A stretch of 64,000 nt of DNA, taken from assembly GCA_018238625.1 (NCBI GenBank), contig JABCSY010000005.1, forward strand, positions 16,746-80,745, given 5' to 3'. A program made the translations under genes and the position numbers. Below, in pieces: positions 1-64,000 of the stretch (its first letter is position 1; each line of letters begins with the position of its first letter). Origin of the DNA: Promethearchaeota archaeon. Lineage in GTDB: Archaea; Asgardarchaeota; Lokiarchaeia; Sigyniarchaeales; SOKP01. The notes below the pieces were generated by a model. The model worked only from the letters and a program-made list of their open reading frames with translations, searched no databases and had not been told where the DNA came from.

Positions 1-14
1 GGAGCTAAAAGAAA

Positions 15-803
15 ATGCCGTTTTTTGAAAATGAAGGCGTGAAAATACATTATGAAATCGAAGGAAACGGTCCGGATTTGATAATGATCCATGGATTCGC
101 CACAAGTATCAAAATCAATTGGAAATTAACAAGCTGGATTAAAACTTTAAAAGATAATAACAGGTTAATTTTGATAGATTGCCGCGGTCATGGAAAGAGC
201 GACAAACCCACGGATCCAGCTCAATATGGCAAAAAAATGATGGAAGATATTGTGAAATTGATGGATCATTTGTCTATTGGAAAAGCAAATTTCTTTGGGT
301 ATTCCATGGGCGGAAGTATAACCTTCGGCTTATTACTACACGAACCTAATAGAGTTAAAAGCGCAGTATTAGGGGGATTTATTCCTTCTCAAATTAACCG
401 TGAACAGTTGGAGCAATCTAACAAACCTATGATCAATGCCTTTAGTGCTGAAAGCGTTGAACAAGTAAAAAGCCCCATAGCTAAGCAGTTTCGTAAGTTC
501 GCTGAATCAACTGGCGCAGATTTGAAAGCTTTAATTGCTGTCATGGAGGGGTTCGCTCGCGATGTAGACGATATTTTTTCGTCTTTCTCAGAAATGAAAT
601 TAACGTTCAAAAAAATTAAAGTACCCGTGTTATCTGTCTTAGGTTCTGACGATGCATTGATGCCTAACAAAACTTTAATCGCAGAATTGATCCCAGGAGC
701 TTGTCATTTTCAGATCCAAGGTAAAGATCACTCAACCGTACTTTTTGATCCAAAGTTTCACATGGTTGTTAAAGCTTTTTTGAAATTTGTAAATAAGAAG
801 TAA
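15..803 (+). CDS. alpha/beta-fold hydrolase
   Basis: IHG oxyanion motif, DCRGHGKS, nucleophile elbow GYSMG, C-terminal His (GKDH). Confidence 0.9.
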   Translation: MPFFENEGVKIHYEIEGNGPDLIMIHGFATSIKINWKLTSWIKTLKDNNRLILIDCRGHGKSDKPTDPAQYGKKMMEDIVKLMDHLSIGKANFFGYSMGGSITFGLLLHEPNRVKSAVLGGFIPSQINREQLEQSNKPMINAFSAESVEQVKSPIAKQFRKFAESTGADLKALIAVMEGFARDVDDIFSSFSEMKLTFKKIKVPVLSVLGSDDALMPNKTLIAELIPGACHFQIQGKDHSTVLFDPKFHMVVKAFLKFVNKK

Positions 804-860
804 CTAAGCGTTCTTTATGGGATATAAATATTAAATATCAAACAAAGATTAATACAAATA

Positions 861-1067
861 ATGAATAAACGAATTAAGGAAATTTTAAAAACCCTACCGC
901 TCTTATTTGTCTTTTTAATCGCAACAATTTTCTCAGTTACGTTTCTTGCAACGGGGAACTTTAGTAATTGGGTTGAGTATCAGATTGTTATAATTATAAT
1001 GGTTACCTTAATTTATATTACGGGTTTTTTTTTCTTCACAATTTTTCATTACGTTATTCGAAATTGA
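861..1067 (+). CDS. small two-TM membrane protein; its stop codon is supplied by the IS right end
   Basis: two hydrophobic stretches; TGA at 1065-1067 lies within the TTGA (TCAA on minus) end of the adjacent IS. Confidence 0.6.
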   Translation: MNKRIKEILKTLPLLFVFLIATIFSVTFLATGNFSNWVEYQIVIIIMVTLIYITGFFFFTIFHYVIRN

Positions 1068-1250
1068 ACAACCATAACCTAAAGGTTATGGATTCGTAGG
1101 TTAGACTTTCAACACTACCGGATGGTTCAAGCACCCTCTATCCCCTATCCACTTGGATTTAGGGACTCCTTTTTGTAGAATGTTTCTTGAAGCGTTCACA
1201 TCGGCGTTTAGAACAACTCCGCAATCTTTACAAACGTATAGTCCACGATA
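1044..1250 (-). ncRNA. predicted omega/re-RNA: 3' end of tnpB, right end and about 20-nt flanking guide (TTTCGAATAACGTAATGAAA)
   Basis: known TnpB architecture applied to the right end seen here; the 5' boundary is a guess. Confidence 0.45.
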
Positions 1251-2397
1251 CTTGCGATTTGACTTGCGTACGACTCCACACGAAGAGCACATTTGCGAAG
1301 TATATTCTTCGGTGATTCTCACTACTTTAATTCCAACCATCTCAGATTTATATTCAATTTGCTGGACAAGTTTTAAAAACGGCACGGAAACAAAGTTCTG
1401 GTTGTTTCTTTTCCCTATCTTAATTTTCTGCTTCCACCCCTCGTTATATCCGATAACAATCGTTCCGATATCGTTAGAGATGCAGTGATTGACTATTTTT
1501 CGGGAAGTCTTGTGAAAGAAATCCCTTATTTTATTGTTTCGCTTTCGATGAAACTTCAAAATGCGTCCCGTGACATTCGTGTCGTTGCACTTTTTCGCCA
1601 TGGACTTGTATTTTGACAGTTGCTTGTTGTAGAATTGATTGATTGACTTTACAACACCGCCCTTGATAATCAATGGCTTGTTTCCAATGTTATCTGACGC
1701 AGTTACGATATTGTTAAGTCCTAGATCGATTCCTAATGCGTTATTTTCGTTCAAGTGCAAGTCTTTTGGCTCGTAATCGTAGATTAATTCAATATTGTAT
1801 CGATCTCCGAAAGGAACGATGCGAACGCCTTTTACGCTTTTTAACGCGGTTTTTATTTTAGGAAAACCTAAGTTCTCCATCTTTTGTGTGAGTAATACGT
1901 GTCCATTCTTTAGCCTACATTGTAAGGAAGTGAAATAGACTACATTATGACCGTTTTTACGCTTGTAACGAGGAAGCTTTGGTATTCCCTTAAATTTAGA
2001 CCGTTCGCTTTTCCAAACCTTGATTGCTTTAAAGAAACTCTTGAAATTTCTATCTACTTGTTTTAGGACTTGCTGTGGCGGATGAGACCCGCACGATTCT
2101 TGTAGTTTTCTATACGATTCGTGAGTTTTTAGCAATTTCCACAACTCGTTATATCGAATCCAATGATGGTCCTTGAAAAATCGTTGTCGCACGGTATATG
2201 TCGCCACATTAAACAGGTTTTTAGAAAGAAAAGTTATCTCATCCAAAAGATTTAATCGTTTGAATTGAACTTGTTGAACGAGTTGCATTAATTATAACGT
2301 GGAGTATTTCGTATTTAAAGAAATAGGGGTATAATTTTTACTGATTAATGCAAATTTAACACAACTCTAAAGGGATGCGTTTTCTTTTGCGAAAGCG
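1064..2397 (-). mobile_element. IS200/IS605-family element, tnpB only (IS1341-like, non-autonomous)
   Basis: right end (minus strand): GAAT, perfect hairpin CCATAACCT-TT-AGGTTATGG (1072-1091), terminal TCAA (1064-1067); left end: imperfect hairpin 2358-2381 with AAAA at its 5' foot, TTTAT target motif at 2398-2402; no tnpA. Confidence 0.85.
1101..2288 (-). CDS. tnpB: TnpB RNA-guided endonuclease (IS605 OrfB)
   Basis: RuvC-I GIDLG, TEEYTS followed by Zn ribbon CSSC..CKDC, RuvC-III NADVNAS. Confidence 0.95.
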   Translation of the reverse strand: MQLVQQVQFKRLNLLDEITFLSKNLFNVATYTVRQRFFKDHHWIRYNELWKLLKTHESYRKLQESCGSHPPQQVLKQVDRNFKSFFKAIKVWKSERSKFKGIPKLPRYKRKNGHNVVYFTSLQCRLKNGHVLLTQKMENLGFPKIKTALKSVKGVRIVPFGDRYNIELIYDYEPKDLHLNENNALGIDLGLNNIVTASDNIGNKPLIIKGGVVKSINQFYNKQLSKYKSMAKKCNDTNVTGRILKFHRKRNNKIRDFFHKTSRKIVNHCISNDIGTIVIGYNEGWKQKIKIGKRNNQNFVSVPFLKLVQQIEYKSEMVGIKVVRITEEYTSQMCSSCGVVRKSNRKYRGLYVCKDCGVVLNADVNASRNILQKGVPKSKWIGDRGCLNHPVVLKV

Positions 2398-2409
2398 ATA
2401 AAAATCGAA

Positions 2410-3132
2410 TCAACTATTTACTGCTTTAATTATAGCGTTGGCTATTGCTTTGACTAAAATATTGGTACGATCAAAATCTAAGCGGATTTGTTTTGCGACT
2501 TCGATTTGAATAGCGCTAACTTTACTTCTGTTGTAAAACTGATGCGTAATGTATCCTCCTGAATATGATAGATTAAAATCTGTTAGGGCTAATCCATCGT
2601 CCAACACAAAGAATTTAGATATTTCGTATTGTAATTGAGCACAGCCCCAATATCTATTACAATCTTGTTCTTTTGAATTTTCAAGAAGATCAAGAGTTTT
2701 GCCAAAGATGTGGCCAAATATCACGTCAGGATATCCCTTGTAAGGTTTTGTGAACCCGTGAAAGTCAATTATCAAAGCTCTATTGTGCTTTGAAACGCAC
2801 TCTTGAGCAAAATTATTTAATTGGTCTTGATACGCGCGAAAGATGTTTTGAGCTTCGGCAGAAGAATGATTAAAAGCGCTTTTAGAGTGAGGTGGTCTGT
2901 TTAAATCAATTTTACTTCTATGAATTTTACTTAAGATGGAATAAATATCGATGTTTTTTACTTTAAGTTGTTTGATTATTAATTTTGCTATGAAGAAAGT
3001 GTTCTTATCGGCAATTTTCACCCCAGTAGTTTTGTTTAATATCCTTTTTGGCTTTTTATAGCCTCCGTGAGGGCACGATAAGATTACTGGTGTGTTACCT
3101 TTTTCGACTTCAAAATATCTACTTAAATCCAT
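2410..3132 (-). CDS. N-formylglutamate amidohydrolase family protein
   Basis: SCPHGG, IDLNR, IDFHGF, YSGGYIT and AIQIE motifs. Confidence 0.8.
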   Translation of the reverse strand: MDLSRYFEVEKGNTPVILSCPHGGYKKPKRILNKTTGVKIADKNTFFIAKLIIKQLKVKNIDIYSILSKIHRSKIDLNRPPHSKSAFNHSSAEAQNIFRAYQDQLNNFAQECVSKHNRALIIDFHGFTKPYKGYPDVIFGHIFGKTLDLLENSKEQDCNRYWGCAQLQYEISKFFVLDDGLALTDFNLSYSGGYITHQFYNRSKVSAIQIEVAKQIRLDFDRTNILVKAIANAIIKAVNS

Positions 3133-3397
3133 TCAATATAAAAAATTAACATCGAATTATAAAGTTTGATAAAATGCTACGAAGTTCACAACTAAATTTT
3201 TTTAACGCGTATTTTAAGCTAAAAGAGATTCGAATTTATTTATGTCGTTAACTATTCTGAGCTTACTGTTAAACTCGTTGCAGTTTATCATTAATATAAT
3301 AATAAAAATTTTCATAATGTTTTTTAAATTTGTTACTTTTTATTTATTACATTTAAGTAAAATTAGATGTTACCATTTAACTAAGGTAAGGGATAAT

Positions 3398-3685
3398 ATG
3401 ACTATTGACGATTTGATAAATTTTTTAAAGAAGAAAGGTTTTAGAGATACTTTGGAAGTCCTTATTCAATTTAAGGGTTATAAAACGGATAAGCATACTT
3501 TTTACAACGAATTGAATAAATTTAGCTATTATAATTCGTTTTTCCGGGTAAAAGAAGACTTAATTGACAAAGGACTTATCTCAATTGAATTAAATAACAA
3601 GAAAAAGTATGTTCAACTAACCGATAAAGGTTTAGATGTGTACAATAAGTTAGTCGAAATTAATAAACTGATAAATAACAAATAA
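3398..3685 (+). CDS. small winged-helix protein (start moved to ATG 3398)
   Basis: LIDKGLI..YVQLTDKG wing motif; the upstream extension of the ORF is low-complexity AT-rich sequence. Confidence 0.7.
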   Translation: MTIDDLINFLKKKGFRDTLEVLIQFKGYKTDKHTFYNELNKFSYYNSFFRVKEDLIDKGLISIELNNKKKYVQLTDKGLDVYNKLVEINKLINNK

Positions 3686-3780
3686 ATTGTAGACTTCGTT
3701 TAGTACTAAATCTCAAAAACCTAGAAAATATTTTTTTTCTTTTATCCTTTTTCAGATAAAAGAATTTTGTTTTCGAATTT

Positions 3781-4425
3781 GTGAGCAAAAAAATTATGAT
3801 TTTCAAGAAGCTGGTTGTTGGACCTTTAGCTACCAATTGTTACATCTTTGGTTCTAACGAAACAAAAGATATCGTTGTAATAGATCCCGGTGGAGATGGA
3901 AACGCTATTATTAACCTTATCGAACAAGTAGGAGGAAACCCTATCGCGGTTTTACTGACTCACGGACACTTCGATCATACTACTAGAGTTGGACAAATTA
4001 TGCGCCATTTTCAAATACCATTGATGTATAGTAGAAAAGAACACGAATCTGGGACTTTCCAAAAGGAAGCTAATCGGTGGTTAGCCGAGGGTGATTCGAT
4101 AAATATTGGAGAAATTAACCTTCGCGCTTTAGAAACGCCTGGTCATAGCCCAGGGTCGTTATGCTTTTATTCTTCAGATGTCAAGGAATTTAACGGCAAA
4201 AAAATTGACGGTATTTTATTTTCGGGCGATTTATTATTCAGAGGGAGCATTGGAAGATCGGATTTCCAGGGAGGCGATCAAAATCTTTTATTCGCAAGTA
4301 TTAAAAATAAAATTATGTTCAATAAATCCCTCACTGACGATTTTCTCGTCTGCCCCGGACATATGGGATTGACTTCAATAGGGGAAGAAAAAGCACATAA
4401 CATGTTTAGGAAATATTTTCTTTAA
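3781..4425 (+). CDS. MBL-fold metallo-hydrolase (glyoxalase II-like)
   Basis: THGHFDH, TPGHSPG, FSGD and CPGH motifs. Confidence 0.92.
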   Translation: MSKKIMIFKKLVVGPLATNCYIFGSNETKDIVVIDPGGDGNAIINLIEQVGGNPIAVLLTHGHFDHTTRVGQIMRHFQIPLMYSRKEHESGTFQKEANRWLAEGDSINIGEINLRALETPGHSPGSLCFYSSDVKEFNGKKIDGILFSGDLLFRGSIGRSDFQGGDQNLLFASIKNKIMFNKSLTDDFLVCPGHMGLTSIGEEKAHNMFRKYFL

Positions 4426-4510
4426 TAACTTGATTTAATAACTAGTTTTTAGTTTAAAAAATTTAAAAAGAAAACTATAACTGATAAAATTAAAACAATA
4501 AAAGATTGAT

Positions 4511-4795
4511 TTACTTTAGGATAATTAGAATAAGTTGTTCTTCCAAAGCTATCATAGTCTCGCCCTTTGATGTCTCTAAACGTATGAATTTCAGGCCACC
4601 TTCTTTTAAGGCTTTAACGACTTGCTGTCCCTTCCCAATTAACGATGTTACATAAGCAGATATTTCTTCGCTTATTTCAATATTCATGTTAGAATCTATT
4701 GGTAAACCGCTCGAGTCGCAAATGATAACCCCACGAATTCCCTCGCGTTCTTCAAACTTTCGTATGATCTCTTTGACTTCTCTTCTATTAATCAA
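4511..4795 (-). CDS. Roadblock/LC7 domain protein (short form)
   Basis: helix, GIRGVIICDSSGLPI, helix, three strands; TTG start. Confidence 0.85.
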   Translation of the reverse strand: MINRREVKEIIRKFEEREGIRGVIICDSSGLPIDSNMNIEISEEISAYVTSLIGKGQQVVKALKEGGLKFIRLETSKGETMIALEEQLILIILK

Positions 4796-5113
4796 TTTAA
4801 CTTCTCTCTCATTATTTTTTTATCTGATTTTAAGATCTATAACCTATAATATTTAATTATTATAATAAAGTAAAGGCTTAAAAATTATTACTAAAATAAT
4901 AAAAATAAGATTTTACTTAATTAAATCAAATCAACGAATTGCTATTTAAGATCTAAACTTTATTTTTTCGCTTTTTTTTTATATTTTTGATAAATTTAAA
5001 TTTCTTTAAAATATATATATATTTAAGAGTTTATTTAGACTAACTTGAGTAATCTAATACAGAATTCAAATTTACATTGATAAATATAAATATAGATAAA
5101 GAGTAGTATTTTT

Positions 5114-5467
5114 ATGGTAGACAAAAAAGTTATTGAAAAAAAATTAGCAGAATTATTTGACATAGTTCCTGAAACAGAAGGCTTAATAGTCTCTGATCTG
5201 GACGGTAAAGTTATTATCGGACAAACGATTACAGATATGAATCACAGCGCGATAGCAAAAACTTGCGTCGCCATAATAAAATATTCGAGCACTATGGGTG
5301 ATAATATCAGTAAAGGAGGATTTCAAGCTGCTACTATCGATCTAGAAAACGGTTATGCTGTAATCGTCAAGTCAGACGCAATACTCCTAATTGCTTTAGC
5401 AGGATTAGATGGAAAGGCATCTTTAAGTCTTCTAAAAAGAAACCTAATTTCAATTTCAAAGATATAA
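5114..5467 (+). CDS. Roadblock/LC7 (MglB/LAMTOR-like) protein with C-terminal helix
   Basis: EGLIVSDLDGKVI strand pair, KGG-strand, C-terminal ASLSLLKRNL helix. Confidence 0.8.
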   Translation: MVDKKVIEKKLAELFDIVPETEGLIVSDLDGKVIIGQTITDMNHSAIAKTCVAIIKYSSTMGDNISKGGFQAATIDLENGYAVIVKSDAILLIALAGLDGKASLSLLKRNLISISKI

Positions 5468-5528
5468 TTTTATTTCCTCTTTTTTAGAAAATTTGCTAAA
5501 AGAAAGTTAAAAAAAGTAGATTTGATTT

Positions 5529-8500
5529 TTATTTTTTATCTTTAAGACCTTTTTCTTCTAATAAAGAATCTAAATCTGTTGCTGGCTTTTCTGTCTTAAT
5601 TTCTTTTTGTTTCTGTTTTTTAGACAATTTTTTACTCGCTTTTTTTGCCGGCATTTTTTTGGGTTCTTCTTTGGGTAATTCACTTACACTAACATATCTT
5701 CCTCTTCTTGGTTTTTTCTTAGAAGGTTCTTCGATAGGAGTTTCAATTTTCTCCGTAGTTCTTTTGACATATAAGTACATTACGCCCCATAATAACGCAA
5801 AAATACCGATCATAATTAGCGTAAAGAAAACGGTGATGTAATTTGCAAGAGGTATGTCGTAAATTTCAAATGTTTTTATCGTTTGAACGGTTATGTTCTC
5901 ATGTGTTAATTCGTTCGTTGCTTCTATTAATACTGTAATCGTCATCTCATTTATAGCAGGAACATCTATAGATATTAATAAGTCTGTAGATTCTCCGGGT
6001 TGGAAGTTATTTAATATTAAATAATTTATCTCAACAATGCTATGCGTTAAAGAAGGTGCGATTATAATAGATATCCTTGAACTCGAAATAGCTAGTATTG
6101 AATCGCCAATATTAGTTAATGTTATTTTCATTGTTGTTTTACCGTTTCTAGTAATCTGATTTACGTTCGATACAATTCCCAAAGATATGTTGTTAGATAC
6201 TTTGTACAAAGACACAGAGATATTTTGCGAATTCTCTAAAATATACTGTTCTCCTTGCCAAGTGAGCCTAAATAGAAGGTCATCTTCACGTAGTAGCGAT
6301 AGAGTATCAATCTCAAAGCTTGTAACTCCATTAGCACCCGAAATTTGAGATGAAACGTTTTCCCATAAACCACTATCAAAATATTGGCAAGTAACATTCT
6401 TATTTGAAATTTCTTCTCCGAATTCGGTAGTTAACACAGAACTAATGTTAAATTTTTGTCCGTAAATTGGTGTTTGAGGATTAATTATAATATCAGAGAA
6501 TTTGCTATTTACTTTCAAGGAAAATGAATCGATAAATTGATTATAACTGCTTACGAAGTTTTTGTCATATATGTTTACGACAAATGTTGTTTGATTAGGC
6601 ATGTATTGGCACACATCTCTTTCAAACGGTTTTAATATCGAAGCTCCTGTAATTTCCTCGTCGTATTTTAAAGTTATGATATAACCTTCAAATTCATTTT
6701 GAGTGCTATTTATTATCAATGAGTACTCATTACTTTCAAAAGTATCAACTTCATGACTTTCTCCTGAGTATTCAAAATAGACCGTAAATATTGTTTTAGC
6801 TCCTCCTTTTCTAACGGGCGCGTTTACTCCTTGCCAAACTCCGTCTGCTTGAAGAGTTGGTATTGTAAGACTTACGGAAAAGTCTTGCGTGTCAGCACCG
6901 TTAGGTGTTCCACTTGTTTTTAGACTTTCTACATCAGTGTACTTCTCAGCAATTATCCATTCTTCGTTAACCAGAGACACTAATTGAACTTTTAATTTTA
7001 CATCCAAATCGATAAAATCGTGCAAATTTTGAATTGTTACGCCTATTTTGATATCTTCATTGGGATTAAGAAGAGTTTCATTTTGCAAAAAGGTTTTTAC
7101 TAGTATTGGTATCTCTTCGCCGTTTATTTCATAAATAAATTGTTGATTTATGTCAGAGTTATTAACCGCGTAAAAATCTGGATAATAATTATCATCTGTT
7201 ACATTTATTGTACCAATCAACATTGAATAACTTTCATAAACTTTGTCTACAATGCCGTCAAGGATGTTTTGGTCTAGGATTGGTTCGTAAAATAAACTAT
7301 TCATATTAATGCCATAAGTGTCAATATATAATTTCAGTTTCTTACATCCAACTGCGGAACCATTCTCCCAGAAATAGCCTAAATAATAATTTCCAAGGAG
7401 AGGTGTATCTTTGGTAACATCTAAAATAGTTTGGTTATTGAAGTCATATACAAGCGTAGTACCTTTAATCATTCCTGCTCCTGAATTCATTTCTCCTCCT
7501 GGAAATATGGTGCTATTATCTGGATAAAACAGTTTAACATTTGCATTGCCACTTGTGGGTGGTATACCGTTGGGACCTTGGATATCAACGCCTACAGATA
7601 TATTATCTCCATACATAAATCCATTTGTCTCCCATAAAATTCCATTGTAATTAATGTAACTATGCATCTCATCTATGAGGTTACTACTCGTTAAATTAAG
7701 AGAGTAGATTCCGTCAATGCCTTTAACTACGGCGCTAGTAATAGCTGTAAAATCATACGATGGGTTAGCGTCAAAATTAGTCTCTCCTCCTGTGCTATTT
7801 ACCACCTCTCCGTAAATCTCATCGTAATTTGGATTAATTAAGCTTTTTGCATCCCAATCGTTGGGATATACAAACCAAAATTCAAGGAAGTTCCAATTAT
7901 CAAGATTAGCATCACTTAAATCTAAAGTGTAATTTAAATCCCATCTCGGAGTTGTATCGTACGATACCTCATAATAACTATTCGCGTTTTCTACCCAATA
8001 ACCCTTTACTGTATAAGTAACATTGAATTTAAACCCTGAAATAATGCTACTATTCCATGTGAGATCTATTTGTAAATTATTTGAAATACTTTCAATTTCG
8101 ACTGTAAAGTTATTGTTCCATTGCCCTTTTCCCCAAGTTAAGGATGAGCTTACATCATAAGGGGGCTCGCTGATAATTTGATCTTCTATTGAAATATCTT
8201 GTATTCTTAGCGTATCTTGACTATCGTCAGGATTAATAAAGTCAGAAGGCATATATCCGCGCGTTACGTTCAATTTAAAAACTGTTGCATCTAATTCTTC
8301 AGATTCGTAGCCTGGAGTCACTTGTTTTTTGGCAACATTCCAGGTTAGACCATCGTCATTAGTCGTTCTTAATTGATGATCTACAGTAGAATTTGGATCG
8401 CCAAAAGTTTGTCTGGGAAGCGTTACTAAACTAAATATTTTATCTGTATGGTTTGATTTAATTACTATGAAATAATTATAGAGTTTTAGATTTTGAGTGT

Positions 8501-9695
8501 TCGCTTGGTTAAATTCGAAATAGGATAAAGAATCTCCATTATAATTGCTAATTATTATTGAATCGATTAATTTTGCGTTGTCAGGTTTTAAATTATTTGA
8601 TATTAAATTAGCTTGAGTTCTCGTTATTGTTGCATTAGCTTCGTATAAAGTTATATTTAGTTCTGCGGAAAGGGCTTCAGTAAGGTTTAATGTTCTTATC
8701 CAAGCGTAAAAACCGTTTACTGCCGAACTCTTTCCCTTCAAATCAAACTCTAAAGCGACATATTCATTATTGGTAATAGGTAAATCAAATACATAAGTAG
8801 AATCCAATTTGAATTCTCTTAACGAAAGGACAAAGTCATTGCTATCAAATCTTTGTAAGTAGAATTGTATCTTACTAATATCGGAGGAGTTAATATAGTT
8901 TAAGTTTTCGTTAACGAATCGGTTTTCAATTGTTTTAGTGCTATTTATAAACACCGTTTCCGTAACGTTTTTCCAAGTGGAGTCAGATATATCAAACATT
9001 TTTAAGGTTAAATAAGCATCCTCATCGATACTATATGAAAAAGTTGAAATTAAGCCTAATATGAAAGATCTATTAAAATCAAGATCATCCCCTAGTACAT
9101 TAAAGATTGTATTAGCAAAACTTGAAGAAATTGTGAAATTTAAAATTCCGTTCGAAGAGTTTAATTCGATATATGTACTAGGATTTTCATCAACAAGCCA
9201 GTCTAAATCTATAGGCTCATTGAGAACCTCTCCAGTATTTACATTCATTGAGGAGTCACCAGTATTATAAGTGAATTTTATGAAATCGCTTGCGTCTAAC
9301 GCGCTTGTATCTTCTATTACGTGATCTGTTGTGTAATTATTCTGGAAAGTGAAGTTTAAATTTCCATAAGTGAGATATGTCGTATCAGATACCGACATAG
9401 AAGGGATATCAAAAGATCCTTGATTATTATCGTTTGAATACGAACTATTTAAAGCGTAAATTCTAACATCTTGTGGGTCTCCTGAACCCGTAGTGTAATA
9501 ATCTGTTAGGTACGGATCAATTTCAGACGAAAGAGGGTTGTTATCGTCATTTAACAAATTTGTTAGTTTGTTATTACTACTATCTAAATATAAACCATTA
9601 AAAATCTGAATATTCACTAAAAGCATAGAAATTATGAATATGCTAACAAAAAAAATTCTTTTAACATCCTTTTTTCGTCGAATCAAATAAACCAA
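5529..9695 (-). CDS. large membrane-anchored cell-surface glycoprotein (1388 aa)
   Basis: N-terminal hydrophobic helix, many N-x-S/T sequons, beta-rich ectodomain, C-terminal TM and Lys-rich tail. Confidence 0.75.
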   Translation of the reverse strand: MVYLIRRKKDVKRIFFVSIFIISMLLVNIQIFNGLYLDSSNNKLTNLLNDDNNPLSSEIDPYLTDYYTTGSGDPQDVRIYALNSSYSNDNNQGSFDIPSMSVSDTTYLTYGNLNFTFQNNYTTDHVIEDTSALDASDFIKFTYNTGDSSMNVNTGEVLNEPIDLDWLVDENPSTYIELNSSNGILNFTISSSFANTIFNVLGDDLDFNRSFILGLISTFSYSIDEDAYLTLKMFDISDSTWKNVTETVFINSTKTIENRFVNENLNYINSSDISKIQFYLQRFDSNDFVLSLREFKLDSTYVFDLPITNNEYVALEFDLKGKSSAVNGFYAWIRTLNLTEALSAELNITLYEANATITRTQANLISNNLKPDNAKLIDSIIISNYNGDSLSYFEFNQANTQNLKLYNYFIVIKSNHTDKIFSLVTLPRQTFGDPNSTVDHQLRTTNDDGLTWNVAKKQVTPGYESEELDATVFKLNVTRGYMPSDFINPDDSQDTLRIQDISIEDQIISEPPYDVSSSLTWGKGQWNNNFTVEIESISNNLQIDLTWNSSIISGFKFNVTYTVKGYWVENANSYYEVSYDTTPRWDLNYTLDLSDANLDNWNFLEFWFVYPNDWDAKSLINPNYDEIYGEVVNSTGGETNFDANPSYDFTAITSAVVKGIDGIYSLNLTSSNLIDEMHSYINYNGILWETNGFMYGDNISVGVDIQGPNGIPPTSGNANVKLFYPDNSTIFPGGEMNSGAGMIKGTTLVYDFNNQTILDVTKDTPLLGNYYLGYFWENGSAVGCKKLKLYIDTYGINMNSLFYEPILDQNILDGIVDKVYESYSMLIGTINVTDDNYYPDFYAVNNSDINQQFIYEINGEEIPILVKTFLQNETLLNPNEDIKIGVTIQNLHDFIDLDVKLKVQLVSLVNEEWIIAEKYTDVESLKTSGTPNGADTQDFSVSLTIPTLQADGVWQGVNAPVRKGGAKTIFTVYFEYSGESHEVDTFESNEYSLIINSTQNEFEGYIITLKYDEEITGASILKPFERDVCQYMPNQTTFVVNIYDKNFVSSYNQFIDSFSLKVNSKFSDIIINPQTPIYGQKFNISSVLTTEFGEEISNKNVTCQYFDSGLWENVSSQISGANGVTSFEIDTLSLLREDDLLFRLTWQGEQYILENSQNISVSLYKVSNNISLGIVSNVNQITRNGKTTMKITLTNIGDSILAISSSRISIIIAPSLTHSIVEINYLILNNFQPGESTDLLISIDVPAINEMTITVLIEATNELTHENITVQTIKTFEIYDIPLANYITVFFTLIMIGIFALLWGVMYLYVKRTTEKIETPIEEPSKKKPRRGRYVSVSELPKEEPKKMPAKKASKKLSKKQKQKEIKTEKPATDLDSLLEEKGLKDKK

Positions 9696-9855
9696 CCGTA
9701 TTTATCAATATTTTAGTTTTTAAAATTATCTAAGAATATTAAAATTTGCTAATTTATTTTAAACTTATCAGTTAGAATACGATATGACAAAATATTATAA
9801 ATGTTCAAAACATTTTTATTATCTAAATTAATCGTGAAGTTGGTTAAATAGGATC

Positions 9856-11214
9856 ATGAGTGAAAAATTAATACTTAATGAAATTGACCAAAATAAAGAA
9901 GAATATGTCGAGTTTTTTAGGAAAATTATACAAGCTGACTCAATTAATCCACCCGGCAATGAAAAAAATGTTGCTATTATTATTGAAGAATACTTAAAAG
10001 AACAAGGAATAAAAACTGAGATTTTTCCATTTGGGGATAATCGAGCGAATTTAATTGCTTATTTAAACGATAATTTTACCGGAAAGAATCTTTTATATAA
10101 CGGACACATGGACGTAGTCCCTCCCGGTTCAGAGGAAGATTGGAAGTACCCCCCTTTTTCGGCATTCGTTAAACGTAATAAGCTTATAGTTAGTAGAGGT
10201 GCTGCTGATATGAAGGGCGGATTGGTTGCGATGGTTATAGCGCTGAAAATCTTAAAATCGTTGAAAATCGAAGTTTCAGGCAACTTAATTTTAAACGCCG
10301 TAGCAGATGAGGAAACTGGAGGAAAATTGGGGGCCGCGTGGTGTATAGATAATCCTCTAAAGACGATCAAATGTGATTTTGCGATTATTGGGGAACCTTC
10401 GGGGCTTAGTCCTCTTCCAAAAGCAATATTTTTAGGCGAAAAAGGACATCTTCAAGTAAAAATAACTACGAATGGAATTTCTGGTCATGCGTCAATGCCT
10501 TCAATGGGTAAAAATGCAATATATATGATGAGTGAAATTATTGAAAATTTAAATAAAATTGACGAGTACATACCTAAAAGTAAACCGCCTATAGAAATGG
10601 ACAAACTTAAAAAATTGATTGGGGTAGCTTTTCCAAGCGAAGAGATTCTGGAAAGAATTATGAACGACCAACCTATGCTGCAAAGTGTTATCCAATCTCT
10701 TGTTAAATTCTCTAAAGCGTTAACGATGATAAAAGGAGGTATTAAAGAAAACGTAATTCCTGATTCATGTGAAGCTGTAATTGATTTCAGACTTTTACCA
10801 GGGCAAAAAGTTGACCCGATAATGAATGGTCTAAAGAAGTTAATCGAAGAAGACTTAGGATACTTAGTTAAAAATCAAATACTTAGTGCTTCAAAAGATG
10901 TTTGTGTTGTTTTAGAAATCTTTAACTCCTCTGAGGGATCTTACTGGAAGCAATGGGAAAAGTCTCAAGATTTAAAAGAATTTTATAATATTGTTGAAAC
11001 TATTTATGAAAAGAAACCATTTTATTTTCTTTTACCCGCTTCTGCTGACGCACATTACTTACGTAACGATGGGTATTGTCCTCAAACAATCTTGTTTGGA
11101 CCGGGTAGCGCGGGAACTGCTCACGCGGTTGACGAATATATAGAAATTCAAGACTTTATCAATTCAATTAAAGTGTTTGCGCTTTTTGCTTATAATTTTT
11201 TAAGTAGTAAATAA
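9856..11214 (+). CDS. M20 metallopeptidase (ArgE/DapE family)
   Basis: NGHMDVVP, RGAADMKGG, ADEE, GEP and AHAVDE motifs. Confidence 0.93.
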   Translation: MSEKLILNEIDQNKEEYVEFFRKIIQADSINPPGNEKNVAIIIEEYLKEQGIKTEIFPFGDNRANLIAYLNDNFTGKNLLYNGHMDVVPPGSEEDWKYPPFSAFVKRNKLIVSRGAADMKGGLVAMVIALKILKSLKIEVSGNLILNAVADEETGGKLGAAWCIDNPLKTIKCDFAIIGEPSGLSPLPKAIFLGEKGHLQVKITTNGISGHASMPSMGKNAIYMMSEIIENLNKIDEYIPKSKPPIEMDKLKKLIGVAFPSEEILERIMNDQPMLQSVIQSLVKFSKALTMIKGGIKENVIPDSCEAVIDFRLLPGQKVDPIMNGLKKLIEEDLGYLVKNQILSASKDVCVVLEIFNSSEGSYWKQWEKSQDLKEFYNIVETIYEKKPFYFLLPASADAHYLRNDGYCPQTILFGPGSAGTAHAVDEYIEIQDFINSIKVFALFAYNFLSSK

Positions 11215-11239
11215 ACGAAAAAAAAACGGAAAAAGAATT

Positions 11240-12415
11240 TTGCACGATATAAAGATAGAAGATTGCGTTGTGCTCATAGATTCTTCTCGATCTATGTTAA
11301 GAAAAGACTTTAAGCCTAATCGACTTTTTGTCGCCTTAGAAAGCGTTAAAAACTTTATTAATGAGAAATTTACGATCGATCCCAAAGATAGAATTGCAGT
11401 GCTCTCTATTGGGGCAACTATAAAGAAACTGAGTTCCTTTACACACGAAGAAGAAAAATTGATTAACTCTTTAAAGAAAATTCATGTCTCTGGGATTGGT
11501 ACACTAGACGAAGGATTAGCTTTTTCTTTGCAAATCTTAGTAAAGGAGATGCGGAAGTTAGGCGGAAAAACGTATAGAATTTTTATTGTCTCCGATAATA
11601 AATTGAAGCTTAGCAATAAAATTCAAAAAATAGTCGATATTGCTAAAGGATTGGGGATATATATTGACGCTTGCCAATTAGGCAAAACGGAAGACTATTC
11701 TCAAAGTATTTTGAAAAAGATTGTAAGACTTACAGGCGGAAAATTTGGATTTTTCAACAATTCAAAAGCGGTGTTAAATGCGGGAAGGTCATTCGCGCCA
11801 AAAAAGGAACCTAAAATAACAACTGACTATTTTGGACCAAATAAGAAAAACGAGTTAGCCCCTCTGATAAGCGATATAGCTTTACCATTGAGGAGACCAA
11901 GCTTATTAGATATTAGGCTAATGATGAGTAGTAAAGAAAGGGGGCAAGAAAAATGTCAGATTTGTCACTCCGTTAAGGCACCAATAACAGGAGCGGATTT
12001 CTTTAGCGAAGGAAGGTATTGTCCATCGTGTGAACGCCCGATGCACCTTTCTTGCTCAGCGATGTGGGCTAAGAAAACAGAATACAGAGAAATGGTTTTC
12101 AGGTGCCCTTTCTGTTATTTCTTGTTAGAACTTCCCCTATCTGCAGCAAAATTGGTCGAGGATAAGCCTGACAACGAGCCTAAAATAAAATTGATCGATG
12201 AAAGCGGTATAAACACTACAAGAATGAGATTAATTCCAGAGTCTCAAATCGATGATATCGATGTGTCTTGTACTTTTTGTCATAGTATCTTTTTAGGAGA
12301 TTATAAAGCGTTTCAGTGCGAAAAATGTGGAGCTTATTATCACGAACCTTGTTTAAATAAAATGAACGATGAGATTAAAGCTTGTAGAAACTGTGGGGCA
12401 CAGATTAGCTTTTAA
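11240..12415 (+). CDS. vWA (Ssl1/p44- or Rpn10-like) domain with two C4HC3 zinc fingers
   Basis: LIDSSRSM..DFKPNRL MIDAS region; CQIC..CPSC-x4-HLSC..CPFC and CTFC..CEKC-x4-HEPC..CRNC. Confidence 0.8.
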   Translation: MHDIKIEDCVVLIDSSRSMLRKDFKPNRLFVALESVKNFINEKFTIDPKDRIAVLSIGATIKKLSSFTHEEEKLINSLKKIHVSGIGTLDEGLAFSLQILVKEMRKLGGKTYRIFIVSDNKLKLSNKIQKIVDIAKGLGIYIDACQLGKTEDYSQSILKKIVRLTGGKFGFFNNSKAVLNAGRSFAPKKEPKITTDYFGPNKKNELAPLISDIALPLRRPSLLDIRLMMSSKERGQEKCQICHSVKAPITGADFFSEGRYCPSCERPMHLSCSAMWAKKTEYREMVFRCPFCYFLLELPLSAAKLVEDKPDNEPKIKLIDESGINTTRMRLIPESQIDDIDVSCTFCHSIFLGDYKAFQCEKCGAYYHEPCLNKMNDEIKACRNCGAQISF

Positions 12416-12603
12416 AAGGAAAAAAATTTAATTTGAGTTTATATCTAAGCTATTTAAAATATATTATAATAACAAGAATCGTTCAGTTTGTTACTCTCAA
12501 TCTCATAAATTTGAAATAAGAGTGTGAATTACTTTAGTATAATTATAACAATTCTAATTGATAATTAACTATAACCTAACTATAATTTAAGAGGTAATAC
12601 GAA

Positions 12604-14652
12604 TTGTCCAATACTAAAAAAAATAAATGGGTAATTACTTCAGCTTGGCCTTATGTAAATAGCATGCCCCATTTAGGAAACATGATTGGAAGCGTATTAT
12701 CAGCCGATATATTTGCAAGATTTTGTAGGCTAAAGGGAGATGAAGTTGTATTTGTTTCGGGTTCAGATTCACATGGAACGCCCATCGCAGTTGCAGCTAA
12801 AAAACAAAATACATCAGCTCAAGAATTAGCCTTGAAAAATCATACCATAATTAAAGACTTATTTAAAAAATGGCAAATCTCATACGATAACTACACTATA
12901 ACTCATAACCCTACACACATTGAGTTTGTAAGAAATTTCTATATGGATATTCAGAAAAACGGATACATTTTTGAAAAGGAATTAGAATCGCTGTATTGTG
13001 AGCACGATAAACTTTTTCTTCCCGATAGATTTGTTGAAGGGATTTGCCCGCACTGTAAAGCAGAAAGTGCCAGAGGAGATCAATGTGATAAATGCCAAAA
13101 ATTACTAACCCCATTAGAGTTAAAAAGAGCTCGCTGTGTGATATGCGATAATCCACCCGTGCTCCGTAAAACGAAGCATTGGTATTTAGATTTGCCCAAA
13201 TTACAAGGTGAGTTGGATTGTTTTATAAAACAAAATCAACTAATTCCACAGAATGCTCGACAAATGTGTTTGAATAGCATCTCAGAAGGAATCCCACAAA
13301 GAGCCATTACTAGAGATTTAGAATGGGGGATTCCTGCCCCTTTTAAAGGAGCTGAAGAAAAAACTATTTACGTTTGGTTTGAAGCCGTCTTGGGCTATAT
13401 TTCCGCCGTAAAGGAATGGGCGGAAAAGAGTATTAAAGATCCAAGTAAGTTTGATTATTTTTGGAAGGACCCAGAAACTAAAACAGTCTTTTTTATTGGA
13501 AAAGACAATATAATATTTCATTTGATTATATTTCCTATTTTATTGTTATCCTATAACAAAGATAAAAACAATGGACAAAAATTAATACTCCCTTACAATG
13601 TTTCTTCTACAGAATGGTTAATGTATGAAAACGAGAAGTTTTCTAAATCGAGAGGAGTAGGAATATGGATCGATGAGGCTTTAGAAGTTGCACCACTTGA
13701 CTACTGGCGATTTACTTTAGTTTACAATCGTCCAGAAACTAGTGATACTTCGTTCTTATGGGCTGAATTTGAAAACAACATTAAAACATTAAACGATAAC
13801 ATAGGAAATTTCATTCATAGAATTCTAACTTTTATTGACAAACAATTTAATGGAATTGTACCCCATAAATTAGAATTCGACGAAGTTGACAAAAAATTTA
13901 TCAAGCGCATTAATAGCATTAGTTATGAAATTGGAGAAAGTATTAAAGCGTTCAAGTTAAGAAAAGCTTTAAGGGATATTGTTAATTTTGGAAAAGAAGG
14001 AAATGTTTATCTTAACGAAAAAGCTCCGTGGCATTTGATCAAGAAAGATAAAGAAGCTGCTGGGAATGTGTTCAATATATGCATTCAAGCAGTTTATGCG
14101 TTTGGTGTTTTACTGAGTCCATTTGTTCCGGGAACAGCAGAAAAGATTTTGTCGTACTTAAATATTTCCACTTCAAAGGACTTGAAATGGGATAGCATAA
14201 ACGAAAACGCCGTAAAAGAAGGGCTAAAAATTAAAAAACCTGAACCTCTTTTTCAAAAACTCGACGTTCAAGAAATTCAAGATAAACTTCAAAAATTAAA
14301 AGAACAAAAATCAAAGGTAGGTGGTAAAGAATTGGTTTCGTACGAAGATTTTAAAAAACTAGATATAAGAGTGGCACTTGTAGAGGATGTAGAAAAAGTC
14401 CCTAAAGCAGACAAACTATATAAACTGTCTATTGCTTTAGGAGACGAAAAGAGGACTTTGGTAGCAGGGTTAGCAGAACATTACAAAGTAGATGAATTGA
14501 AAGGAAAAAAAGTAATAATACTAGCCAATTTAGAACCGAGAAAGCTGAGAGGTATTTTAAGCGAAGGAATGTTACTTGCGGCGGTTGATGGAGATGTCGT
14601 TTCTGTTCTAACACCTGATAAAGACATTCCACCTGGAGCAAAAATAGAATAA
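12604..14652 (+). CDS. metG: methionine--tRNA ligase
   Basis: PYVN..HLGN (HIGH-type), Zn knuckle, YVWFEA, KFSKS, C-terminal tRNA-binding OB domain. Confidence 0.97.
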   Translation: MSNTKKNKWVITSAWPYVNSMPHLGNMIGSVLSADIFARFCRLKGDEVVFVSGSDSHGTPIAVAAKKQNTSAQELALKNHTIIKDLFKKWQISYDNYTITHNPTHIEFVRNFYMDIQKNGYIFEKELESLYCEHDKLFLPDRFVEGICPHCKAESARGDQCDKCQKLLTPLELKRARCVICDNPPVLRKTKHWYLDLPKLQGELDCFIKQNQLIPQNARQMCLNSISEGIPQRAITRDLEWGIPAPFKGAEEKTIYVWFEAVLGYISAVKEWAEKSIKDPSKFDYFWKDPETKTVFFIGKDNIIFHLIIFPILLLSYNKDKNNGQKLILPYNVSSTEWLMYENEKFSKSRGVGIWIDEALEVAPLDYWRFTLVYNRPETSDTSFLWAEFENNIKTLNDNIGNFIHRILTFIDKQFNGIVPHKLEFDEVDKKFIKRINSISYEIGESIKAFKLRKALRDIVNFGKEGNVYLNEKAPWHLIKKDKEAAGNVFNICIQAVYAFGVLLSPFVPGTAEKILSYLNISTSKDLKWDSINENAVKEGLKIKKPEPLFQKLDVQEIQDKLQKLKEQKSKVGGKELVSYEDFKKLDIRVALVEDVEKVPKADKLYKLSIALGDEKRTLVAGLAEHYKVDELKGKKVIILANLEPRKLRGILSEGMLLAAVDGDVVSVLTPDKDIPPGAKIE

Positions 14653-14653
14653 G

Positions 14654-15898
14654 TTATAATTTTAAAGAGAATACAGGGTTTAATCGAGCTATTATTTCTC
14701 CAAGGTCCAATTGAAGCGTTTTTAGAATTACATCTCGCCCTCTATATTCGAATTGTAATTCCTTAACGTTTCGAACGATCTTTAATTTGTTACTATCTTT
14801 TACTAATTCGCAAGCAAAATATCGCTGGTCTTTATACTCTAAAACTTTTTGTACGCGGCTAACATCGGGCAACATGTACCCTCCACCGTGGGGTAATACA
14901 TTAGCATTCGTTAGTAGGTCTAATAGCTCTAGATTCTCTGCTCTTTCTAAAAAATTGTTATTCTTTAAAGTTCTCTCTGAAAAGTTCTTTTTCCCTTTAA
15001 ATAAATAGCACGCTACATCAGCTCTTAATGCTGTAGGAAAAACATTTGTCGGAACTAGCTCACAATTAACATCAGTACAATTACTTCCTAAGTACATGTT
15101 GTTATAATCTTTTAAAAATTGGTGAGAAGCATTGCATATTATCTCATAATCGGTACCAAATAACTCGTTTGCAATGATTTCTCGCTTTTTGTTCGAAAAG
15201 TTAATTGCTTTTTTGTTATAATCAAGATATTCTTTTGCGTCGGAATCTAACAAAATATATTGCTTTCCAAATTTTGTTTGCTCCGTTATAGCACGTTCCT
15301 TTAATGTTTTTGAAACATCGATATATAGACCTATCCCATATTTATCGTCGCGAAATTCCGGTGCTGAACCGTGAATCATGAACATATAAGGTGGAAAATC
15401 AATGTCTGAAAGAATTTTAGTTTCAAAACAATTTATAAAGTGATTAGATACGCCATAATCCCAATTTATTAAAACTTCATTATCATATAACTTTAAGCTC
15501 TTTACTTTATCTATCGTTTTAATAAGATCGTAAGGATCTGGTATTTCTTTTAATCCTCCAACTAGTATCCCACAACAATTTGGTTTTACATTTAGAAAAA
15601 TTATCTTGTCGTTACCATCCCCCCAATTTAGTCTCCCACCGTATCCTAACCCTGAATTCCAACGGAAGTTGTTTCTTGAGATAGTTTCGTCTGGAGACGA
15701 TATAAACGTAGCTTTAGGTTCAAATCCATGTTTCTCTTGAATAATTTGAAATTGTGCTAAACCATATTTCATGTTAGCCTTACATAATTTCGAAGCACCA
15801 TCGTTTAACCCAGTCGAAAAAATGTGTTCTTTTGCTCTTTTAAGCAAATCTATTTTAGATAATTCTGAAATTTTGTTGGATATCCTCATTGAACCCAT
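14654..15898 (-). CDS. divergent RtcB-fold protein
   Basis: ordered counterparts of RtcB motifs: SPD, NCCG, SNHF, IHGS, SHQ, PHGGG and terminal LNPVFSLK. Confidence 0.65.
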   Translation of the reverse strand: MGSMRISNKISELSKIDLLKRAKEHIFSTGLNDGASKLCKANMKYGLAQFQIIQEKHGFEPKATFISSPDETISRNNFRWNSGLGYGGRLNWGDGNDKIIFLNVKPNCCGILVGGLKEIPDPYDLIKTIDKVKSLKLYDNEVLINWDYGVSNHFINCFETKILSDIDFPPYMFMIHGSAPEFRDDKYGIGLYIDVSKTLKERAITEQTKFGKQYILLDSDAKEYLDYNKKAINFSNKKREIIANELFGTDYEIICNASHQFLKDYNNMYLGSNCTDVNCELVPTNVFPTALRADVACYLFKGKKNFSERTLKNNNFLERAENLELLDLLTNANVLPHGGGYMLPDVSRVQKVLEYKDQRYFACELVKDSNKLKIVRNVKELQFEYRGRDVILKTLQLDLGEIIARLNPVFSLKL

Positions 15899-15988
15899 TC
15901 TACTTAATAATTAAGTATTATTATATATATATATATACGATCGTTTAGTCAGATATTTAGAAAAAGAGATGTTATTTTTAACATAATT

Positions 15989-16627
15989 ATGAGCGATGTT
16001 AACGGCAATGTTTTATACGATTCAGTAAAGGGAATAAAGAAGGAAGGAGAGTTCGTAGGGTCTATAATTACTCGTTGCAACGACGATAAGGATTCTATTA
16101 TATTTTCTGATAATTTAAAAATATCTAACTCAGAAGGGATTTTCATATCTAACGGATTCAAAGTTGGATTCAAATTGATTTACAACAAAAAATCCGCTTT
16201 CTCTCGAAAAATAGATGAACTAAACATTAAAGATGCCTCGTCAATCGAATACTCTATACTTATTCCTGAGGATGTTATGCAAGTTTACGATGAGGGTCAA
16301 TTCTCTGACGCTTTTCCCTATACATTAAATAAACTTAATACAGCAGCTCTTTATTTAGATGATTATGAATATGGAATTAATCATTTGAATTTCTTTAAAG
16401 AAGAAATGCTTAGAAACCCCGTTGCTTTCGTAGGAAATGGAATTTTATTGGCCGATAGAGTAGTTATTGATGAGAGAAGTGATCCGGTATTCTATGATTG
16501 TTTAATAGTTGGAAGAGATGAAAATAGTAATTTATCAGTTTCTTATGAACCATTAATGACGGTTAAGAAATCCCTAACAAATGTTAAATGGATTATAATC
16601 TTAGGCATAGAAGAACTAAAGCTATAA
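15989..16627 (+). CDS. hypothetical protein, probably co-transcribed with the downstream ATPase
   Basis: 212-aa ORF with no recognisable motif. Confidence 0.6.
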   Translation: MSDVNGNVLYDSVKGIKKEGEFVGSIITRCNDDKDSIIFSDNLKISNSEGIFISNGFKVGFKLIYNKKSAFSRKIDELNIKDASSIEYSILIPEDVMQVYDEGQFSDAFPYTLNKLNTAALYLDDYEYGINHLNFFKEEMLRNPVAFVGNGILLADRVVIDERSDPVFYDCLIVGRDENSNLSVSYEPLMTVKKSLTNVKWIIILGIEELKL

Positions 16628-17865
16628 AAGGAAATTCACCCAACATGATTCTATACGAAAATAAAAGGAAAAAATTAATCAATGTGCTAAAATGGGGAAA
16701 TAATCCTTTCAAAAAGTTTGTTTGTACTGGTGAAATTAGAGAAGAGCTAGAACTGGTTAAATCTAGAAAAAGTTTGATTAAGACAATTAAAAAAATTGCA
16801 GAAGAAGATAACAACTTTATACTTCCAATCATAGGGGATGTAGGGGGCGGAAAGACGCACCTGTATTGGGCTCTAAAGAATTCTCTTTATTATTATAATA
16901 CGATTTATATTTCACTTGAATATATATATAAAAAGTTTTTTTATAATATTTATTCTGAATTTATCGAAAACTTAGAATTAGCTCCTTTAAAATTCATTAT
17001 TAATCGATTATGTGACGAATGGGGCGCGCTAGAACGAAGATTTGGTTTTTTCCACGTAGCAAATCTTGAAAAAATAAAAGGTTTTGCGTTTAAACTGTTA
17101 TCAAATAAATATAGCGAAATGGAAACTGAGATCTTAACTGACATCATATCTGGTATTGTGGCTCATCAATTAGATCCCTACAAAAAGATTGAAGCTGAAA
17201 GGTGGCTATTAGGGGAACTCATGGATGCAAAAGAACTGTCAAGCCTAAATATATCGCACGATCTCCGAAAGGGTAAAAATGCTTTTATGATGTTAAGATT
17301 ATTGATTGAAAATTCAAAATCAGGAACGATCTTGTTTATAGACGACTTTGAAAAAATTATTTCCATAACGGAACCAAAAGACGAATCTGCTGAAGAAATC
17401 TACGATCCTAGTTGGTTGTACGGACCTGAAAAGTCGCCAGACGATATTGCTGCTGAAAAAGTATTTAATAAAATCGTTCAATTACAGCAAATAGAGAGTT
17501 TACGCATAATTATAACGCTGAAATCTATCGATTCTTTAGAAGAAATAAAAAAAAAATATCAAGAACAGAACTCGGAGCTTTTATTTTCAATAAAGGAACC
17601 TCTCTTTCTTTTAGATTTTAACGAGGAAGACATATTTGAATTCTATAAAGAAAGCATGAGGCATTTTTACGAGAATATAGGGATTAGCGATTTTATTGAA
17701 GCTTTTCAAAATCCATACTTCCCCTTAAATAAAAGAATCTTGAGAAACATATTTGAAAATACAAAGGGTAACCCGAGGGAAATTATTAAAGCTCTAATCA
17801 AAATCTTTAACGAGATCATTTATTCAAACGAAAAGCTGGAGATCATATTAGAAAACTACGAATAA
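16588..17865 (+). CDS. P-loop AAA+-type ATPase (BrxD/DUF2791-like); true start may be ATG 16645
   Basis: Walker A GDVGGGKT, Walker B LFIDDFE, RWLLGE, YFPL..GNPRE sensor region. Confidence 0.75.
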   Translation: MDYNLRHRRTKAIKGNSPNMILYENKRKKLINVLKWGNNPFKKFVCTGEIREELELVKSRKSLIKTIKKIAEEDNNFILPIIGDVGGGKTHLYWALKNSLYYYNTIYISLEYIYKKFFYNIYSEFIENLELAPLKFIINRLCDEWGALERRFGFFHVANLEKIKGFAFKLLSNKYSEMETEILTDIISGIVAHQLDPYKKIEAERWLLGELMDAKELSSLNISHDLRKGKNAFMMLRLLIENSKSGTILFIDDFEKIISITEPKDESAEEIYDPSWLYGPEKSPDDIAAEKVFNKIVQLQQIESLRIIITLKSIDSLEEIKKKYQEQNSELLFSIKEPLFLLDFNEEDIFEFYKESMRHFYENIGISDFIEAFQNPYFPLNKRILRNIFENTKGNPREIIKALIKIFNEIIYSNEKLEIILENYE

Positions 17866-17884
17866 ATTAATTTATTAACAAATC

Positions 17885-18619
17885 TTAAACTTTTTTCTTT
17901 AAAATTCTTTGAAACGACTTAATTTCGGTTTTACATAATATTTTGTATTCTTCTTCCCATTTCGAGGAATTAATTTTTTCTATAAACGATTCTAATTCAC
18001 TTATTGAATCAAAATACTCTAAAATTAAAACTCTAACAATAAATTTGTTTAAAATTGTATAACCTTTTGAAATGTTTAGCAACTCAAATAATTCATCCCA
18101 AGTTTGAACGCTTCTTTTCAATATCATTAATCCCATTTCAAGAATTTCATCGTTGTTTGTATCTAAAATCCTTAGGAGAGTTAGTACAACTTTTTCGGGA
18201 AGCTCCTTTAATATCATTAAAATGCTTAAGGCGCTTTTTTTTATAGGCGCGTAATCTTCGTTTAACGCGTGTTCTATTATTTGATAAATCTCATTGTTGT
18301 ATTCGTGGTTTTGCAAAATAACGAGAAAGGATTGAATTATTTCGTTTCTAACCCATCTGTCTGAGTTAAAGTAGCTTTCGACCAAGAAATTCAAATATTT
18401 TCTGTTTAAGACTGTTTTGCTCCCAATCACACCTATGAGAAAAATCAAATTCAATTTTATTTTATTTAAGATTATTGAGTTCAGCGAATCTAAAAAATAA
18501 TCTACTATAACTAAAGATTTTTCGCTCGGGTTCTTGCTTAATTCTATTAAAATGTCGTTAATTTCTTGCGAATTCGGATTATCTTGAATCTTTAGTAAAG
18601 TCTTTTCGATATCTTCCAT
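17885..18619 (-). CDS. HEAT/alpha-solenoid repeat protein
   Basis: DRWVRNE and LNEDYAPIKKSAL HEAT-like motifs; all-helical. Confidence 0.65.
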   Translation of the reverse strand: MEDIEKTLLKIQDNPNSQEINDILIELSKNPSEKSLVIVDYFLDSLNSIILNKIKLNLIFLIGVIGSKTVLNRKYLNFLVESYFNSDRWVRNEIIQSFLVILQNHEYNNEIYQIIEHALNEDYAPIKKSALSILMILKELPEKVVLTLLRILDTNNDEILEMGLMILKRSVQTWDELFELLNISKGYTILNKFIVRVLILEYFDSISELESFIEKINSSKWEEEYKILCKTEIKSFQRILKKKV

Positions 18620-18669
18620 AAAAATTCTTAAACTTAATTATCTTTAAAATTTACCTACATTTTGACTTT

Positions 18670-20013
18670 TTAATCGTCAAACTTCTCTGTTTCAGGTATA
18701 TATAGATCCTTTATCTTCAATTTCTTTTCTTGCAAAAAATTCTGGAATTCAGAATCACTTATTCTATTTGAATCGAGGGCGCCACTGTTAACCAAGTAAT
18801 CTTTAAAATCTGAAACGATAATAATAACTTCTTCTTGGTTGAAAATTTTCTTTAGTATCAAACCATTTTTCTTCAATGAATATTCGGCGTAATACCAATA
18901 AAAAACGAGCGTTATTAATAAAACTAGAAAGTTATTCACTAAATTAACCTGACTACGATTCGTATAAGTCCCCGAAATTGAACCTGCTCCAGTTATCATA
19001 ACAATTTGACCTTCCATATAGATCAATGTAAATGCAAATAGAAAAAACGCTAAATTATTGGGGTTAAAAAGACGGATTTTGTAAGTCCTACTTCCTAAAC
19101 CTCTTATAACTAAAATTGCTGTAAAGACCATCAAGAAAACGTCAATAACTACCCGAAAAGAGTCAATTCCTGTTACTTGAGTTACGCTCCTAAAAGAATT
19201 TATAAAACTAAAGGATCTAAACCAAATAATTAACCAAATTAAAACGTAAAAAATTGATGAAAAAACGTTAAGAGTATCGTTTTTTTTACTTTTAATGAAA
19301 AGCGAAAATAAGCGGTAAGAGATTACTAATATCACGCCAAACATAGCTACATTCCATCCGTAAAACCACCATAGAGGTGTTATAGGGTCGCTTGGAGCTT
19401 GAGGTTCGAAAAATTGACTGAATGCAAAAAAAGTTCCTAACTGAGTTATTATTGGAATAGAAATTGCCAAGATTAAAAATAATACGCTTATGTAATTATT
19501 TTTATTTGACCGCACCTCTGGTAAAATTTTCCTGTTGGCTTTAAGAGACATATCCTCGAAACTAGTTTTTAGAAAAAATATTTGAGCCATGTTCCAACCA
19601 AAATAAGTAATTATGTAAAATCCAGGAAGAATATAATCCCAACCTAAAAACTGAATCGGAAGTTGCGTGGAGGTGCCATATAAGAAATACATTAGTATAA
19701 TACTAAAACTCACACTAAAAACACTTAAGAAAATTAGAATTTTGTATTGATCCATGCTTTTAGAGAATAAATATGTTTCTAGTTTGGGATAAATACCAAT
19801 AAACATTAAAATTATAAACGAAAGTGAAAAAGTGGTGGCTAGAAATAAGCCAATATCACCTAAAGCTGTGCTCCCTAGAAAATTAAGCACAATTAAGATA
19901 AGTACTTCAATAAAGAAGATTATAGTGTAAGCAATGTGACTCGGATTAAATATTTTATAGAAAAATTTGTCTAGCTTATCTTTAAGTCCTAACTTCCTAT
20001 TATTTTCACTCAT
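18670..20013 (-). CDS. polytopic membrane protein of unknown function
   Basis: about 10 hydrophobic segments. Confidence 0.75.
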   Translation of the reverse strand: MSENNRKLGLKDKLDKFFYKIFNPSHIAYTIIFFIEVLILIVLNFLGSTALGDIGLFLATTFSLSFIILMFIGIYPKLETYLFSKSMDQYKILIFLSVFSVSFSIILMYFLYGTSTQLPIQFLGWDYILPGFYIITYFGWNMAQIFFLKTSFEDMSLKANRKILPEVRSNKNNYISVLFLILAISIPIITQLGTFFAFSQFFEPQAPSDPITPLWWFYGWNVAMFGVILVISYRLFSLFIKSKKNDTLNVFSSIFYVLIWLIIWFRSFSFINSFRSVTQVTGIDSFRVVIDVFLMVFTAILVIRGLGSRTYKIRLFNPNNLAFFLFAFTLIYMEGQIVMITGAGSISGTYTNRSQVNLVNNFLVLLITLVFYWYYAEYSLKKNGLILKKIFNQEEVIIIVSDFKDYLVNSGALDSNRISDSEFQNFLQEKKLKIKDLYIPETEKFDD

Positions 20014-20254
20014 AGTTGATTTTTTCCTATTTGTTTAATATTAATATTCCAATTCTATATATATGATTTTCTTTTGCTTACGAGATGGATATTTAACGAA
20101 AAAACTTTAAACAATTGACTGACTCGCCTCAATTCGTAAACATTATTGTAAAAATGTTTTGAATACTTATTCAAATATATATGAAAATTTAAATAGCTGT
20201 GTTAGGATGTAGTGTATATTTATCTTATAACAGATTTACAAAAAAAAAATTAAA

Positions 20255-22120
20255 GTGAAAAGAATGAAATCAAAAAACACAAGAAATACTGTATTAATTT
20301 CTGTTTTATTAACAATACTCGTGATAAATCTTGGATTCGTTTTTACTAATTTATCATTTTCAAAAGCAACAAACCAAATTACCTTTCTTGAGGGCTTAAA
20401 AACATCGGCAACTCATAATAGCACAATAGCGATTGATGATGCTAATCCTGCTAGTGATTGGGCAACTTGGAAAGCCGCGGGTCTTTGTACTGGTTCTGGG
20501 ACATCTGGAGATCCTTACATTATAAGTGGTGATACATTTAATACGACCACTGGTAGTGAATGTTTGTCTATTCATAATTCTAGAAAACACTTTCGAGTTC
20601 TTAATTGTGAGTTTATAATATCTGGTTTTAGTGTAGGAATTTGGCTCGATAATACCACGAACGGGTTAATTGAAGGTAATCAATTGCCAAGGAATATATT
20701 TTATAATGTATATGTTGATAATTGCAGCCAAATAATTTTAAGGGATAATAATTGTTCAGCAAGCGGAATTGGTATAGTTGTTGTTAATTCAGATTACATA
20801 GATTTATATTCCAACATTGTTAATGACAATGGAGCTTATGGGATTGTCTTTGATAATTGCGAGATTTGTATTATTGAAGATAATGACCTAATAGAAAATG
20901 ATGACGATGGGATATACCTTGACGGTTGCGATTTCGTTACAATTAGAACCAATACTATTATAAATAATACTATTGGCATTAATAACGAAATCTCAAATAA
21001 TACGCAAGTATTAGGTAATACAATTACAAATAACGGTAATCATGGGATTCGAATTTTTCAGAGTTATTGGTGTGAAATTACAGGAAATACAATCACAGAG
21101 AGTATTTCTGATGGAATCAGAGTTGAACAAAGCGATCATAATCTATTTGAATCAAATATGGTAAACGACAATTTCTATGGAATCCATCTTATAACACACT
21201 CAGATTTTAATACAATTTCGAAAAATACAGCCAATGATAATCAAAATAATGGGATTTATCTATCTTTCTGTGATTTTAATACAGTTGATCAGAATACAGC
21301 CAATGATAATGGAAATCAGGGGATATATCTAAGTAACTGTGATTTTAATGTCGTTGATCAAAATGCTGCTAATCATAATGGCGGTGAAGGAGTTTGGCTT
21401 GCAAACAGTGATCATTCAAGTGTATCTAAGAGTATTACTTACAATAACACAGGAAATGGCGTCAGGCTTAATACTGGAATAAATATTACCTGTATTGACA
21501 ATGTAATCTATAATAACCTTGGAAACGGTATTAGATTATTTAATATTGACGATGGCGAGGTGAGGGGAAATAATGTGCATCATAATGGTGAAGATGGTAT
21601 CAGACTTCTTTCAAATTCTGAACGAAATGTAATTACTGGAAATATAGCATCTTTTAATAATTTAAGTGGAATTTCCTTGTTGAGCAGTTCTAATGAAGCT
21701 CTAATCAACAACAATGACGCATCTAATAATGAAGAGCATGGAATATCCGTACAGTTGTGTACAAATGTTGCTATTACCAGTAACATAGCAAACAATAATA
21801 AAATGAATGGTATTAGTCTATTTTCTTCTGACGGTAATTTTATCTTTAGCAATACAGCGAGTGGAAATGTGAACGGAACTAATCTAATTTCCAGCGATAA
21901 TAATATAATTAGTGGAAATTTGCTTTATGGAAACGATTATTGCATGAATGAAACAGATAGCTACCAAAATGTATACTCAGACAATATCTGTACTGCGCCT
22001 ATAACGCCCAGCCCAGGACTAGATCCCTTTATCCTTGGATTGATTATTGGATTAGCTATAGGATTAGGTGCTCTTGCAGCAGTAATAATTCTAAGTTTAA
22101 CTCGAGGAAGGAAGAAATAA
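20255..22120 (+). CDS. NosD/CASH right-handed beta-helix surface protein, copy 1 (likely start ATG 20264)
   Basis: signal anchor, GSGTSGDPYII motif, 22-23-aa N..GI.L rungs, C-terminal LDPF-TM-RGRKK. Confidence 0.88.
   Translation: MKRMKSKNTRNTVLISVLLTILVINLGFVFTNLSFSKATNQITFLEGLKTSATHNSTIAIDDANPASDWATWKAAGLCTGSGTSGDPYIISGDTFNTTTGSECLSIHNSRKHFRVLNCEFIISGFSVGIWLDNTTNGLIEGNQLPRNIFYNVYVDNCSQIILRDNNCSASGIGIVVVNSDYIDLYSNIVNDNGAYGIVFDNCEICIIEDNDLIENDDDGIYLDGCDFVTIRTNTIINNTIGINNEISNNTQVLGNTITNNGNHGIRIFQSYWCEITGNTITESISDGIRVEQSDHNLFESNMVNDNFYGIHLITHSDFNTISKNTANDNQNNGIYLSFCDFNTVDQNTANDNGNQGIYLSNCDFNVVDQNAANHNGGEGVWLANSDHSSVSKSITYNNTGNGVRLNTGINITCIDNVIYNNLGNGIRLFNIDDGEVRGNNVHHNGEDGIRLLSNSERNVITGNIASFNNLSGISLLSSSNEALINNNDASNNEEHGISVQLCTNVAITSNIANNNKMNGISLFSSDGNFIFSNTASGNVNGTNLISSDNNIISGNLLYGNDYCMNETDSYQNVYSDNICTAPITPSPGLDPFILGLIIGLAIGLGALAAVIILSLTRGRKK
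21224..21361 (+). repeat. 69-bp tandem duplication encoding one extra beta-helix rung
   Basis: AATACAGCCAATGATAAT at 21224 and 21293. Confidence 0.85.
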
Positions 22121-22200
22121 ATCCTAACCTTTTTTTTTAATTTTTTTCTTAATTAAATCTAATTGTAATAATGCATGAAAGCATGTCTTGTTATGGTTAC

Positions 22201-22303
22201 ATTTTTCAATTAGGTAATTTTATTCCTCAATCATATTTAAATACTGAAATAATCTTAATACCATATTAACACAAAATATAACAAAAAATAGAGAATGAAA
22301 TAA
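22201..22303 (+). promoter_or_regulatory. promoter region duplicated at 24843-24944
   Basis: ATTTTTCAATT(A/G)GGTAATTTTATTCCTCAATCATATTTAAATAC shared; TATA-like TATTTAAATA at 22234. Confidence 0.75.
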
Positions 22304-24091
22304 ATGAAATCAAAAAACACAAGAAATACTATATTAATTTCTGTTTTTATAGCAATACTCGCAATAAATATTGGATTCGTTTTTACTAATTTACCATTTT
22401 CAAAAGCAACCAACCAACCAACCTTTCTTGAGGGTTTAAAAACATCGGCAACTCATAATAGCACAATAGCGATTGATGATGCTAATCCTGCTAGTGATTG
22501 GGCAACTTGGAAAGCTGCAGGTCTTTGTACTGGTACAGGGACATCTGGAGATCCTTACATTATAAGCAATGATTTGTTTAATACAACTACTGGTAGTGAA
22601 TGTTTATCTATTCGAAATTCTAGAAAACACTTTCGAGTTCTTAATTGTGAGTTTATAATATCTGGTTTTAGCGCAGGAATTTGGCTTGATAATACCACGA
22701 ACGGGTTAATTGAAGGTAATCAATTGCCAAGGAATATTTTTGCAAATATTTTGGCTAATAACTGTAGTCAAATAACTCTAAGGGACAATAATTGTTCAGC
22801 AAGCGTATATGGTATAGCTATTAGTAATTCAGAACATGTAAATTTATATTCTAACATTGTTAATGACAGCTTCGGTGATGGTATTAACCTTGATAATTGC
22901 GAGAGTTTTATTATTGAAGATAATGATGTAATAGAAAATGATGGTAATGGGATAATCCTCGATGATTGCGATTTCGTTACAATTAGGACTAATACTATTA
23001 TAAATAATACTATTGGCATTGATAACGAAATCTCAAATAATACGCAAGTATTAGGTAATACAATTACAAATAACGATAATCATGGGATTCAAATTTTTCA
23101 GAGTCATTGGTGTGAAATTTCAGGAAATACGATTACGGAAAGTAGTAATGATGGAATCAGAGTTGAACAAAGCGATTATAACATGTTTGAATCCAATACG
23201 GTAAACGATAATTACTACGGAATCCATCTTATGACATCATCAGAATTTAATACAATTTCAAAAAATACAGTCAATAATAATCAGGACGATGGTATATTCT
23301 TAGATAATGTGGATTATAATCTCATCGATCAAAACATTATCAATCACAATGGAGGCGAAGGATTTTGGACTACAAATGGCGATCATATGATAATATCGGG
23401 TAATACAGCTTATAATAACACGGGATTTGGTCTACGATTCAATACGGGCAATAATATTACCATCACCGATAACGAAGCATATGAAAATACTCAAACTGGA
23501 ATAAGGTTGTATTCGATAGATGATTCAAAGGTTGAAAATAATTTTGCGCATCATAACGATCAGGATGGTATCAGAATAAGATCTGGAAGCGAAAGAACTG
23601 TCGTAAAAGGGAATGTAGCTATATTTAATAATTACAGCGGGATCTACATCTTTGATAGCTGTGACCATATTACCGTATACCAAAATACCGCATCCAACAA
23701 TGAAGAGCACGGAATTTATCTCGAAGGTTCAGTTAATGTCGTTATCACCAATAATATTGCCAATACAAATAAAATGAACGGAATCTATCTGAGAACAAGC
23801 GATGGCAATTCTATCATAGGTAACACAGCTAATGGCAATGTCAATGGTACTAATCTACAATCAAGTGATAATAATGTTATAATTGGGAACACGTTTCTTA
23901 ATAATGTTTATTGCTACAATGAAACTGCCAGCACAAATAATCTCTTCTCAGACAATATTTGTACAGCTCCATCGGTACCTGCAGCTGGATTAGACCCCTT
24001 TATCCTTGGATTGATTATCGGATTAGCTATTGGATTAGGAGCTCTAGCAGCAGTATTAATTATAAGTTTAGCTCGAGGAAGGAAAAAGTAA
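22304..24091 (+). CDS. NosD/CASH beta-helix surface protein, copy 2
   Basis: near-identical to copy 1 over the first ~980 nt; same C-terminal anchor. Confidence 0.88.
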   Translation: MKSKNTRNTILISVFIAILAINIGFVFTNLPFSKATNQPTFLEGLKTSATHNSTIAIDDANPASDWATWKAAGLCTGTGTSGDPYIISNDLFNTTTGSECLSIRNSRKHFRVLNCEFIISGFSAGIWLDNTTNGLIEGNQLPRNIFANILANNCSQITLRDNNCSASVYGIAISNSEHVNLYSNIVNDSFGDGINLDNCESFIIEDNDVIENDGNGIILDDCDFVTIRTNTIINNTIGIDNEISNNTQVLGNTITNNDNHGIQIFQSHWCEISGNTITESSNDGIRVEQSDYNMFESNTVNDNYYGIHLMTSSEFNTISKNTVNNNQDDGIFLDNVDYNLIDQNIINHNGGEGFWTTNGDHMIISGNTAYNNTGFGLRFNTGNNITITDNEAYENTQTGIRLYSIDDSKVENNFAHHNDQDGIRIRSGSERTVVKGNVAIFNNYSGIYIFDSCDHITVYQNTASNNEEHGIYLEGSVNVVITNNIANTNKMNGIYLRTSDGNSIIGNTANGNVNGTNLQSSDNNVIIGNTFLNNVYCYNETASTNNLFSDNICTAPSVPAAGLDPFILGLIIGLAIGLGALAAVLIISLARGRKK

Positions 24092-24181
24092 TAATTCTCA
24101 CTTTTTTTTATTTTTTAATTTTAATTTTTTACATACAAATTTAATTGATATACTTATTATTTTTATAACTTCTGTGGTATT

Positions 24182-24502
24182 ATGACTGTTAAAACAACGG
24201 TAACAATTGATAGTGATCTACGCAAAATGATTAAGAAACTAGCTGCATGGTTAGATATATCCCAAGGAGAAGTGATCAAACGAGCTATAGCGGAATATGA
24301 AAAAATCATTATTAATAAAGACATTCCAGGTACAAGCAATGCTAGTATTAAAAAGGAAATAGATAAAATCCTTCAAGCAGCAACGGATGCGGTTTGGAAA
24401 GATGACATAAAAACTAAAGAAATCCAAGAAAAATTAAAGAAAGGTCCTAGTTCTATTGATGAAATTATTCTAAACAATTGGGATTTTGGGTTGGAAATTT
24501 GA
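24182..24502 (+). CDS. ribbon-helix-helix (CopG-like) antitoxin
   Basis: KTTVTIDSDL..KKLA..ISQGEVIKRAI RHH pattern, upstream of a PIN gene. Confidence 0.75.
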   Translation: MTVKTTVTIDSDLRKMIKKLAAWLDISQGEVIKRAIAEYEKIIINKDIPGTSNASIKKEIDKILQAATDAVWKDDIKTKEIQEKLKKGPSSIDEIILNNWDFGLEI

Positions 24503-24516
24503 GTAAAAGAATAATT

Positions 24517-24720
24517 ATGGAGAATGAGGAAAAATTAAAAAAGATCGCAATTGATTCTAATATCTTCCGCAATCTAAATTTTATTAATTATCTGAGAATA
24601 AATAAAACGAAAATCCAAGTTTATATTCCTTCCATTGTGAGTTTCGAACTTGGCTATTATTTTCTCACTAAAGGTATTACTTGGGAAGATTTCCTCAAAG
24701 AAATACAAACCTTGATTTGA
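24517..24720 (+). pseudogene. truncated VapC/PIN toxin (N-terminal half only)
   Basis: IAIDSNI and IPSIVSFEL PIN motifs; ends after 67 aa, lacking the D..IAA/TxD motifs. Confidence 0.7.
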
Positions 24721-24842
24721 TATCTTATAGTAAAAACCACTTTAAGTGGCTTAAGCGGATTTCAATCCAATCACCAGAGGAATTTGTTTTAGAAAGGAGT
24801 AAAAAGTAATAATTTTTTAAATAAGTATTGAAAACATAGTTA

Positions 24843-24944
24843 ATTTTTCAATTGGGTAATTTTATTCCTCAATCATATTTAAATACCAAAATTTTCATAA
24901 TACCATAACACCAAATATAATATAAAATTAGAGAGTGAAAAAAA
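24843..24944 (+). promoter_or_regulatory. promoter region duplicated at 22201-22303
   Basis: see 22201; TATTTAAATA at 24876. Confidence 0.75.
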
Positions 24945-26456
24945 ATGAAATCTATAAACAAACAGTTTGTCCTTTTAATCACGATATTATTAGCGTTACC
25001 AATAGTAAATATCAATCTCAGTATGTCAAACCTAGCATCTGTACAAGATCTTGGACACAAAGACTTTTTTGAAAACTTAAAATCCTCCACAATACATAAC
25101 AACTCTATCTTTATCGACGATGATAATCCATTAATGGATTGGGCAAATAGAAGCGCTGAAGGAATCTGTACTGGCTCGGGGACACTTGCAGATCCTTATT
25201 TAATAAGTAATGATGTTTTTGACGTTGCACCAGACGCAATCGCTCTATATATACGAGATTCACGAAAACATTTTAAAGTTGTAAATTGTGATTTTATATC
25301 GGCGACAATGGAAGCAATTTTTCTGTTTAATACTACAAATGGTATATTCGAAGGTAACCAAATAACTGGTTTTAACTATGGAATAGATGTTAATAATTGT
25401 ACAGATCTTACATTTAGAAATAACAATTGTTCATCAGGGGATATTGGTTTTCTTATTCAAAATTCAAAAGATTTATCATTTATCTCTAATGATGCTAATG
25501 GAAATCTTTTTGATGGTTTTGATCTCAATAGCTGTGATAATAGTTTATTTGAAGATAATACTGTGAACGAAAACGGTGATAAAGGATTTGATGTTTTCAC
25601 ATGTAACTCAATTATTTTTCGAGATAATACGGCTAACAATAATGATGATGATGGAATTTATATTAATAACTGTGATTATAATCAACTTATAGATAACACA
25701 TGCAATCATAACGGAGACGAAGGAGCGTTTGTAACAAATAGTGATCACATTATTTTCTCTGGTGGAACGCTTTACAATAATACCGGACATGGATTACGTG
25801 TAAATGTTGGAAGAAATATAACGCTTTCTGGTAACCATGTTTACCATAATTACGAAAACGGAATCAGATTGTACAGCGTAGATCAATCCTTAATTGAGAA
25901 TAATAATGCGCATGACAATAATTGGGATGGAATAAGGATAAGAAATGGATGTGAGCAAAATATAGTACAAAACAATTTAGCTCGATATAACAATCTGAGT
26001 GGTATTTACCTATATAGCTCTACTTCCAACAATTTAATATACGATAATACTGCTTCTTATAATGAAGAACATGGCATTTCTCTTGCATCAGCAGATGATA
26101 ATATCCTTTTAGCTAACGAGGCAAATAACAACGATGAGAATGGTATTCATTTACTTAATAGCATTGGGAATACTCTTATGAGTAACACTGCGAATAACAA
26201 TAATAATGGAACTTATCTGGAAACAAGTAATAATAATATTGTATTAAATAATATATTTCTAGGAAACGACGTTTGTTACAACGAAACAGGCAGTACTGGT
26301 AATATTTTTAAAGATAATATATGTACTTCTGCAGAACTCCCTACAGTTCCATTAGATCCTTTCATTCTAGGATTAATCTTTGGTCTAGGCATCGGTCTTG
26401 GAGCTTTGGCTGCGGTATTGCTAATATTCTTTTTACGAGGAAGAAAGAGGGAATAA
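24945..26456 (+). CDS. NosD/CASH beta-helix surface protein, copy 3 (shorter, more diverged)
   Basis: GSGTLADPYLI, RKHFKVVNC, LDPF-TM-RGRKR. Confidence 0.88.
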   Translation: MKSINKQFVLLITILLALPIVNINLSMSNLASVQDLGHKDFFENLKSSTIHNNSIFIDDDNPLMDWANRSAEGICTGSGTLADPYLISNDVFDVAPDAIALYIRDSRKHFKVVNCDFISATMEAIFLFNTTNGIFEGNQITGFNYGIDVNNCTDLTFRNNNCSSGDIGFLIQNSKDLSFISNDANGNLFDGFDLNSCDNSLFEDNTVNENGDKGFDVFTCNSIIFRDNTANNNDDDGIYINNCDYNQLIDNTCNHNGDEGAFVTNSDHIIFSGGTLYNNTGHGLRVNVGRNITLSGNHVYHNYENGIRLYSVDQSLIENNNAHDNNWDGIRIRNGCEQNIVQNNLARYNNLSGIYLYSSTSNNLIYDNTASYNEEHGISLASADDNILLANEANNNDENGIHLLNSIGNTLMSNTANNNNNGTYLETSNNNIVLNNIFLGNDVCYNETGSTGNIFKDNICTSAELPTVPLDPFILGLIFGLGIGLGALAAVLLIFFLRGRKRE

Positions 26457-26474
26457 ATCTTTTTTCATCAATTT

Positions 26475-27230
26475 TTATTTATCTTTTTTTTTTAATATTT
26501 TTCCTACTACCCCAACATATATAGTAGTTTCATTTTTTCCATCGATTTCGAGTAATTGATTTAACTCATCATCATATAAAGCACCAATCGTACAAGCTCC
26601 TAAACCAAGCGCTTCAGCAATCAGATAAAAATTCTGTCCAATGTGCCCAGCATCTAAATAAATGTATCTATAACACCTCTGTAAATACTTCCATTGAGAG
26701 CGATCAATTACAGCGGTCCAAATAAAGTTCACAGCTGAAGTATAAGCCATATTTTGACCAAGACACCCCTCAGCCACATTACTTCTAAAATCTCCTTCTT
26801 TTAATAAATCTAACGAATGTTCTTGAATGTTATAATGGTAAACTCCTTTTTCTAAACTGGTAACTTTATTAACTACAGGGTAGATTTCGATGGGATATAA
26901 ACCGCCCGCCGATGGGACCGTTCTAAAAGCATACTGAGGAAAAGTCCTGTTTAACCCCGCCATTCCAAACAAGAGCAAACTGAGATCTATTAACGATAAT
27001 GGTTTTTCAGTGAACATCCTTGTTGAGTGCCGATCTTTGATTACTCTCCAAAAATCAATCGTTTTCTCAAAATCAGGTTTTGGAAGTTCGATTTGTGTTA
27101 TTGCGTTCGGATATGTCTTATATGTTTTCGGCTTTCTCGACCAATCTAAAACGTGTTGGGGCATTTTGCTTCTAACATATTTGGATTTTTGCTGAAAATT
27201 ATTTCCATAATGTTCTGAATCTTTTTCCAT
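26475..27230 (-). CDS. SagB/ThcOx-family flavin dehydrogenase (nitroreductase fold)
   Basis: RHSTR, RTVPSAGGLYP, KY..R.YRY..LDAGH..QN motifs. Confidence 0.9.
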   Translation of the reverse strand: MEKDSEHYGNNFQQKSKYVRSKMPQHVLDWSRKPKTYKTYPNAITQIELPKPDFEKTIDFWRVIKDRHSTRMFTEKPLSLIDLSLLLFGMAGLNRTFPQYAFRTVPSAGGLYPIEIYPVVNKVTSLEKGVYHYNIQEHSLDLLKEGDFRSNVAEGCLGQNMAYTSAVNFIWTAVIDRSQWKYLQRCYRYIYLDAGHIGQNFYLIAEALGLGACTIGALYDDELNQLLEIDGKNETTIYVGVVGKILKKKDK

Positions 27231-27288
27231 AAGTTAAATGATTAAAACATCATTAAAAACTTTAAAGTAATAAATTAAAAAATTGGTT

Positions 27289-27882
27289 CTAACGGCTAAA
27301 AAGCTTCCATTGAACGAAATCCTCATCATATTCCTCGAACTTGAGACCTCGTATGAAATTGTAAGATGTTTTATTATCTTTATACACCTTACATCGTAAT
27401 TCTTTCACTCCCTTCTTCTTAAAATAATCCCAGCTTGCTAAACCTAACATTGTTCCTAATCCCTTTCTTTGTAATTCTGGAAGTATTCCCAAACCCGCGA
27501 TAACACTAATTTTTCTATCTGTTCCTGTAAAATAGATCAAGGCAAATCCACTGTCTTTTCCATCAATTTTAGCGATTAGGAAGATTACATTTTCATCTTT
27601 GAGCATTTTAACTATATTTTCTTTATCTAAAGGTCTATACGGCATTGGGGCCGAATGCCATGCGAGATCATGAAGCTTGATTAAACTATCAATATCTTCC
27701 ATGTTTGCTTCCCGAATCTCAGTTTTTAGTATCCCTTGAGATACTTTCTGTTTAATACTTTGTTCAAATTCAGGAGTTATATTTGACACTAGAAGACGCA
27801 TCTGAATAAAGTCAATATCTTTATTACCTAAACTTTTTATATCAGCTGATAATTTATGGATAAAAGATTTTATTCTTCCCAT
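27289..27882 (-). CDS. GNAT acetyltransferase
   Basis: IREA, LPELQRKGLG motif A, DNKTSYNF. Confidence 0.85.
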   Translation of the reverse strand: MGRIKSFIHKLSADIKSLGNKDIDFIQMRLLVSNITPEFEQSIKQKVSQGILKTEIREANMEDIDSLIKLHDLAWHSAPMPYRPLDKENIVKMLKDENVIFLIAKIDGKDSGFALIYFTGTDRKISVIAGLGILPELQRKGLGTMLGLASWDYFKKKGVKELRCKVYKDNKTSYNFIRGLKFEEYDEDFVQWKLFSR

Positions 27883-27979
27883 TTATCTCATCTTAAGATA
27901 TTATCTTCAAATATTATTCTCGAATCATATCAATATAATAAGTTGATCTAGGTTTTTAAAATATTTAAATATCCATCCT

Positions 27980-28143
27980 TAAATGTTTATGTTTAGTCTT
28001 AATGAAATCAGTTGTTCATAAAATAAATAAAAAAATAAAAAGTAAATAAAAGTTTTGTAGTTTTATTTTACTGACTCAAAATACATTAACCATTGCTCGT
28101 CATCTTCGAGAAAATCGGTTCCTAAATGTTTATGTTTAGTCTT
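27980..28143. repeat. 21-bp exact direct repeat TAAATGTTTATGTTTAGTCTT (27980-28000 and 28123-28143)
   Basis: read directly; the second copy lies inside the small ORF and encodes KTKHKHL. Confidence 0.85.
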
Positions 28144-28176
28144 TGCTAAGTCACGTGGAACTGATGTATCTGACAT
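28063..28176 (-). CDS. unannotated 37-aa peptide MSDTSVPRDLAKTKHKHLGTDFLEDDEQWLMYFESVK
   Basis: ATG at 28176 with upstream AGATGGT, open frame, coding-like composition in an AT-rich gap, downstream T-rich tract, same strand as the cluster. Confidence 0.55.
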   Translation of the reverse strand: MSDTSVPRDLAKTKHKHLGTDFLEDDEQWLMYFESVK

Positions 28177-28239
28177 TTTTTTACCATCTTTTTTACTATT
28201 TAATTATCTCGAATAAAAAAAAAAAAATTAGAATAGTAT

Positions 28240-28665
28240 CTATAACGATACCACTTTTGCTCCTTCGCTAATTTCCATGAAACCTGCTGCTCCAATTGGA
28301 TCCTCAACAAAGTCCCACATTTGTTCCCTTTTTATACCCATTAAATCCATAGTCATTTGACATGGGTAAAGCTTTAATTTACCGTCTTCAACTGCGTCCT
28401 TGATTAATTCCCAAGGATTATCAATCCCAAATTTCTTTAATCTTTTCCTAAACATCATAGCACCCATCCCCTTCATTGCGGTTGGCATGCCATTTGCTTT
28501 AGGCTTAAACTTTCTTTTTAAGAGGCTTAAACCCCAAAAGGTAAAGAAAAAGTTCATTTCTTCGTCCATTGCTGCTCCAGTAGTTCCAAGAATAGTCGCC
28601 ATCATAAATTTTTCGAAGGATTTATCACTTACAATAAAACTCATTTTTTCAGCCATTTTAAACAC
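28240..28665 (-). CDS. DsrE2-like (DsrE/DsrF/DrsH family) sulfur carrier
   Basis: FFFTFWGL, YPCQMTMD and GAAGF motifs. Confidence 0.88.
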   Translation of the reverse strand: MFKMAEKMSFIVSDKSFEKFMMATILGTTGAAMDEEMNFFFTFWGLSLLKRKFKPKANGMPTAMKGMGAMMFRKRLKKFGIDNPWELIKDAVEDGKLKLYPCQMTMDLMGIKREQMWDFVEDPIGAAGFMEISEGAKVVSL

Positions 28666-28768
28666 TTTTTTTTTCTGTTTTTTTTTTATATTTTTTTTAT
28701 TTTCAATAAATTTTTAACTAAATTCTCTTGATATGGTATTAAAAAATCTTAATTATTGTCTCGGACTA

Positions 28769-29119
28769 TTACATCCAAGATACTATTTTTAACTTATTGT
28801 CTAAAAGATCTATTAAGTCGTCGTATTCAATAGGTTTAATTTTTTCGTGCGTTTGTTCCAAGTTTATTCCACGAGCCTTCAAATCGGGAATCATCGCATA
28901 TAATGTAACTTTCAAGCTGAGAAGCTCTTCCATTGCTTCTGTAATTCTACCTCTCTTATTAATGCCAATAACCCCATCGTGGATTAAAACTATTCCAATT
29001 TGGCTCCCTTTTTTAATCTGACCTTTCAATATAGGTAATAATCGCTCTAAATGGTTCCCTGTAATTTCGCTAAACCCAAATAAATATAAAAATTTAAATT
29101 CACTTAATTCTTGCGTCAT
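28769..29119 (-). CDS. dsrH: DsrH/TusB-like sulfur relay subunit
   Basis: LIHDGV, DLKARGI, IEYDDLIDL..VSW. Confidence 0.8.
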   Translation of the reverse strand: MTQELSEFKFLYLFGFSEITGNHLERLLPILKGQIKKGSQIGIVLIHDGVIGINKRGRITEAMEELLSLKVTLYAMIPDLKARGINLEQTHEKIKPIEYDDLIDLLDNKLKIVSWM

Positions 29120-29134
29120 TTTTATATTCCTCCG

Positions 29135-29503
29135 TTAAAACCTAAAGCAGGTGTCTGCTTGTTCGATTAAATCGATTAATTCGTCAATACTAATGACTTT
29201 TAAATTCTCGTATTCTATTAAATCTTCAAATGTTAAGCCAGCATCTTTTAACGATTTATCTAAAACATATAATTCTAAGTCAGATAAGTCTGCTATTTCA
29301 AGAAACTCATCTACGGGGTCCATACCAACGACTGTAGGCTTAGCGTGTTTGTTTAAAAGATAAACCGCGTCTCCAGTGAAAACTATTTGGCAATTGATAG
29401 ATTCTCCAAGAGCTACAAATCCCGAACCAATCCGAATCGCTTCAGCAGCAGAATTCTTGCCCGTAGGTGATTGATCGGCTATAATTACAACAGATTCTAC
29501 CAT
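29135..29503 (-). CDS. dsrF: DsrF/TusC-like sulfur relay subunit
   Basis: SPTG..AAEAIR, FTGDAVYLL, YVLDKSL; no catalytic Cys. Confidence 0.8.
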   Translation of the reverse strand: MVESVVIIADQSPTGKNSAAEAIRIGSGFVALGESINCQIVFTGDAVYLLNKHAKPTVVGMDPVDEFLEIADLSDLELYVLDKSLKDAGLTFEDLIEYENLKVISIDELIDLIEQADTCFRF

Positions 29504-29508
29504 AGTTT

Positions 29509-29877
29509 TTAACCCCCCGTTCCGAAAACAATTAATTTATCTGAATCGATCGCCCAATTTGAGAAATCTCCTAATCCCTCTTCGGTAGCTCCATCTATGA
29601 AATTGCTTTCATTTAACCCTGTAAGACTAACCCAAGTACTACAACCGACAACTGGTATATTGTTTTCACCGCAAAAATCTTGTAACTTCTTTGGAATGTT
29701 CCTGATTGTAGTGCCACTGCTAATGTCTTTCTTTAGGTTGTATACTCCCGAGCCGTAAAAGAATAATCCCTTGACCGTATTTCCCTTCCTAATAATAGCT
29801 TTGCAAATCTCAATTAAAGAATCAACAGCTTCAAATTTATAGGGTTCTGTGCTAATAAAGAAAACATATTTAGACAT
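29509..29877 (-). CDS. dsrE: DsrE/TusD-like sulfurtransferase
   Basis: TEPY, FFYGSGV, active-site GCSTW, GLGD. Confidence 0.8.
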   Translation of the reverse strand: MSKYVFFISTEPYKFEAVDSLIEICKAIIRKGNTVKGLFFYGSGVYNLKKDISSGTTIRNIPKKLQDFCGENNIPVVGCSTWVSLTGLNESNFIDGATEEGLGDFSNWAIDSDKLIVFGTGG

Positions 29878-29906
29878 AATAATATCCTTACTCCATATAA
29901 TGCGTT

Positions 29907-30140
29907 TTAAGCCTTTTTAATGACAAAAATTAAGTTTCCATTATCTTCTCGAAGTTCGACTAATTCGTCGCCTATTTTAGTAAGAAGCGCTGGAATGTCC
30001 TTCTTCGCTCCAACATCGTCAACGATTACTTCTATTATTTGTCCTGAAGTCAAACTTTTCAATTCTTTTTTAGTTTTCAAAACTGGTAACGGACATTTTA
30101 AACCAGTATAATCAACTGTTTTATCAGCCATTTTTTTCAC
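29907..30140 (-). CDS. tusA: TusA sulfur carrier
   Basis: DYTGLKCPLPV (CPxP), VDD..A..DIP. Confidence 0.92.
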   Translation of the reverse strand: MKKMADKTVDYTGLKCPLPVLKTKKELKSLTSGQIIEVIVDDVGAKKDIPALLTKIGDELVELREDNGNLIFVIKKA

Positions 30141-30426
30141 TTTTAATAGTTATTTTATCTATTTTTTTTTATTTTGATATCAAAATAAATTAATTTATGA
30201 TATCTTTGTAGTAAAGAAATATGAAATAATATTTAAATAGTAGTTTTCTTAACTATAATATATTGATTTATTAATAAAAAATCACTAAAGTAAAGTGAGA
30301 TTTTAGTGAAAAAAATATAAGTAATAAAAACTTAATAAAGCTTTAGAGAACTAAATTTCTAAAAAAATGTAAAAAAATAAGAAAAAAATAGTTAAAAATA
30401 ATTTAAATTAAAATGGGCTTAATAAC

Positions 30427-30927
30427 ATGACAACAACAAATATAAATCGTTCAGAGATTGACGAATTTGATAGGAACATTTTAGATTTACTACAAAATGA
30501 TGCAAAAATTACAATAAAAGAGATTTCTGATAAAGTTGGAAAAAGTCCGACTGCTATAAGGTCTCGAATAGTAAGGTTAGAAGAAAAATATATAAAAAAA
30601 TACGTAGCTTTAATAGATTGCCGTCAATTAGGATATCGCGAAATGGTAATAGCTTCATTACGAGTAAACTCTTCTCAGCCTATAGAACGCATTAAGGGAC
30701 ATATTGAAAGTATGGAAAAAATTAAGTATGCTTATGTGGTTACTGGAGAATATCCTTTATTTATTATGGCAAAATGTCTAAATCATCAAGATTCCATGGG
30801 TCTCATTGAAACACTCCGCAATCTTCCAGGAGTAGAAGAAGTTAAGACCCAAATCGTATTAGATCGTATTAAAGAGGACCATACGATCATAATTCCTGAA
30901 CCAATAGACAAGGATAAAATTTATTAG
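30427..30927 (+). CDS. Lrp/AsnC transcriptional regulator, divergent from the sulfur-relay cluster
   Basis: DEFDRNIL..LQ.DAK HTH, VTGEY RAM domain, GVEEVKTQIVL. Confidence 0.92.
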   Translation: MTTTNINRSEIDEFDRNILDLLQNDAKITIKEISDKVGKSPTAIRSRIVRLEEKYIKKYVALIDCRQLGYREMVIASLRVNSSQPIERIKGHIESMEKIKYAYVVTGEYPLFIMAKCLNHQDSMGLIETLRNLPGVEEVKTQIVLDRIKEDHTIIIPEPIDKDKIY

Positions 30928-31048
30928 GATTATGTTATACTTAATAAAGTAAACGGGCTAATTATCTGGCAAGAATTAAAATCCTGGAAGAGTTTTCTAA
31001 AAAAATCAATTTGATACAAAAGATTTAACATTTGGGCAAAAAGCAAAT

Positions 31049-31318
31049 TTATAATTTTCTCAACTTTTTAACCTTTTCTTTGTTAATTTGCTTTATTTCC
31101 TTAGTTAACTTAAGAAGGGAGGCATTCAATTCACCTCTTTTGGCCTTTAGTACAGATAAATTCGAGCCATGAGTTTTTTTTGATTCATGTCTTATTCCTT
31201 GTTCAACTTTACTTAATTCTTTGTGCTTAGATGCAAGTTTTGATTCAAGTTCTTTTAACTTTTTATTGTATTCAGAATGAACTTTTCTAGATAATTCATA
31301 TCTTGAATTATTTGTCAT
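31049..31318 (-). CDS. small basic coiled-coil protein, paralog of 41255-41524
   Basis: 89 aa, heptad pattern, shared LESKLA.KHKEL and ELNAS.LKL..INKEK.KKLRKL. Confidence 0.7.
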   Translation of the reverse strand: MTNNSRYELSRKVHSEYNKKLKELESKLASKHKELSKVEQGIRHESKKTHGSNLSVLKAKRGELNASLLKLTKEIKQINKEKVKKLRKL

Positions 31319-31578
31319 AAAATATTCAGATTTATACTTTTATTTAATACTTAATTTAAAAGTAGTTAATTTGATTAGATTAAGTTTTATTTTAATATAA
31401 GTTTAGAGGAACACAATAGGTATATTAATTGTTTGTGTAATTCTTAATATCTCTTTTTTTCTTTTTTCATATATTTTCTCTTATGATTAAGACAAGAATT
31501 TTATTTTTTATTTAACCAATTTGTCCAAAATGCGATTTAAAATAATGGAAATTTTAAATACTTCTAAGAATTTAATTA

Positions 31579-32901
31579 TTGAATTTAATTAAAATATTAA
31601 ATAAAAAAATGAGTGAACGAGAACAAGTCGAATTTAAGAATTATTATATTGCTATTTTTAATGTGAATTACCTTTTCCAAGGAATCAATCAATCTTTGTT
31701 TGCGGTAATTATACCAATTTATTTGATCCAATTTATTGGAGTGATCGACGCTTCGCAACTCGCGTTTCTGGGATCAATAATTATGTTACCCTGGATTTTT
31801 AAAATTTTTTATGGAATTATTGGCGATAAATTTGGGTTAAAAAAAATAGGGAGAAGGCGACCTTGGATAATAAGCATGGTATCGTTTTCGGGAGTATTAT
31901 GGATCATTTTAGGATTACCTAACGTGATTACAGCTGAAAATTCCATTTCTGTTTTTACGATTATGGGTATTCTAATCTTTTTTGGAGTTGCTTTCGGTGA
32001 TACAATTATCGACGGTTTATTGCTGGATATTACACCAAAGGAAAAATTGGGACGCGTATCAGGGTTAAATTGGGGTCTAAGGTCTGTAGGAGCTATAGCG
32101 GGAGGCCCATTATTTGCTCTATTAGTAGTTTATGGCGGCTTAGAAGTACCGATGTTATTTATCATTGTAGGAATTTTTACTATTCTGTGTTCGTTTTTAA
32201 CTTTTTTCATAAAAGAACCTACAGTATACCCAGAAGCCAAAATTGGTAAGCATCTCAAGGAAATGTTTAACAATAAAAGAGATTGGAAAACATACGGATT
32301 TGCTTTATTCGCTTCTATTATTGATTCTGTTGGTATTTTGTTTGTCTCAATTTTCATCTTAATAAACATGGGTTTATTAGCTTCAAGTGGGACGTCCCTT
32401 TCACTACCTAGCGGAGACTTAAATATATACTTAGTAAATGGCTACATAACTATGATAATTGCTATTGGGGTGGTGATTGGAGCAATACTTGGAGGGCAGA
32501 TCGCTGATCGAATCACAAGAAAAGTTAGCGTTTATATTGCTTACATAATAACGACCATCTCTTTATTGCTGATGATGGTTCCATTAGAATGGCCTATTTT
32601 ATTGATCTTTTCGACGCTTGTAGGATGTGCAATTGGGTGGCGTCATTCTAGTTACGCTGCTGTAGTAACTGAAATTTCAAAGCAGCATCCCGAGATGAGT
32701 AGTACTTATTACTCATTATGTAATGCTTTCGCAAATTTAGGTAGCACGCTCGGAATGTCTTTAACCGGAATTATTTTAGGGGCCACGGCCTCGTATCTAA
32801 TAGTGTTTCTATTTATGGCTTTAATCTCTAATATAGGCCTTGCTGGTTTCTTAATGTTAAAAAAGGAAGATTACGAGCATAAAGCAATCAAAGAGAATTA
32901 G
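31579..32901 (+). CDS. MFS transporter (AmpG/BT1-like)
   Basis: 12 TM, LPW.FK..G..GD..GRRRPW, IADRITRK. Confidence 0.9.
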   Translation: MNLIKILNKKMSEREQVEFKNYYIAIFNVNYLFQGINQSLFAVIIPIYLIQFIGVIDASQLAFLGSIIMLPWIFKIFYGIIGDKFGLKKIGRRRPWIISMVSFSGVLWIILGLPNVITAENSISVFTIMGILIFFGVAFGDTIIDGLLLDITPKEKLGRVSGLNWGLRSVGAIAGGPLFALLVVYGGLEVPMLFIIVGIFTILCSFLTFFIKEPTVYPEAKIGKHLKEMFNNKRDWKTYGFALFASIIDSVGILFVSIFILINMGLLASSGTSLSLPSGDLNIYLVNGYITMIIAIGVVIGAILGGQIADRITRKVSVYIAYIITTISLLLMMVPLEWPILLIFSTLVGCAIGWRHSSYAAVVTEISKQHPEMSSTYYSLCNAFANLGSTLGMSLTGIILGATASYLIVFLFMALISNIGLAGFLMLKKEDYEHKAIKEN

Positions 32902-33060
32902 AAACACTAATTAATTCCCCTTTTTTTTATTTAGCGTTTAATTTAAAATCGAGAAGATGAAAGGTTCGTTATTTTTCAATTATTATTGGGAATTGAACCT
33001 TTAAATAATCTTTTTATATTAATATATTCAGATAACAAAATATGAGGGATTTTTCTAAAA

Positions 33061-33273
33061 ATGAGACCTCGATGTGAAAAATGTGGAAAACGGATCCAGC
33101 GAATTCATAGAAGGTTAATTCATTTCTATCCAGATTATTGCCCTTCATGTGGAACAAAAATTAGCTTAAAACAAAAAAGTGATTTGAGATATTATGAAAC
33201 TATTGTTTGCATAGTAGTATTTACTATATTTGCTATAGTGATGATGACTTTTACCCAACTTGGTTTAATTTAA
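33061..33273 (+). CDS. small zinc-ribbon membrane protein
   Basis: CEKCG..CPSCG and C-terminal TM. Confidence 0.7.
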   Translation: MRPRCEKCGKRIQRIHRRLIHFYPDYCPSCGTKISLKQKSDLRYYETIVCIVVFTIFAIVMMTFTQLGLI

Positions 33274-33290
33274 AAATAGAAAGAAAGCAT

Positions 33291-34121
33291 CTAATTTATA
33301 TATTTTAATAGAACATCTAAATCTGCTAGTTTGTCAATAGGTTTAATAATTATATCGTCTGCTTCGGTAATTGTTAATATCTCTTTTATCTCCTTTTCTG
33401 AAACAACAGCAGATATCAAAACTATAGGAATTGCTTTATATAGCATCTTAGATTTTAGCATCTGGCACAATTTGGTTCCGTCAATATTGCTAGTTTTTAA
33501 ATCTATATCTAATAAAATGGCTTGAGGAGTAGAAGTTTTCAAAATATCAAGTCCTTCTTCGGAAGTTTCTACAGATTTAATATCTACGTCTTTTCTCTTA
33601 AAATAGGTGTCAACTGTTTTGCGTTCTAATTCGTTATCTTCAATATATAAAATATCAAAGTTTTTTATATATCTAATCAACTTAGGTTTTTCATAATGTC
33701 GTTTTATTAAATTTTCTAAATCTACCAAGGCGTTTTTTATATTTTCTATATTTTCAATTAACTTTTTTGGTTCATTTAGAAAACTACCTAACATTAGAAT
33801 TGATACTTTAAGAGGTGAAAGTTTCTGTTTTAACTCTTCGTGAAAAGTCGTGTGTAATTCAAAAGAATCAATAGCTTCCCTAATGGAACTATTAATAGAT
33901 TTTTCATCGTACTCTTTTTTTTCGATGTCTTTTTGTAACATCTGATAAACATTATCGATATAAGAATTAACGGAATTTCTTATTATTTTTGCTTGATTTT
34001 TAATGCTATTCTGTTCCATGAATAGTTTTAGTTTACTGTCGAGCGCTGAATCTACGTAAGTATACCATTTAATTTGCTTTTTTTCTTTTTCTGTTTTATT
34101 ACTTTGATTGATACTATTAAT
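33291..34121 (-). CDS. response regulator: putative RHH, HisKA-like helix and C-terminal receiver (ORF track starts at 34019; frame is open to ATT 34121)
   Basis: REC: YIEDN, ILLD, ISA, IIKP; upstream in-frame KQIKWYTYVDSALDSKLKLFMEQNSIKNQAKIIRNSVNSYID; GGATGGTG 7 nt before ATT. Confidence 0.75.
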   Translation of the reverse strand: MNSINQSNKTEKEKKQIKWYTYVDSALDSKLKLFMEQNSIKNQAKIIRNSVNSYIDNVYQMLQKDIEKKEYDEKSINSSIREAIDSFELHTTFHEELKQKLSPLKVSILMLGSFLNEPKKLIENIENIKNALVDLENLIKRHYEKPKLIRYIKNFDILYIEDNELERKTVDTYFKRKDVDIKSVETSEEGLDILKTSTPQAILLDIDLKTSNIDGTKLCQMLKSKMLYKAIPIVLISAVVSEKEIKEILTITEADDIIIKPIDKLADLDVLLKYIN

Positions 34122-34162
34122 TGATTTACACCATCCAAGATTACTATAAACAATACTTTTTT

Positions 34163-35779
34163 TTATAATGCTTCAGGAATTTGAATTATGAAATTACTTC
34201 CTTGAGTATAATCCCCTTTAATTTTATCTTCAACCCAGATTTCACCCTCGCATAAATCTAAAAGCTTTGCAACGAGAGAAAGTCCAAGCCCCATACCTTT
34301 AGATCCTATCGGTTTTTTAACATTTCTTTTAAATATAATATTCTTTTTAGTATCATTAATGCCAATACCATTATCTTTAAATTCTAATTTGATATGTGAT
34401 TTCTGATTTTCCATCACTCTTGAAATATTAATTTCAATCTCTACAGCATCATTTTTATTATAAAGTACAGAGTTTATAAGAATATTTTCAAATACATCAA
34501 GTAATAGGTCATTGCAAAGTACGTAAATTTTATTTGCCTCAGATTCGATGTTAACAATTATTTCTCGTTTTTGGAAATTTACTTTTACATATTGGGTAGC
34601 ACTTCTTATTTTCTCAAAAATCTCTATAGGTTTTAAAGGTATTTCAGATTCTTCAATGTCTGATAGTTCTCTTATATTATTTATTAACTTTTTCCCTCGT
34701 TTAATCTGTTGCTCAATTGCTTTAAAATATTCAAGCATATCATTATTTTCAATATTTTTTTTTAACAAGGTTTCACATAATTCTATGGAATTTCCAATCG
34801 TGTGAAACATGTTAGAAATATCATGCGTAAACAATCCCTTATAACAATCTGCTCTATTATATACCTTTCGATATTTTATTTCTGAACTTTCTAGTTTGAT
34901 CGTTCTTTCTTTTATTCGAATTTTTAGATCTTTCCTTAAACCGTCTAACTCAATTTCAGCTAATTTTCGCTCTGTAATGTCTTTAATAAACGTTTGAATA
35001 AGGCTCTTTTTACCTATTTTGACAAACGAGGATTCCAATGTTATCCAAAATCTTTTACCATCGCCTCTAAAGATTTCGAATTCTACAGGTTTTAAATAAC
35101 CTTCTTTAAGTAATACTACAAATCTTTCTTTAAGGACTTGCTCTATATTTTCAAATCTGGGATCTCCCTCACGGCTGAACATTTGAAGTACTTCTCTGAA
35201 AGGTTTCCCTATCAAGTCAGAAGGCTTAAATACTGACAAAAACTTATTCATTGGTTCATTGCAATCAAGGATTATTCCTTTTAAATCTACAAGCCAGATT
35301 GCGTAAGGTGTGCTATTAAATAAATTTCGATACATCTCTTCGGATTCTTTTAATTTCTGTTCTGCCTTTTTGCGCTCGGTAATGTCGCGGTCGATACCCC
35401 TATACCCTAAGAGCTCTCCGTTTCCATCGAGGATTGGCTCACCGCTCGTTTCAAGAATTATTTGCCTTCCGTCCTTATGGATGTTTATATTTTCAAGCCA
35501 TGTAAGAGATTTTTGAGATTCAACTGCTGCTTGGAAAAGTTTACGTACTCGCTCCGCCTCGTTTGAGGGCATTAAATCAAAAGGAGTTTTTCCAATGATT
35601 TCTTCTGGCTCATATCCTAATATGGCTTTAATTTTTGGACTTGAATAAGTATAGACTGAATTAGTATCCACTTCCCAAATCCAATCACTAGTAGTTTCGA
35701 CCAAAGAGCGAAATCTTTCTTCACTATCGCGCAATTTTCGCTCCGTCTGCTTGCGCTCGGTAATCTCTTCATGCAGCAT
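34163..35779 (-). CDS. PAS-PAS sensor histidine kinase
   Basis: two PAS/PAC modules ending in DITERK, H-box FTHDISN, N-box ENILIN, DNGIG, GMGLGL. Confidence 0.93.
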   Translation of the reverse strand: MLHEEITERKQTERKLRDSEERFRSLVETTSDWIWEVDTNSVYTYSSPKIKAILGYEPEEIIGKTPFDLMPSNEAERVRKLFQAAVESQKSLTWLENINIHKDGRQIILETSGEPILDGNGELLGYRGIDRDITERKKAEQKLKESEEMYRNLFNSTPYAIWLVDLKGIILDCNEPMNKFLSVFKPSDLIGKPFREVLQMFSREGDPRFENIEQVLKERFVVLLKEGYLKPVEFEIFRGDGKRFWITLESSFVKIGKKSLIQTFIKDITERKLAEIELDGLRKDLKIRIKERTIKLESSEIKYRKVYNRADCYKGLFTHDISNMFHTIGNSIELCETLLKKNIENNDMLEYFKAIEQQIKRGKKLINNIRELSDIEESEIPLKPIEIFEKIRSATQYVKVNFQKREIIVNIESEANKIYVLCNDLLLDVFENILINSVLYNKNDAVEIEINISRVMENQKSHIKLEFKDNGIGINDTKKNIIFKRNVKKPIGSKGMGLGLSLVAKLLDLCEGEIWVEDKIKGDYTQGSNFIIQIPEAL

Positions 35780-36070
35780 TAAGAACCAAATTAATTATTT
35801 AAATTCTTCTTCAAAATTCCCTAATTTAATATTTAAGGAAGTCAAAAACACCTACCCTTTAAATATTGTAATTTTCTTCTTAACTGGAAAAATAAATATA
35901 GCTATTATACTAAATTGTTAAAAGTCTATATATATATTTACTTTTTTTCTATAAATATTAACACCTTTATAAAATAAAAAGAAGTTAGGTTAATGTGTTG
36001 TTTGATGAGCTAAGAACTAACCAGCAATTCTTATTAATCGATTGATGTTAAAATAATTAGCTCTTTTGAT

Positions 36071-36191
36071 TTTACTAGTAATTCGTAAATTTTACCACTA
36101 AAATCTAAGATTTACCAGTATTTCTTTAACTTTTACTAACAATATTCGAAAGAATCTTTATATTCAATATTAAATATTAGAAATTTGATCA
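36071..36191 (+). promoter_or_regulatory. array of four TTTACYRGTA-like boxes (36071, 36091, 36111, 36132), AATCTTTATATTC (36153) and TGATCA (36186)
   Basis: 20-21 bp periodicity; same layout recurs at 37038-37137. Confidence 0.7.
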
Positions 36192-36406
36192 TTCTCAATA
36201 ATTATAATAATTCTTATTGATAATGAAGTTTGAGAGATGATTAGAGGGCGAATGAAAAACCTATTTAAAAATAGTTTTTTCCAAAAGAAATGTGTGAAAA
36301 TACTTTTAGATCTAAAATTATAAGAAGAAATTTTCAATAATAACTTGAACTTAAGTTTATATTTCCTCATTTTCTTCTAATACAAAAAAAAAGAAAAATA
36401 ATTAAA

Positions 36407-36760
36407 ATGGATAAGAATAAGGATTACTATAAAATTCTCGAAGTCGAAGAAGACGCTTCCGAGGAAGAAATTAAACTGGCTTATCGGAGATTAGCGAAAA
36501 AATATCATCCCGACCTTAATAAAACCGATCCAAAAGCTAAGGAGAAGTTTATTGAACTACTTGAAGCTTACGATACATTAAGCGATCCCCAGAGAAGAGA
36601 AGTTTATGACCAAGCCGGTTACAATCCAAGAAACATTGATTTAAGCGATATGCTTTGGAGATATGATTCTACTCGATTTAGAGAAATGCTAAGACAAATA
36701 TATACGAACCATTATAGAACTCCGTACAATAAACCTCCTCCTGAAGGAATGTATACCTAA
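36407..36760 (+). CDS. J-domain (DnaJ-like, type III) protein
   Basis: [28 protein letters not shown]. Confidence 0.92.
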
Positions 36761-36867
36761 ATGACATCTATATTGCAGCAGTTACATTGGAACATGATGC
36801 TGAGTTAGCAACCGATAATGTCAATCATTATCAACGAGTTTCACAATTAAAGATTATAAACATATAA
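36760..36867 (+). pseudogene. C-terminal fragment of a VapC/PIN toxin
   Basis: hand translation [35 protein letters not shown]; no start codon; overlaps the J-protein stop. Confidence 0.7.
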
Positions 36868-37037
36868 ACATGCTTTCAATCTATTTTTATGAATTTTATA
36901 ACAAAAAAAAAAAGTAAAGTAATTATCAAACATCACCTTTCTTCCCATTTTTAAAAATTTTATAAATCAATTTTATCGAAAATGTAGACATAAAAAATTG
37001 CCTTTTTCTGGGATATTTTCAATTAATTTGAACAATT

Positions 37038-37178
37038 TTTACTAGTAGCATTCATATTTTTACTGGTAAAAATAAGATTTTACGGTTAATTTCAGTGTAA
37101 TCTTTATATTCCAGATTCATCTAGAGATATTTGATCAATATCAATAATTACATATTAATTTTTGATCATTTTTGATCA
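37038..37178 (+). promoter_or_regulatory. three TTTACYRGTA-like boxes (37038, 37059, 37079), AATCTTTATATTC (37099) and TGATCA x3
   Basis: same spacing as 36071-36191; upstream of the beta-helix gene at 37211. Confidence 0.7.
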
Positions 37179-37210
37179 GCATTTAATTTGTAAAAAAAGG
37201 TAGAAATTAT

Positions 37211-38569
37211 ATGAATAAAGCAAAATGTGTAAAAATTAGCTTATTACTGACAGCATTATCACTATCGATATGCATTCCCATGTTTGCCATATCTGTAACC
37301 GCGAAGAAACAAGTATATACTCGCAACATTCCTGTTTACATCAATGACGCCGTTCCTGGTTGTTCTTGGGCAGAATGGAGCGTAGAACCATGGCTAAAAG
37401 GTTCTGGTACCGAAGAAGATCCCTACATGATTAAAGACTTAGTCATTGAGGTAAGTGGATTTCAATTTGCCATGATGATTCAAGACTCAGATGCGTATTT
37501 CAAAATAATGAAGTGTACTTTTAGTAATGGCGGTATAGTAGGAGAAAGATCTGCAGGATTCATTTTAATCAACACTCAAAATGGTGTCATCTTCAAGAAC
37601 AACTTTATTGGTAACGATGGAGCGGGAATCGCCGTAATTGGGTCGTTACATAACGTGATCCAAAAAAACCTCTGTAGCGAAAATGGAGTTGGGATTTACA
37701 TCGAATGGGGTATGTTTACTACTATTAAACAAAACGATTGTAAGAATAATTTTGATTCAGGAATTGTTATTGCATCAGCCCACAAAAACGTAATAGAGAA
37801 GAACGACTGCTTTGAAAACGCTAACGCTGGTATTGCATTAATAAATGTGGGCGAACCAGATCATTCCCCCAAAGACAACATCATTTACAAGAATAACCTT
37901 GAAAACAATCTACTTGGAATTTATTCATCTGACGCGGATATGAACGATGTCTTGAGAAACACGATTGCAGAAAACTTCTATGGAATCTCGTTTGGCCTTG
38001 GATCCGAAGGAAATACCGTGTACCACAATAATTTCATAGATAACGACAACCAGGCAATTGATTTTCAACCAACCGCGAACAATTGGCATCACCCCTACAT
38101 GCTCGAAGGAAATTTCTGGTCGGACGCTCCTTTTGGATACGACTTATATCCGATCGTAGAAGAAAACGGTTGGGAAGTTATGACTCCTATCGAAGAAGAG
38201 ATTTTAGATCCTTTACTACCTAATCGATTAGGAGGAGATCGCATAGTAATCGCGAGCGAGACGAGTTATATCCGTTATGGGGTCTTGCAATTGTTTTCAG
38301 AAAGAGTCGAAGGAGAAGCGTACCCTCCATACACGGTTCGGATCAATGGAGAAGAAGTTCTAGATTCTGTATGGCTCTTCAAAGAAGAAACTGATTATGG
38401 AGAACCAGGTTTGATGCAATTATACTACATAAAAATACCTCCATATTATCTAACTGAGGTAATGGGACTTACTCTTGGATATCACGAATATTTAGTGGAA
38501 ATAAGTTGGTATAATAGCGGGGAACTGCAAGTAGCAAGCTTTACTACAGGTTTCACCTTAATTGAATAA
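37211..38569 (+). CDS. secreted NosD/CASH beta-helix protein (no C-terminal anchor)
   Basis: signal peptide, GSGTEEDPYMI, N..GI rungs, GNFWSD. Confidence 0.85.
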   Translation: MNKAKCVKISLLLTALSLSICIPMFAISVTAKKQVYTRNIPVYINDAVPGCSWAEWSVEPWLKGSGTEEDPYMIKDLVIEVSGFQFAMMIQDSDAYFKIMKCTFSNGGIVGERSAGFILINTQNGVIFKNNFIGNDGAGIAVIGSLHNVIQKNLCSENGVGIYIEWGMFTTIKQNDCKNNFDSGIVIASAHKNVIEKNDCFENANAGIALINVGEPDHSPKDNIIYKNNLENNLLGIYSSDADMNDVLRNTIAENFYGISFGLGSEGNTVYHNNFIDNDNQAIDFQPTANNWHHPYMLEGNFWSDAPFGYDLYPIVEENGWEVMTPIEEEILDPLLPNRLGGDRIVIASETSYIRYGVLQLFSERVEGEAYPPYTVRINGEEVLDSVWLFKEETDYGEPGLMQLYYIKIPPYYLTEVMGLTLGYHEYLVEISWYNSGELQVASFTTGFTLIE

Positions 38570-38595
38570 CGGTCTTCACGGCCGCTTTTTTTTTT
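38570..38595 (+). terminator. hairpin plus oligo-T terminator
   Basis: CGGTC-TTCAC-GGCCG followed by about 10 T immediately after the stop. Confidence 0.6.
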
Positions 38596-38862
38596 CATAT
38601 ATTTCCAAAAATCTAAGTATTATAGGAATAAGAAAATTTAAATCTCTATTTCTAATTAAGTAGCATCACTTAACGGTTTTAGATTTACTGCAACTTCAAT
38701 TCCCTTATTTAAACCTAATTTTTCTAAAGATCTTATTATTCTAATTTTGAACGATTTCTGTTTAATTTCGATGAGAACTACCATGAACTACCATGGGAGA
38801 TACGAAAAAAACTATAATATTTTTTTTGTATAATTTATCAAGGATCAAAATTTCCTATCAAT

Positions 38863-39495
38863 ATGCCTTATACTTATTTAGGACCCGCATATCGTATCGA
38901 ATCTGAACGTTTAGTTATTAGGTGCTATAATCCTAAAGATGCGCTTCACTTACAAAAAGCAATCCAAGAAAGTCTTGAACATCTTCGACCGTGGATGCCA
39001 TGGGTAAGAGACGAACCCGAAGAATTGAAGGTTAAGATAGAACGCCTTAGATTGTTCCGTGCCGATTTTGATTTAAGTAAAAATTATGTGTACGGCGTTT
39101 TCGATCCTAACGAGACTGAATTAGTGGGAGGGACCGGACTCCATCCCAGAGTTGGACTAAACGCGTTTGAAATTGGGTATTGGATTCATGTGAACCATAT
39201 CAATAAAGGATATGCTACAGAGATCTCTGCTGCTCTCACTAAAGTAGCATTTGAGGTAGAAAACGTAAAGCGAGTAGAAATTCACTGTGATCCAGACAAT
39301 ATAAAAAGTGCAGCAATTCCAAAAAAATTAGGATATGTATATGAAGCCACTTTACGAGGTAGAACTGAAACAATTGAGGGGGTGCCATCAGATTCAATGA
39401 TATGGTTGATATTGAGGGAGGAATACTTAAAATCTCCTGCTGCTAAAGCGAAAATAGTAGCTTATGACGTATTCGGTAATCTAATTATCTCATAA
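38863..39495 (+). CDS. RimJ/RimL-family GNAT N-acetyltransferase
   Basis: ERLVIR, EIGYWI, NKGYATE, NIKS..IPKKLGY.YEATLR. Confidence 0.92.
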   Translation: MPYTYLGPAYRIESERLVIRCYNPKDALHLQKAIQESLEHLRPWMPWVRDEPEELKVKIERLRLFRADFDLSKNYVYGVFDPNETELVGGTGLHPRVGLNAFEIGYWIHVNHINKGYATEISAALTKVAFEVENVKRVEIHCDPDNIKSAAIPKKLGYVYEATLRGRTETIEGVPSDSMIWLILREEYLKSPAAKAKIVAYDVFGNLIIS

Positions 39496-39731
39496 TATAA
39501 TAATTTCTTGTGAAGTTCGAGCTTTAGCTCATTTTCTTAATAGTGTTTTCATACTTTTTAGTACTATAATCATCAAATTTGACGAATCTTTGATCATATA
39601 TCAAGACATTTAGGAGTCTGACATATAAAGATTGGACTCCTTTAACAATTTAAAATGATGTAATGAAAAAGTATTATAATTTACTATCAAGTAAAACTAT
39701 AATTTGCAATAAAAAATAAACATTAAAAATT

Positions 39732-41126
39732 TTGATGAATAACATGAATGAAACTATTTTACAAAATTTCGAACAAGAAACAATAGATGAACGTAAGTCG
39801 AATTATTTTCAAATAGATTTTCTGAAAGCATTAATGATTTTCTTAGTAATCTTCGATCATTTCGTAGCTTGGACGATTAAAAGTGAAATTGGTGTCGCAT
39901 TATGGGAACGGATTTCTATTCCAGTATTTTTGGTGGTCATGGGGTTTAACATGGGATTATCGTTTAAAGGAAAGGAGAATTTATCATTAAAAGAATTATA
40001 TTCCTGGAGTTATTTCAAGAAAAAATTCTTACGCTTTGTTGTTCCTTTTCTTATTTTGTACGCAGTGTCAACGTTTATTGGTTTGTTTATGTATGGATTC
40101 GATTTTATAGCAATGTATGATAATCAATATTACCCGAATCACGGTATTATTAACTTGTTTTATTTGATAATGCCTTTTTGGGGACCAGGTAATTGGTTCA
40201 TTCCCGTTTTACTTCAATCAATTCTGGTCATACCATTACTATATTGGGGATTTACTAAAAAACCTGTACTGACGTTAATACTAACCTTTATCGTTGAAAT
40301 TGCTATGCAAATTACAGTATTTTTCTTTATTGGAGATATCTATATTGGAGGGATAATATCTTGGGAAAAAGTACATATCTTATCATTGTTTATGAATAGT
40401 ATCTTATTCTATATTTCTGCAGTCGGTTTGGGTATGTGGTTTTCTTTTGGTCATAAACTTACAATTAAAAGAAATTGGTTTATGTGGATAATATCTTCAA
40501 TTAGCTTAGTATATATTATAGCTTACCAATTTTTAAACTTACGATTGAGGCTCGATGGTATTCCACTTTTAAGAGGTGATTATCATTTCTTAGTTTTTCC
40601 TTATTCTGCTATGCTTGTTTTGCTAGCACTCCGGTTTTTACCCCAAAAATCTGACTGGCGTATTTCAAAGTCTATCTCTTTGATTGGTAAATCGACATAT
40701 CACATATTGCTAACCCAAATCCTAGGATATGGGATGATTACTGCTTGGTGGGGGACTCACTACGGAATGGACGTCCCTTTCAATCCCTTTGACTTAATAG
40801 ATTTAGTAACGCTATGGATTATCTTTATTGGTTTTGGTATACTCTGGTATAAAATTGATCGTCAAGAAGATCTAATTAGAAGAATTTTGTATTATTTCAA
40901 CTTTTTCATTGTGTTTGTTTCAATGCTTTTTTTATCTTTCTGGATGCAAGGCTTCTGGGTGCCAATACCTCTTATGATCATTAATATCTACGCAATCGCA
41001 GCTTTGATTATTCATTATGTCATTAAAAAATCGTTAACTACACCTATACTAAGCGTGTGTACGGGATTTCTCGTGATAAACTTTATTTTGGTGATCCTTC
41101 AAGTCGGAGTTACTTTACCAAGCTAA
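39732..41126 (+). CDS. acyltransferase family 3 (membrane O-acyltransferase)
   Basis: IDFLKALMIFLVIFDH, IPVFLVVMG, KKFLRFVVP, WFI, IGKSTYHI. Confidence 0.85.
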   Translation: MMNNMNETILQNFEQETIDERKSNYFQIDFLKALMIFLVIFDHFVAWTIKSEIGVALWERISIPVFLVVMGFNMGLSFKGKENLSLKELYSWSYFKKKFLRFVVPFLILYAVSTFIGLFMYGFDFIAMYDNQYYPNHGIINLFYLIMPFWGPGNWFIPVLLQSILVIPLLYWGFTKKPVLTLILTFIVEIAMQITVFFFIGDIYIGGIISWEKVHILSLFMNSILFYISAVGLGMWFSFGHKLTIKRNWFMWIISSISLVYIIAYQFLNLRLRLDGIPLLRGDYHFLVFPYSAMLVLLALRFLPQKSDWRISKSISLIGKSTYHILLTQILGYGMITAWWGTHYGMDVPFNPFDLIDLVTLWIIFIGFGILWYKIDRQEDLIRRILYYFNFFIVFVSMLFLSFWMQGFWVPIPLMIINIYAIAALIIHYVIKKSLTTPILSVCTGFLVINFILVILQVGVTLPS

Positions 41127-41254
41127 TTACTTTTCAATAAATTCTCTCTTTTTTTTTGTTTCTTTATTTTTAAAATCGAGTGAAATCTAAAAGATTTGAA
41201 AGATCAATGATGCAATCTTTTGTTGAGATTAGACGACTTCCTTATAAAGATAGC

Positions 41255-41524
41255 TTATAGCTTTCTCAACTTTTTAATTTTTTCTTTATTGATTCGTCTT
41301 ATATCCTTCTTTAACTTTAAAATGGAAGCATTCAACTCCATTCTTTTTACCTTTAATGAAGAAATGTTTGAGTTATAAATTTTTTTTGATTCATGTTTTA
41401 TTCGTTGTTCGATTTGGTTTAATTCCTTATGCTTTGCTGCTAGTTTTGACTCTAATCCTTTTAACTTTTTATGGTATTCAGCCTGAATTTTATTAACCAA
41501 ATTGGATTTTGAGGAATCAGTCAT
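41255..41524 (-). CDS. small basic coiled-coil protein, paralog of 31049-31318
   Basis: same length, colinear similarity. Confidence 0.7.
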   Translation of the reverse strand: MTDSSKSNLVNKIQAEYHKKLKGLESKLAAKHKELNQIEQRIKHESKKIYNSNISSLKVKRMELNASILKLKKDIRRINKEKIKKLRKL

Positions 41525-41588
41525 AATGCAAACCGAATTTCAATTTAACTTTAGTAAAAGATTTTCATAAATTAATTTAGGATTATTA

Positions 41589-41636
41589 TAAATATAGAAT
41601 TTTCTAAATATAGTATTTTCTAAATATAGAATTTTC
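41589..41636. repeat. 3 x 16-bp tandem repeat TAAATATAG(A/T)ATTTTC
   Basis: read directly; lies in the upstream region of 41255-41524. Confidence 0.85.
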
Positions 41637-41965
41637 TTTAAAAGGTTGGAAATTGATGTGAAGTAATGTAATCAGGTTTGGTTGACATCTTAATTAATTT
41701 CTATCGTCTAATCTATAATATTAATCCAATATTAAGTGTGTGGAGATGATTAGCGCTAGATTAGGTGATGCTAATATCTCTTCAAAATGAAAAGAACCAC
41801 TATAAGATCCTTTTTCTACATAAGTAAAAGGGCACAAAAAATGGAGAAGCTCTGAATTGGAGCTAAGAATAGCTAATGTGGGAGAAAAAATTGATCAATT
41901 TTATTCTAAAAAAAGTCAAAATTAGGAGAAATCTGCTTGGTTTTTTATCTTAAAAAATAATAAAT

Positions 41966-42445
41966 TTACTTCTTTTCTTTAATTAAATCATCTCCTAAGA
42001 ACTTATGAACGAATTCAAGAGCACTTTTGTTATCCTCCCAGGTGAGTAAATCCATAGCTTCTTCGTATTTACACCATTTCCAACGGTCGTGTTCAATAAG
42101 ATCAATTTGAGGTGGACCTGGTTCATTTAGCTTAGCAATAAAAAGATATTCAGGGATTTCTTTAGTGTCCTCCGGATAGATGTCTTTCCATTTATCTTGC
42201 ATTGGGATTATGTAAGATATGTCTGTTTTAATTAGTGTAAAAGATTTATAGCCCGTTTCTTCGAATAACTCTCTTTTGGCGCCTTCAGAGATAGTTTCGT
42301 TACCTTCAGGGGCTCCAGTAACTCCTTGCCAAACGCCCCCTCGGCTTATTAATCTTTTTAGCATTAAATACTCCCAACCATTGGGGGTTTTTCTAACGGG
42401 ATAGACTAACACCTGTATAGGAATTCTCATTTTTTTCACTAACAC
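41966..42445 (-). CDS. NUDIX hydrolase (NudB-like)
   Basis: WQGVTG, Nudix box E...GAKRELFEETG, EH..WKW. Confidence 0.88.
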   Translation of the reverse strand: MLVKKMRIPIQVLVYPVRKTPNGWEYLMLKRLISRGGVWQGVTGAPEGNETISEGAKRELFEETGYKSFTLIKTDISYIIPMQDKWKDIYPEDTKEIPEYLFIAKLNEPGPPQIDLIEHDRWKWCKYEEAMDLLTWEDNKSALEFVHKFLGDDLIKEKK

Positions 42446-42459
42446 TTATATTATTATTT

Positions 42460-43455
42460 TTATACTCGAGCTGTTTTACGATTTACCAAAATAATTCCTA
42501 CTATAACTAATAATAAAGCAAATGGATAAACAAAAACATCGAACTGTTCTTGTAAAAATAAAGCAGAAAATAATACTCCAAATAAGGGAACCAACGCTTG
42601 AAATATTGCCGCTCTACTAGCATTTAAACGTTTAACACCTTCTAAGTAGAATGTGTACGCTACGATCGTAGAAAGAAATGCGAGATACGAGATACCAATC
42701 CACACTCGAGGGGGAATGGTTAAGTAAGTTGCTGGAATTATGAATTCTGGATTAATAATTAATGCTATAGGAGTAGTTATCAAAAATCCAAATAAAGAAA
42801 TCCAAGTCATGATCCAGATAGAGCTTGGTTGATAGGATTCAGCGTTTTCGCGAGTTTTATTTAGGAAAAATCGAGAAATTACCGTATAAATTGCGTAAGC
42901 CAATGCTGCTAATAGTATCATAATATCCCCAAGAATTCGATTCTCAACATTTACATTCGGAGAAAACCCCACAACAATGGTTACTGCTGTGAATGCTAAT
43001 AACGAGCCAAACATCTTTCGCCACGCAAATCGCTCAGTTTTTAAGAAAGAACTTGAAAGAATAACCACCCAAACTGCGTTTGTTGCGATCATAATACTCG
43101 CATCACTAGCACTGGTAAGTAACTCCCCTGTTAAATAACCCGCTTGATAGATTGTCACTGATAATAATCCCATTATAGCTAAAATCTTCCAGTGCTCTTT
43201 AGCGAACTTCCAATTTAAAGTTCCTTCCTTAAATCTAAGAATAAGAAAAAAACATATGACAGCTAGGAAATATCGAATCACTGCAATCATAAAGGGAGGG
43301 ATAGTCGCTCCTCCAACTTCTTCTGAGACTAACCATCTCCCTAATGGCCACGAGCCCCCCCAAATAATAGAAGTTACGATCATTAATATATATGCAACGA
43401 TTTCCTGCTTTCTATTAGCATCGGGGGTCGAATCCACCTTTTTTTCACTCCTCAA
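42460..43455 (-). CDS. DMT/EamA transporter
   Basis: IWGGSW, duplicated five-TM repeats, LFLQE. Confidence 0.9.
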   Translation of the reverse strand: MRSEKKVDSTPDANRKQEIVAYILMIVTSIIWGGSWPLGRWLVSEEVGGATIPPFMIAVIRYFLAVICFFLILRFKEGTLNWKFAKEHWKILAIMGLLSVTIYQAGYLTGELLTSASDASIMIATNAVWVVILSSSFLKTERFAWRKMFGSLLAFTAVTIVVGFSPNVNVENRILGDIMILLAALAYAIYTVISRFFLNKTRENAESYQPSSIWIMTWISLFGFLITTPIALIINPEFIIPATYLTIPPRVWIGISYLAFLSTIVAYTFYLEGVKRLNASRAAIFQALVPLFGVLFSALFLQEQFDVFVYPFALLLVIVGIILVNRKTARV

Positions 43456-43539
43456 TGTGATAGTTTATAACTATAATTATGATAAAATAAAGTTTTAGTT
43501 AAATTGAAATTAAAAGAAAGCATCCTAAAATAGATAATT

Positions 43540-44286
43540 ATGGTTGCTAAAATTGTAGACGATTTTTACATCAGAAAGAAATCGAAATTCATGAGAAGTT
43601 TTAACGAACGTTTAGCCGTAGTAAATGAAGAACTTCGCAAGAAATTTGATGACAAGAAGTCTGAAGAACTTATGAGTCAAATGAAAGCGGAATTCGAGAA
43701 AATTTTACCGGATATTCCCTATATTGGTGGGCAAAAAAACCCTACTACTTTAGTACTCGTTAAATGCGTGTCTGATCTCGCAATATTTCGCATATTAGAG
43801 AAAATAGGATTTTCGTTCAAAGAAATAGGGGAGTTTCATTACAATTATGTAATGGCGGCCCTTAAACTTAGAAAAGAAGCTTTAGAAAAGGCGGGTAGAG
43901 ATCCATCGCAATACCCTTTCGATCCCGTATACATGGATTACCAAAAAAAATTAACTGAAGAAACCCAAATGAAGCTCTATCCAGACGATTGGGTAATGGA
44001 TTTCATAGAGAGAGAGGGAGATTCTTTTGAATGGGGTTGGGACATTACGGAGTGTGGAGTACAAAAAGCATTCAAAAAGCTGGGTGATGAGAAATACCTT
44101 CCATTCATTTGTTTAGGAGACCACTATGAAGCTGAAGGTTTAGGATTTGGCTTTTCTCGTACTCAAGCTCTTGGATTTGGTGCTCCGTTCTGTACGCATA
44201 GGTTTGTAAAAAATTACAAAACGCCTAGTGCTTGGCCACCTTATGATTTGGAAGAATTTGATTCTAAATATTTTCAAGAAAAATAA
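43540..44286 (+). CDS. ATC-hydrolase-like (L-2-amino-thiazoline-4-carboxylate hydrolase family) protein
   Basis: DITECG, ICLGD, RTQALG.GA..CT.RF three-Cys pattern. Confidence 0.75.
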   Translation: MVAKIVDDFYIRKKSKFMRSFNERLAVVNEELRKKFDDKKSEELMSQMKAEFEKILPDIPYIGGQKNPTTLVLVKCVSDLAIFRILEKIGFSFKEIGEFHYNYVMAALKLRKEALEKAGRDPSQYPFDPVYMDYQKKLTEETQMKLYPDDWVMDFIEREGDSFEWGWDITECGVQKAFKKLGDEKYLPFICLGDHYEAEGLGFGFSRTQALGFGAPFCTHRFVKNYKTPSAWPPYDLEEFDSKYFQEK

Positions 44287-44308
44287 TAACAATTTCTTTT
44301 TTTAACGA

Positions 44309-44330
44309 TCGTGAAAGTGTGCTTTCACGA
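44309..44330. other. perfect 9-bp inverted repeat TCGTGAAAG-TGTG-CTTTCACGA
   Basis: read directly, 22 nt after the 44286 stop; may be a terminator or an operator. Confidence 0.55.
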
Positions 44331-44720
44331 ACTGTTGTTGTAGAAACTTCTATTGATAATTTAAAGCAACATTAGAAAATTAATCAAAATGTAAACTTTA
44401 ATTAAATATTGTCATAAATAAATGAAATGCTTTTTTAGATTAATCTAAATCTTTTTTATTATACTTAGAAATTTCATAAGAAAGTTCCGACAAAAAACTA
44501 ACTATGTTATTTAGGCGTTTTAAGTGTTAAATTAATTGTTCTATTGTTATATTTACAGAGTTCAGTAATCCGACTTATTTTTAATTTTTGTGTGTAAAAT
44601 CTTTTCCCATTTGTCGTAGGACATTTTAGAAAACCCGCAGAGATCCTTAACTTTTTAAATAAGTTCTATAACTATTACTGTAGTTTAAAATTTTTTGTAA
44701 AATTTCAATCGAGGAGACGC

Positions 44721-44972
44721 ATGTTTCTAAATTTTAACGTTGAAAGGGTTCAAATTGAGGAATTCAAACACCAACTACAGTGGTTTGAAAACGAATTTGA
44801 CGAAATATTTCAAAACAATTCTGTTAAACTCACTGAATACGAGAAAAATTTAGCTAATGCGCTGTTGAATAAGTTATCCGAGTCAATTAATCAATGTAAG
44901 GACGAAAAGCTTCTCTACGATTTAGTTTCGACCCTCAATTCTATCGAAAAAAAGCACCCTGAGTTGTTTTAG
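44721..44972 (+). CDS. small acidic helical hypothetical protein
   Basis: GAGGAG Shine-Dalgarno, 83-aa ORF. Confidence 0.7.
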   Translation: MFLNFNVERVQIEEFKHQLQWFENEFDEIFQNNSVKLTEYEKNLANALLNKLSESINQCKDEKLLYDLVSTLNSIEKKHPELF

Positions 44973-45120
44973 GCTTTTTTTTGCTTATTATCTAATTTTG
45001 TATAAGTATTATTTCGCTATATATTTTTGATTTGTAAAAATTTGGTCCTTATTGTTTTTTATTTATTTACGTAAATGTTATTGTAACCAAAAAAATAAAT
45101 TTTGGTCAAAGTGAAATCTA

Positions 45121-48100
45121 ATGAAAAAAATGAAAAAAAGATTAAATTTAATTTTTTTAATAACTATAATTGCTGGAAGTTCGATTACTTTTTTGAGTTT
45201 AATCAATAACCCTATTTTTGACATTGAAAAAGATTCAGAAGTTAATCAAGAAAAGGAGAAAAATGAGGATGTCTTTAATCCAGAAACATCTACACCTGAT
45301 TGGGGTTCTATTGATAAACCTCAACCATTAGTAGCTGGCACTCAAGATAACACATGGGATGAAACTAATCTAAGGAATAACGATAGTCTAGTGGACTCTA
45401 CAAATTTTGCTCAAGGTAGTAGCTATTCTCTTCTTAGAGATACTTGTAACCCTTGTACGGTTCCCAGTTATACTGGAGAATATGGAAGCACCCCTGACGG
45501 ACTATGGTGGTTTACGGACGCATATAAAGACGACGATGGAGATTACCTTTTCCTTAGAGCTACCAGGGGGATTTTTTTTAATGAAAATGAATACCCTGGA
45601 TGGATACATATGACATGGGGCGAATATGCACCTATACCTGAGGAAATATGTCCTCATATATATTCTATATCAATTGATTATGAAGTGTGGGTAGACTCCT
45701 CTCCAGGAATCTTAGATGAGTCAACTGACCTTAATCTTTGGGTATGGGCTGATCGTTACAGCCCATTGCTCTTGATCCATCAAATATATACAATAGAAGC
45801 AACACCAGCTCATAGGAATCATTATGAAGATACTTGGACTATTACTTCCGGACCAGTCTTTGATTGGGTTAAAGGTGGTGGCTTTATAAAGCATGTTAGT
45901 GTACAAATGTATTGCAATGAAGAAATTGGAACTTATACTTGGCTTAATGTTGACTATATTAAAATCAATTATAATTACTATAAATTTGACGTTGATTTTG
46001 AATATGTGCTAGATTACGGAACTACTGATTTAGATTTTGTAACAGAATTTGAATTACAAATTGATATGGAGGAAACAGTCCCATTTGCAACTGCCTATCT
46101 GTTTGATTATGGTTTGTCTGCATATATAGAAGTTGGATTTGTTCAATCTATAGGATTAAATACAATTCTAATCAATACAGATGCAGATCACTATTTTGAC
46201 AGTTCTGGTGAGATGAAATTAAAAATAGCTAGATATGACTATCATGATGAGTGGCCGTCTTCGGGTTATCAAATCAAGGTTGATATGGTAAAGGTCAATA
46301 TACTACCTCCAGATCCCCCGCCGAATGTAGAAGTCGATCAAGGGATACACCATATTTACTTAACATGGGATACACCCGAAGATTACGGTGTTCCAATCAC
46401 GCATTATACTGTTTATAGGGGCTTAGTTGAAGGGGGTGTTAAAGACTTTCTTGGAACAACAACTACAAATTATTATAATGATACTACAGCTACAATTAAT
46501 GTTAGATATTATTACGTTATTAGCGCCACTAACATTGTTGAAGAAGGCGCAAATAGTTCAGAAGTGTCAGGTAAGGCTTATGATCAACCATTCATAGAAT
46601 TTTTAGACCCAATAGACGGTGATACAATTATATTTCCTTATAATAAAACTGATCAGTTTGCGCATTGGGTAATGTTCGATTTTAAATATGATTGGGTTGA
46701 ACTTGATGACGCGGAACTAGTTATAGGTGTAATTAATCATGGAAGTGTGTGGGATAAAAATCGCACATTGATTTTTCCATACCAAGATGGTCCTGTTACA
46801 GTAACTTTAAACGGTTACAATAATAGTATTTTAGTAGCATCCCATATAATTAGTCTTACATTTGTAAGAATAGAATTTGAAATAGAAGAGATGCTTGATT
46901 TTGGAACAGAAATACATGGTGATAAGCTTTATTTGATTCTTCATGACCCACACGGAGATCAAAGTTATTCTGGTTTTACTGAAACTTCTACATTATCTAT
47001 AGGTTTTGGTTATAAAATTACAAACGAAATAGCTGGCCACATAGCTATAGGTGCAGAATTCGATCTTTTTGGTGTAGAGCTTGGAGCATCTATAGAAACT
47101 ACCACTACAGAAACTGAAGAAGAGGGCTTTGATTTTCGATTAGAAATGACAGAGACTACATCCATTACATCCAATAAATTAGGCGATAATCCTGATTATA
47201 TCGGACCTGGTTATGGAGATATATATTGGGGTGAGTCGTGGATCTATAAATGGGTGCTTAATGCAACTTACAGAGAATATTCAAATAATACAGAAGTTTA
47301 TGAAGAACCAAGATTACTATATGGAATTCTTCGCGGTGTAGAAACGCTCGCAAGTGATGTCGATGCTCCACAAGAGTGGAGAGATCAGAATCCGATTCAT
47401 AATGATTGGGTAGATGTCTCATGGGGATCTCCGTTATATTGTACTGGAGGTAGTGAAAAAACAGCACTCTTTGAAGTTTCAGGTACTCTAACAAGAACAC
47501 ACTCGTTTACTGTAACAGTAGAAGCAGCAGCAGCAGCGAGTATCGGTATTGCTAATTTTGGCCTTGAAGGTTCAATAGAAATAACAGAAGCTACGAAATC
47601 CTACTCTGAAGTATCTTTAGGTCATAGTTCTGCTACTAGTTATCGAGTTTTTGACAATGAAAATACAGATAGAATTGTTCAAGGGGTAGGAATTGATAAT
47701 CGCTTTGGTACTTATATCTTCAACTCATCTTCGTTATTTTGTGAAACTTCCCAACCACTTGAACATAATACATTTGATTACATTCCTCCTGAAATTAGGT
47801 TCCCATACATCGATTATGATTCCAATAACGATTTCCAAGGACCCTGTTCTGATGATTCGCCTATAATTACAGTCGATTTATTTGATGAAGGTGGAATCCG
47901 AGAGGCTTTGATTAAATATTCTATTGATAATGGTAGTGGTTGGGATTTTGTCTATCTTATTGAAGACATTAATTTTGCAGGGACTTGGTCAGCGGCACTT
48001 CCAGTTCAAGAAGTAGACACTGAAGTACAATGGTATGTAATATGTTGGGATAACCAGGGTGCAAATTCTACTAAGAAGAATGGCACAGGAGAACCGTTTA

Positions 48101-48243
48101 AGTATACAGTAGTTAGTAAAGTACTAACACCCCCACCCGAAATTCCGGGATATCCATTAATGCCGATCGCTTACTTTAGTATTATCGCATTAATCTCAAT
48201 TATAATAGTCTTCCAAAAAAAACGACGTAAGTACTACCAATAA
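45121..48243 (+). CDS. large surface protein with Fn3 domain, beta-hairpin-rich region and IPGY (Loki-CTERM-like) anchor
   Basis: PDPPPN..LTW..P.D.G..ITHYTVYR..YYYVISATN (Fn3); EIPGY-TM-KKRRK. Confidence 0.8.
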   Translation: MKKMKKRLNLIFLITIIAGSSITFLSLINNPIFDIEKDSEVNQEKEKNEDVFNPETSTPDWGSIDKPQPLVAGTQDNTWDETNLRNNDSLVDSTNFAQGSSYSLLRDTCNPCTVPSYTGEYGSTPDGLWWFTDAYKDDDGDYLFLRATRGIFFNENEYPGWIHMTWGEYAPIPEEICPHIYSISIDYEVWVDSSPGILDESTDLNLWVWADRYSPLLLIHQIYTIEATPAHRNHYEDTWTITSGPVFDWVKGGGFIKHVSVQMYCNEEIGTYTWLNVDYIKINYNYYKFDVDFEYVLDYGTTDLDFVTEFELQIDMEETVPFATAYLFDYGLSAYIEVGFVQSIGLNTILINTDADHYFDSSGEMKLKIARYDYHDEWPSSGYQIKVDMVKVNILPPDPPPNVEVDQGIHHIYLTWDTPEDYGVPITHYTVYRGLVEGGVKDFLGTTTTNYYNDTTATINVRYYYVISATNIVEEGANSSEVSGKAYDQPFIEFLDPIDGDTIIFPYNKTDQFAHWVMFDFKYDWVELDDAELVIGVINHGSVWDKNRTLIFPYQDGPVTVTLNGYNNSILVASHIISLTFVRIEFEIEEMLDFGTEIHGDKLYLILHDPHGDQSYSGFTETSTLSIGFGYKITNEIAGHIAIGAEFDLFGVELGASIETTTTETEEEGFDFRLEMTETTSITSNKLGDNPDYIGPGYGDIYWGESWIYKWVLNATYREYSNNTEVYEEPRLLYGILRGVETLASDVDAPQEWRDQNPIHNDWVDVSWGSPLYCTGGSEKTALFEVSGTLTRTHSFTVTVEAAAAASIGIANFGLEGSIEITEATKSYSEVSLGHSSATSYRVFDNENTDRIVQGVGIDNRFGTYIFNSSSLFCETSQPLEHNTFDYIPPEIRFPYIDYDSNNDFQGPCSDDSPIITVDLFDEGGIREALIKYSIDNGSGWDFVYLIEDINFAGTWSAALPVQEVDTEVQWYVICWDNQGANSTKKNGTGEPFKYTVVSKVLTPPPEIPGYPLMPIAYFSIIALISIIIVFQKKRRKYYQ

Positions 48244-48530
48244 AATTTAATTCTATTTAAAAATCTTTTTTTTTTATTTATTGTCTAGCTGTTAAATAAA
48301 TATTTATATTAATTAAAACAAGAGTAATTATATCTTTAGGTTTAAGACAATTTAGACTTTGTAGAACTTTGCTATCAACTTTCGGTTGTGTTATTGATAG
48401 AATTTCATTTAAATTGTTAAAAATTAATGAAGTATTACTTGAATGGTATTCTTTTTTTTTTATATAGAGTTGATATTAATATTAATAAATGAGCTAGTGT
48501 AATTTATAATTAGGAACAAAATATAACGCA

Positions 48531-48932
48531 GTGATCTTCATGGAATTAGACGAAATTAAAAACAAAGAGATTATCGAAAGCATAAATAAACACTTAACTA
48601 TGCGAGATAACGACAAAGCTCTGGTCATCGTAAACGATTTATTGGATAAGGACCCTTCCAACGAGCAAGCTTGGCTCTATTTAGGGATTGTCAACCGCCG
48701 TCTGGGTAAGTTGGGCGATGCGATTAAGTGTTTTGAAACTGCTGTAGATCTAAACTCTACTTTAATAGAAGCTTGGGGGCTACTAACTGTTACATATATT
48801 GATATGGGAGATGTGAAATTAGCGGAAGACATCATGGAAAAAGCAGTAGAATTTAACCCTCTTGACGAGAAAATTCAATTTTATTCCGACAATTTAATTC
48901 GCGTTTATGAAAAATTTGGACCCTTTTTCTAA
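48531..48932 (+). CDS. TPR protein
   Basis: DP.NEQAWLYLG..AIKCFE.A, EAWGLL..A...MEKAVEFNP. Confidence 0.88.
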   Translation: MIFMELDEIKNKEIIESINKHLTMRDNDKALVIVNDLLDKDPSNEQAWLYLGIVNRRLGKLGDAIKCFETAVDLNSTLIEAWGLLTVTYIDMGDVKLAEDIMEKAVEFNPLDEKIQFYSDNLIRVYEKFGPFF

Positions 48933-49227
48933 GAAAATGACATTTAAGGGAAAAACAACGATTGAAGGAAGAATCGTTGAAGTTAGGGGGGGCGAGAAGC
49001 GCATTTCTCGAGCCTACACTTATGGATATATGTCATTAACCGTTCGTGTCGATATATACATGTATTCCGTGTTAGTTAGTGCCTCAAAAATAAATTCCTA
49101 CGGATTTTTACCCCGCGTCGGTCATTATATTCGAGCGGAAGGGATCCGGTCGCCTTCTCAAGACGGTTACCACGATTACTCAATGAGCCATCTCTCGTCA
49201 CTTGAGCACATCGAACCTCCAAAGTAA
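48907..49227 (+). CDS. small OB-fold-like protein (likely start ATG 48937)
   Basis: IEG.IVEV..LPRVGHYIRAEG strand pattern. Confidence 0.55.
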   Translation: MKNLDPFSKKMTFKGKTTIEGRIVEVRGGEKRISRAYTYGYMSLTVRVDIYMYSVLVSASKINSYGFLPRVGHYIRAEGIRSPSQDGYHDYSMSHLSSLEHIEPPK

Positions 49228-49246
49228 TGTTTATACTATCTAAAAA

Positions 49247-49591
49247 TCAAGTTGTTACTTTTAAAACTTTTTTGCCGTTAGAATTAGCTAATTCCAACGT
49301 TTCTATCTGGTTGAAATTAGATTTGAAATAAGTCTTTTTTGTTTCTGAACCCAACAACGATGGACTATGTACTTTCATGCGTTTTTTGATGAAAAAATAT
49401 TTATCTATATAAGAGCCTATTGCCCAAATAATAATAATTCGCTGTTTTCTATTTTGAACTTGAAGACTCCACTTATTTTTGCATCTCGGAGAACAAAATC
49501 GATGTGTCTTAGTTTTTTGTGCTATATTCACGTGCTCTACTTTTTTTTTTTCAGAGTTGAATGATTCACCACAATACTTACATATCATCAT
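49247..49591 (-). CDS. TRASH/YHS-type metal-binding small protein
   Basis: CKYCG..HRFCSPRC. Confidence 0.65.
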   Translation of the reverse strand: MMICKYCGESFNSEKKKVEHVNIAQKTKTHRFCSPRCKNKWSLQVQNRKQRIIIIWAIGSYIDKYFFIKKRMKVHSPSLLGSETKKTYFKSNFNQIETLELANSNGKKVLKVTT

Positions 49592-49742
49592 AATACGAAG
49601 AAAATCCGTTATTGAGGGTGCTTTTGTTTTAATTATTTAATAAAATAGAGATATTTAAAAGAAAAAACACAATATTCCGTTTCTAAATAATAGTTTTTAG
49701 TTCTTTGTATTAAATTGATTCGAATAATTGCAGAAAGGATCT

Positions 49743-51113
49743 TTATGCGTTTATTTCAGTTATTTCTTTTTCAATTTCATTATATTTTTCTCTATTAAGA
49801 GGGATCTTTCTAATCAAAACCATGCTAATTCCAATAAAAACTAACGCAATCAAGGAAATCCCGATTTTATTAAAAAAATAGTATTCTTGAAATCCATAGG
49901 GTCCGGAAATGGTGATGAAAAGCATCGAGAAAACGGTAGCAAATTGGCCCAAAAAGATCCCAATAAAACCCGAAATTAAATTAAACATATAATTAAAACC
50001 AAAGTGGGTTGCTTCACACCTTTTGCCAGTATTTAAAAAATAATGGTCGATAATAATAGCTAGAAATAACAATTTAACAAAACTTAACCCAGATAAGCTT
50101 AAATTAATTAAAAACGTAAGAATATATGCAGAAACAAGATCAGACAAAAATAGTAGAGCAAGGGTAAATATTAGAAGAGCTAACAGCAGGATTCTGAGGA
50201 GTTTCTTAATTCCAATTGATAGAGATAATTTTCTCCAGTAAAGAAGAAAAGCAATGATAGCTACGCTGGGGATGATATTCATAAAGAATGTATTAATCTC
50301 AATTAAAGAAGGAGTTATATTTTCTAAATTAAATCCCCAAATATATGTTAATCCGACTTCAATTAACGCTTCTGATATTGTAATAAAGAAAAATGCTAAC
50401 AGAAAACAACTGAATAATTTATTATTTGATGATAAGATCTTGTAAGAAACTTGTTCTTTAGATTTTGGTTTCTCTGACAATCGTAAGTATGGTTCATCGA
50501 ATCCATATTTAAATAATATTATCCCCCCAAGAACAATGAGCAAGACAAATATAATACCAAAATACAATTCTTCAAGATTAAAAAATGCTTCAAGGATAAC
50601 TATGATTAACGATCCTAAAGCCGAAAATCCTAACAGTAAACCAATAACCTTAGATCTTGAATTAAGATCCTGAAACATTTCTGGAAAAAGGCTTATGAAA
50701 CCAATATTAAAGATAATGGAACTAAAAATGTAAATACTCTGCATAATACCGAAATATAAAATGTTTAGAAAAATATCAGTAGAACCAAATCTTAAGGGAG
50801 AAAAGTAATATAGAAACGTCATCAAGGACATGCCAACTATACCAACTATCAAGTAAGGCGATCTTCTGGAACCTTGTTTTTTTTTATCGGAAATAGATCC
50901 CAATAAAGGAGTTAGCAACGCTAAAATAAACGAAAACCCTGAAAAAAATGCTGTATACATAATAAGGTCGAAAGAACTTGCTCCAATAAGAAACAAATTA
51001 GTGGTAACAGACTTATAAAGAGTTATGGCCCCGAAGGTGATTAAGAAAGAACTTATAGAATATCCTAAAGAGAATTTATTAAATGAAATTTTAGAAAACA
51101 TGATATTTACCAT
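49743..51113 (-). CDS. MFS transporter (GPH/MFS_2-like)
   Basis: PLLGSISD..RRSPY, SLFPEMF, IDHY..TGKRCEA. Confidence 0.82.
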   Translation of the reverse strand: MVNIMFSKISFNKFSLGYSISSFLITFGAITLYKSVTTNLFLIGASSFDLIMYTAFFSGFSFILALLTPLLGSISDKKKQGSRRSPYLIVGIVGMSLMTFLYYFSPLRFGSTDIFLNILYFGIMQSIYIFSSIIFNIGFISLFPEMFQDLNSRSKVIGLLLGFSALGSLIIVILEAFFNLEELYFGIIFVLLIVLGGIILFKYGFDEPYLRLSEKPKSKEQVSYKILSSNNKLFSCFLLAFFFITISEALIEVGLTYIWGFNLENITPSLIEINTFFMNIIPSVAIIAFLLYWRKLSLSIGIKKLLRILLLALLIFTLALLFLSDLVSAYILTFLINLSLSGLSFVKLLFLAIIIDHYFLNTGKRCEATHFGFNYMFNLISGFIGIFLGQFATVFSMLFITISGPYGFQEYYFFNKIGISLIALVFIGISMVLIRKIPLNREKYNEIEKEITEINA

Positions 51114-51225
51114 TTGATTTTAATAATATACTCAATTAAGCATATATTTTATATTGATAGAATTGACTATTTAAATGTTATTGAGCGTGGTTTGTTAAAA
51201 AGAGAAATGAATGAAATTACGCAAT

Positions 51226-51486
51226 TCAATCTAATACTCTTACGAATTCGTAATCAACGGTAATTGTACTTTTTGTTTCAATTATTTCTCCAAGTATCAA
51301 CACTTTTTTATCAATAAACTTATGCAATACAGGATCGTTCTCCCATAAGTGGGTTTTTTTCCTCACGAGAATTTCCGACCATCTATTTGCATAATCGTCC
51401 AGCGGTTTGATAAAATAATTAAGCCCTTCAGATAAGGTGCCGACCTGTGCAGTTTTAGAATAAAGAATTCCCGTAATTTCATCCAT
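51226..51486 (-). CDS. small hypothetical protein
   Basis: 86-aa ORF with upstream AGGTG. Confidence 0.6.
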   Translation of the reverse strand: MDEITGILYSKTAQVGTLSEGLNYFIKPLDDYANRWSEILVRKKTHLWENDPVLHKFIDKKVLILGEIIETKSTITVDYEFVRVLD

Positions 51487-51878
51487 CTAATCAAAACACC
51501 TATGTGAGAAATTTAGCAATTACAATGAAAATAAATTGGTGCTTAATAAATTTTTACCCTTCATAGAGTTCAATTAATCCCGATAAATTTTGAGCTATTA
51601 GATAGATAAATTTTTGTTAAATTTTTGTTTAAATATCCTCACTTTATAAGAATAAAAAGCGTTAAGATAAACTAAAATAACAGGAAAAAGTGGTGATAAG
51701 AAATATATTCTTCTGAAGTTGTACAAAAAGTAAAAATTAAAGGTAATAGAAGTTTTGCTATCGATTTAGGACCAAATAACAATAATCGTTCGATAGACGA
51801 TTATTTAACGGCTGGTTGTCTTTCTCCCGATAATTTTGATTCCATGGTTCAAAAGTACGCAAAAAAGAGGTAGTTAGC

Positions 51879-52103
51879 GTGAAAAAATTGCGAAACATCG
51901 AGTGGCAGAATTATCGGCACCCCGAGTTCCTTCAATCGCTCAGTATTAGCGTAAACGAGCTGAAGTATGTAAAACTGTTCCTAAAAGGCGGTGCCGCTTC
52001 TTTGGTTAACGAAATCTTGCGGGAGCGAAAAACCAAGCAGTTCAACTATCACCGAAACAACGATTTAAAAAATTATAGCAAACCCGAAAAAATCAAAGCT
52101 TAA
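51879..52103 (+). CDS. small hypothetical protein
   Basis: 74-aa GTG-start ORF with GAGGT upstream. Confidence 0.45.
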   Translation: MKKLRNIEWQNYRHPEFLQSLSISVNELKYVKLFLKGGAASLVNEILRERKTKQFNYHRNNDLKNYSKPEKIKA

Positions 52104-52471
52104 CTAACAATTTTTTTATCATTATTCTTTTAAACTTTAAGTTCAAAAGTAAACAGAAATCAAAATTTTCCACACTTTTAACTCTTTATATTATTCCAAA
52201 GCTAAATCTGAAAATTAACCATCTCAAAGAAATCGGAGAAATTGAAGTAAATTAGACTGTAAATAAAGGAAAAAACAATAGACGGATATATTTTGTGTTA
52301 ATGGAGAAGATTAACTTTTTAACAAATTAACTTTTTGACAAAAATGTTAAATACTATGTTATCTCTTTTTTAATTTGATCATTTTCGATCAACGATTTAG
52401 GATGAGCGCGATTCACTAATCTAACTATCTTTGATATTAAAAAATGATTAACCGTTTGTAAAAGTTTGTAG

Positions 52472-53116
52472 GTGAAAATAATAATGAAAATGAAATTGAA
52501 AGTGACCACAGCAATATTAATGTCATTATTTCTGGTAGGCATCATAGCAGTTTCGACACACGCAAAACCCGCCGAACCTAGTCGCATGTTAATGGTTGAT
52601 ATCATAGCGAAAGGGGATGACATGGATATTCCTGGATATGACGAAGGCATTTATAGAGCTACTACTTTAATCGTAGCAAAGATTGAATTCGATAAAGTCA
52701 CTGGTGTACCTCTGGGACGAGTAGAATTCCATATAAAAATCTATGATGAATCAGGTAAGAAAGTCTATATGATTAAGGGGAAACTCAAAGATGGGATGGT
52801 TATCCCGGAACAGCAATTTGTGTGCGATGTGCGGGGGGTCACGTGGACTAACCTTTGGCTTGTTATGGGCTTAGGAATGATTAAAACTACAGATATAGAT
52901 TTGGAGATAGTACATCGAGGTCAATTAATAACATTGCCCAATACAGGAGGTAAATATGTCCCGGCATACATTGTTATGATGGTGAGCCCTAATGGTGAGA
53001 ATCTTGAAGGAGAAATTTGGGACGGATGGGCTTTTGCTGGAGTTATGGAGAATATGATTCCGATTTTCGGTGGGGTAACCTATTTGACAAAATATATGGA
53101 AAAGTGGGTTCCATAA
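52472..53116 (+). CDS. secreted beta-rich hypothetical protein
   Basis: signal peptide ending STHA-KP; followed by hairpin plus T-tract at 53138-53168. Confidence 0.75.
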   Translation: MKIIMKMKLKVTTAILMSLFLVGIIAVSTHAKPAEPSRMLMVDIIAKGDDMDIPGYDEGIYRATTLIVAKIEFDKVTGVPLGRVEFHIKIYDESGKKVYMIKGKLKDGMVIPEQQFVCDVRGVTWTNLWLVMGLGMIKTTDIDLEIVHRGQLITLPNTGGKYVPAYIVMMVSPNGENLEGEIWDGWAFAGVMENMIPIFGGVTYLTKYMEKWVP

Positions 53117-53208
53117 AAAAATTAAATTTAATAGTTAAGGGGTAGATCCTAACACCTCTTTTTTTTTTAATATAAAAAAAATAAATTTTTAAAATTTAAC
53201 ACTCGCTT

Positions 53209-54411
53209 TTAATTCTTTTTTAGCAATCGCTTCTGAACCACGTAATGAGTCCTCACGGAAACACCGTGTGGAAAGATGGTCTTTATCGCTCGGTCGTTGT
53301 TGGCCCAAATATTAGTCCCTTCGTAGTAATCGAATCCGTGGGTACTTGCTGACAAAAACACTCCAATGTTGTGGAGCGCTGAAAATATGCCTTTTCTCGC
53401 GTATTCCTTTTTTATCATGGCCGTGTCTACGTTTAAGTGAGTCAGTGGCTCTCTGTTCCATAGCTGAAACAAGTTTGGTTGGCACATTATAACGCCTACC
53501 AGCTCGTTAGTGTTCCGGTCGAAAGCGTATACGCCCATAGGAACGATTTTTTCGAAGTCGCAAGAATCCCAAGTTTCTCTAAATCCGGGAACATCGGCGT
53601 TCTCTTGAGGGAATTCTTCGTTGACTATCTTAAGCACTTTACACGCTTGAGCGTACCCGTTCATCATCTCTTCAAATCTAGATTCACCGCCTGGCGCGTC
53701 GGCAAGTACGGCGTACAGGGATTGAGAGGCTAAGCCCATTATTTGCTCCTTTAAATTCCTTATTTCGTCGAGGGGTAAAAACTTGATAACTATGTTTTCG
53801 TCTAATTCTTTGCCTTTGTCCCACTTTTTTAAGAAAGTGTCGAGACACGAGTACTTCGAGTCTTTTCTGTAGCCTAATTGTTCCAAGTAGTCTAGAACTT
53901 TTGATTCGGGGTCGCTGAACGCTACGCCGCTCATCATGGGAGCTTCGAACCCTTCGGTTTGAAAACCGATCCCGCCTATATATTTCGGGTAATTGATTGG
54001 GCCACGGAGTTTTTTCTTCTTGTTTTCGCGAACGAATTTTTCGCACTCGCTCATTAACGCTTCACAAGTCTCTAAACTCTGAGCACTAAGCCAACCAAAC
54101 GTAGGGCACGCCATTCCGTAACTTTTATAATCGCCGTCAATTTGACAGATTACGAATCCCGTTAAGATTCCCTTTTGAGAAGCGTAAAAAAATCTAATTT
54201 GATAATCTTGTTTTGAAAATCTCTCTGTAAAATAATCTATAAGTTCTAAAACAATTACGAGTTTTAGCCTTTCGTCAGGAACATATAAAAGTTCCGTCAA
54301 AACAAATTGAATCTCTGAAATATTTCGCGTTGATGAGATAATTAGTTCTTTTTTTCTAAAAATTTCGTGTTGATGCGATAATAAGCTCTTTTTTTCCAAG
54401 CTAATTTCCAT
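53209..54411 (-). CDS. double-GNAT-like acyltransferase (YghO-like)
   Basis: FGW..LRGPIN, LEQLGY.K, EYARKGI, IWANN. Confidence 0.65.
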   Translation of the reverse strand: MEISLEKKSLLSHQHEIFRKKELIISSTRNISEIQFVLTELLYVPDERLKLVIVLELIDYFTERFSKQDYQIRFFYASQKGILTGFVICQIDGDYKSYGMACPTFGWLSAQSLETCEALMSECEKFVRENKKKKLRGPINYPKYIGGIGFQTEGFEAPMMSGVAFSDPESKVLDYLEQLGYRKDSKYSCLDTFLKKWDKGKELDENIVIKFLPLDEIRNLKEQIMGLASQSLYAVLADAPGGESRFEEMMNGYAQACKVLKIVNEEFPQENADVPGFRETWDSCDFEKIVPMGVYAFDRNTNELVGVIMCQPNLFQLWNREPLTHLNVDTAMIKKEYARKGIFSALHNIGVFLSASTHGFDYYEGTNIWANNDRAIKTIFPHGVSVRTHYVVQKRLLKKN

Positions 54412-54547
54412 TTTACATCATTCTTTTAAATTTGATTTAAGGATAGTATCATCTTCACAAGAAACATATATAAAGAAAAATATAAAAAAAAATCGTGGAT
54501 TTATTTGGATGTTTAATAAGTCCACTAACTAATTTAAAAATTAAAAT

Positions 54548-55903
54548 TTATTCGATTTTTTTAGGTAATTTGATTTTTAAAGATATAGAGAATGCAATAA
54601 CTGAAGATATTACAGACAACACGCATATTAGCATCCATAGATCGTATCCTGGTATCCCTGGTAATAGAGTCTCTGGAGGATTTTCAACGAATTTTGCAAT
54701 ATAACTTTCAAAATTTAAGCTACCTACCACGTAAATATTATTTCTTGTATCTATTACGATTCCGTTACACGAATCTTCTTCCGTACCACCAAACACGTAA
54801 TCCCATTTCTTATTTCCTGAACTATCAAATTTTTCTAACTCCATATCATCATCTGTAGTTCTTTTAGCTAGATAAATATTGTTCGAAGAATCTAAAGAAA
54901 TCCCATTGATTAATTGTTGAGAAGAACTTCCAGTTGTAGATTGCCGTATACGAGACCATTGGAGCCCTCCATTTTTATCATACTTAAATAAGCTCGATTT
55001 ACTTATAAAACTAGTGCCATCAGAGACTATTCCTTCTCCTACAAGATAAATATTGTCTAATGAATCTATTGTAATACCTTTACAATATCTTACCCCAACT
55101 ATATTCCCCGAGCGATTCCATTGCCACACACCAAGATTATCAAATTTTACAAGGCACATATCAAAATCTATAGTACCCCCTAGATAAACGTTATCTGATG
55201 AATCCACAACGATCTCCATTGCTCCATCTTGTAAACCTCCCCCCCATGTACGATTCCATTCTAACCCTCCAGAAGAATTATATTTAAGTAAACACATAGC
55301 AGTTCCTTCTGCAATCCAACTCTCCGTATAACCTGCAAGAAAGATGTCGTCATTAGTGTCAATTGCTAGTCCATAACAAGTTTCAGATCCGCCTCCACCC
55401 CAAACATCATACCATTGAAACACTCCAGCATTATTATATTTTAATAAAAACAAATCTCTTTCTCCAGCATGAACATTTTCCGTATATCCCGCAACGTAAA
55501 TGTCATTAGTCGAACTAATAACAATTGCTTCACCAACATCTCTCAATAAACCACCCCTACCCCATGTGTGGGCCCATTGAAGCTGACCACTACTATTGTA
55601 TTTAAGCAAGGATACTTCATAAGAATCACCTACAGAATTAGTATAACCGGTAACGTAACTATTGTTTAAAGAATCAAGCTCTATTGCATTACCTATTGCA
55701 CCATTATAATCTAACCAAGTATGATTCCATAGAAGATTAACTGGATCAGAGGCATTTATAAGGAGCTTGTCGTTTACAATAATACTTTCATCATATTTAT
55801 TATAGTTCCTGCCGTAGAGTATTGAAAAAGCACTGATGGTTAAAATCGTAATAAAAATCAGTATCAATAATTGTTTTTTATCTTTCATTTTAATTTCGTC
55901 CAA
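54548..55903 (-). CDS. SBBP beta-propeller surface protein with IPGY (Loki-CTERM-like) anchor
   Basis: repeated I.IDS.NNIY.AG..LLKY...G..QW..TWGG; GIPGY-TM-basic tail. Confidence 0.85.
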   Translation of the reverse strand: MDEIKMKDKKQLLILIFITILTISAFSILYGRNYNKYDESIIVNDKLLINASDPVNLLWNHTWLDYNGAIGNAIELDSLNNSYVTGYTNSVGDSYEVSLLKYNSSGQLQWAHTWGRGGLLRDVGEAIVISSTNDIYVAGYTENVHAGERDLFLLKYNNAGVFQWYDVWGGGGSETCYGLAIDTNDDIFLAGYTESWIAEGTAMCLLKYNSSGGLEWNRTWGGGLQDGAMEIVVDSSDNVYLGGTIDFDMCLVKFDNLGVWQWNRSGNIVGVRYCKGITIDSLDNIYLVGEGIVSDGTSFISKSSLFKYDKNGGLQWSRIRQSTTGSSSQQLINGISLDSSNNIYLAKRTTDDDMELEKFDSSGNKKWDYVFGGTEEDSCNGIVIDTRNNIYVVGSLNFESYIAKFVENPPETLLPGIPGYDLWMLICVLSVISSVIAFSISLKIKLPKKIE

Positions 55904-56038
55904 TTTTATTATTTATTTTATAGTAAATAATTAACGATTAGACTTTTTCATTAATAAAGCCATTAGGACAAAATTTTTCCAAAATTAAAATAAGATTACA
56001 TAGTTTAGATTATAAAAATTTAATATTTAGTTTTTTCT

Positions 56039-57277
56039 TTAAATTGGTTTTATCTGTACGCTTAGCATGTCTACTAGCTCCTGTCCTTTAGGTAGAAGCT
56101 CGGCTTGCGGAACATCGCCCTCGTAGTAGTTAAACACCACGTAATCTTCGAACTTGTTTTCGGTTTTATTGTAGCTCCAACAGGGCACGTATCCTCTCGC
56201 CCTAAACCCAAACTCGTAAAACAATTGCTGATGTTCCGGACTGAAAGCCGAGACGAACGCTTCGCTGTAGCGAATGGTGTTTTCATTCATTCTCTTAAGA
56301 AACTCCTCCAAAAACACGTACAATTCCTCAAGAGAATCGACGTGGTATTTGGTTTTCTCGAAGTTTTGAATTTGAGAAGTGTGTAAAAAAGTAAAGTAAG
56401 ATTTTGTACCCCTAATAAAAAATTGGTGGTACCCGTACCCGTATTTGTCTGTAATTAAATCCTTTCTAAAAGCTTTTTGAAGCTCGTGTATCTTGTCGTA
56501 GTCCAAGTTGAGGTCGGGAGAAGTCAACTGAAAAGCCCCGAGATCGTAAATGTTGTCGCAATGCAAAAAACTATCCAAAGCGTTTTTGATTAATACCGGC
56601 GTCTTTCGATCTCTGTATTTTGTAAGTGTTTTCTCGCGATAAATAACACCCATCACGTCAGATTCTACTTGATCGTAAAAAACATCTTTGTTGGGAAAGA
56701 ACGCTACAGTGTTAATTCCGCAGACCGATGTAATGTATTGAGAAGCTCCGTGAGCGGTCCTATTTTCGCAATACCACATCAAAATCTTTTTTTTAAAAGT
56801 TTTCCACATCCAAGCGTACGAACCTATTATGGATTTAGTTACGTCTAAGACTTGTTGGTATTTCTTTTTAACCATAAACCCGCCAGAATATCCTTTTTTG
56901 TGCTCGAAATCTAACGCGCATCGAAAACAACCGGCGACATCTCCATTTATTTCGAACAAAATAAAGTGGTTGTTAGAGCTCTCGATCATCTTCTTAACCA
57001 TGCGCTCGTCCTCGATCTCTTTGTAGGGATAAGTACCATCGTAGCACTCCTTACATATACTTGCGATATCTTTAGCGTCTTTAGGTTTAGCGAGCACTAA
57101 AGTGGGACTTAATTTATCGCTTTCCAGTTTAGTGTCGATTAAAAAGTCAAGTTCCATGCCGTTCTCTAAATCTAAGTCCAAGATGTCCTCGAATATCTCT
57201 AAAAATTCGTCGATTGAGTTTGGACAAAGTTTTGAATATTCAATAACGGGATATTGAATTATTTCTTGACTTATCAT
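56039..57277 (-). CDS. GNAT-fold protein
   Basis: AKPKDAKDI..CY..TYPY, FMVKKKYQ, ENRTAH, FYEFGF. Confidence 0.65.
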   Translation of the reverse strand: MISQEIIQYPVIEYSKLCPNSIDEFLEIFEDILDLDLENGMELDFLIDTKLESDKLSPTLVLAKPKDAKDIASICKECYDGTYPYKEIEDERMVKKMIESSNNHFILFEINGDVAGCFRCALDFEHKKGYSGGFMVKKKYQQVLDVTKSIIGSYAWMWKTFKKKILMWYCENRTAHGASQYITSVCGINTVAFFPNKDVFYDQVESDVMGVIYREKTLTKYRDRKTPVLIKNALDSFLHCDNIYDLGAFQLTSPDLNLDYDKIHELQKAFRKDLITDKYGYGYHQFFIRGTKSYFTFLHTSQIQNFEKTKYHVDSLEELYVFLEEFLKRMNENTIRYSEAFVSAFSPEHQQLFYEFGFRARGYVPCWSYNKTENKFEDYVVFNYYEGDVPQAELLPKGQELVDMLSVQIKPI

Positions 57278-57424
57278 TTTTTTTGCGTTGTAACTACTTT
57301 TAAATAATTACTCTTACCTTAAGCCCAAGCTATATAAATAAAAATTTGAAATGGGTTTCTTTTTTTTTAATTTTTTTTCTAAATATTCTTAGATTTTCTT
57401 TTAAATAGCTTCGATAGTTAAGCT

Positions 57425-58306
57425 ATGAAAACACACCAAAATGGTTTATTAAAAATGTTTGTCACTCAAAAATTAGACGCTTGGTCAAACTTTTATTGGG
57501 AGCGCATTTCTCGAAACATTGGCCCCATAACTTATCGAGAGCAGGAAGTTATTAGGACTTCAAGAGTTGCTGTTCTTGGAGTAGGTGGTTTAGGCGGACC
57601 TCTTGCCGAAAATCTCGTGAGAGCGGGCTGCCAAGACGTAGTGATTTGCGATATCGATGTTTTCGACGAATCCAACTTAAACAGGCAGATCTGCACTATC
57701 GAAGACATCGGTAAAAGAAAGATTGATGTTATGGAAACTTTCTTGCGAAAAATCGACCCTGAACTTGCTATAAAAAAGTTTTTCAAAATTACGAAAAACA
57801 ACATAGATAAAGTTCTCGAAGGAGTAAAAGTGGTAGCGCTAACTTTAGACGACCCTGCAACCTCTATTTTTATCGCAAGAGAGTGTCGGAAAAGAGGGAT
57901 TCCTATGGTGGAATCTTGGGGCGTTCCGTTTTTGTTTACTTGGTGGTTCACTCCTGACAGCGTCGACTACGAGAACTGCTACGGTTTAGACACATACCAT
58001 TACAGTTATTCCGAGCTTAAGAACAAGAAAAAAGAAATAAACCTCGCGACCTATCAAGCCTTCTTGCCAAAAGTTTTTCGAATGCCAGGAGTCAAAGAAA
58101 AATACGACCGCGAACCTGGGGCTTTCAAAGAAATGATGTCCGGAAACATCGGAGCTCGCTCCTTTGCCCCGTTTGTAAGAATTACTTCCGACTTTCTTTC
58201 GGTGGACATTATTTTTTCAGGCATACTTAAGGTAAAACCGATGAAATTAGCCCCAAACCTGAAAGGGTTCGATTACATCAACATGAAAGTTTTTGAAATT
58301 AATTAA
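57425..58306 (+). CDS. ThiF/MoeB/E1-like adenylyltransferase lacking the CxxC zinc site
   Basis: SRNIG..EQ, VLGVGGLGG, D.DVFDESNLNRQ, IGKRK, LTLDD. Confidence 0.9.
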   Translation: MKTHQNGLLKMFVTQKLDAWSNFYWERISRNIGPITYREQEVIRTSRVAVLGVGGLGGPLAENLVRAGCQDVVICDIDVFDESNLNRQICTIEDIGKRKIDVMETFLRKIDPELAIKKFFKITKNNIDKVLEGVKVVALTLDDPATSIFIARECRKRGIPMVESWGVPFLFTWWFTPDSVDYENCYGLDTYHYSYSELKNKKKEINLATYQAFLPKVFRMPGVKEKYDREPGAFKEMMSGNIGARSFAPFVRITSDFLSVDIIFSGILKVKPMKLAPNLKGFDYINMKVFEIN

Positions 58307-58349
58307 TTTTTTTTTCTTAAATATTTAATATCGTTCAAAAAACGACTTT

Positions 58350-59249
58350 CTAAGCGTTAAAAACTGTTTTAAACCTTTCCAATATTTTTTTGCAAAAAAT
58401 AGGACTACTTACGAGTCGTTTAGAAAAGAAATCTTTTAAACTTAAGTAAAAAACTTCTCTATTGTCCGCAACAAGCTTGGAATCTAAGCTGCTTATTATT
58501 AAATACACAAAGACTTTAACGAACGCCTCTTGAGCCTGCTGGAGGTTAGACGGAGATATGTCGTTCATGCTGTGTTGGAATATATTTCGAATTGTGATGT
58601 ATTTGACTAGTGATGTCTCAACCTCTTCGGGAAACCCGAGCCTCTCCATTTTATTGGCCATGATTATTTTTCCGTCCTTGATGTTATCACTAAGGTTTTC
58701 GCTTTCGCCAAATCTTTCGTTGTAAAGCTCTTCTAACTTAGGGTATAATTTAACGAAAAATTTATAGTCGTCGTATTCGCACATATCCAGCCATTCACTA
58801 ACCTTAATAGCTGAAAAAACGCGTTCTATTTCGATCTTTATTGCCTTTTCTGAATAAAAACTTTTAGTTCCAGCAAGAAGTTCTTTCTTTTTTTTTAGCG
58901 CGAGAACGCTAATCTTGTTAGCTACAACCTCCAACAACTCGTTTCTTTCCGCGATCAATTGACTTAATTGGTCGTTTTTTAAATCAGGTTGATTTGAATC
59001 GGTAGGTTCCCGATGAACTGGGGCTTGATTGTTGTCTCGGGCTCGATTGAGGCAATAGGTTAAAAAATTCGACATGTCTTTAACTATTCGACCTCGGTTT
59101 TGGAGTACGTTTTGTTTTAGTTGTTTAGGCGTAATCGTTCCCTTGCTAAAGTTTCTAATGGCGATTTTAAGCTCAGCTAATTCTTCCTCGTCAAAGACTA
59201 TTTTTTCTATTACTTGTTCGAATTCCTCAACTTTTTGCGTTGTTGTCAT
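58350..59249 (-). CDS. hypothetical helical protein; start overlaps the upstream stop (TAATG)
   Basis: 299-aa ORF; IRNIFQH resembles the HEPN R-x4-H motif. Confidence 0.6.
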   Translation of the reverse strand: MTTTQKVEEFEQVIEKIVFDEEELAELKIAIRNFSKGTITPKQLKQNVLQNRGRIVKDMSNFLTYCLNRARDNNQAPVHREPTDSNQPDLKNDQLSQLIAERNELLEVVANKISVLALKKKKELLAGTKSFYSEKAIKIEIERVFSAIKVSEWLDMCEYDDYKFFVKLYPKLEELYNERFGESENLSDNIKDGKIIMANKMERLGFPEEVETSLVKYITIRNIFQHSMNDISPSNLQQAQEAFVKVFVYLIISSLDSKLVADNREVFYLSLKDFFSKRLVSSPIFCKKILERFKTVFNA

Positions 59250-62200
59250 TAAACCGACCTCGTGTCTCCTTCGACGTATCGTTTAAATCTATCAAAAATT
59301 TTAGAATACATCTCGAACATTTCTTTGCTGCGCTTTTCTACGCCTTCTTTTTCGAAAGATATTTTATCGCAATGAGTAAGGAAATCGGTCAATTGGTCGT
59401 CAGAAAATGGAAAACCTTCTACTTTTGATATGGAGACAATAAATTTAACAATATTGTCGTCATTGATCGCGGTATTAACGCTGTAGTAAGAGTTATATGT
59501 GGCGCGAAGGAACTTTCTAAGCAAATCTTTGCCGGTTCTAAGCGATTTTTCGAATTCTTTATTTTTAATAGATTGGTGCATTTTAAAATGTTCATAATAC
59601 AAGATCGGTGCGAAATGCTCGGTAAAAGCGTTCTTTAAGTTTTTAGCGTTAATTATTTTTCCATGTGAAAAGCTCTCAGAATTGTTCGAATTGTCTGAAT
59701 TGTCTGAATTATCGGAAATATCAGAGTTGTTTGAAATATTGGATTCTACATCTAACGGTTCGTAGGATATTTCCGCTTTTCTCTGGACTTCGTAATAGTC
59801 TTCTAAAGCTTCGCCGTAGTGTGGTCCGACAGCGAAAGAAGTTTGTAAGGATTCAGAACCGCTCGCCCGTTTAGGATGGCTCTCAATTAAGTATCGATGT
59901 TTCACTAAAATTTCGAAAGTTTTGTTTTTAATCTCTTTTTCTCTTTTTTTATCTTTAGTTACCTTCAAAATATACGGGTGAAGCCATTGCGTTAGCTCTT
60001 TCTTAATTTTTTGCTCGTAAAGGTTTCCTATTTGGTCTAACTTTTTTAAGTTGTTTAAGAAGCCTATTATCCCCTCGATCAATACGCTATATTCTCCGAA
60101 ATCTTTTTGGAACAAAGTTTTTTCTGCTCTTTGGATTATTCGCTTTTCAGCGTTCTCCAAGTCGTACCCTTGCTTTTTCATGTAGGCAACTATTTCTTTC
60201 CAAGATAGAAGTTTAGTTTCTCTCAAACCTTTCAAGTCGAATTCTACGGGAAAAGGTTGGTATATGTCTTCTCGTTTAACCACGGCTTCGTCTTTTTTCA
60301 TGCTTGCGATGTACTTCAATTGGTAGCCCTCGTTTCTACTGCGACTATAATACCCTTGCCCGTGAAGGGACTCTAAGTTCATTAGAGGGCCAAGCATCGC
60401 GCTATCTCTTTTATCGGTCGCCTTAAAAGTAATTAAGTTCTCGAAGTAATTGAACGCGTTAGGGTGTATATGCCTTACTTGAGAAGCCGAGCAGATCATC
60501 CCAAATCCTTTTTGTGTGAACGGTTCGAGAAATTTATCGATTATACCGTAATTAACTTTTTTGTCTATAAAAAATCCGTCAAAAACCACATCTAAGTGCG
60601 GTACAATTAGGAATTTAGGATAATAAGCCCTTTCGGTCCGTAGATAATGGATAAATTTAGAAAGAACGACGAACGTAAAGTAGCATTGCTTGTCGTAGTT
60701 CTTAACTCCCGAAAAATCAATAATGACCGTCTTATCATGGGTTAGTATTTCGTAAGATGGATTAATTTCTTGCTTGTTTTGTTGATTTTGCATAAAGTCC
60801 ATGTCATTGGGGGTGAACTCGTTAAAAAACAATTGAATCGAGTCGGTAATAGGCGACTTTTCCCATTGGTTCATAGTATCTAGGCCTAAAGTTAATGTAG
60901 AAACATCTATATTGGGATTACGCACAATACTTTTTTTAAACGCTTCGATCGTCCTCTCGTCTTTTTTGAAGCACAACGCGAAAGCGTCGAACATGTAATT
61001 TAAATAGCCTATATTGTCTTTATCGTAAGGGACTTCTGAGAAAAGAGGGTTAACCAAAAATGTTTTGCCCGCTTTGAGGTGTAAAAACTTATCTTCGTAC
61101 ATCGTGCCTTTGAAAACGCGCAGTAATTTAGACCAATTTCCGGTGAAATCGAAGATCACGGATGGATATCCCGCCTTCACTAGTTCAGAAACGATCTTCT
61201 GGCACAGCGCTTCCCTGCTCGAATTTGTTCCGTTGAGCACGATTAAATTTCGCAATTGCTCTAGAGTAAACCCCATAGGAACTTCGTGTTCTAAGAACTC
61301 GGTGTTTATTGTGTGCCCGACCGTTATAAAGTTAGTCAAGTGTAGGGGTGTGTTAAATTCCGCGGCTAACCTCGTCTCAACTCCTTTTTTGAGCTGGTTG
61401 GAAATCTCGGTTATGAACAAAAGAGTTTTTCCTTGAAACAGCAAGTAACTCAAGTGGGTACCGTTCCTCCTGAAGAATTTGTTTTTAAAAGTTTCGAACA
61501 ATAGTCCCGATTCTAACTCGTTATTCCTAAGTTGCTTTAGCTCGTAATTAACGAAAAATTGATTGAAGCTTTTTCTCAATACTAAACTTTGATTTTTTAA
61601 CTTTTGCTCTATATCGCCAACTATCTCGTAGTTAATAACAGGAGCATTCGAGATCGCCGAAGTGGAATAAATTATAACGGTGCTCCAAATACCCGAGCGC
61701 GAACTTAACCACTTCCTTCCATCTATGACCGTTTCCGTTCTCATTAACAATTTTTTCTGTTCCATGTCCTTTAGGAACTTAAAACCTTCTTTATCGAACT
61801 GATGAAACGTTAAAGGAGTTAGTTGAATCGTGGCTGTAAAAGGCATTTTCTCGCGGATAAGAGCTTCGTAAAACTTACTAGCAGAACAAAAGGGTGGGGG
61901 ATAAGTGAAATACAAGTTATTAATTTTTATCCCTCCGATCATTTTTCCTTCGACCTGATAAAAAATAGTCTCTGGCGCTTTCGATACCTTAAAAAACTTA
62001 ACCTCGCTAAAAGGGTCGAAAATTTGGATGTCGTTCGATTCAAATAGCTTGCTTTTAATCAGAAAGAAAAATAGTTCCCGCCACCAAATTAATAATATTA
62101 CCGTAAGAATTGCAAAAGTTCCTAAAAATTGTATTACTATAGGTAAATTAAATACTAATAACAACCGATCCAAACATATTACGATTGCCAAAACATAGCT

Positions 62201-63067
62201 TGCTTTGAGTATCTTTGGAATTGTCTTAGACTTCACAGTTTCGCAACTAATTCTATCCGAATCCTCCTTAATTTCTACGTCTTGCTTTAAAACTGCGGTT
62301 CTATAGGCGCTTACTAACGCTTTTTCTGAAAGCTGAGCGACGTTAAAGTGGTGGAAGTTGGAAGCAAACGCAGATTTTAAAGAAATTGCGTATTCTTTGA
62401 GCTCTTCGACCATATTAACCAACCTCGATTTGGTAATTCTTCCTTTAACGTTGTAAAAAGTGGTAAAGTAAATTATAGTCTCAAAGGTAGTGGAATCAGA
62501 GCCGTTTCCATTGTTACTTGTTTGAAGCGGTCTTTGGATTATTTGATAAGAAAATGGCACTTTTAGCGCGTGTAATCCTTTATAGAACCGGTTTAAGTTA
62601 GCAAGAACATTTTCCGGAAGCACTTTTATCCTAAAAATCCTAACTCCAGTAGTGCTGAGCTCTTTGCGATTCGTATAAAACAACACAGACTTATCGTATT
62701 TTGTCTTCCAGAAGACAAAGTCTCCAAAAGGGTCAAACGATCGAGAACCAAACGCGTGCTGCAAGCTAAAGAAGTTTTTATGGAACGTCATAACAAAACT
62801 AAGTAATACTATCCCAGCAATTCCTATCGATAGCGCGAGGTTATAAGTCGCGTAAAGCGTGGAAGCGAATAATAACAGCCCAATTAATACTAAGGAAGTC
62901 GCTTTGAGAACCGTTTCTCTAGAGTTAACATCCTTGTAAGAAGGGTTGACCTTCCATATGTCCAAATATGCTTCTTTATCCTCTTTCTTTTCGTTATCGT
63001 CGGTATTTGGTCTAAAATTATTGTAGTTATTTGAACCTTTCAAAAAATCTCCATAAGATTTTACCAT
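59249..63067 (-). CDS. large membrane-associated VirB4/HerA-like protein with degenerate Walker motifs
   Basis: N-terminal TM pairs; IVLNGTNSSRE at the Walker A position, VIFDFTGNW, TVIIDFS, FLIVPHLD at the Walker B position, SASQ, ENLITFK. Confidence 0.65.
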   Translation of the reverse strand: MVKSYGDFLKGSNNYNNFRPNTDDNEKKEDKEAYLDIWKVNPSYKDVNSRETVLKATSLVLIGLLLFASTLYATYNLALSIGIAGIVLLSFVMTFHKNFFSLQHAFGSRSFDPFGDFVFWKTKYDKSVLFYTNRKELSTTGVRIFRIKVLPENVLANLNRFYKGLHALKVPFSYQIIQRPLQTSNNGNGSDSTTFETIIYFTTFYNVKGRITKSRLVNMVEELKEYAISLKSAFASNFHHFNVAQLSEKALVSAYRTAVLKQDVEIKEDSDRISCETVKSKTIPKILKASYVLAIVICLDRLLLVFNLPIVIQFLGTFAILTVILLIWWRELFFFLIKSKLFESNDIQIFDPFSEVKFFKVSKAPETIFYQVEGKMIGGIKINNLYFTYPPPFCSASKFYEALIREKMPFTATIQLTPLTFHQFDKEGFKFLKDMEQKKLLMRTETVIDGRKWLSSRSGIWSTVIIYSTSAISNAPVINYEIVGDIEQKLKNQSLVLRKSFNQFFVNYELKQLRNNELESGLLFETFKNKFFRRNGTHLSYLLFQGKTLLFITEISNQLKKGVETRLAAEFNTPLHLTNFITVGHTINTEFLEHEVPMGFTLEQLRNLIVLNGTNSSREALCQKIVSELVKAGYPSVIFDFTGNWSKLLRVFKGTMYEDKFLHLKAGKTFLVNPLFSEVPYDKDNIGYLNYMFDAFALCFKKDERTIEAFKKSIVRNPNIDVSTLTLGLDTMNQWEKSPITDSIQLFFNEFTPNDMDFMQNQQNKQEINPSYEILTHDKTVIIDFSGVKNYDKQCYFTFVVLSKFIHYLRTERAYYPKFLIVPHLDVVFDGFFIDKKVNYGIIDKFLEPFTQKGFGMICSASQVRHIHPNAFNYFENLITFKATDKRDSAMLGPLMNLESLHGQGYYSRSRNEGYQLKYIASMKKDEAVVKREDIYQPFPVEFDLKGLRETKLLSWKEIVAYMKKQGYDLENAEKRIIQRAEKTLFQKDFGEYSVLIEGIIGFLNNLKKLDQIGNLYEQKIKKELTQWLHPYILKVTKDKKREKEIKNKTFEILVKHRYLIESHPKRASGSESLQTSFAVGPHYGEALEDYYEVQRKAEISYEPLDVESNISNNSDISDNSDNSDNSNNSESFSHGKIINAKNLKNAFTEHFAPILYYEHFKMHQSIKNKEFEKSLRTGKDLLRKFLRATYNSYYSVNTAINDDNIVKFIVSISKVEGFPFSDDQLTDFLTHCDKISFEKEGVEKRSKEMFEMYSKIFDRFKRYVEGDTRSV
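59679..59741. repeat. 7 x 9-bp degenerate tandem repeat encoding a S-(D/N)-(N/I) linker
   Basis: GAATTGTCT-like units; protein SNISNNSDISDNSDNSDNSNNS. Confidence 0.8.
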
Positions 63068-63088
63068 TTTTTATTTTCTCCTTTTTTT

Positions 63089-63952
63089 TTACTTTAGCCT
63101 GTTGTTAGCAAAATAAGTTTTATTTACGAAATATAACAAAATAATAGCCCCAAAACAAACGAGCAAGTAGTAGCTAACGGCCACTGACAAGAATCCGTAC
63201 ATCAAGGCCTCGATTAAACACACGCTTCCGACCATGGCAAACAATAGCGTAATGCCTATAATCAAAAATTGTCCGACTTGATCCTTCGATTGCTTGTAAG
63301 AAATGTTATCCTTTAAAGAGCCCGATATGACGATTTTTCCACCTTTTTTTTGCTCGATACTTTGCCTTATGGTTTTGAGCTGTAGGATTTTCTCGAACGC
63401 ATTCTTGTCGAACCGTTTGTTTAACTGATATTGCAGCGTTTTTTCTTCTTGTTTAAACTTGTGGAGCAAAATCGGGTTAAATGCGCTCATTTCTCTATCC
63501 TTTCCACCTTTCCCGCCTGAAAGAAAAGAGAACATGGAGATCGTACGATTTCTATCAATAATGTCCGAGTTGATGCTGTTATGTAAGTTAGGAACTTCTA
63601 ACTTGCGAAGCTCGTAATAAACTTCGAACATATCCTTAATGTATTCAAAGCGAAGCTCACCTTGCTTTTTTAAGAACAAAAGTTCAATTTTTTTTAATAC
63701 TTCGATTAATTCCAGTCTAAACACGTGAACTTTAAAGTTTAACCTAAAAATCTTGTTTACGAGCTCTAAATACTCGAATATTTTTTCTCCCGCGTTTTTT
63801 TCTCTTGGGCGCACCCCTAATTTGATTCCAATTTCGTCGACTGCGTTGCTCGTAAGAACGAAGCTCACTACCGCTAGCTTTTTGTAGTTGCGAGTTTCTT
63901 TACAGAGCTGGATCAACCGTTTGAGCTTTAAGTCTAACAATTGCTCGTTCAT
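63089..63952 (-). CDS. hypothetical protein with two C-terminal TM helices; first visible gene of the VirB4-like operon
   Basis: 287-aa ORF, 21-nt gap to the next gene. Confidence 0.7.
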   Translation of the reverse strand: MNEQLLDLKLKRLIQLCKETRNYKKLAVVSFVLTSNAVDEIGIKLGVRPREKNAGEKIFEYLELVNKIFRLNFKVHVFRLELIEVLKKIELLFLKKQGELRFEYIKDMFEVYYELRKLEVPNLHNSINSDIIDRNRTISMFSFLSGGKGGKDREMSAFNPILLHKFKQEEKTLQYQLNKRFDKNAFEKILQLKTIRQSIEQKKGGKIVISGSLKDNISYKQSKDQVGQFLIIGITLLFAMVGSVCLIEALMYGFLSVAVSYYLLVCFGAIILLYFVNKTYFANNRLK

Positions 63953-64000
63953 TTTGTTACTTTCGCCCCCGACCTGGACCCCGATAAAATCTACCCCGGC

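Follow-up and report, generated by a model that had tools for sequence, protein, structure and literature searches.

Two homologous promoters, P1 and P2, lie next to a histidine kinase/response regulator gene pair in a 64,000-nucleotide stretch of DNA from a Promethearchaeota archaeon (the whole stretch is referred to below as the window), and each is preceded by an array of palindromic boxes that recur at intervals of about two helical turns. As judged by sequence comparison, P1 and P2 are copies of a conserved promoter module, or cassette, of ~220 bp that is present in several copies per genome, and the boxes are very probably functional sites for a regulatory factor. The explanation that best accounts for the observations taken together, and to which we assign a probability of about 0.5, is that the phased boxes of the cassette are read by the neighbouring RHH-DHp-REC regulator under the control of the kinase.

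Layout of the P1 and P2 promoters

The coordinates and spacings given for both promoters in an earlier, sequence-only reading of this DNA proved exact when we read the sequence directly. The P1 boxes start at positions 36071, 36091, 36111 and 36132, that is, at steps of 20/20/21 bp, and are followed by the 13-mer AATCTTTATATTC from 36153 (+21 after box 4) and by TGATCA from 36186 (+33). In P2 the boxes begin at 37038, 37059 and 37079 (steps of 21/20 bp); the identical 13-mer follows from 37099 (+20), and TGATCA from 37132 (+33). The gap from the end of the proximal box to the 13-mer is 8–9 bp. Both promoters have at least 3 sites with a constant period of about two turns upstream of a core promoter, as in a phased array of response-regulator sites. 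The features are as follows.

36071..36082, no strand assigned: P1 box 1, TTTACTAGTAAT, centre at about -110 from TGATCA, conserved in nine orthologous P1 regions
36091..36102, no strand assigned: P1 box 2, TTTACCACTAAA, seen in the sequence, the P1 orthologues and the P1/P2 alignment
36111..36122, no strand assigned: P1 box 3, TTTACCAGTATT, with a strain variant, 36116 C>T, on the degenerate central position
36132..36143, no strand assigned: P1 box 4, TTTACTAACAAT, the weakest of the four, centre at about -49
36153..36165, plus strand: P1 BRE/TATA 13-mer, AATCTTTATATTC, seen in the sequence
36186..36236, plus strand: P1 predicted start region, TGATCA and leader, with a putative transcription start
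36252..36323, plus strand: remnant ORF of 23 codons, after a GAGGG Shine-Dalgarno-like site
37038..37049, no strand assigned: P2 box 1, TTTACTAGTAGC, seen in the sequence and the P1/P2 alignment
37059..37070, no strand assigned: P2 box 2, TTTACTGGTAAA, with perfect half-sites
37079..37090, no strand assigned: P2 box 3, TTTACGGTTAAT, centre at about -48
37099..37111, plus strand: P2 BRE/TATA 13-mer
37132..37137, plus strand: P2 TGATCA, predicted start region with a putative transcription start
37211..38569, plus strand: gene for a secreted NosD/right-handed beta-helix protein of 452 aa, the P2 target

The core of the boxes had been described as the 8-bp palindrome TACYRGTA. The palindromic character was borne out, but this formula is satisfied by only 4 of the 7 boxes and just 2 of the 7 are self-complementary (TACTAGTA); TTTAC is the sole part that is invariant in all 7, and the best consensus genome-wide is the 12-bp palindrome TTTACnnGTAAA. 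As had been proposed, a TATA element of archaeal type directly follows the boxes: the BRE/TATA element TTTATATT is present and conserved, with a predicted start site beyond it. The genome holds 7 copies of the 13-mer, and box arrays precede only those of P1 and P2.

A secreted beta-helix protein had been suggested as the target of the arrays, and this holds for P2, but P1 now precedes only the 23-codon remnant and is an orphan in this genome. This short ORF is the decayed beginning of a gene once driven by P1; the orthologous P1 promoters of other species, at loci L022 and L043, drive intact secreted beta-helix genes. The DnaJ-domain gene that begins at 36407 has its own TTTATATT element 43 bp upstream. 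The P1 leader contains inverted arms (36189-36201 and 36224-36236) that could form a hairpin in the 5'-UTR. An Rfam search of positions 35700-37400 gave only a sub-threshold match to SNORD78 (22.1 bits, where the gathering score is 38), which we dismissed, and a scan for sigma-70 promoters and terminators, which is irrelevant for an archaeon, gave fewer promoter-like matches than did shuffled sequences.

Conservation of boxes and spacers

In a box-by-box alignment of P1 with P2, we observed identity at 24/36 box positions, 7/24 spacer positions and 13/13 positions of the 13-mer; the stretch from TATA to TGATCA was identical at 11/20 positions and the first 30 nt past TGATCA at 20/30. Nine orthologous P1 regions retained the TTTAC cores as well as boxes 1 and 2, and spacer 1 was likewise conserved, while spacers 2 and 3 varied. 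Across 28 cassettes, the information maxima fell at TAC, GGT and TATA. The earlier claim that the two promoters are homologous, and that boxes persist while spacers differ, is correct for P1 versus P2 by these figures, but it does not extend to P2-type cassettes as a family, whose spacers are moderately conserved, so that simple copying also contributes to the resemblance. Contigs from four metagenome runs contained three strain variants of the P1 array, small numbers in any case, and these were at 36116 (the central 'n' of a box), 36127 and 36143 (both in spacers), with 0 at core positions. Apart from the P2-type spacers, these comparisons bear the marks of selection on the boxes.

Chance controls for the phasing

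We scanned the 4.29-Mb genome (32% G+C) for chains of TTTAC, which occurs 17,152 times on the two strands. Chains of at least 3 copies at steps of 19-22 bp were found 4 times (P1, P2, C129 and a site on C32 that looks like coding sequence), where other steps gave 0-2 and control pentamers 0-5, and since these counts overlap, a 3-box TTTAC chain by itself is not beyond chance. A 4-box chain is: there were 2 chains of at least 4 copies (P1 and C129), whereas none of 7 other step ranges and none of 9 control pentamers gave any. When 12-mers that depart from the palindrome at no more than 1 position were paired, 4 pairs had a spacing of 20, one of the 4 being an assembly duplicate (C84/C174), as against 6 pairs over the 69 other spacings in the range 1-70. 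When chains of any pentamer were considered (at least 4 copies, steps of 20-21 bp), 21 of 22, on four contigs, were true tandem repeats, and P1 was the sole chain having divergent spacers. Single perfect palindromes at other places (C58, C198, C155, C82, C164, C190 and C44) were mostly in coding sequence or had no adjoining regulator gene, and provided no lead.

Copies and range of the promoter cassette

The order of elements in the cassette is 2-4 boxes, 8-9 bp, AA(T/C)CTTTATATTC, ~20 nt, TTTGATC..TATCAAT, a leader that often has an 11-bp hairpin, a GAAGG/GAGGG site and the ATG of a secreted beta-helix protein, at the head of its signal peptide. A profile of the cassette detected 4 copies in this genome: P1, P2, C4:12240 and C172:6911, of which the C4 copy, like P1, is now ahead of a decayed ORF. 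Equal boxes with equal phase also precede promoters that are otherwise dissimilar. These are C40:14759, with 4 boxes ahead of a gene for an SBP_bac_5 protein; C84:1460 (duplicated on C174), where two perfect boxes abut a TATA-like element and the genes specify a membrane protein and a 2538-aa protein; and C129:2792, with 4 boxes. The genes behind cassettes and arrays code for beta-helix surface proteins, an SBP_bac_5 protein and a giant membrane protein, all secreted or membrane proteins.

Cassettes are numerous in two sister genera of Promethearchaeota. The arrays, whose absence everywhere else would have told against the earlier reading, are not peculiar to the locus but a module of a multi-copy promoter cassette found elsewhere in this genome and in the two genera. 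A strict 2-box pattern was present in 16/41 other genomes of the genus, versus 4/41 for a reversed control. In an order-wide draw, the two regulator-bearing genera showed the strict pattern in 12/35 and 11/35 of their genomes, other genera of the family in 2/31 and other families in 1/19; the control values for the same four groups were 4/35, 2/35, 6/31 and 4/19. The source lineage, Promethearchaeota, is of the Loki-type Asgard archaea.

The neighbouring regulator and kinase

A PAS kinase and a secreted beta-helix protein had been named from the sequence, and both are as named; the kinase has the domain order PAS-PAS-HisKA-HATPase, and the other is the NosD/beta-helix protein listed above. The genes for the kinase and the regulator are arranged as follows.

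33291..34112, minus strand: RHH-DHp-REC response regulator, annotated ATG at 34019
34163..35779, minus strand: PAS-PAS-HisKA-HATPase histidine kinase, upstream of the regulator in the same operon

The extended form of the regulator that had been proposed is real. The frame ahead of the annotated ATG at 34019 remains open and encodes KKQIKWYTYVDSALDSKLKLF, that is, the strand and first helix (helix A) of the RHH domain, at positions 34082-34020, and the extension ...EKEKKQIKWYTYVDSALDSKLKLF agrees with the N-termini of orthologues that have a normal ATG (274-275 aa). The position of the ancestral start codon, 34112-34110, reads ATC in this genome, and the ancestral ATG has been lost here and in five relatives (to ATC, ATT, AGC or AAC). 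Past the lost ATG, 20 codons are conserved, with 7 synonymous and 4 non-synonymous changes between G000 and L022; since the codons are conserved and the changes mostly synonymous, the RHH part seems to be made, by use of a non-ancestral start. We rejected a frameshift fusion of kinase and RHH as the explanation for the missing start, the RHH frame being -1 relative to the kinase here and +1 in L022.

The ORF at 33291-34019 contains a receiver domain (PF00072, Response_reg; E = 1e-14). This was the only Pfam match to the regulator, with none to RHH up to E = 5 and none to HisKA. Among 25 aligned homologues, the strand KKxIKWYTYVDS does not vary, nor do D192 and K247, the acceptor Asp and conserved Lys of the receiver. 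The H-box lacks a conserved histidine (H/Y/F/N/Q): the regulator here has FHEELKQKLSPL, homologues have Y, F, N or Q, and distant paralogues in this genome keep SHALKEPL. The nearest clusters in a protein language model were RHH_1/CopG, NikA-like, Arc and HicB, all weak neighbours (0.79-0.81).

An AF2 model of the monomer (pLDDT 66) ran from coil through two helices and a helical hairpin to REC. In it the IKWYTYVDS strand is coil, the RHH helices span residues 12-24 and 30-50, and those of the hairpin residues 80-101 and 105-130. For residues 1-135, the homodimer prediction gave a score of 0.46, versus 0.00 for the best control; among solved structures, 20 of 30 homo-pairs and 1 of 23 single chains attained that mark. 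Runs agreed in at least 92% of contacts, with partner pLDDT of at least 73. In the predicted dimer, the strands pair in antiparallel fashion (residue 9 of one chain contacts residues 5 and 6 of its partner), and a DHp four-helix bundle is built across the chains from residues 81-130. The pass may reflect the likeness of the model to solved RHH and DHp dimers. The regulator is a real RHH-DHp-receiver protein, and the genome has 6 genes of the RHH-DHp-REC type. The window also contains an Lrp/AsnC gene, 5.6 kb off, and nothing ties this gene to the boxes.

Linkage of the arrays to the regulator gene

The tie between arrays and regulator had been put forward on proximity only. It is still a matter of interpretation, but we observed that the linkage is conserved, at 12 of 27 regulator loci and in several gene orders, with the counter-examples given below. 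Judged in this way, the link is strengthened to something better than mere proximity. The profile detected cassettes at 10 of the 27 loci, which come from MAGs and total 281 kb, as compared with 4 places in the 4.29-Mb genome; box chains added two loci, for a cassette or array at most 7 kb from the regulator gene in 12. At the genome-wide frequency of ~1 cassette per Mb, ~0.3 would be expected among the 27 loci.

Four gene orders were found. P1 is divergent from the PAS-kinase/REC1 genes; REC2 is convergent with a beta-helix gene and the cassette that drives it; HK2-REC2, a paralogous operon, is divergent from a small GTPase-cassette-beta-helix segment; and in the fourth order a wHTH-TPR gene intervenes between regulator and cassette. 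Of the genus's 41 other genomes, 5 have the P2-type beta-helix orthologue, and in 5/5 it lies beside RHH-REC on the same contig. REC1/REC2-type orthologues (at least 55% identity) are confined to the two genera enriched for the pattern (13/35 and 21/35 genomes); a third genus has one 44-47% relative, and the 19 genomes of other families in the order-wide draw have none. Within the genus, 10 of the 16 regulator-bearing genomes have the strict pattern, versus 6 of the 25 others (4 of these 6 hold only a pair of the C84 type), although related genomes are not independent, so that such co-occurrence counts overstate the support.

Several observations run counter to the regulator as the reader of the boxes. 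Genome G086, which is 100% complete, has a P1-type array ahead of an SBP-like gene and only paralogues of the regulator, at 30-34%. The C84-type pair is present in 5 genomes (G042, G020, G050, G008 and G051) that have distant regulator paralogues only. No REC1/2 orthologue was found in G010, G051 and G001 (86, 84 and 71% complete), which have cassettes with good boxes, or in G013 and G020 (98 and 92% complete), which have cassettes with weaker boxes; in G013 the expected position would be beyond a contig end. G108, of another genus, has the same KWYTYV strand, and no 20-bp array was found near its copies of the gene; a possible two-box pair, 42 bp apart, precedes a secreted-protein gene there. 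The HK2-REC2 promoter was without TTTAC boxes at 11 loci and in G016, and it carries another conserved motif, GTTCGAACTTCG. The five other RHH-DHp-REC paralogues of this genome had no phased arrays of pentamers at distances of up to 5 kb. The lost ancestral ATG, the lack of Pfam matches to RHH and HisKA and the moderately conserved spacers of P2-type cassettes also weigh against the regulator.

Other candidate binders were considered. The wHTH-TPR neighbour seen in G016 was rejected, since its orthologue (at least 72% identity) was not found in this genome, which nevertheless has the arrays; the best match here is 55% identical over the first half, and the wHTH-TPR proteins are a large paralogous family present in 40 of 42 genomes. 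A stand-alone RHH protein with the same strand was not found in G000, G086, G042 or G020, where the search gave only RHH parts of the paralogues (E 0.002-0.9).

Proposed mechanism and alternatives

With 2-4 copies of the palindrome 20-21 bp apart, the sites would share one face of the helix. If transcription begins ~25 bp past TATA, within TGATCA or close to it, the centres of the boxes would fall at about -49, -70, -90 and -110. Most likely, a dimeric transcription factor fills the boxes cooperatively, and a factor bound at these upstream sites could aid recruitment of TBP/TFB. That the factor acts in this way as an activator at the cassette promoters, and not as a repressor, we consider somewhat the better bet; perhaps the boxes repress where they abut TATA, as in the C84 type. 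The candidate factor is the neighbouring RHH-DHp-REC protein under the control of the PAS kinase, and we would put the odds that the box-binding factor belongs to this regulator family at about even. One RHH dimer would occupy each palindrome, joined through the DHp four-helix bundle, and the phosphorylated receivers of adjacent dimers, two turns apart, would supply the cooperativity. We advance more tentatively, as something short of an even chance, the wider proposal that the arrays represent the first operator code and regulon of an Asgard-specific class of RHH-DHp-REC regulators, switched by a PAS kinase and activating the BRE/TATA promoters of surface-protein genes.

A serious alternative, if on balance a doubtful one, is that the arrays are real phased operators for some other factor common to both genera, and that the kinase/RHH-REC genes are close by only through synteny with one target gene, or are themselves a target. 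Such a factor would account for the persistence of arrays in genomes with only distant paralogues of the regulator (G086, and those with the C84-type pair), for the lack of boxes at the HK2-REC2 promoter and for G108, which has the DNA-reading strand of the regulator and no 20-bp arrays nearby; also, a single ancestral locus could account for much of the linkage. Yet we found no alternative factor gene that is consistently linked, the wHTH-TPR neighbour has no close orthologue here in spite of the arrays, the linkage to RHH-REC outlasts several rearrangements, and enrichment of the pattern is restricted to the two genera that hold the regulator.

Far less probable is a protein-free explanation, in which T/A tracts in phase every two turns bend the DNA before TATA and so stimulate the promoter structurally. 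The boxes are indeed flanked by T- and A-runs (TTTTAC, GTAAAA), helical phase is kept in all copies, and the spacers of P2-type promoters are A-rich and partly conserved; however, information is highest at the C and G of TAC and GGT and not at the A/T tracts, the motif has the dyad that a dimeric protein would predict, and the perfect palindromes of the C84 type abut a TATA-like element, at a different distance. Least probable of all is that promoter duplication left the arrays behind as inert relics, alike through the shared ancestry of a cassette copied along with its gene family (leader and first codons are common, spacers are fairly conserved among P2-type copies, and the P1 and C4 copies precede decayed ORFs), because boxes are retained where spacers are at chance level (7/24 between P1 and P2, and likewise in the nine P1 orthologues), equal boxes and phase are found in promoters otherwise dissimilar, and the controls gave no 4-box chains.

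Comparison with known systems

To our knowledge, hardly anything is known of gene-specific transcription control in Asgard archaea, and our search of the literature did not find a DNA target for an RHH-HisKA-REC protein or a regulator-binding motif in Asgard promoters. The locus described here supplies a 12-bp box, a phase rule, a few target promoters and a named candidate protein, so that a complete path from signal to promoter can be tested with recombinant protein. Should the candidate fail, the arrays would still be a clean bait for the real factor.

The OmpR sites of Escherichia coli ompF and ompC (F1-F3 and C1-C3) are direct repeats bound by a winged-helix protein that contacts bacterial RNA polymerase. 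As in that system, 3-4 adjacent sites with a period of ~20 bp lie upstream of a core promoter, here with a response regulator as their candidate reader, and phosphorylation-dependent cooperative occupancy, which controls envelope proteins in the case of OmpR, is the candidate logic. The differences are that the boxes here have dyad symmetry, that the candidate reader is an RHH protein and that the core promoter is of the archaeal BRE/TATA type.

The met-boxes of MetJ and the heptads of the omega repressor are read by RHH dimers, which bind cooperatively to arrays of short, repeated or palindromic units of 7-8 bp. Those units abut, with a period of 7-8 bp, and mediate repression from sites that overlap the promoter, whereas the boxes described here are 20-21 bp apart and upstream of TATA. 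Among archaeal Lrp-family proteins, Ss-LrpB and Ptr2 read their sites with HTH domains, and Ptr2 activates through TBP recruitment. Like the arrays described here, their targets are several regular palindromic boxes upstream of an archaeal core promoter, bound cooperatively; they differ in that the boxes are 13-15 bp with AT-rich centres, at wider spacing and with an HTH reader.

The archaeal RHH factors aCcr1 and CdrS (PMC9976878) are closer in the sequence that is read. The site is a palindromic box of ~9 bp containing TAC, present in one or two copies per promoter. By the same account, aCcr1 is a small stand-alone RHH protein that lacks a receiver domain, its boxes are between TATA and the start codon, where they repress, and they do not form phased arrays (PMC9976878).

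The sequence-only reading had put the circuit forward as a candidate for an undescribed system. For the regulator protein this does not stand, since the RHH-DHp-receiver architecture is in the 2018 census of Galperin, Makarova, Wolf and Koonin, under an entry for GC14_75 (PMC5847659). The census entry and the regulator described here have equal domain order and equal lineage (Loki-type Asgard), and archaeal DNA-binding response regulators are rare according to that source (PMC5847659). The census gives the architecture alone and names neither DNA targets nor a regulon nor a partner kinase (PMC5847659). The proteins of the present subfamily are further set apart from the census architecture by an H-box histidine that is not conserved, and by RHH and HisKA parts that are silent in Pfam.

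Start of the regulator

The regulator (an RHH-DHp-REC protein in an operon with a PAS histidine kinase; 33291..34112, - strand) is annotated from ATG 34019. At 34112-34110 (-), where its ancestral start codon stood, the window has ATC, and the same codon in five relatives is ATC, ATT, AGC or AAC (region 34019-34175, - strand; loci L020-L028). In this region and these loci we found no ATG, GTG or TTG start upstream of the internal Met. Judged from the sequences, loss of the ancestral start codon is a trait of a subclade; purifying selection persists on the RHH-coding codons despite the lost start. A tiny out-of-frame uORF (ATG GTG .. TAA) was seen immediately upstream. Directly past the kinase stop codon, the poly-A run at 34157 is one base shorter in contigs from 3 of 4 metagenome runs.

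Cassette leaders and the P1-P2 interval

Directly after the predicted start, the sequence of many cassette leaders allows an 11-bp hairpin with arms UCAUUAUCAAU and AUUGAUAAUGA:

36189-36236 (window), leader hairpin; also in loci L003, L007, L012, L015, L053 and L065

Two cassette copies carry G-U-compatible changes in the arms, and the 3' arm is missing from shorter leaders (C4, L016, L048).

Between the two phased-box promoters, P1 and P2, lies a gene remnant:

36781-36867, + strand, remnant of a PIN-domain protein C-terminus (VTLEHDAELATDNVNHYQRVSQLKIINI*), matching the end of a gene in the genome G016

The intact counterpart in G016 is a 129-aa gene (L012 18004-18393), and the P1 and P2 counterparts there are 5.4 kb apart. 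As read from this comparison, the P1-P2 interval is rearranged relative to G016.

Neighboring genes and other candidate operators

Relatives carry a segment, missing from this genome, that separates the cassette/beta-helix gene from HK2-REC2, a paralogous short kinase-regulator pair; it contains genes for a small Ras/Rab-like GTPase and for an 824-aa double-wHTH-TPR protein. A conserved motif, GTTCGAACTTCG..AACTATAAA, upstream of the HK2-REC2 operon is a candidate for an operator different from the phased boxes.

L012 7351-10435 and L007 842-1390, GTPase/wHTH-TPR segment
L012 10480-10600 and REC2-type loci L030-L039, GTTCGAACTTCG..AACTATAAA motif

Two boxes flanked by outward-pointing TATA elements were seen in L015 (G016:C60; ~4880-4960 and 6552-6630) and in L049. 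Such an arrangement looks like a bidirectional promoter, with a single operator pair common to both sides.

Arrays elsewhere in this genome

At G000:C4:12288-13418 (L066, L080), the C4 cassette precedes first a decayed signal-peptide start (ATGAAAATGTGA) and next a 304-aa protein without a Pfam family, whose homologues in L030 and L041 likewise lie downstream of a cassette. A region with two perfect boxes occurs twice in the assembly (G000:C84:1-2991 and C174:7816-7875), which probably reflects redundant assembly; for this assembly a contamination of 7.6% is stated. At G000:C129:2792-3660 (L072), a four-box array is flanked by genes for a 181-aa secreted protein (-) and a 97-aa RHH-like protein, and the latter gene, with the PIN-domain gene that comes next, forms a VapBC-like pair.
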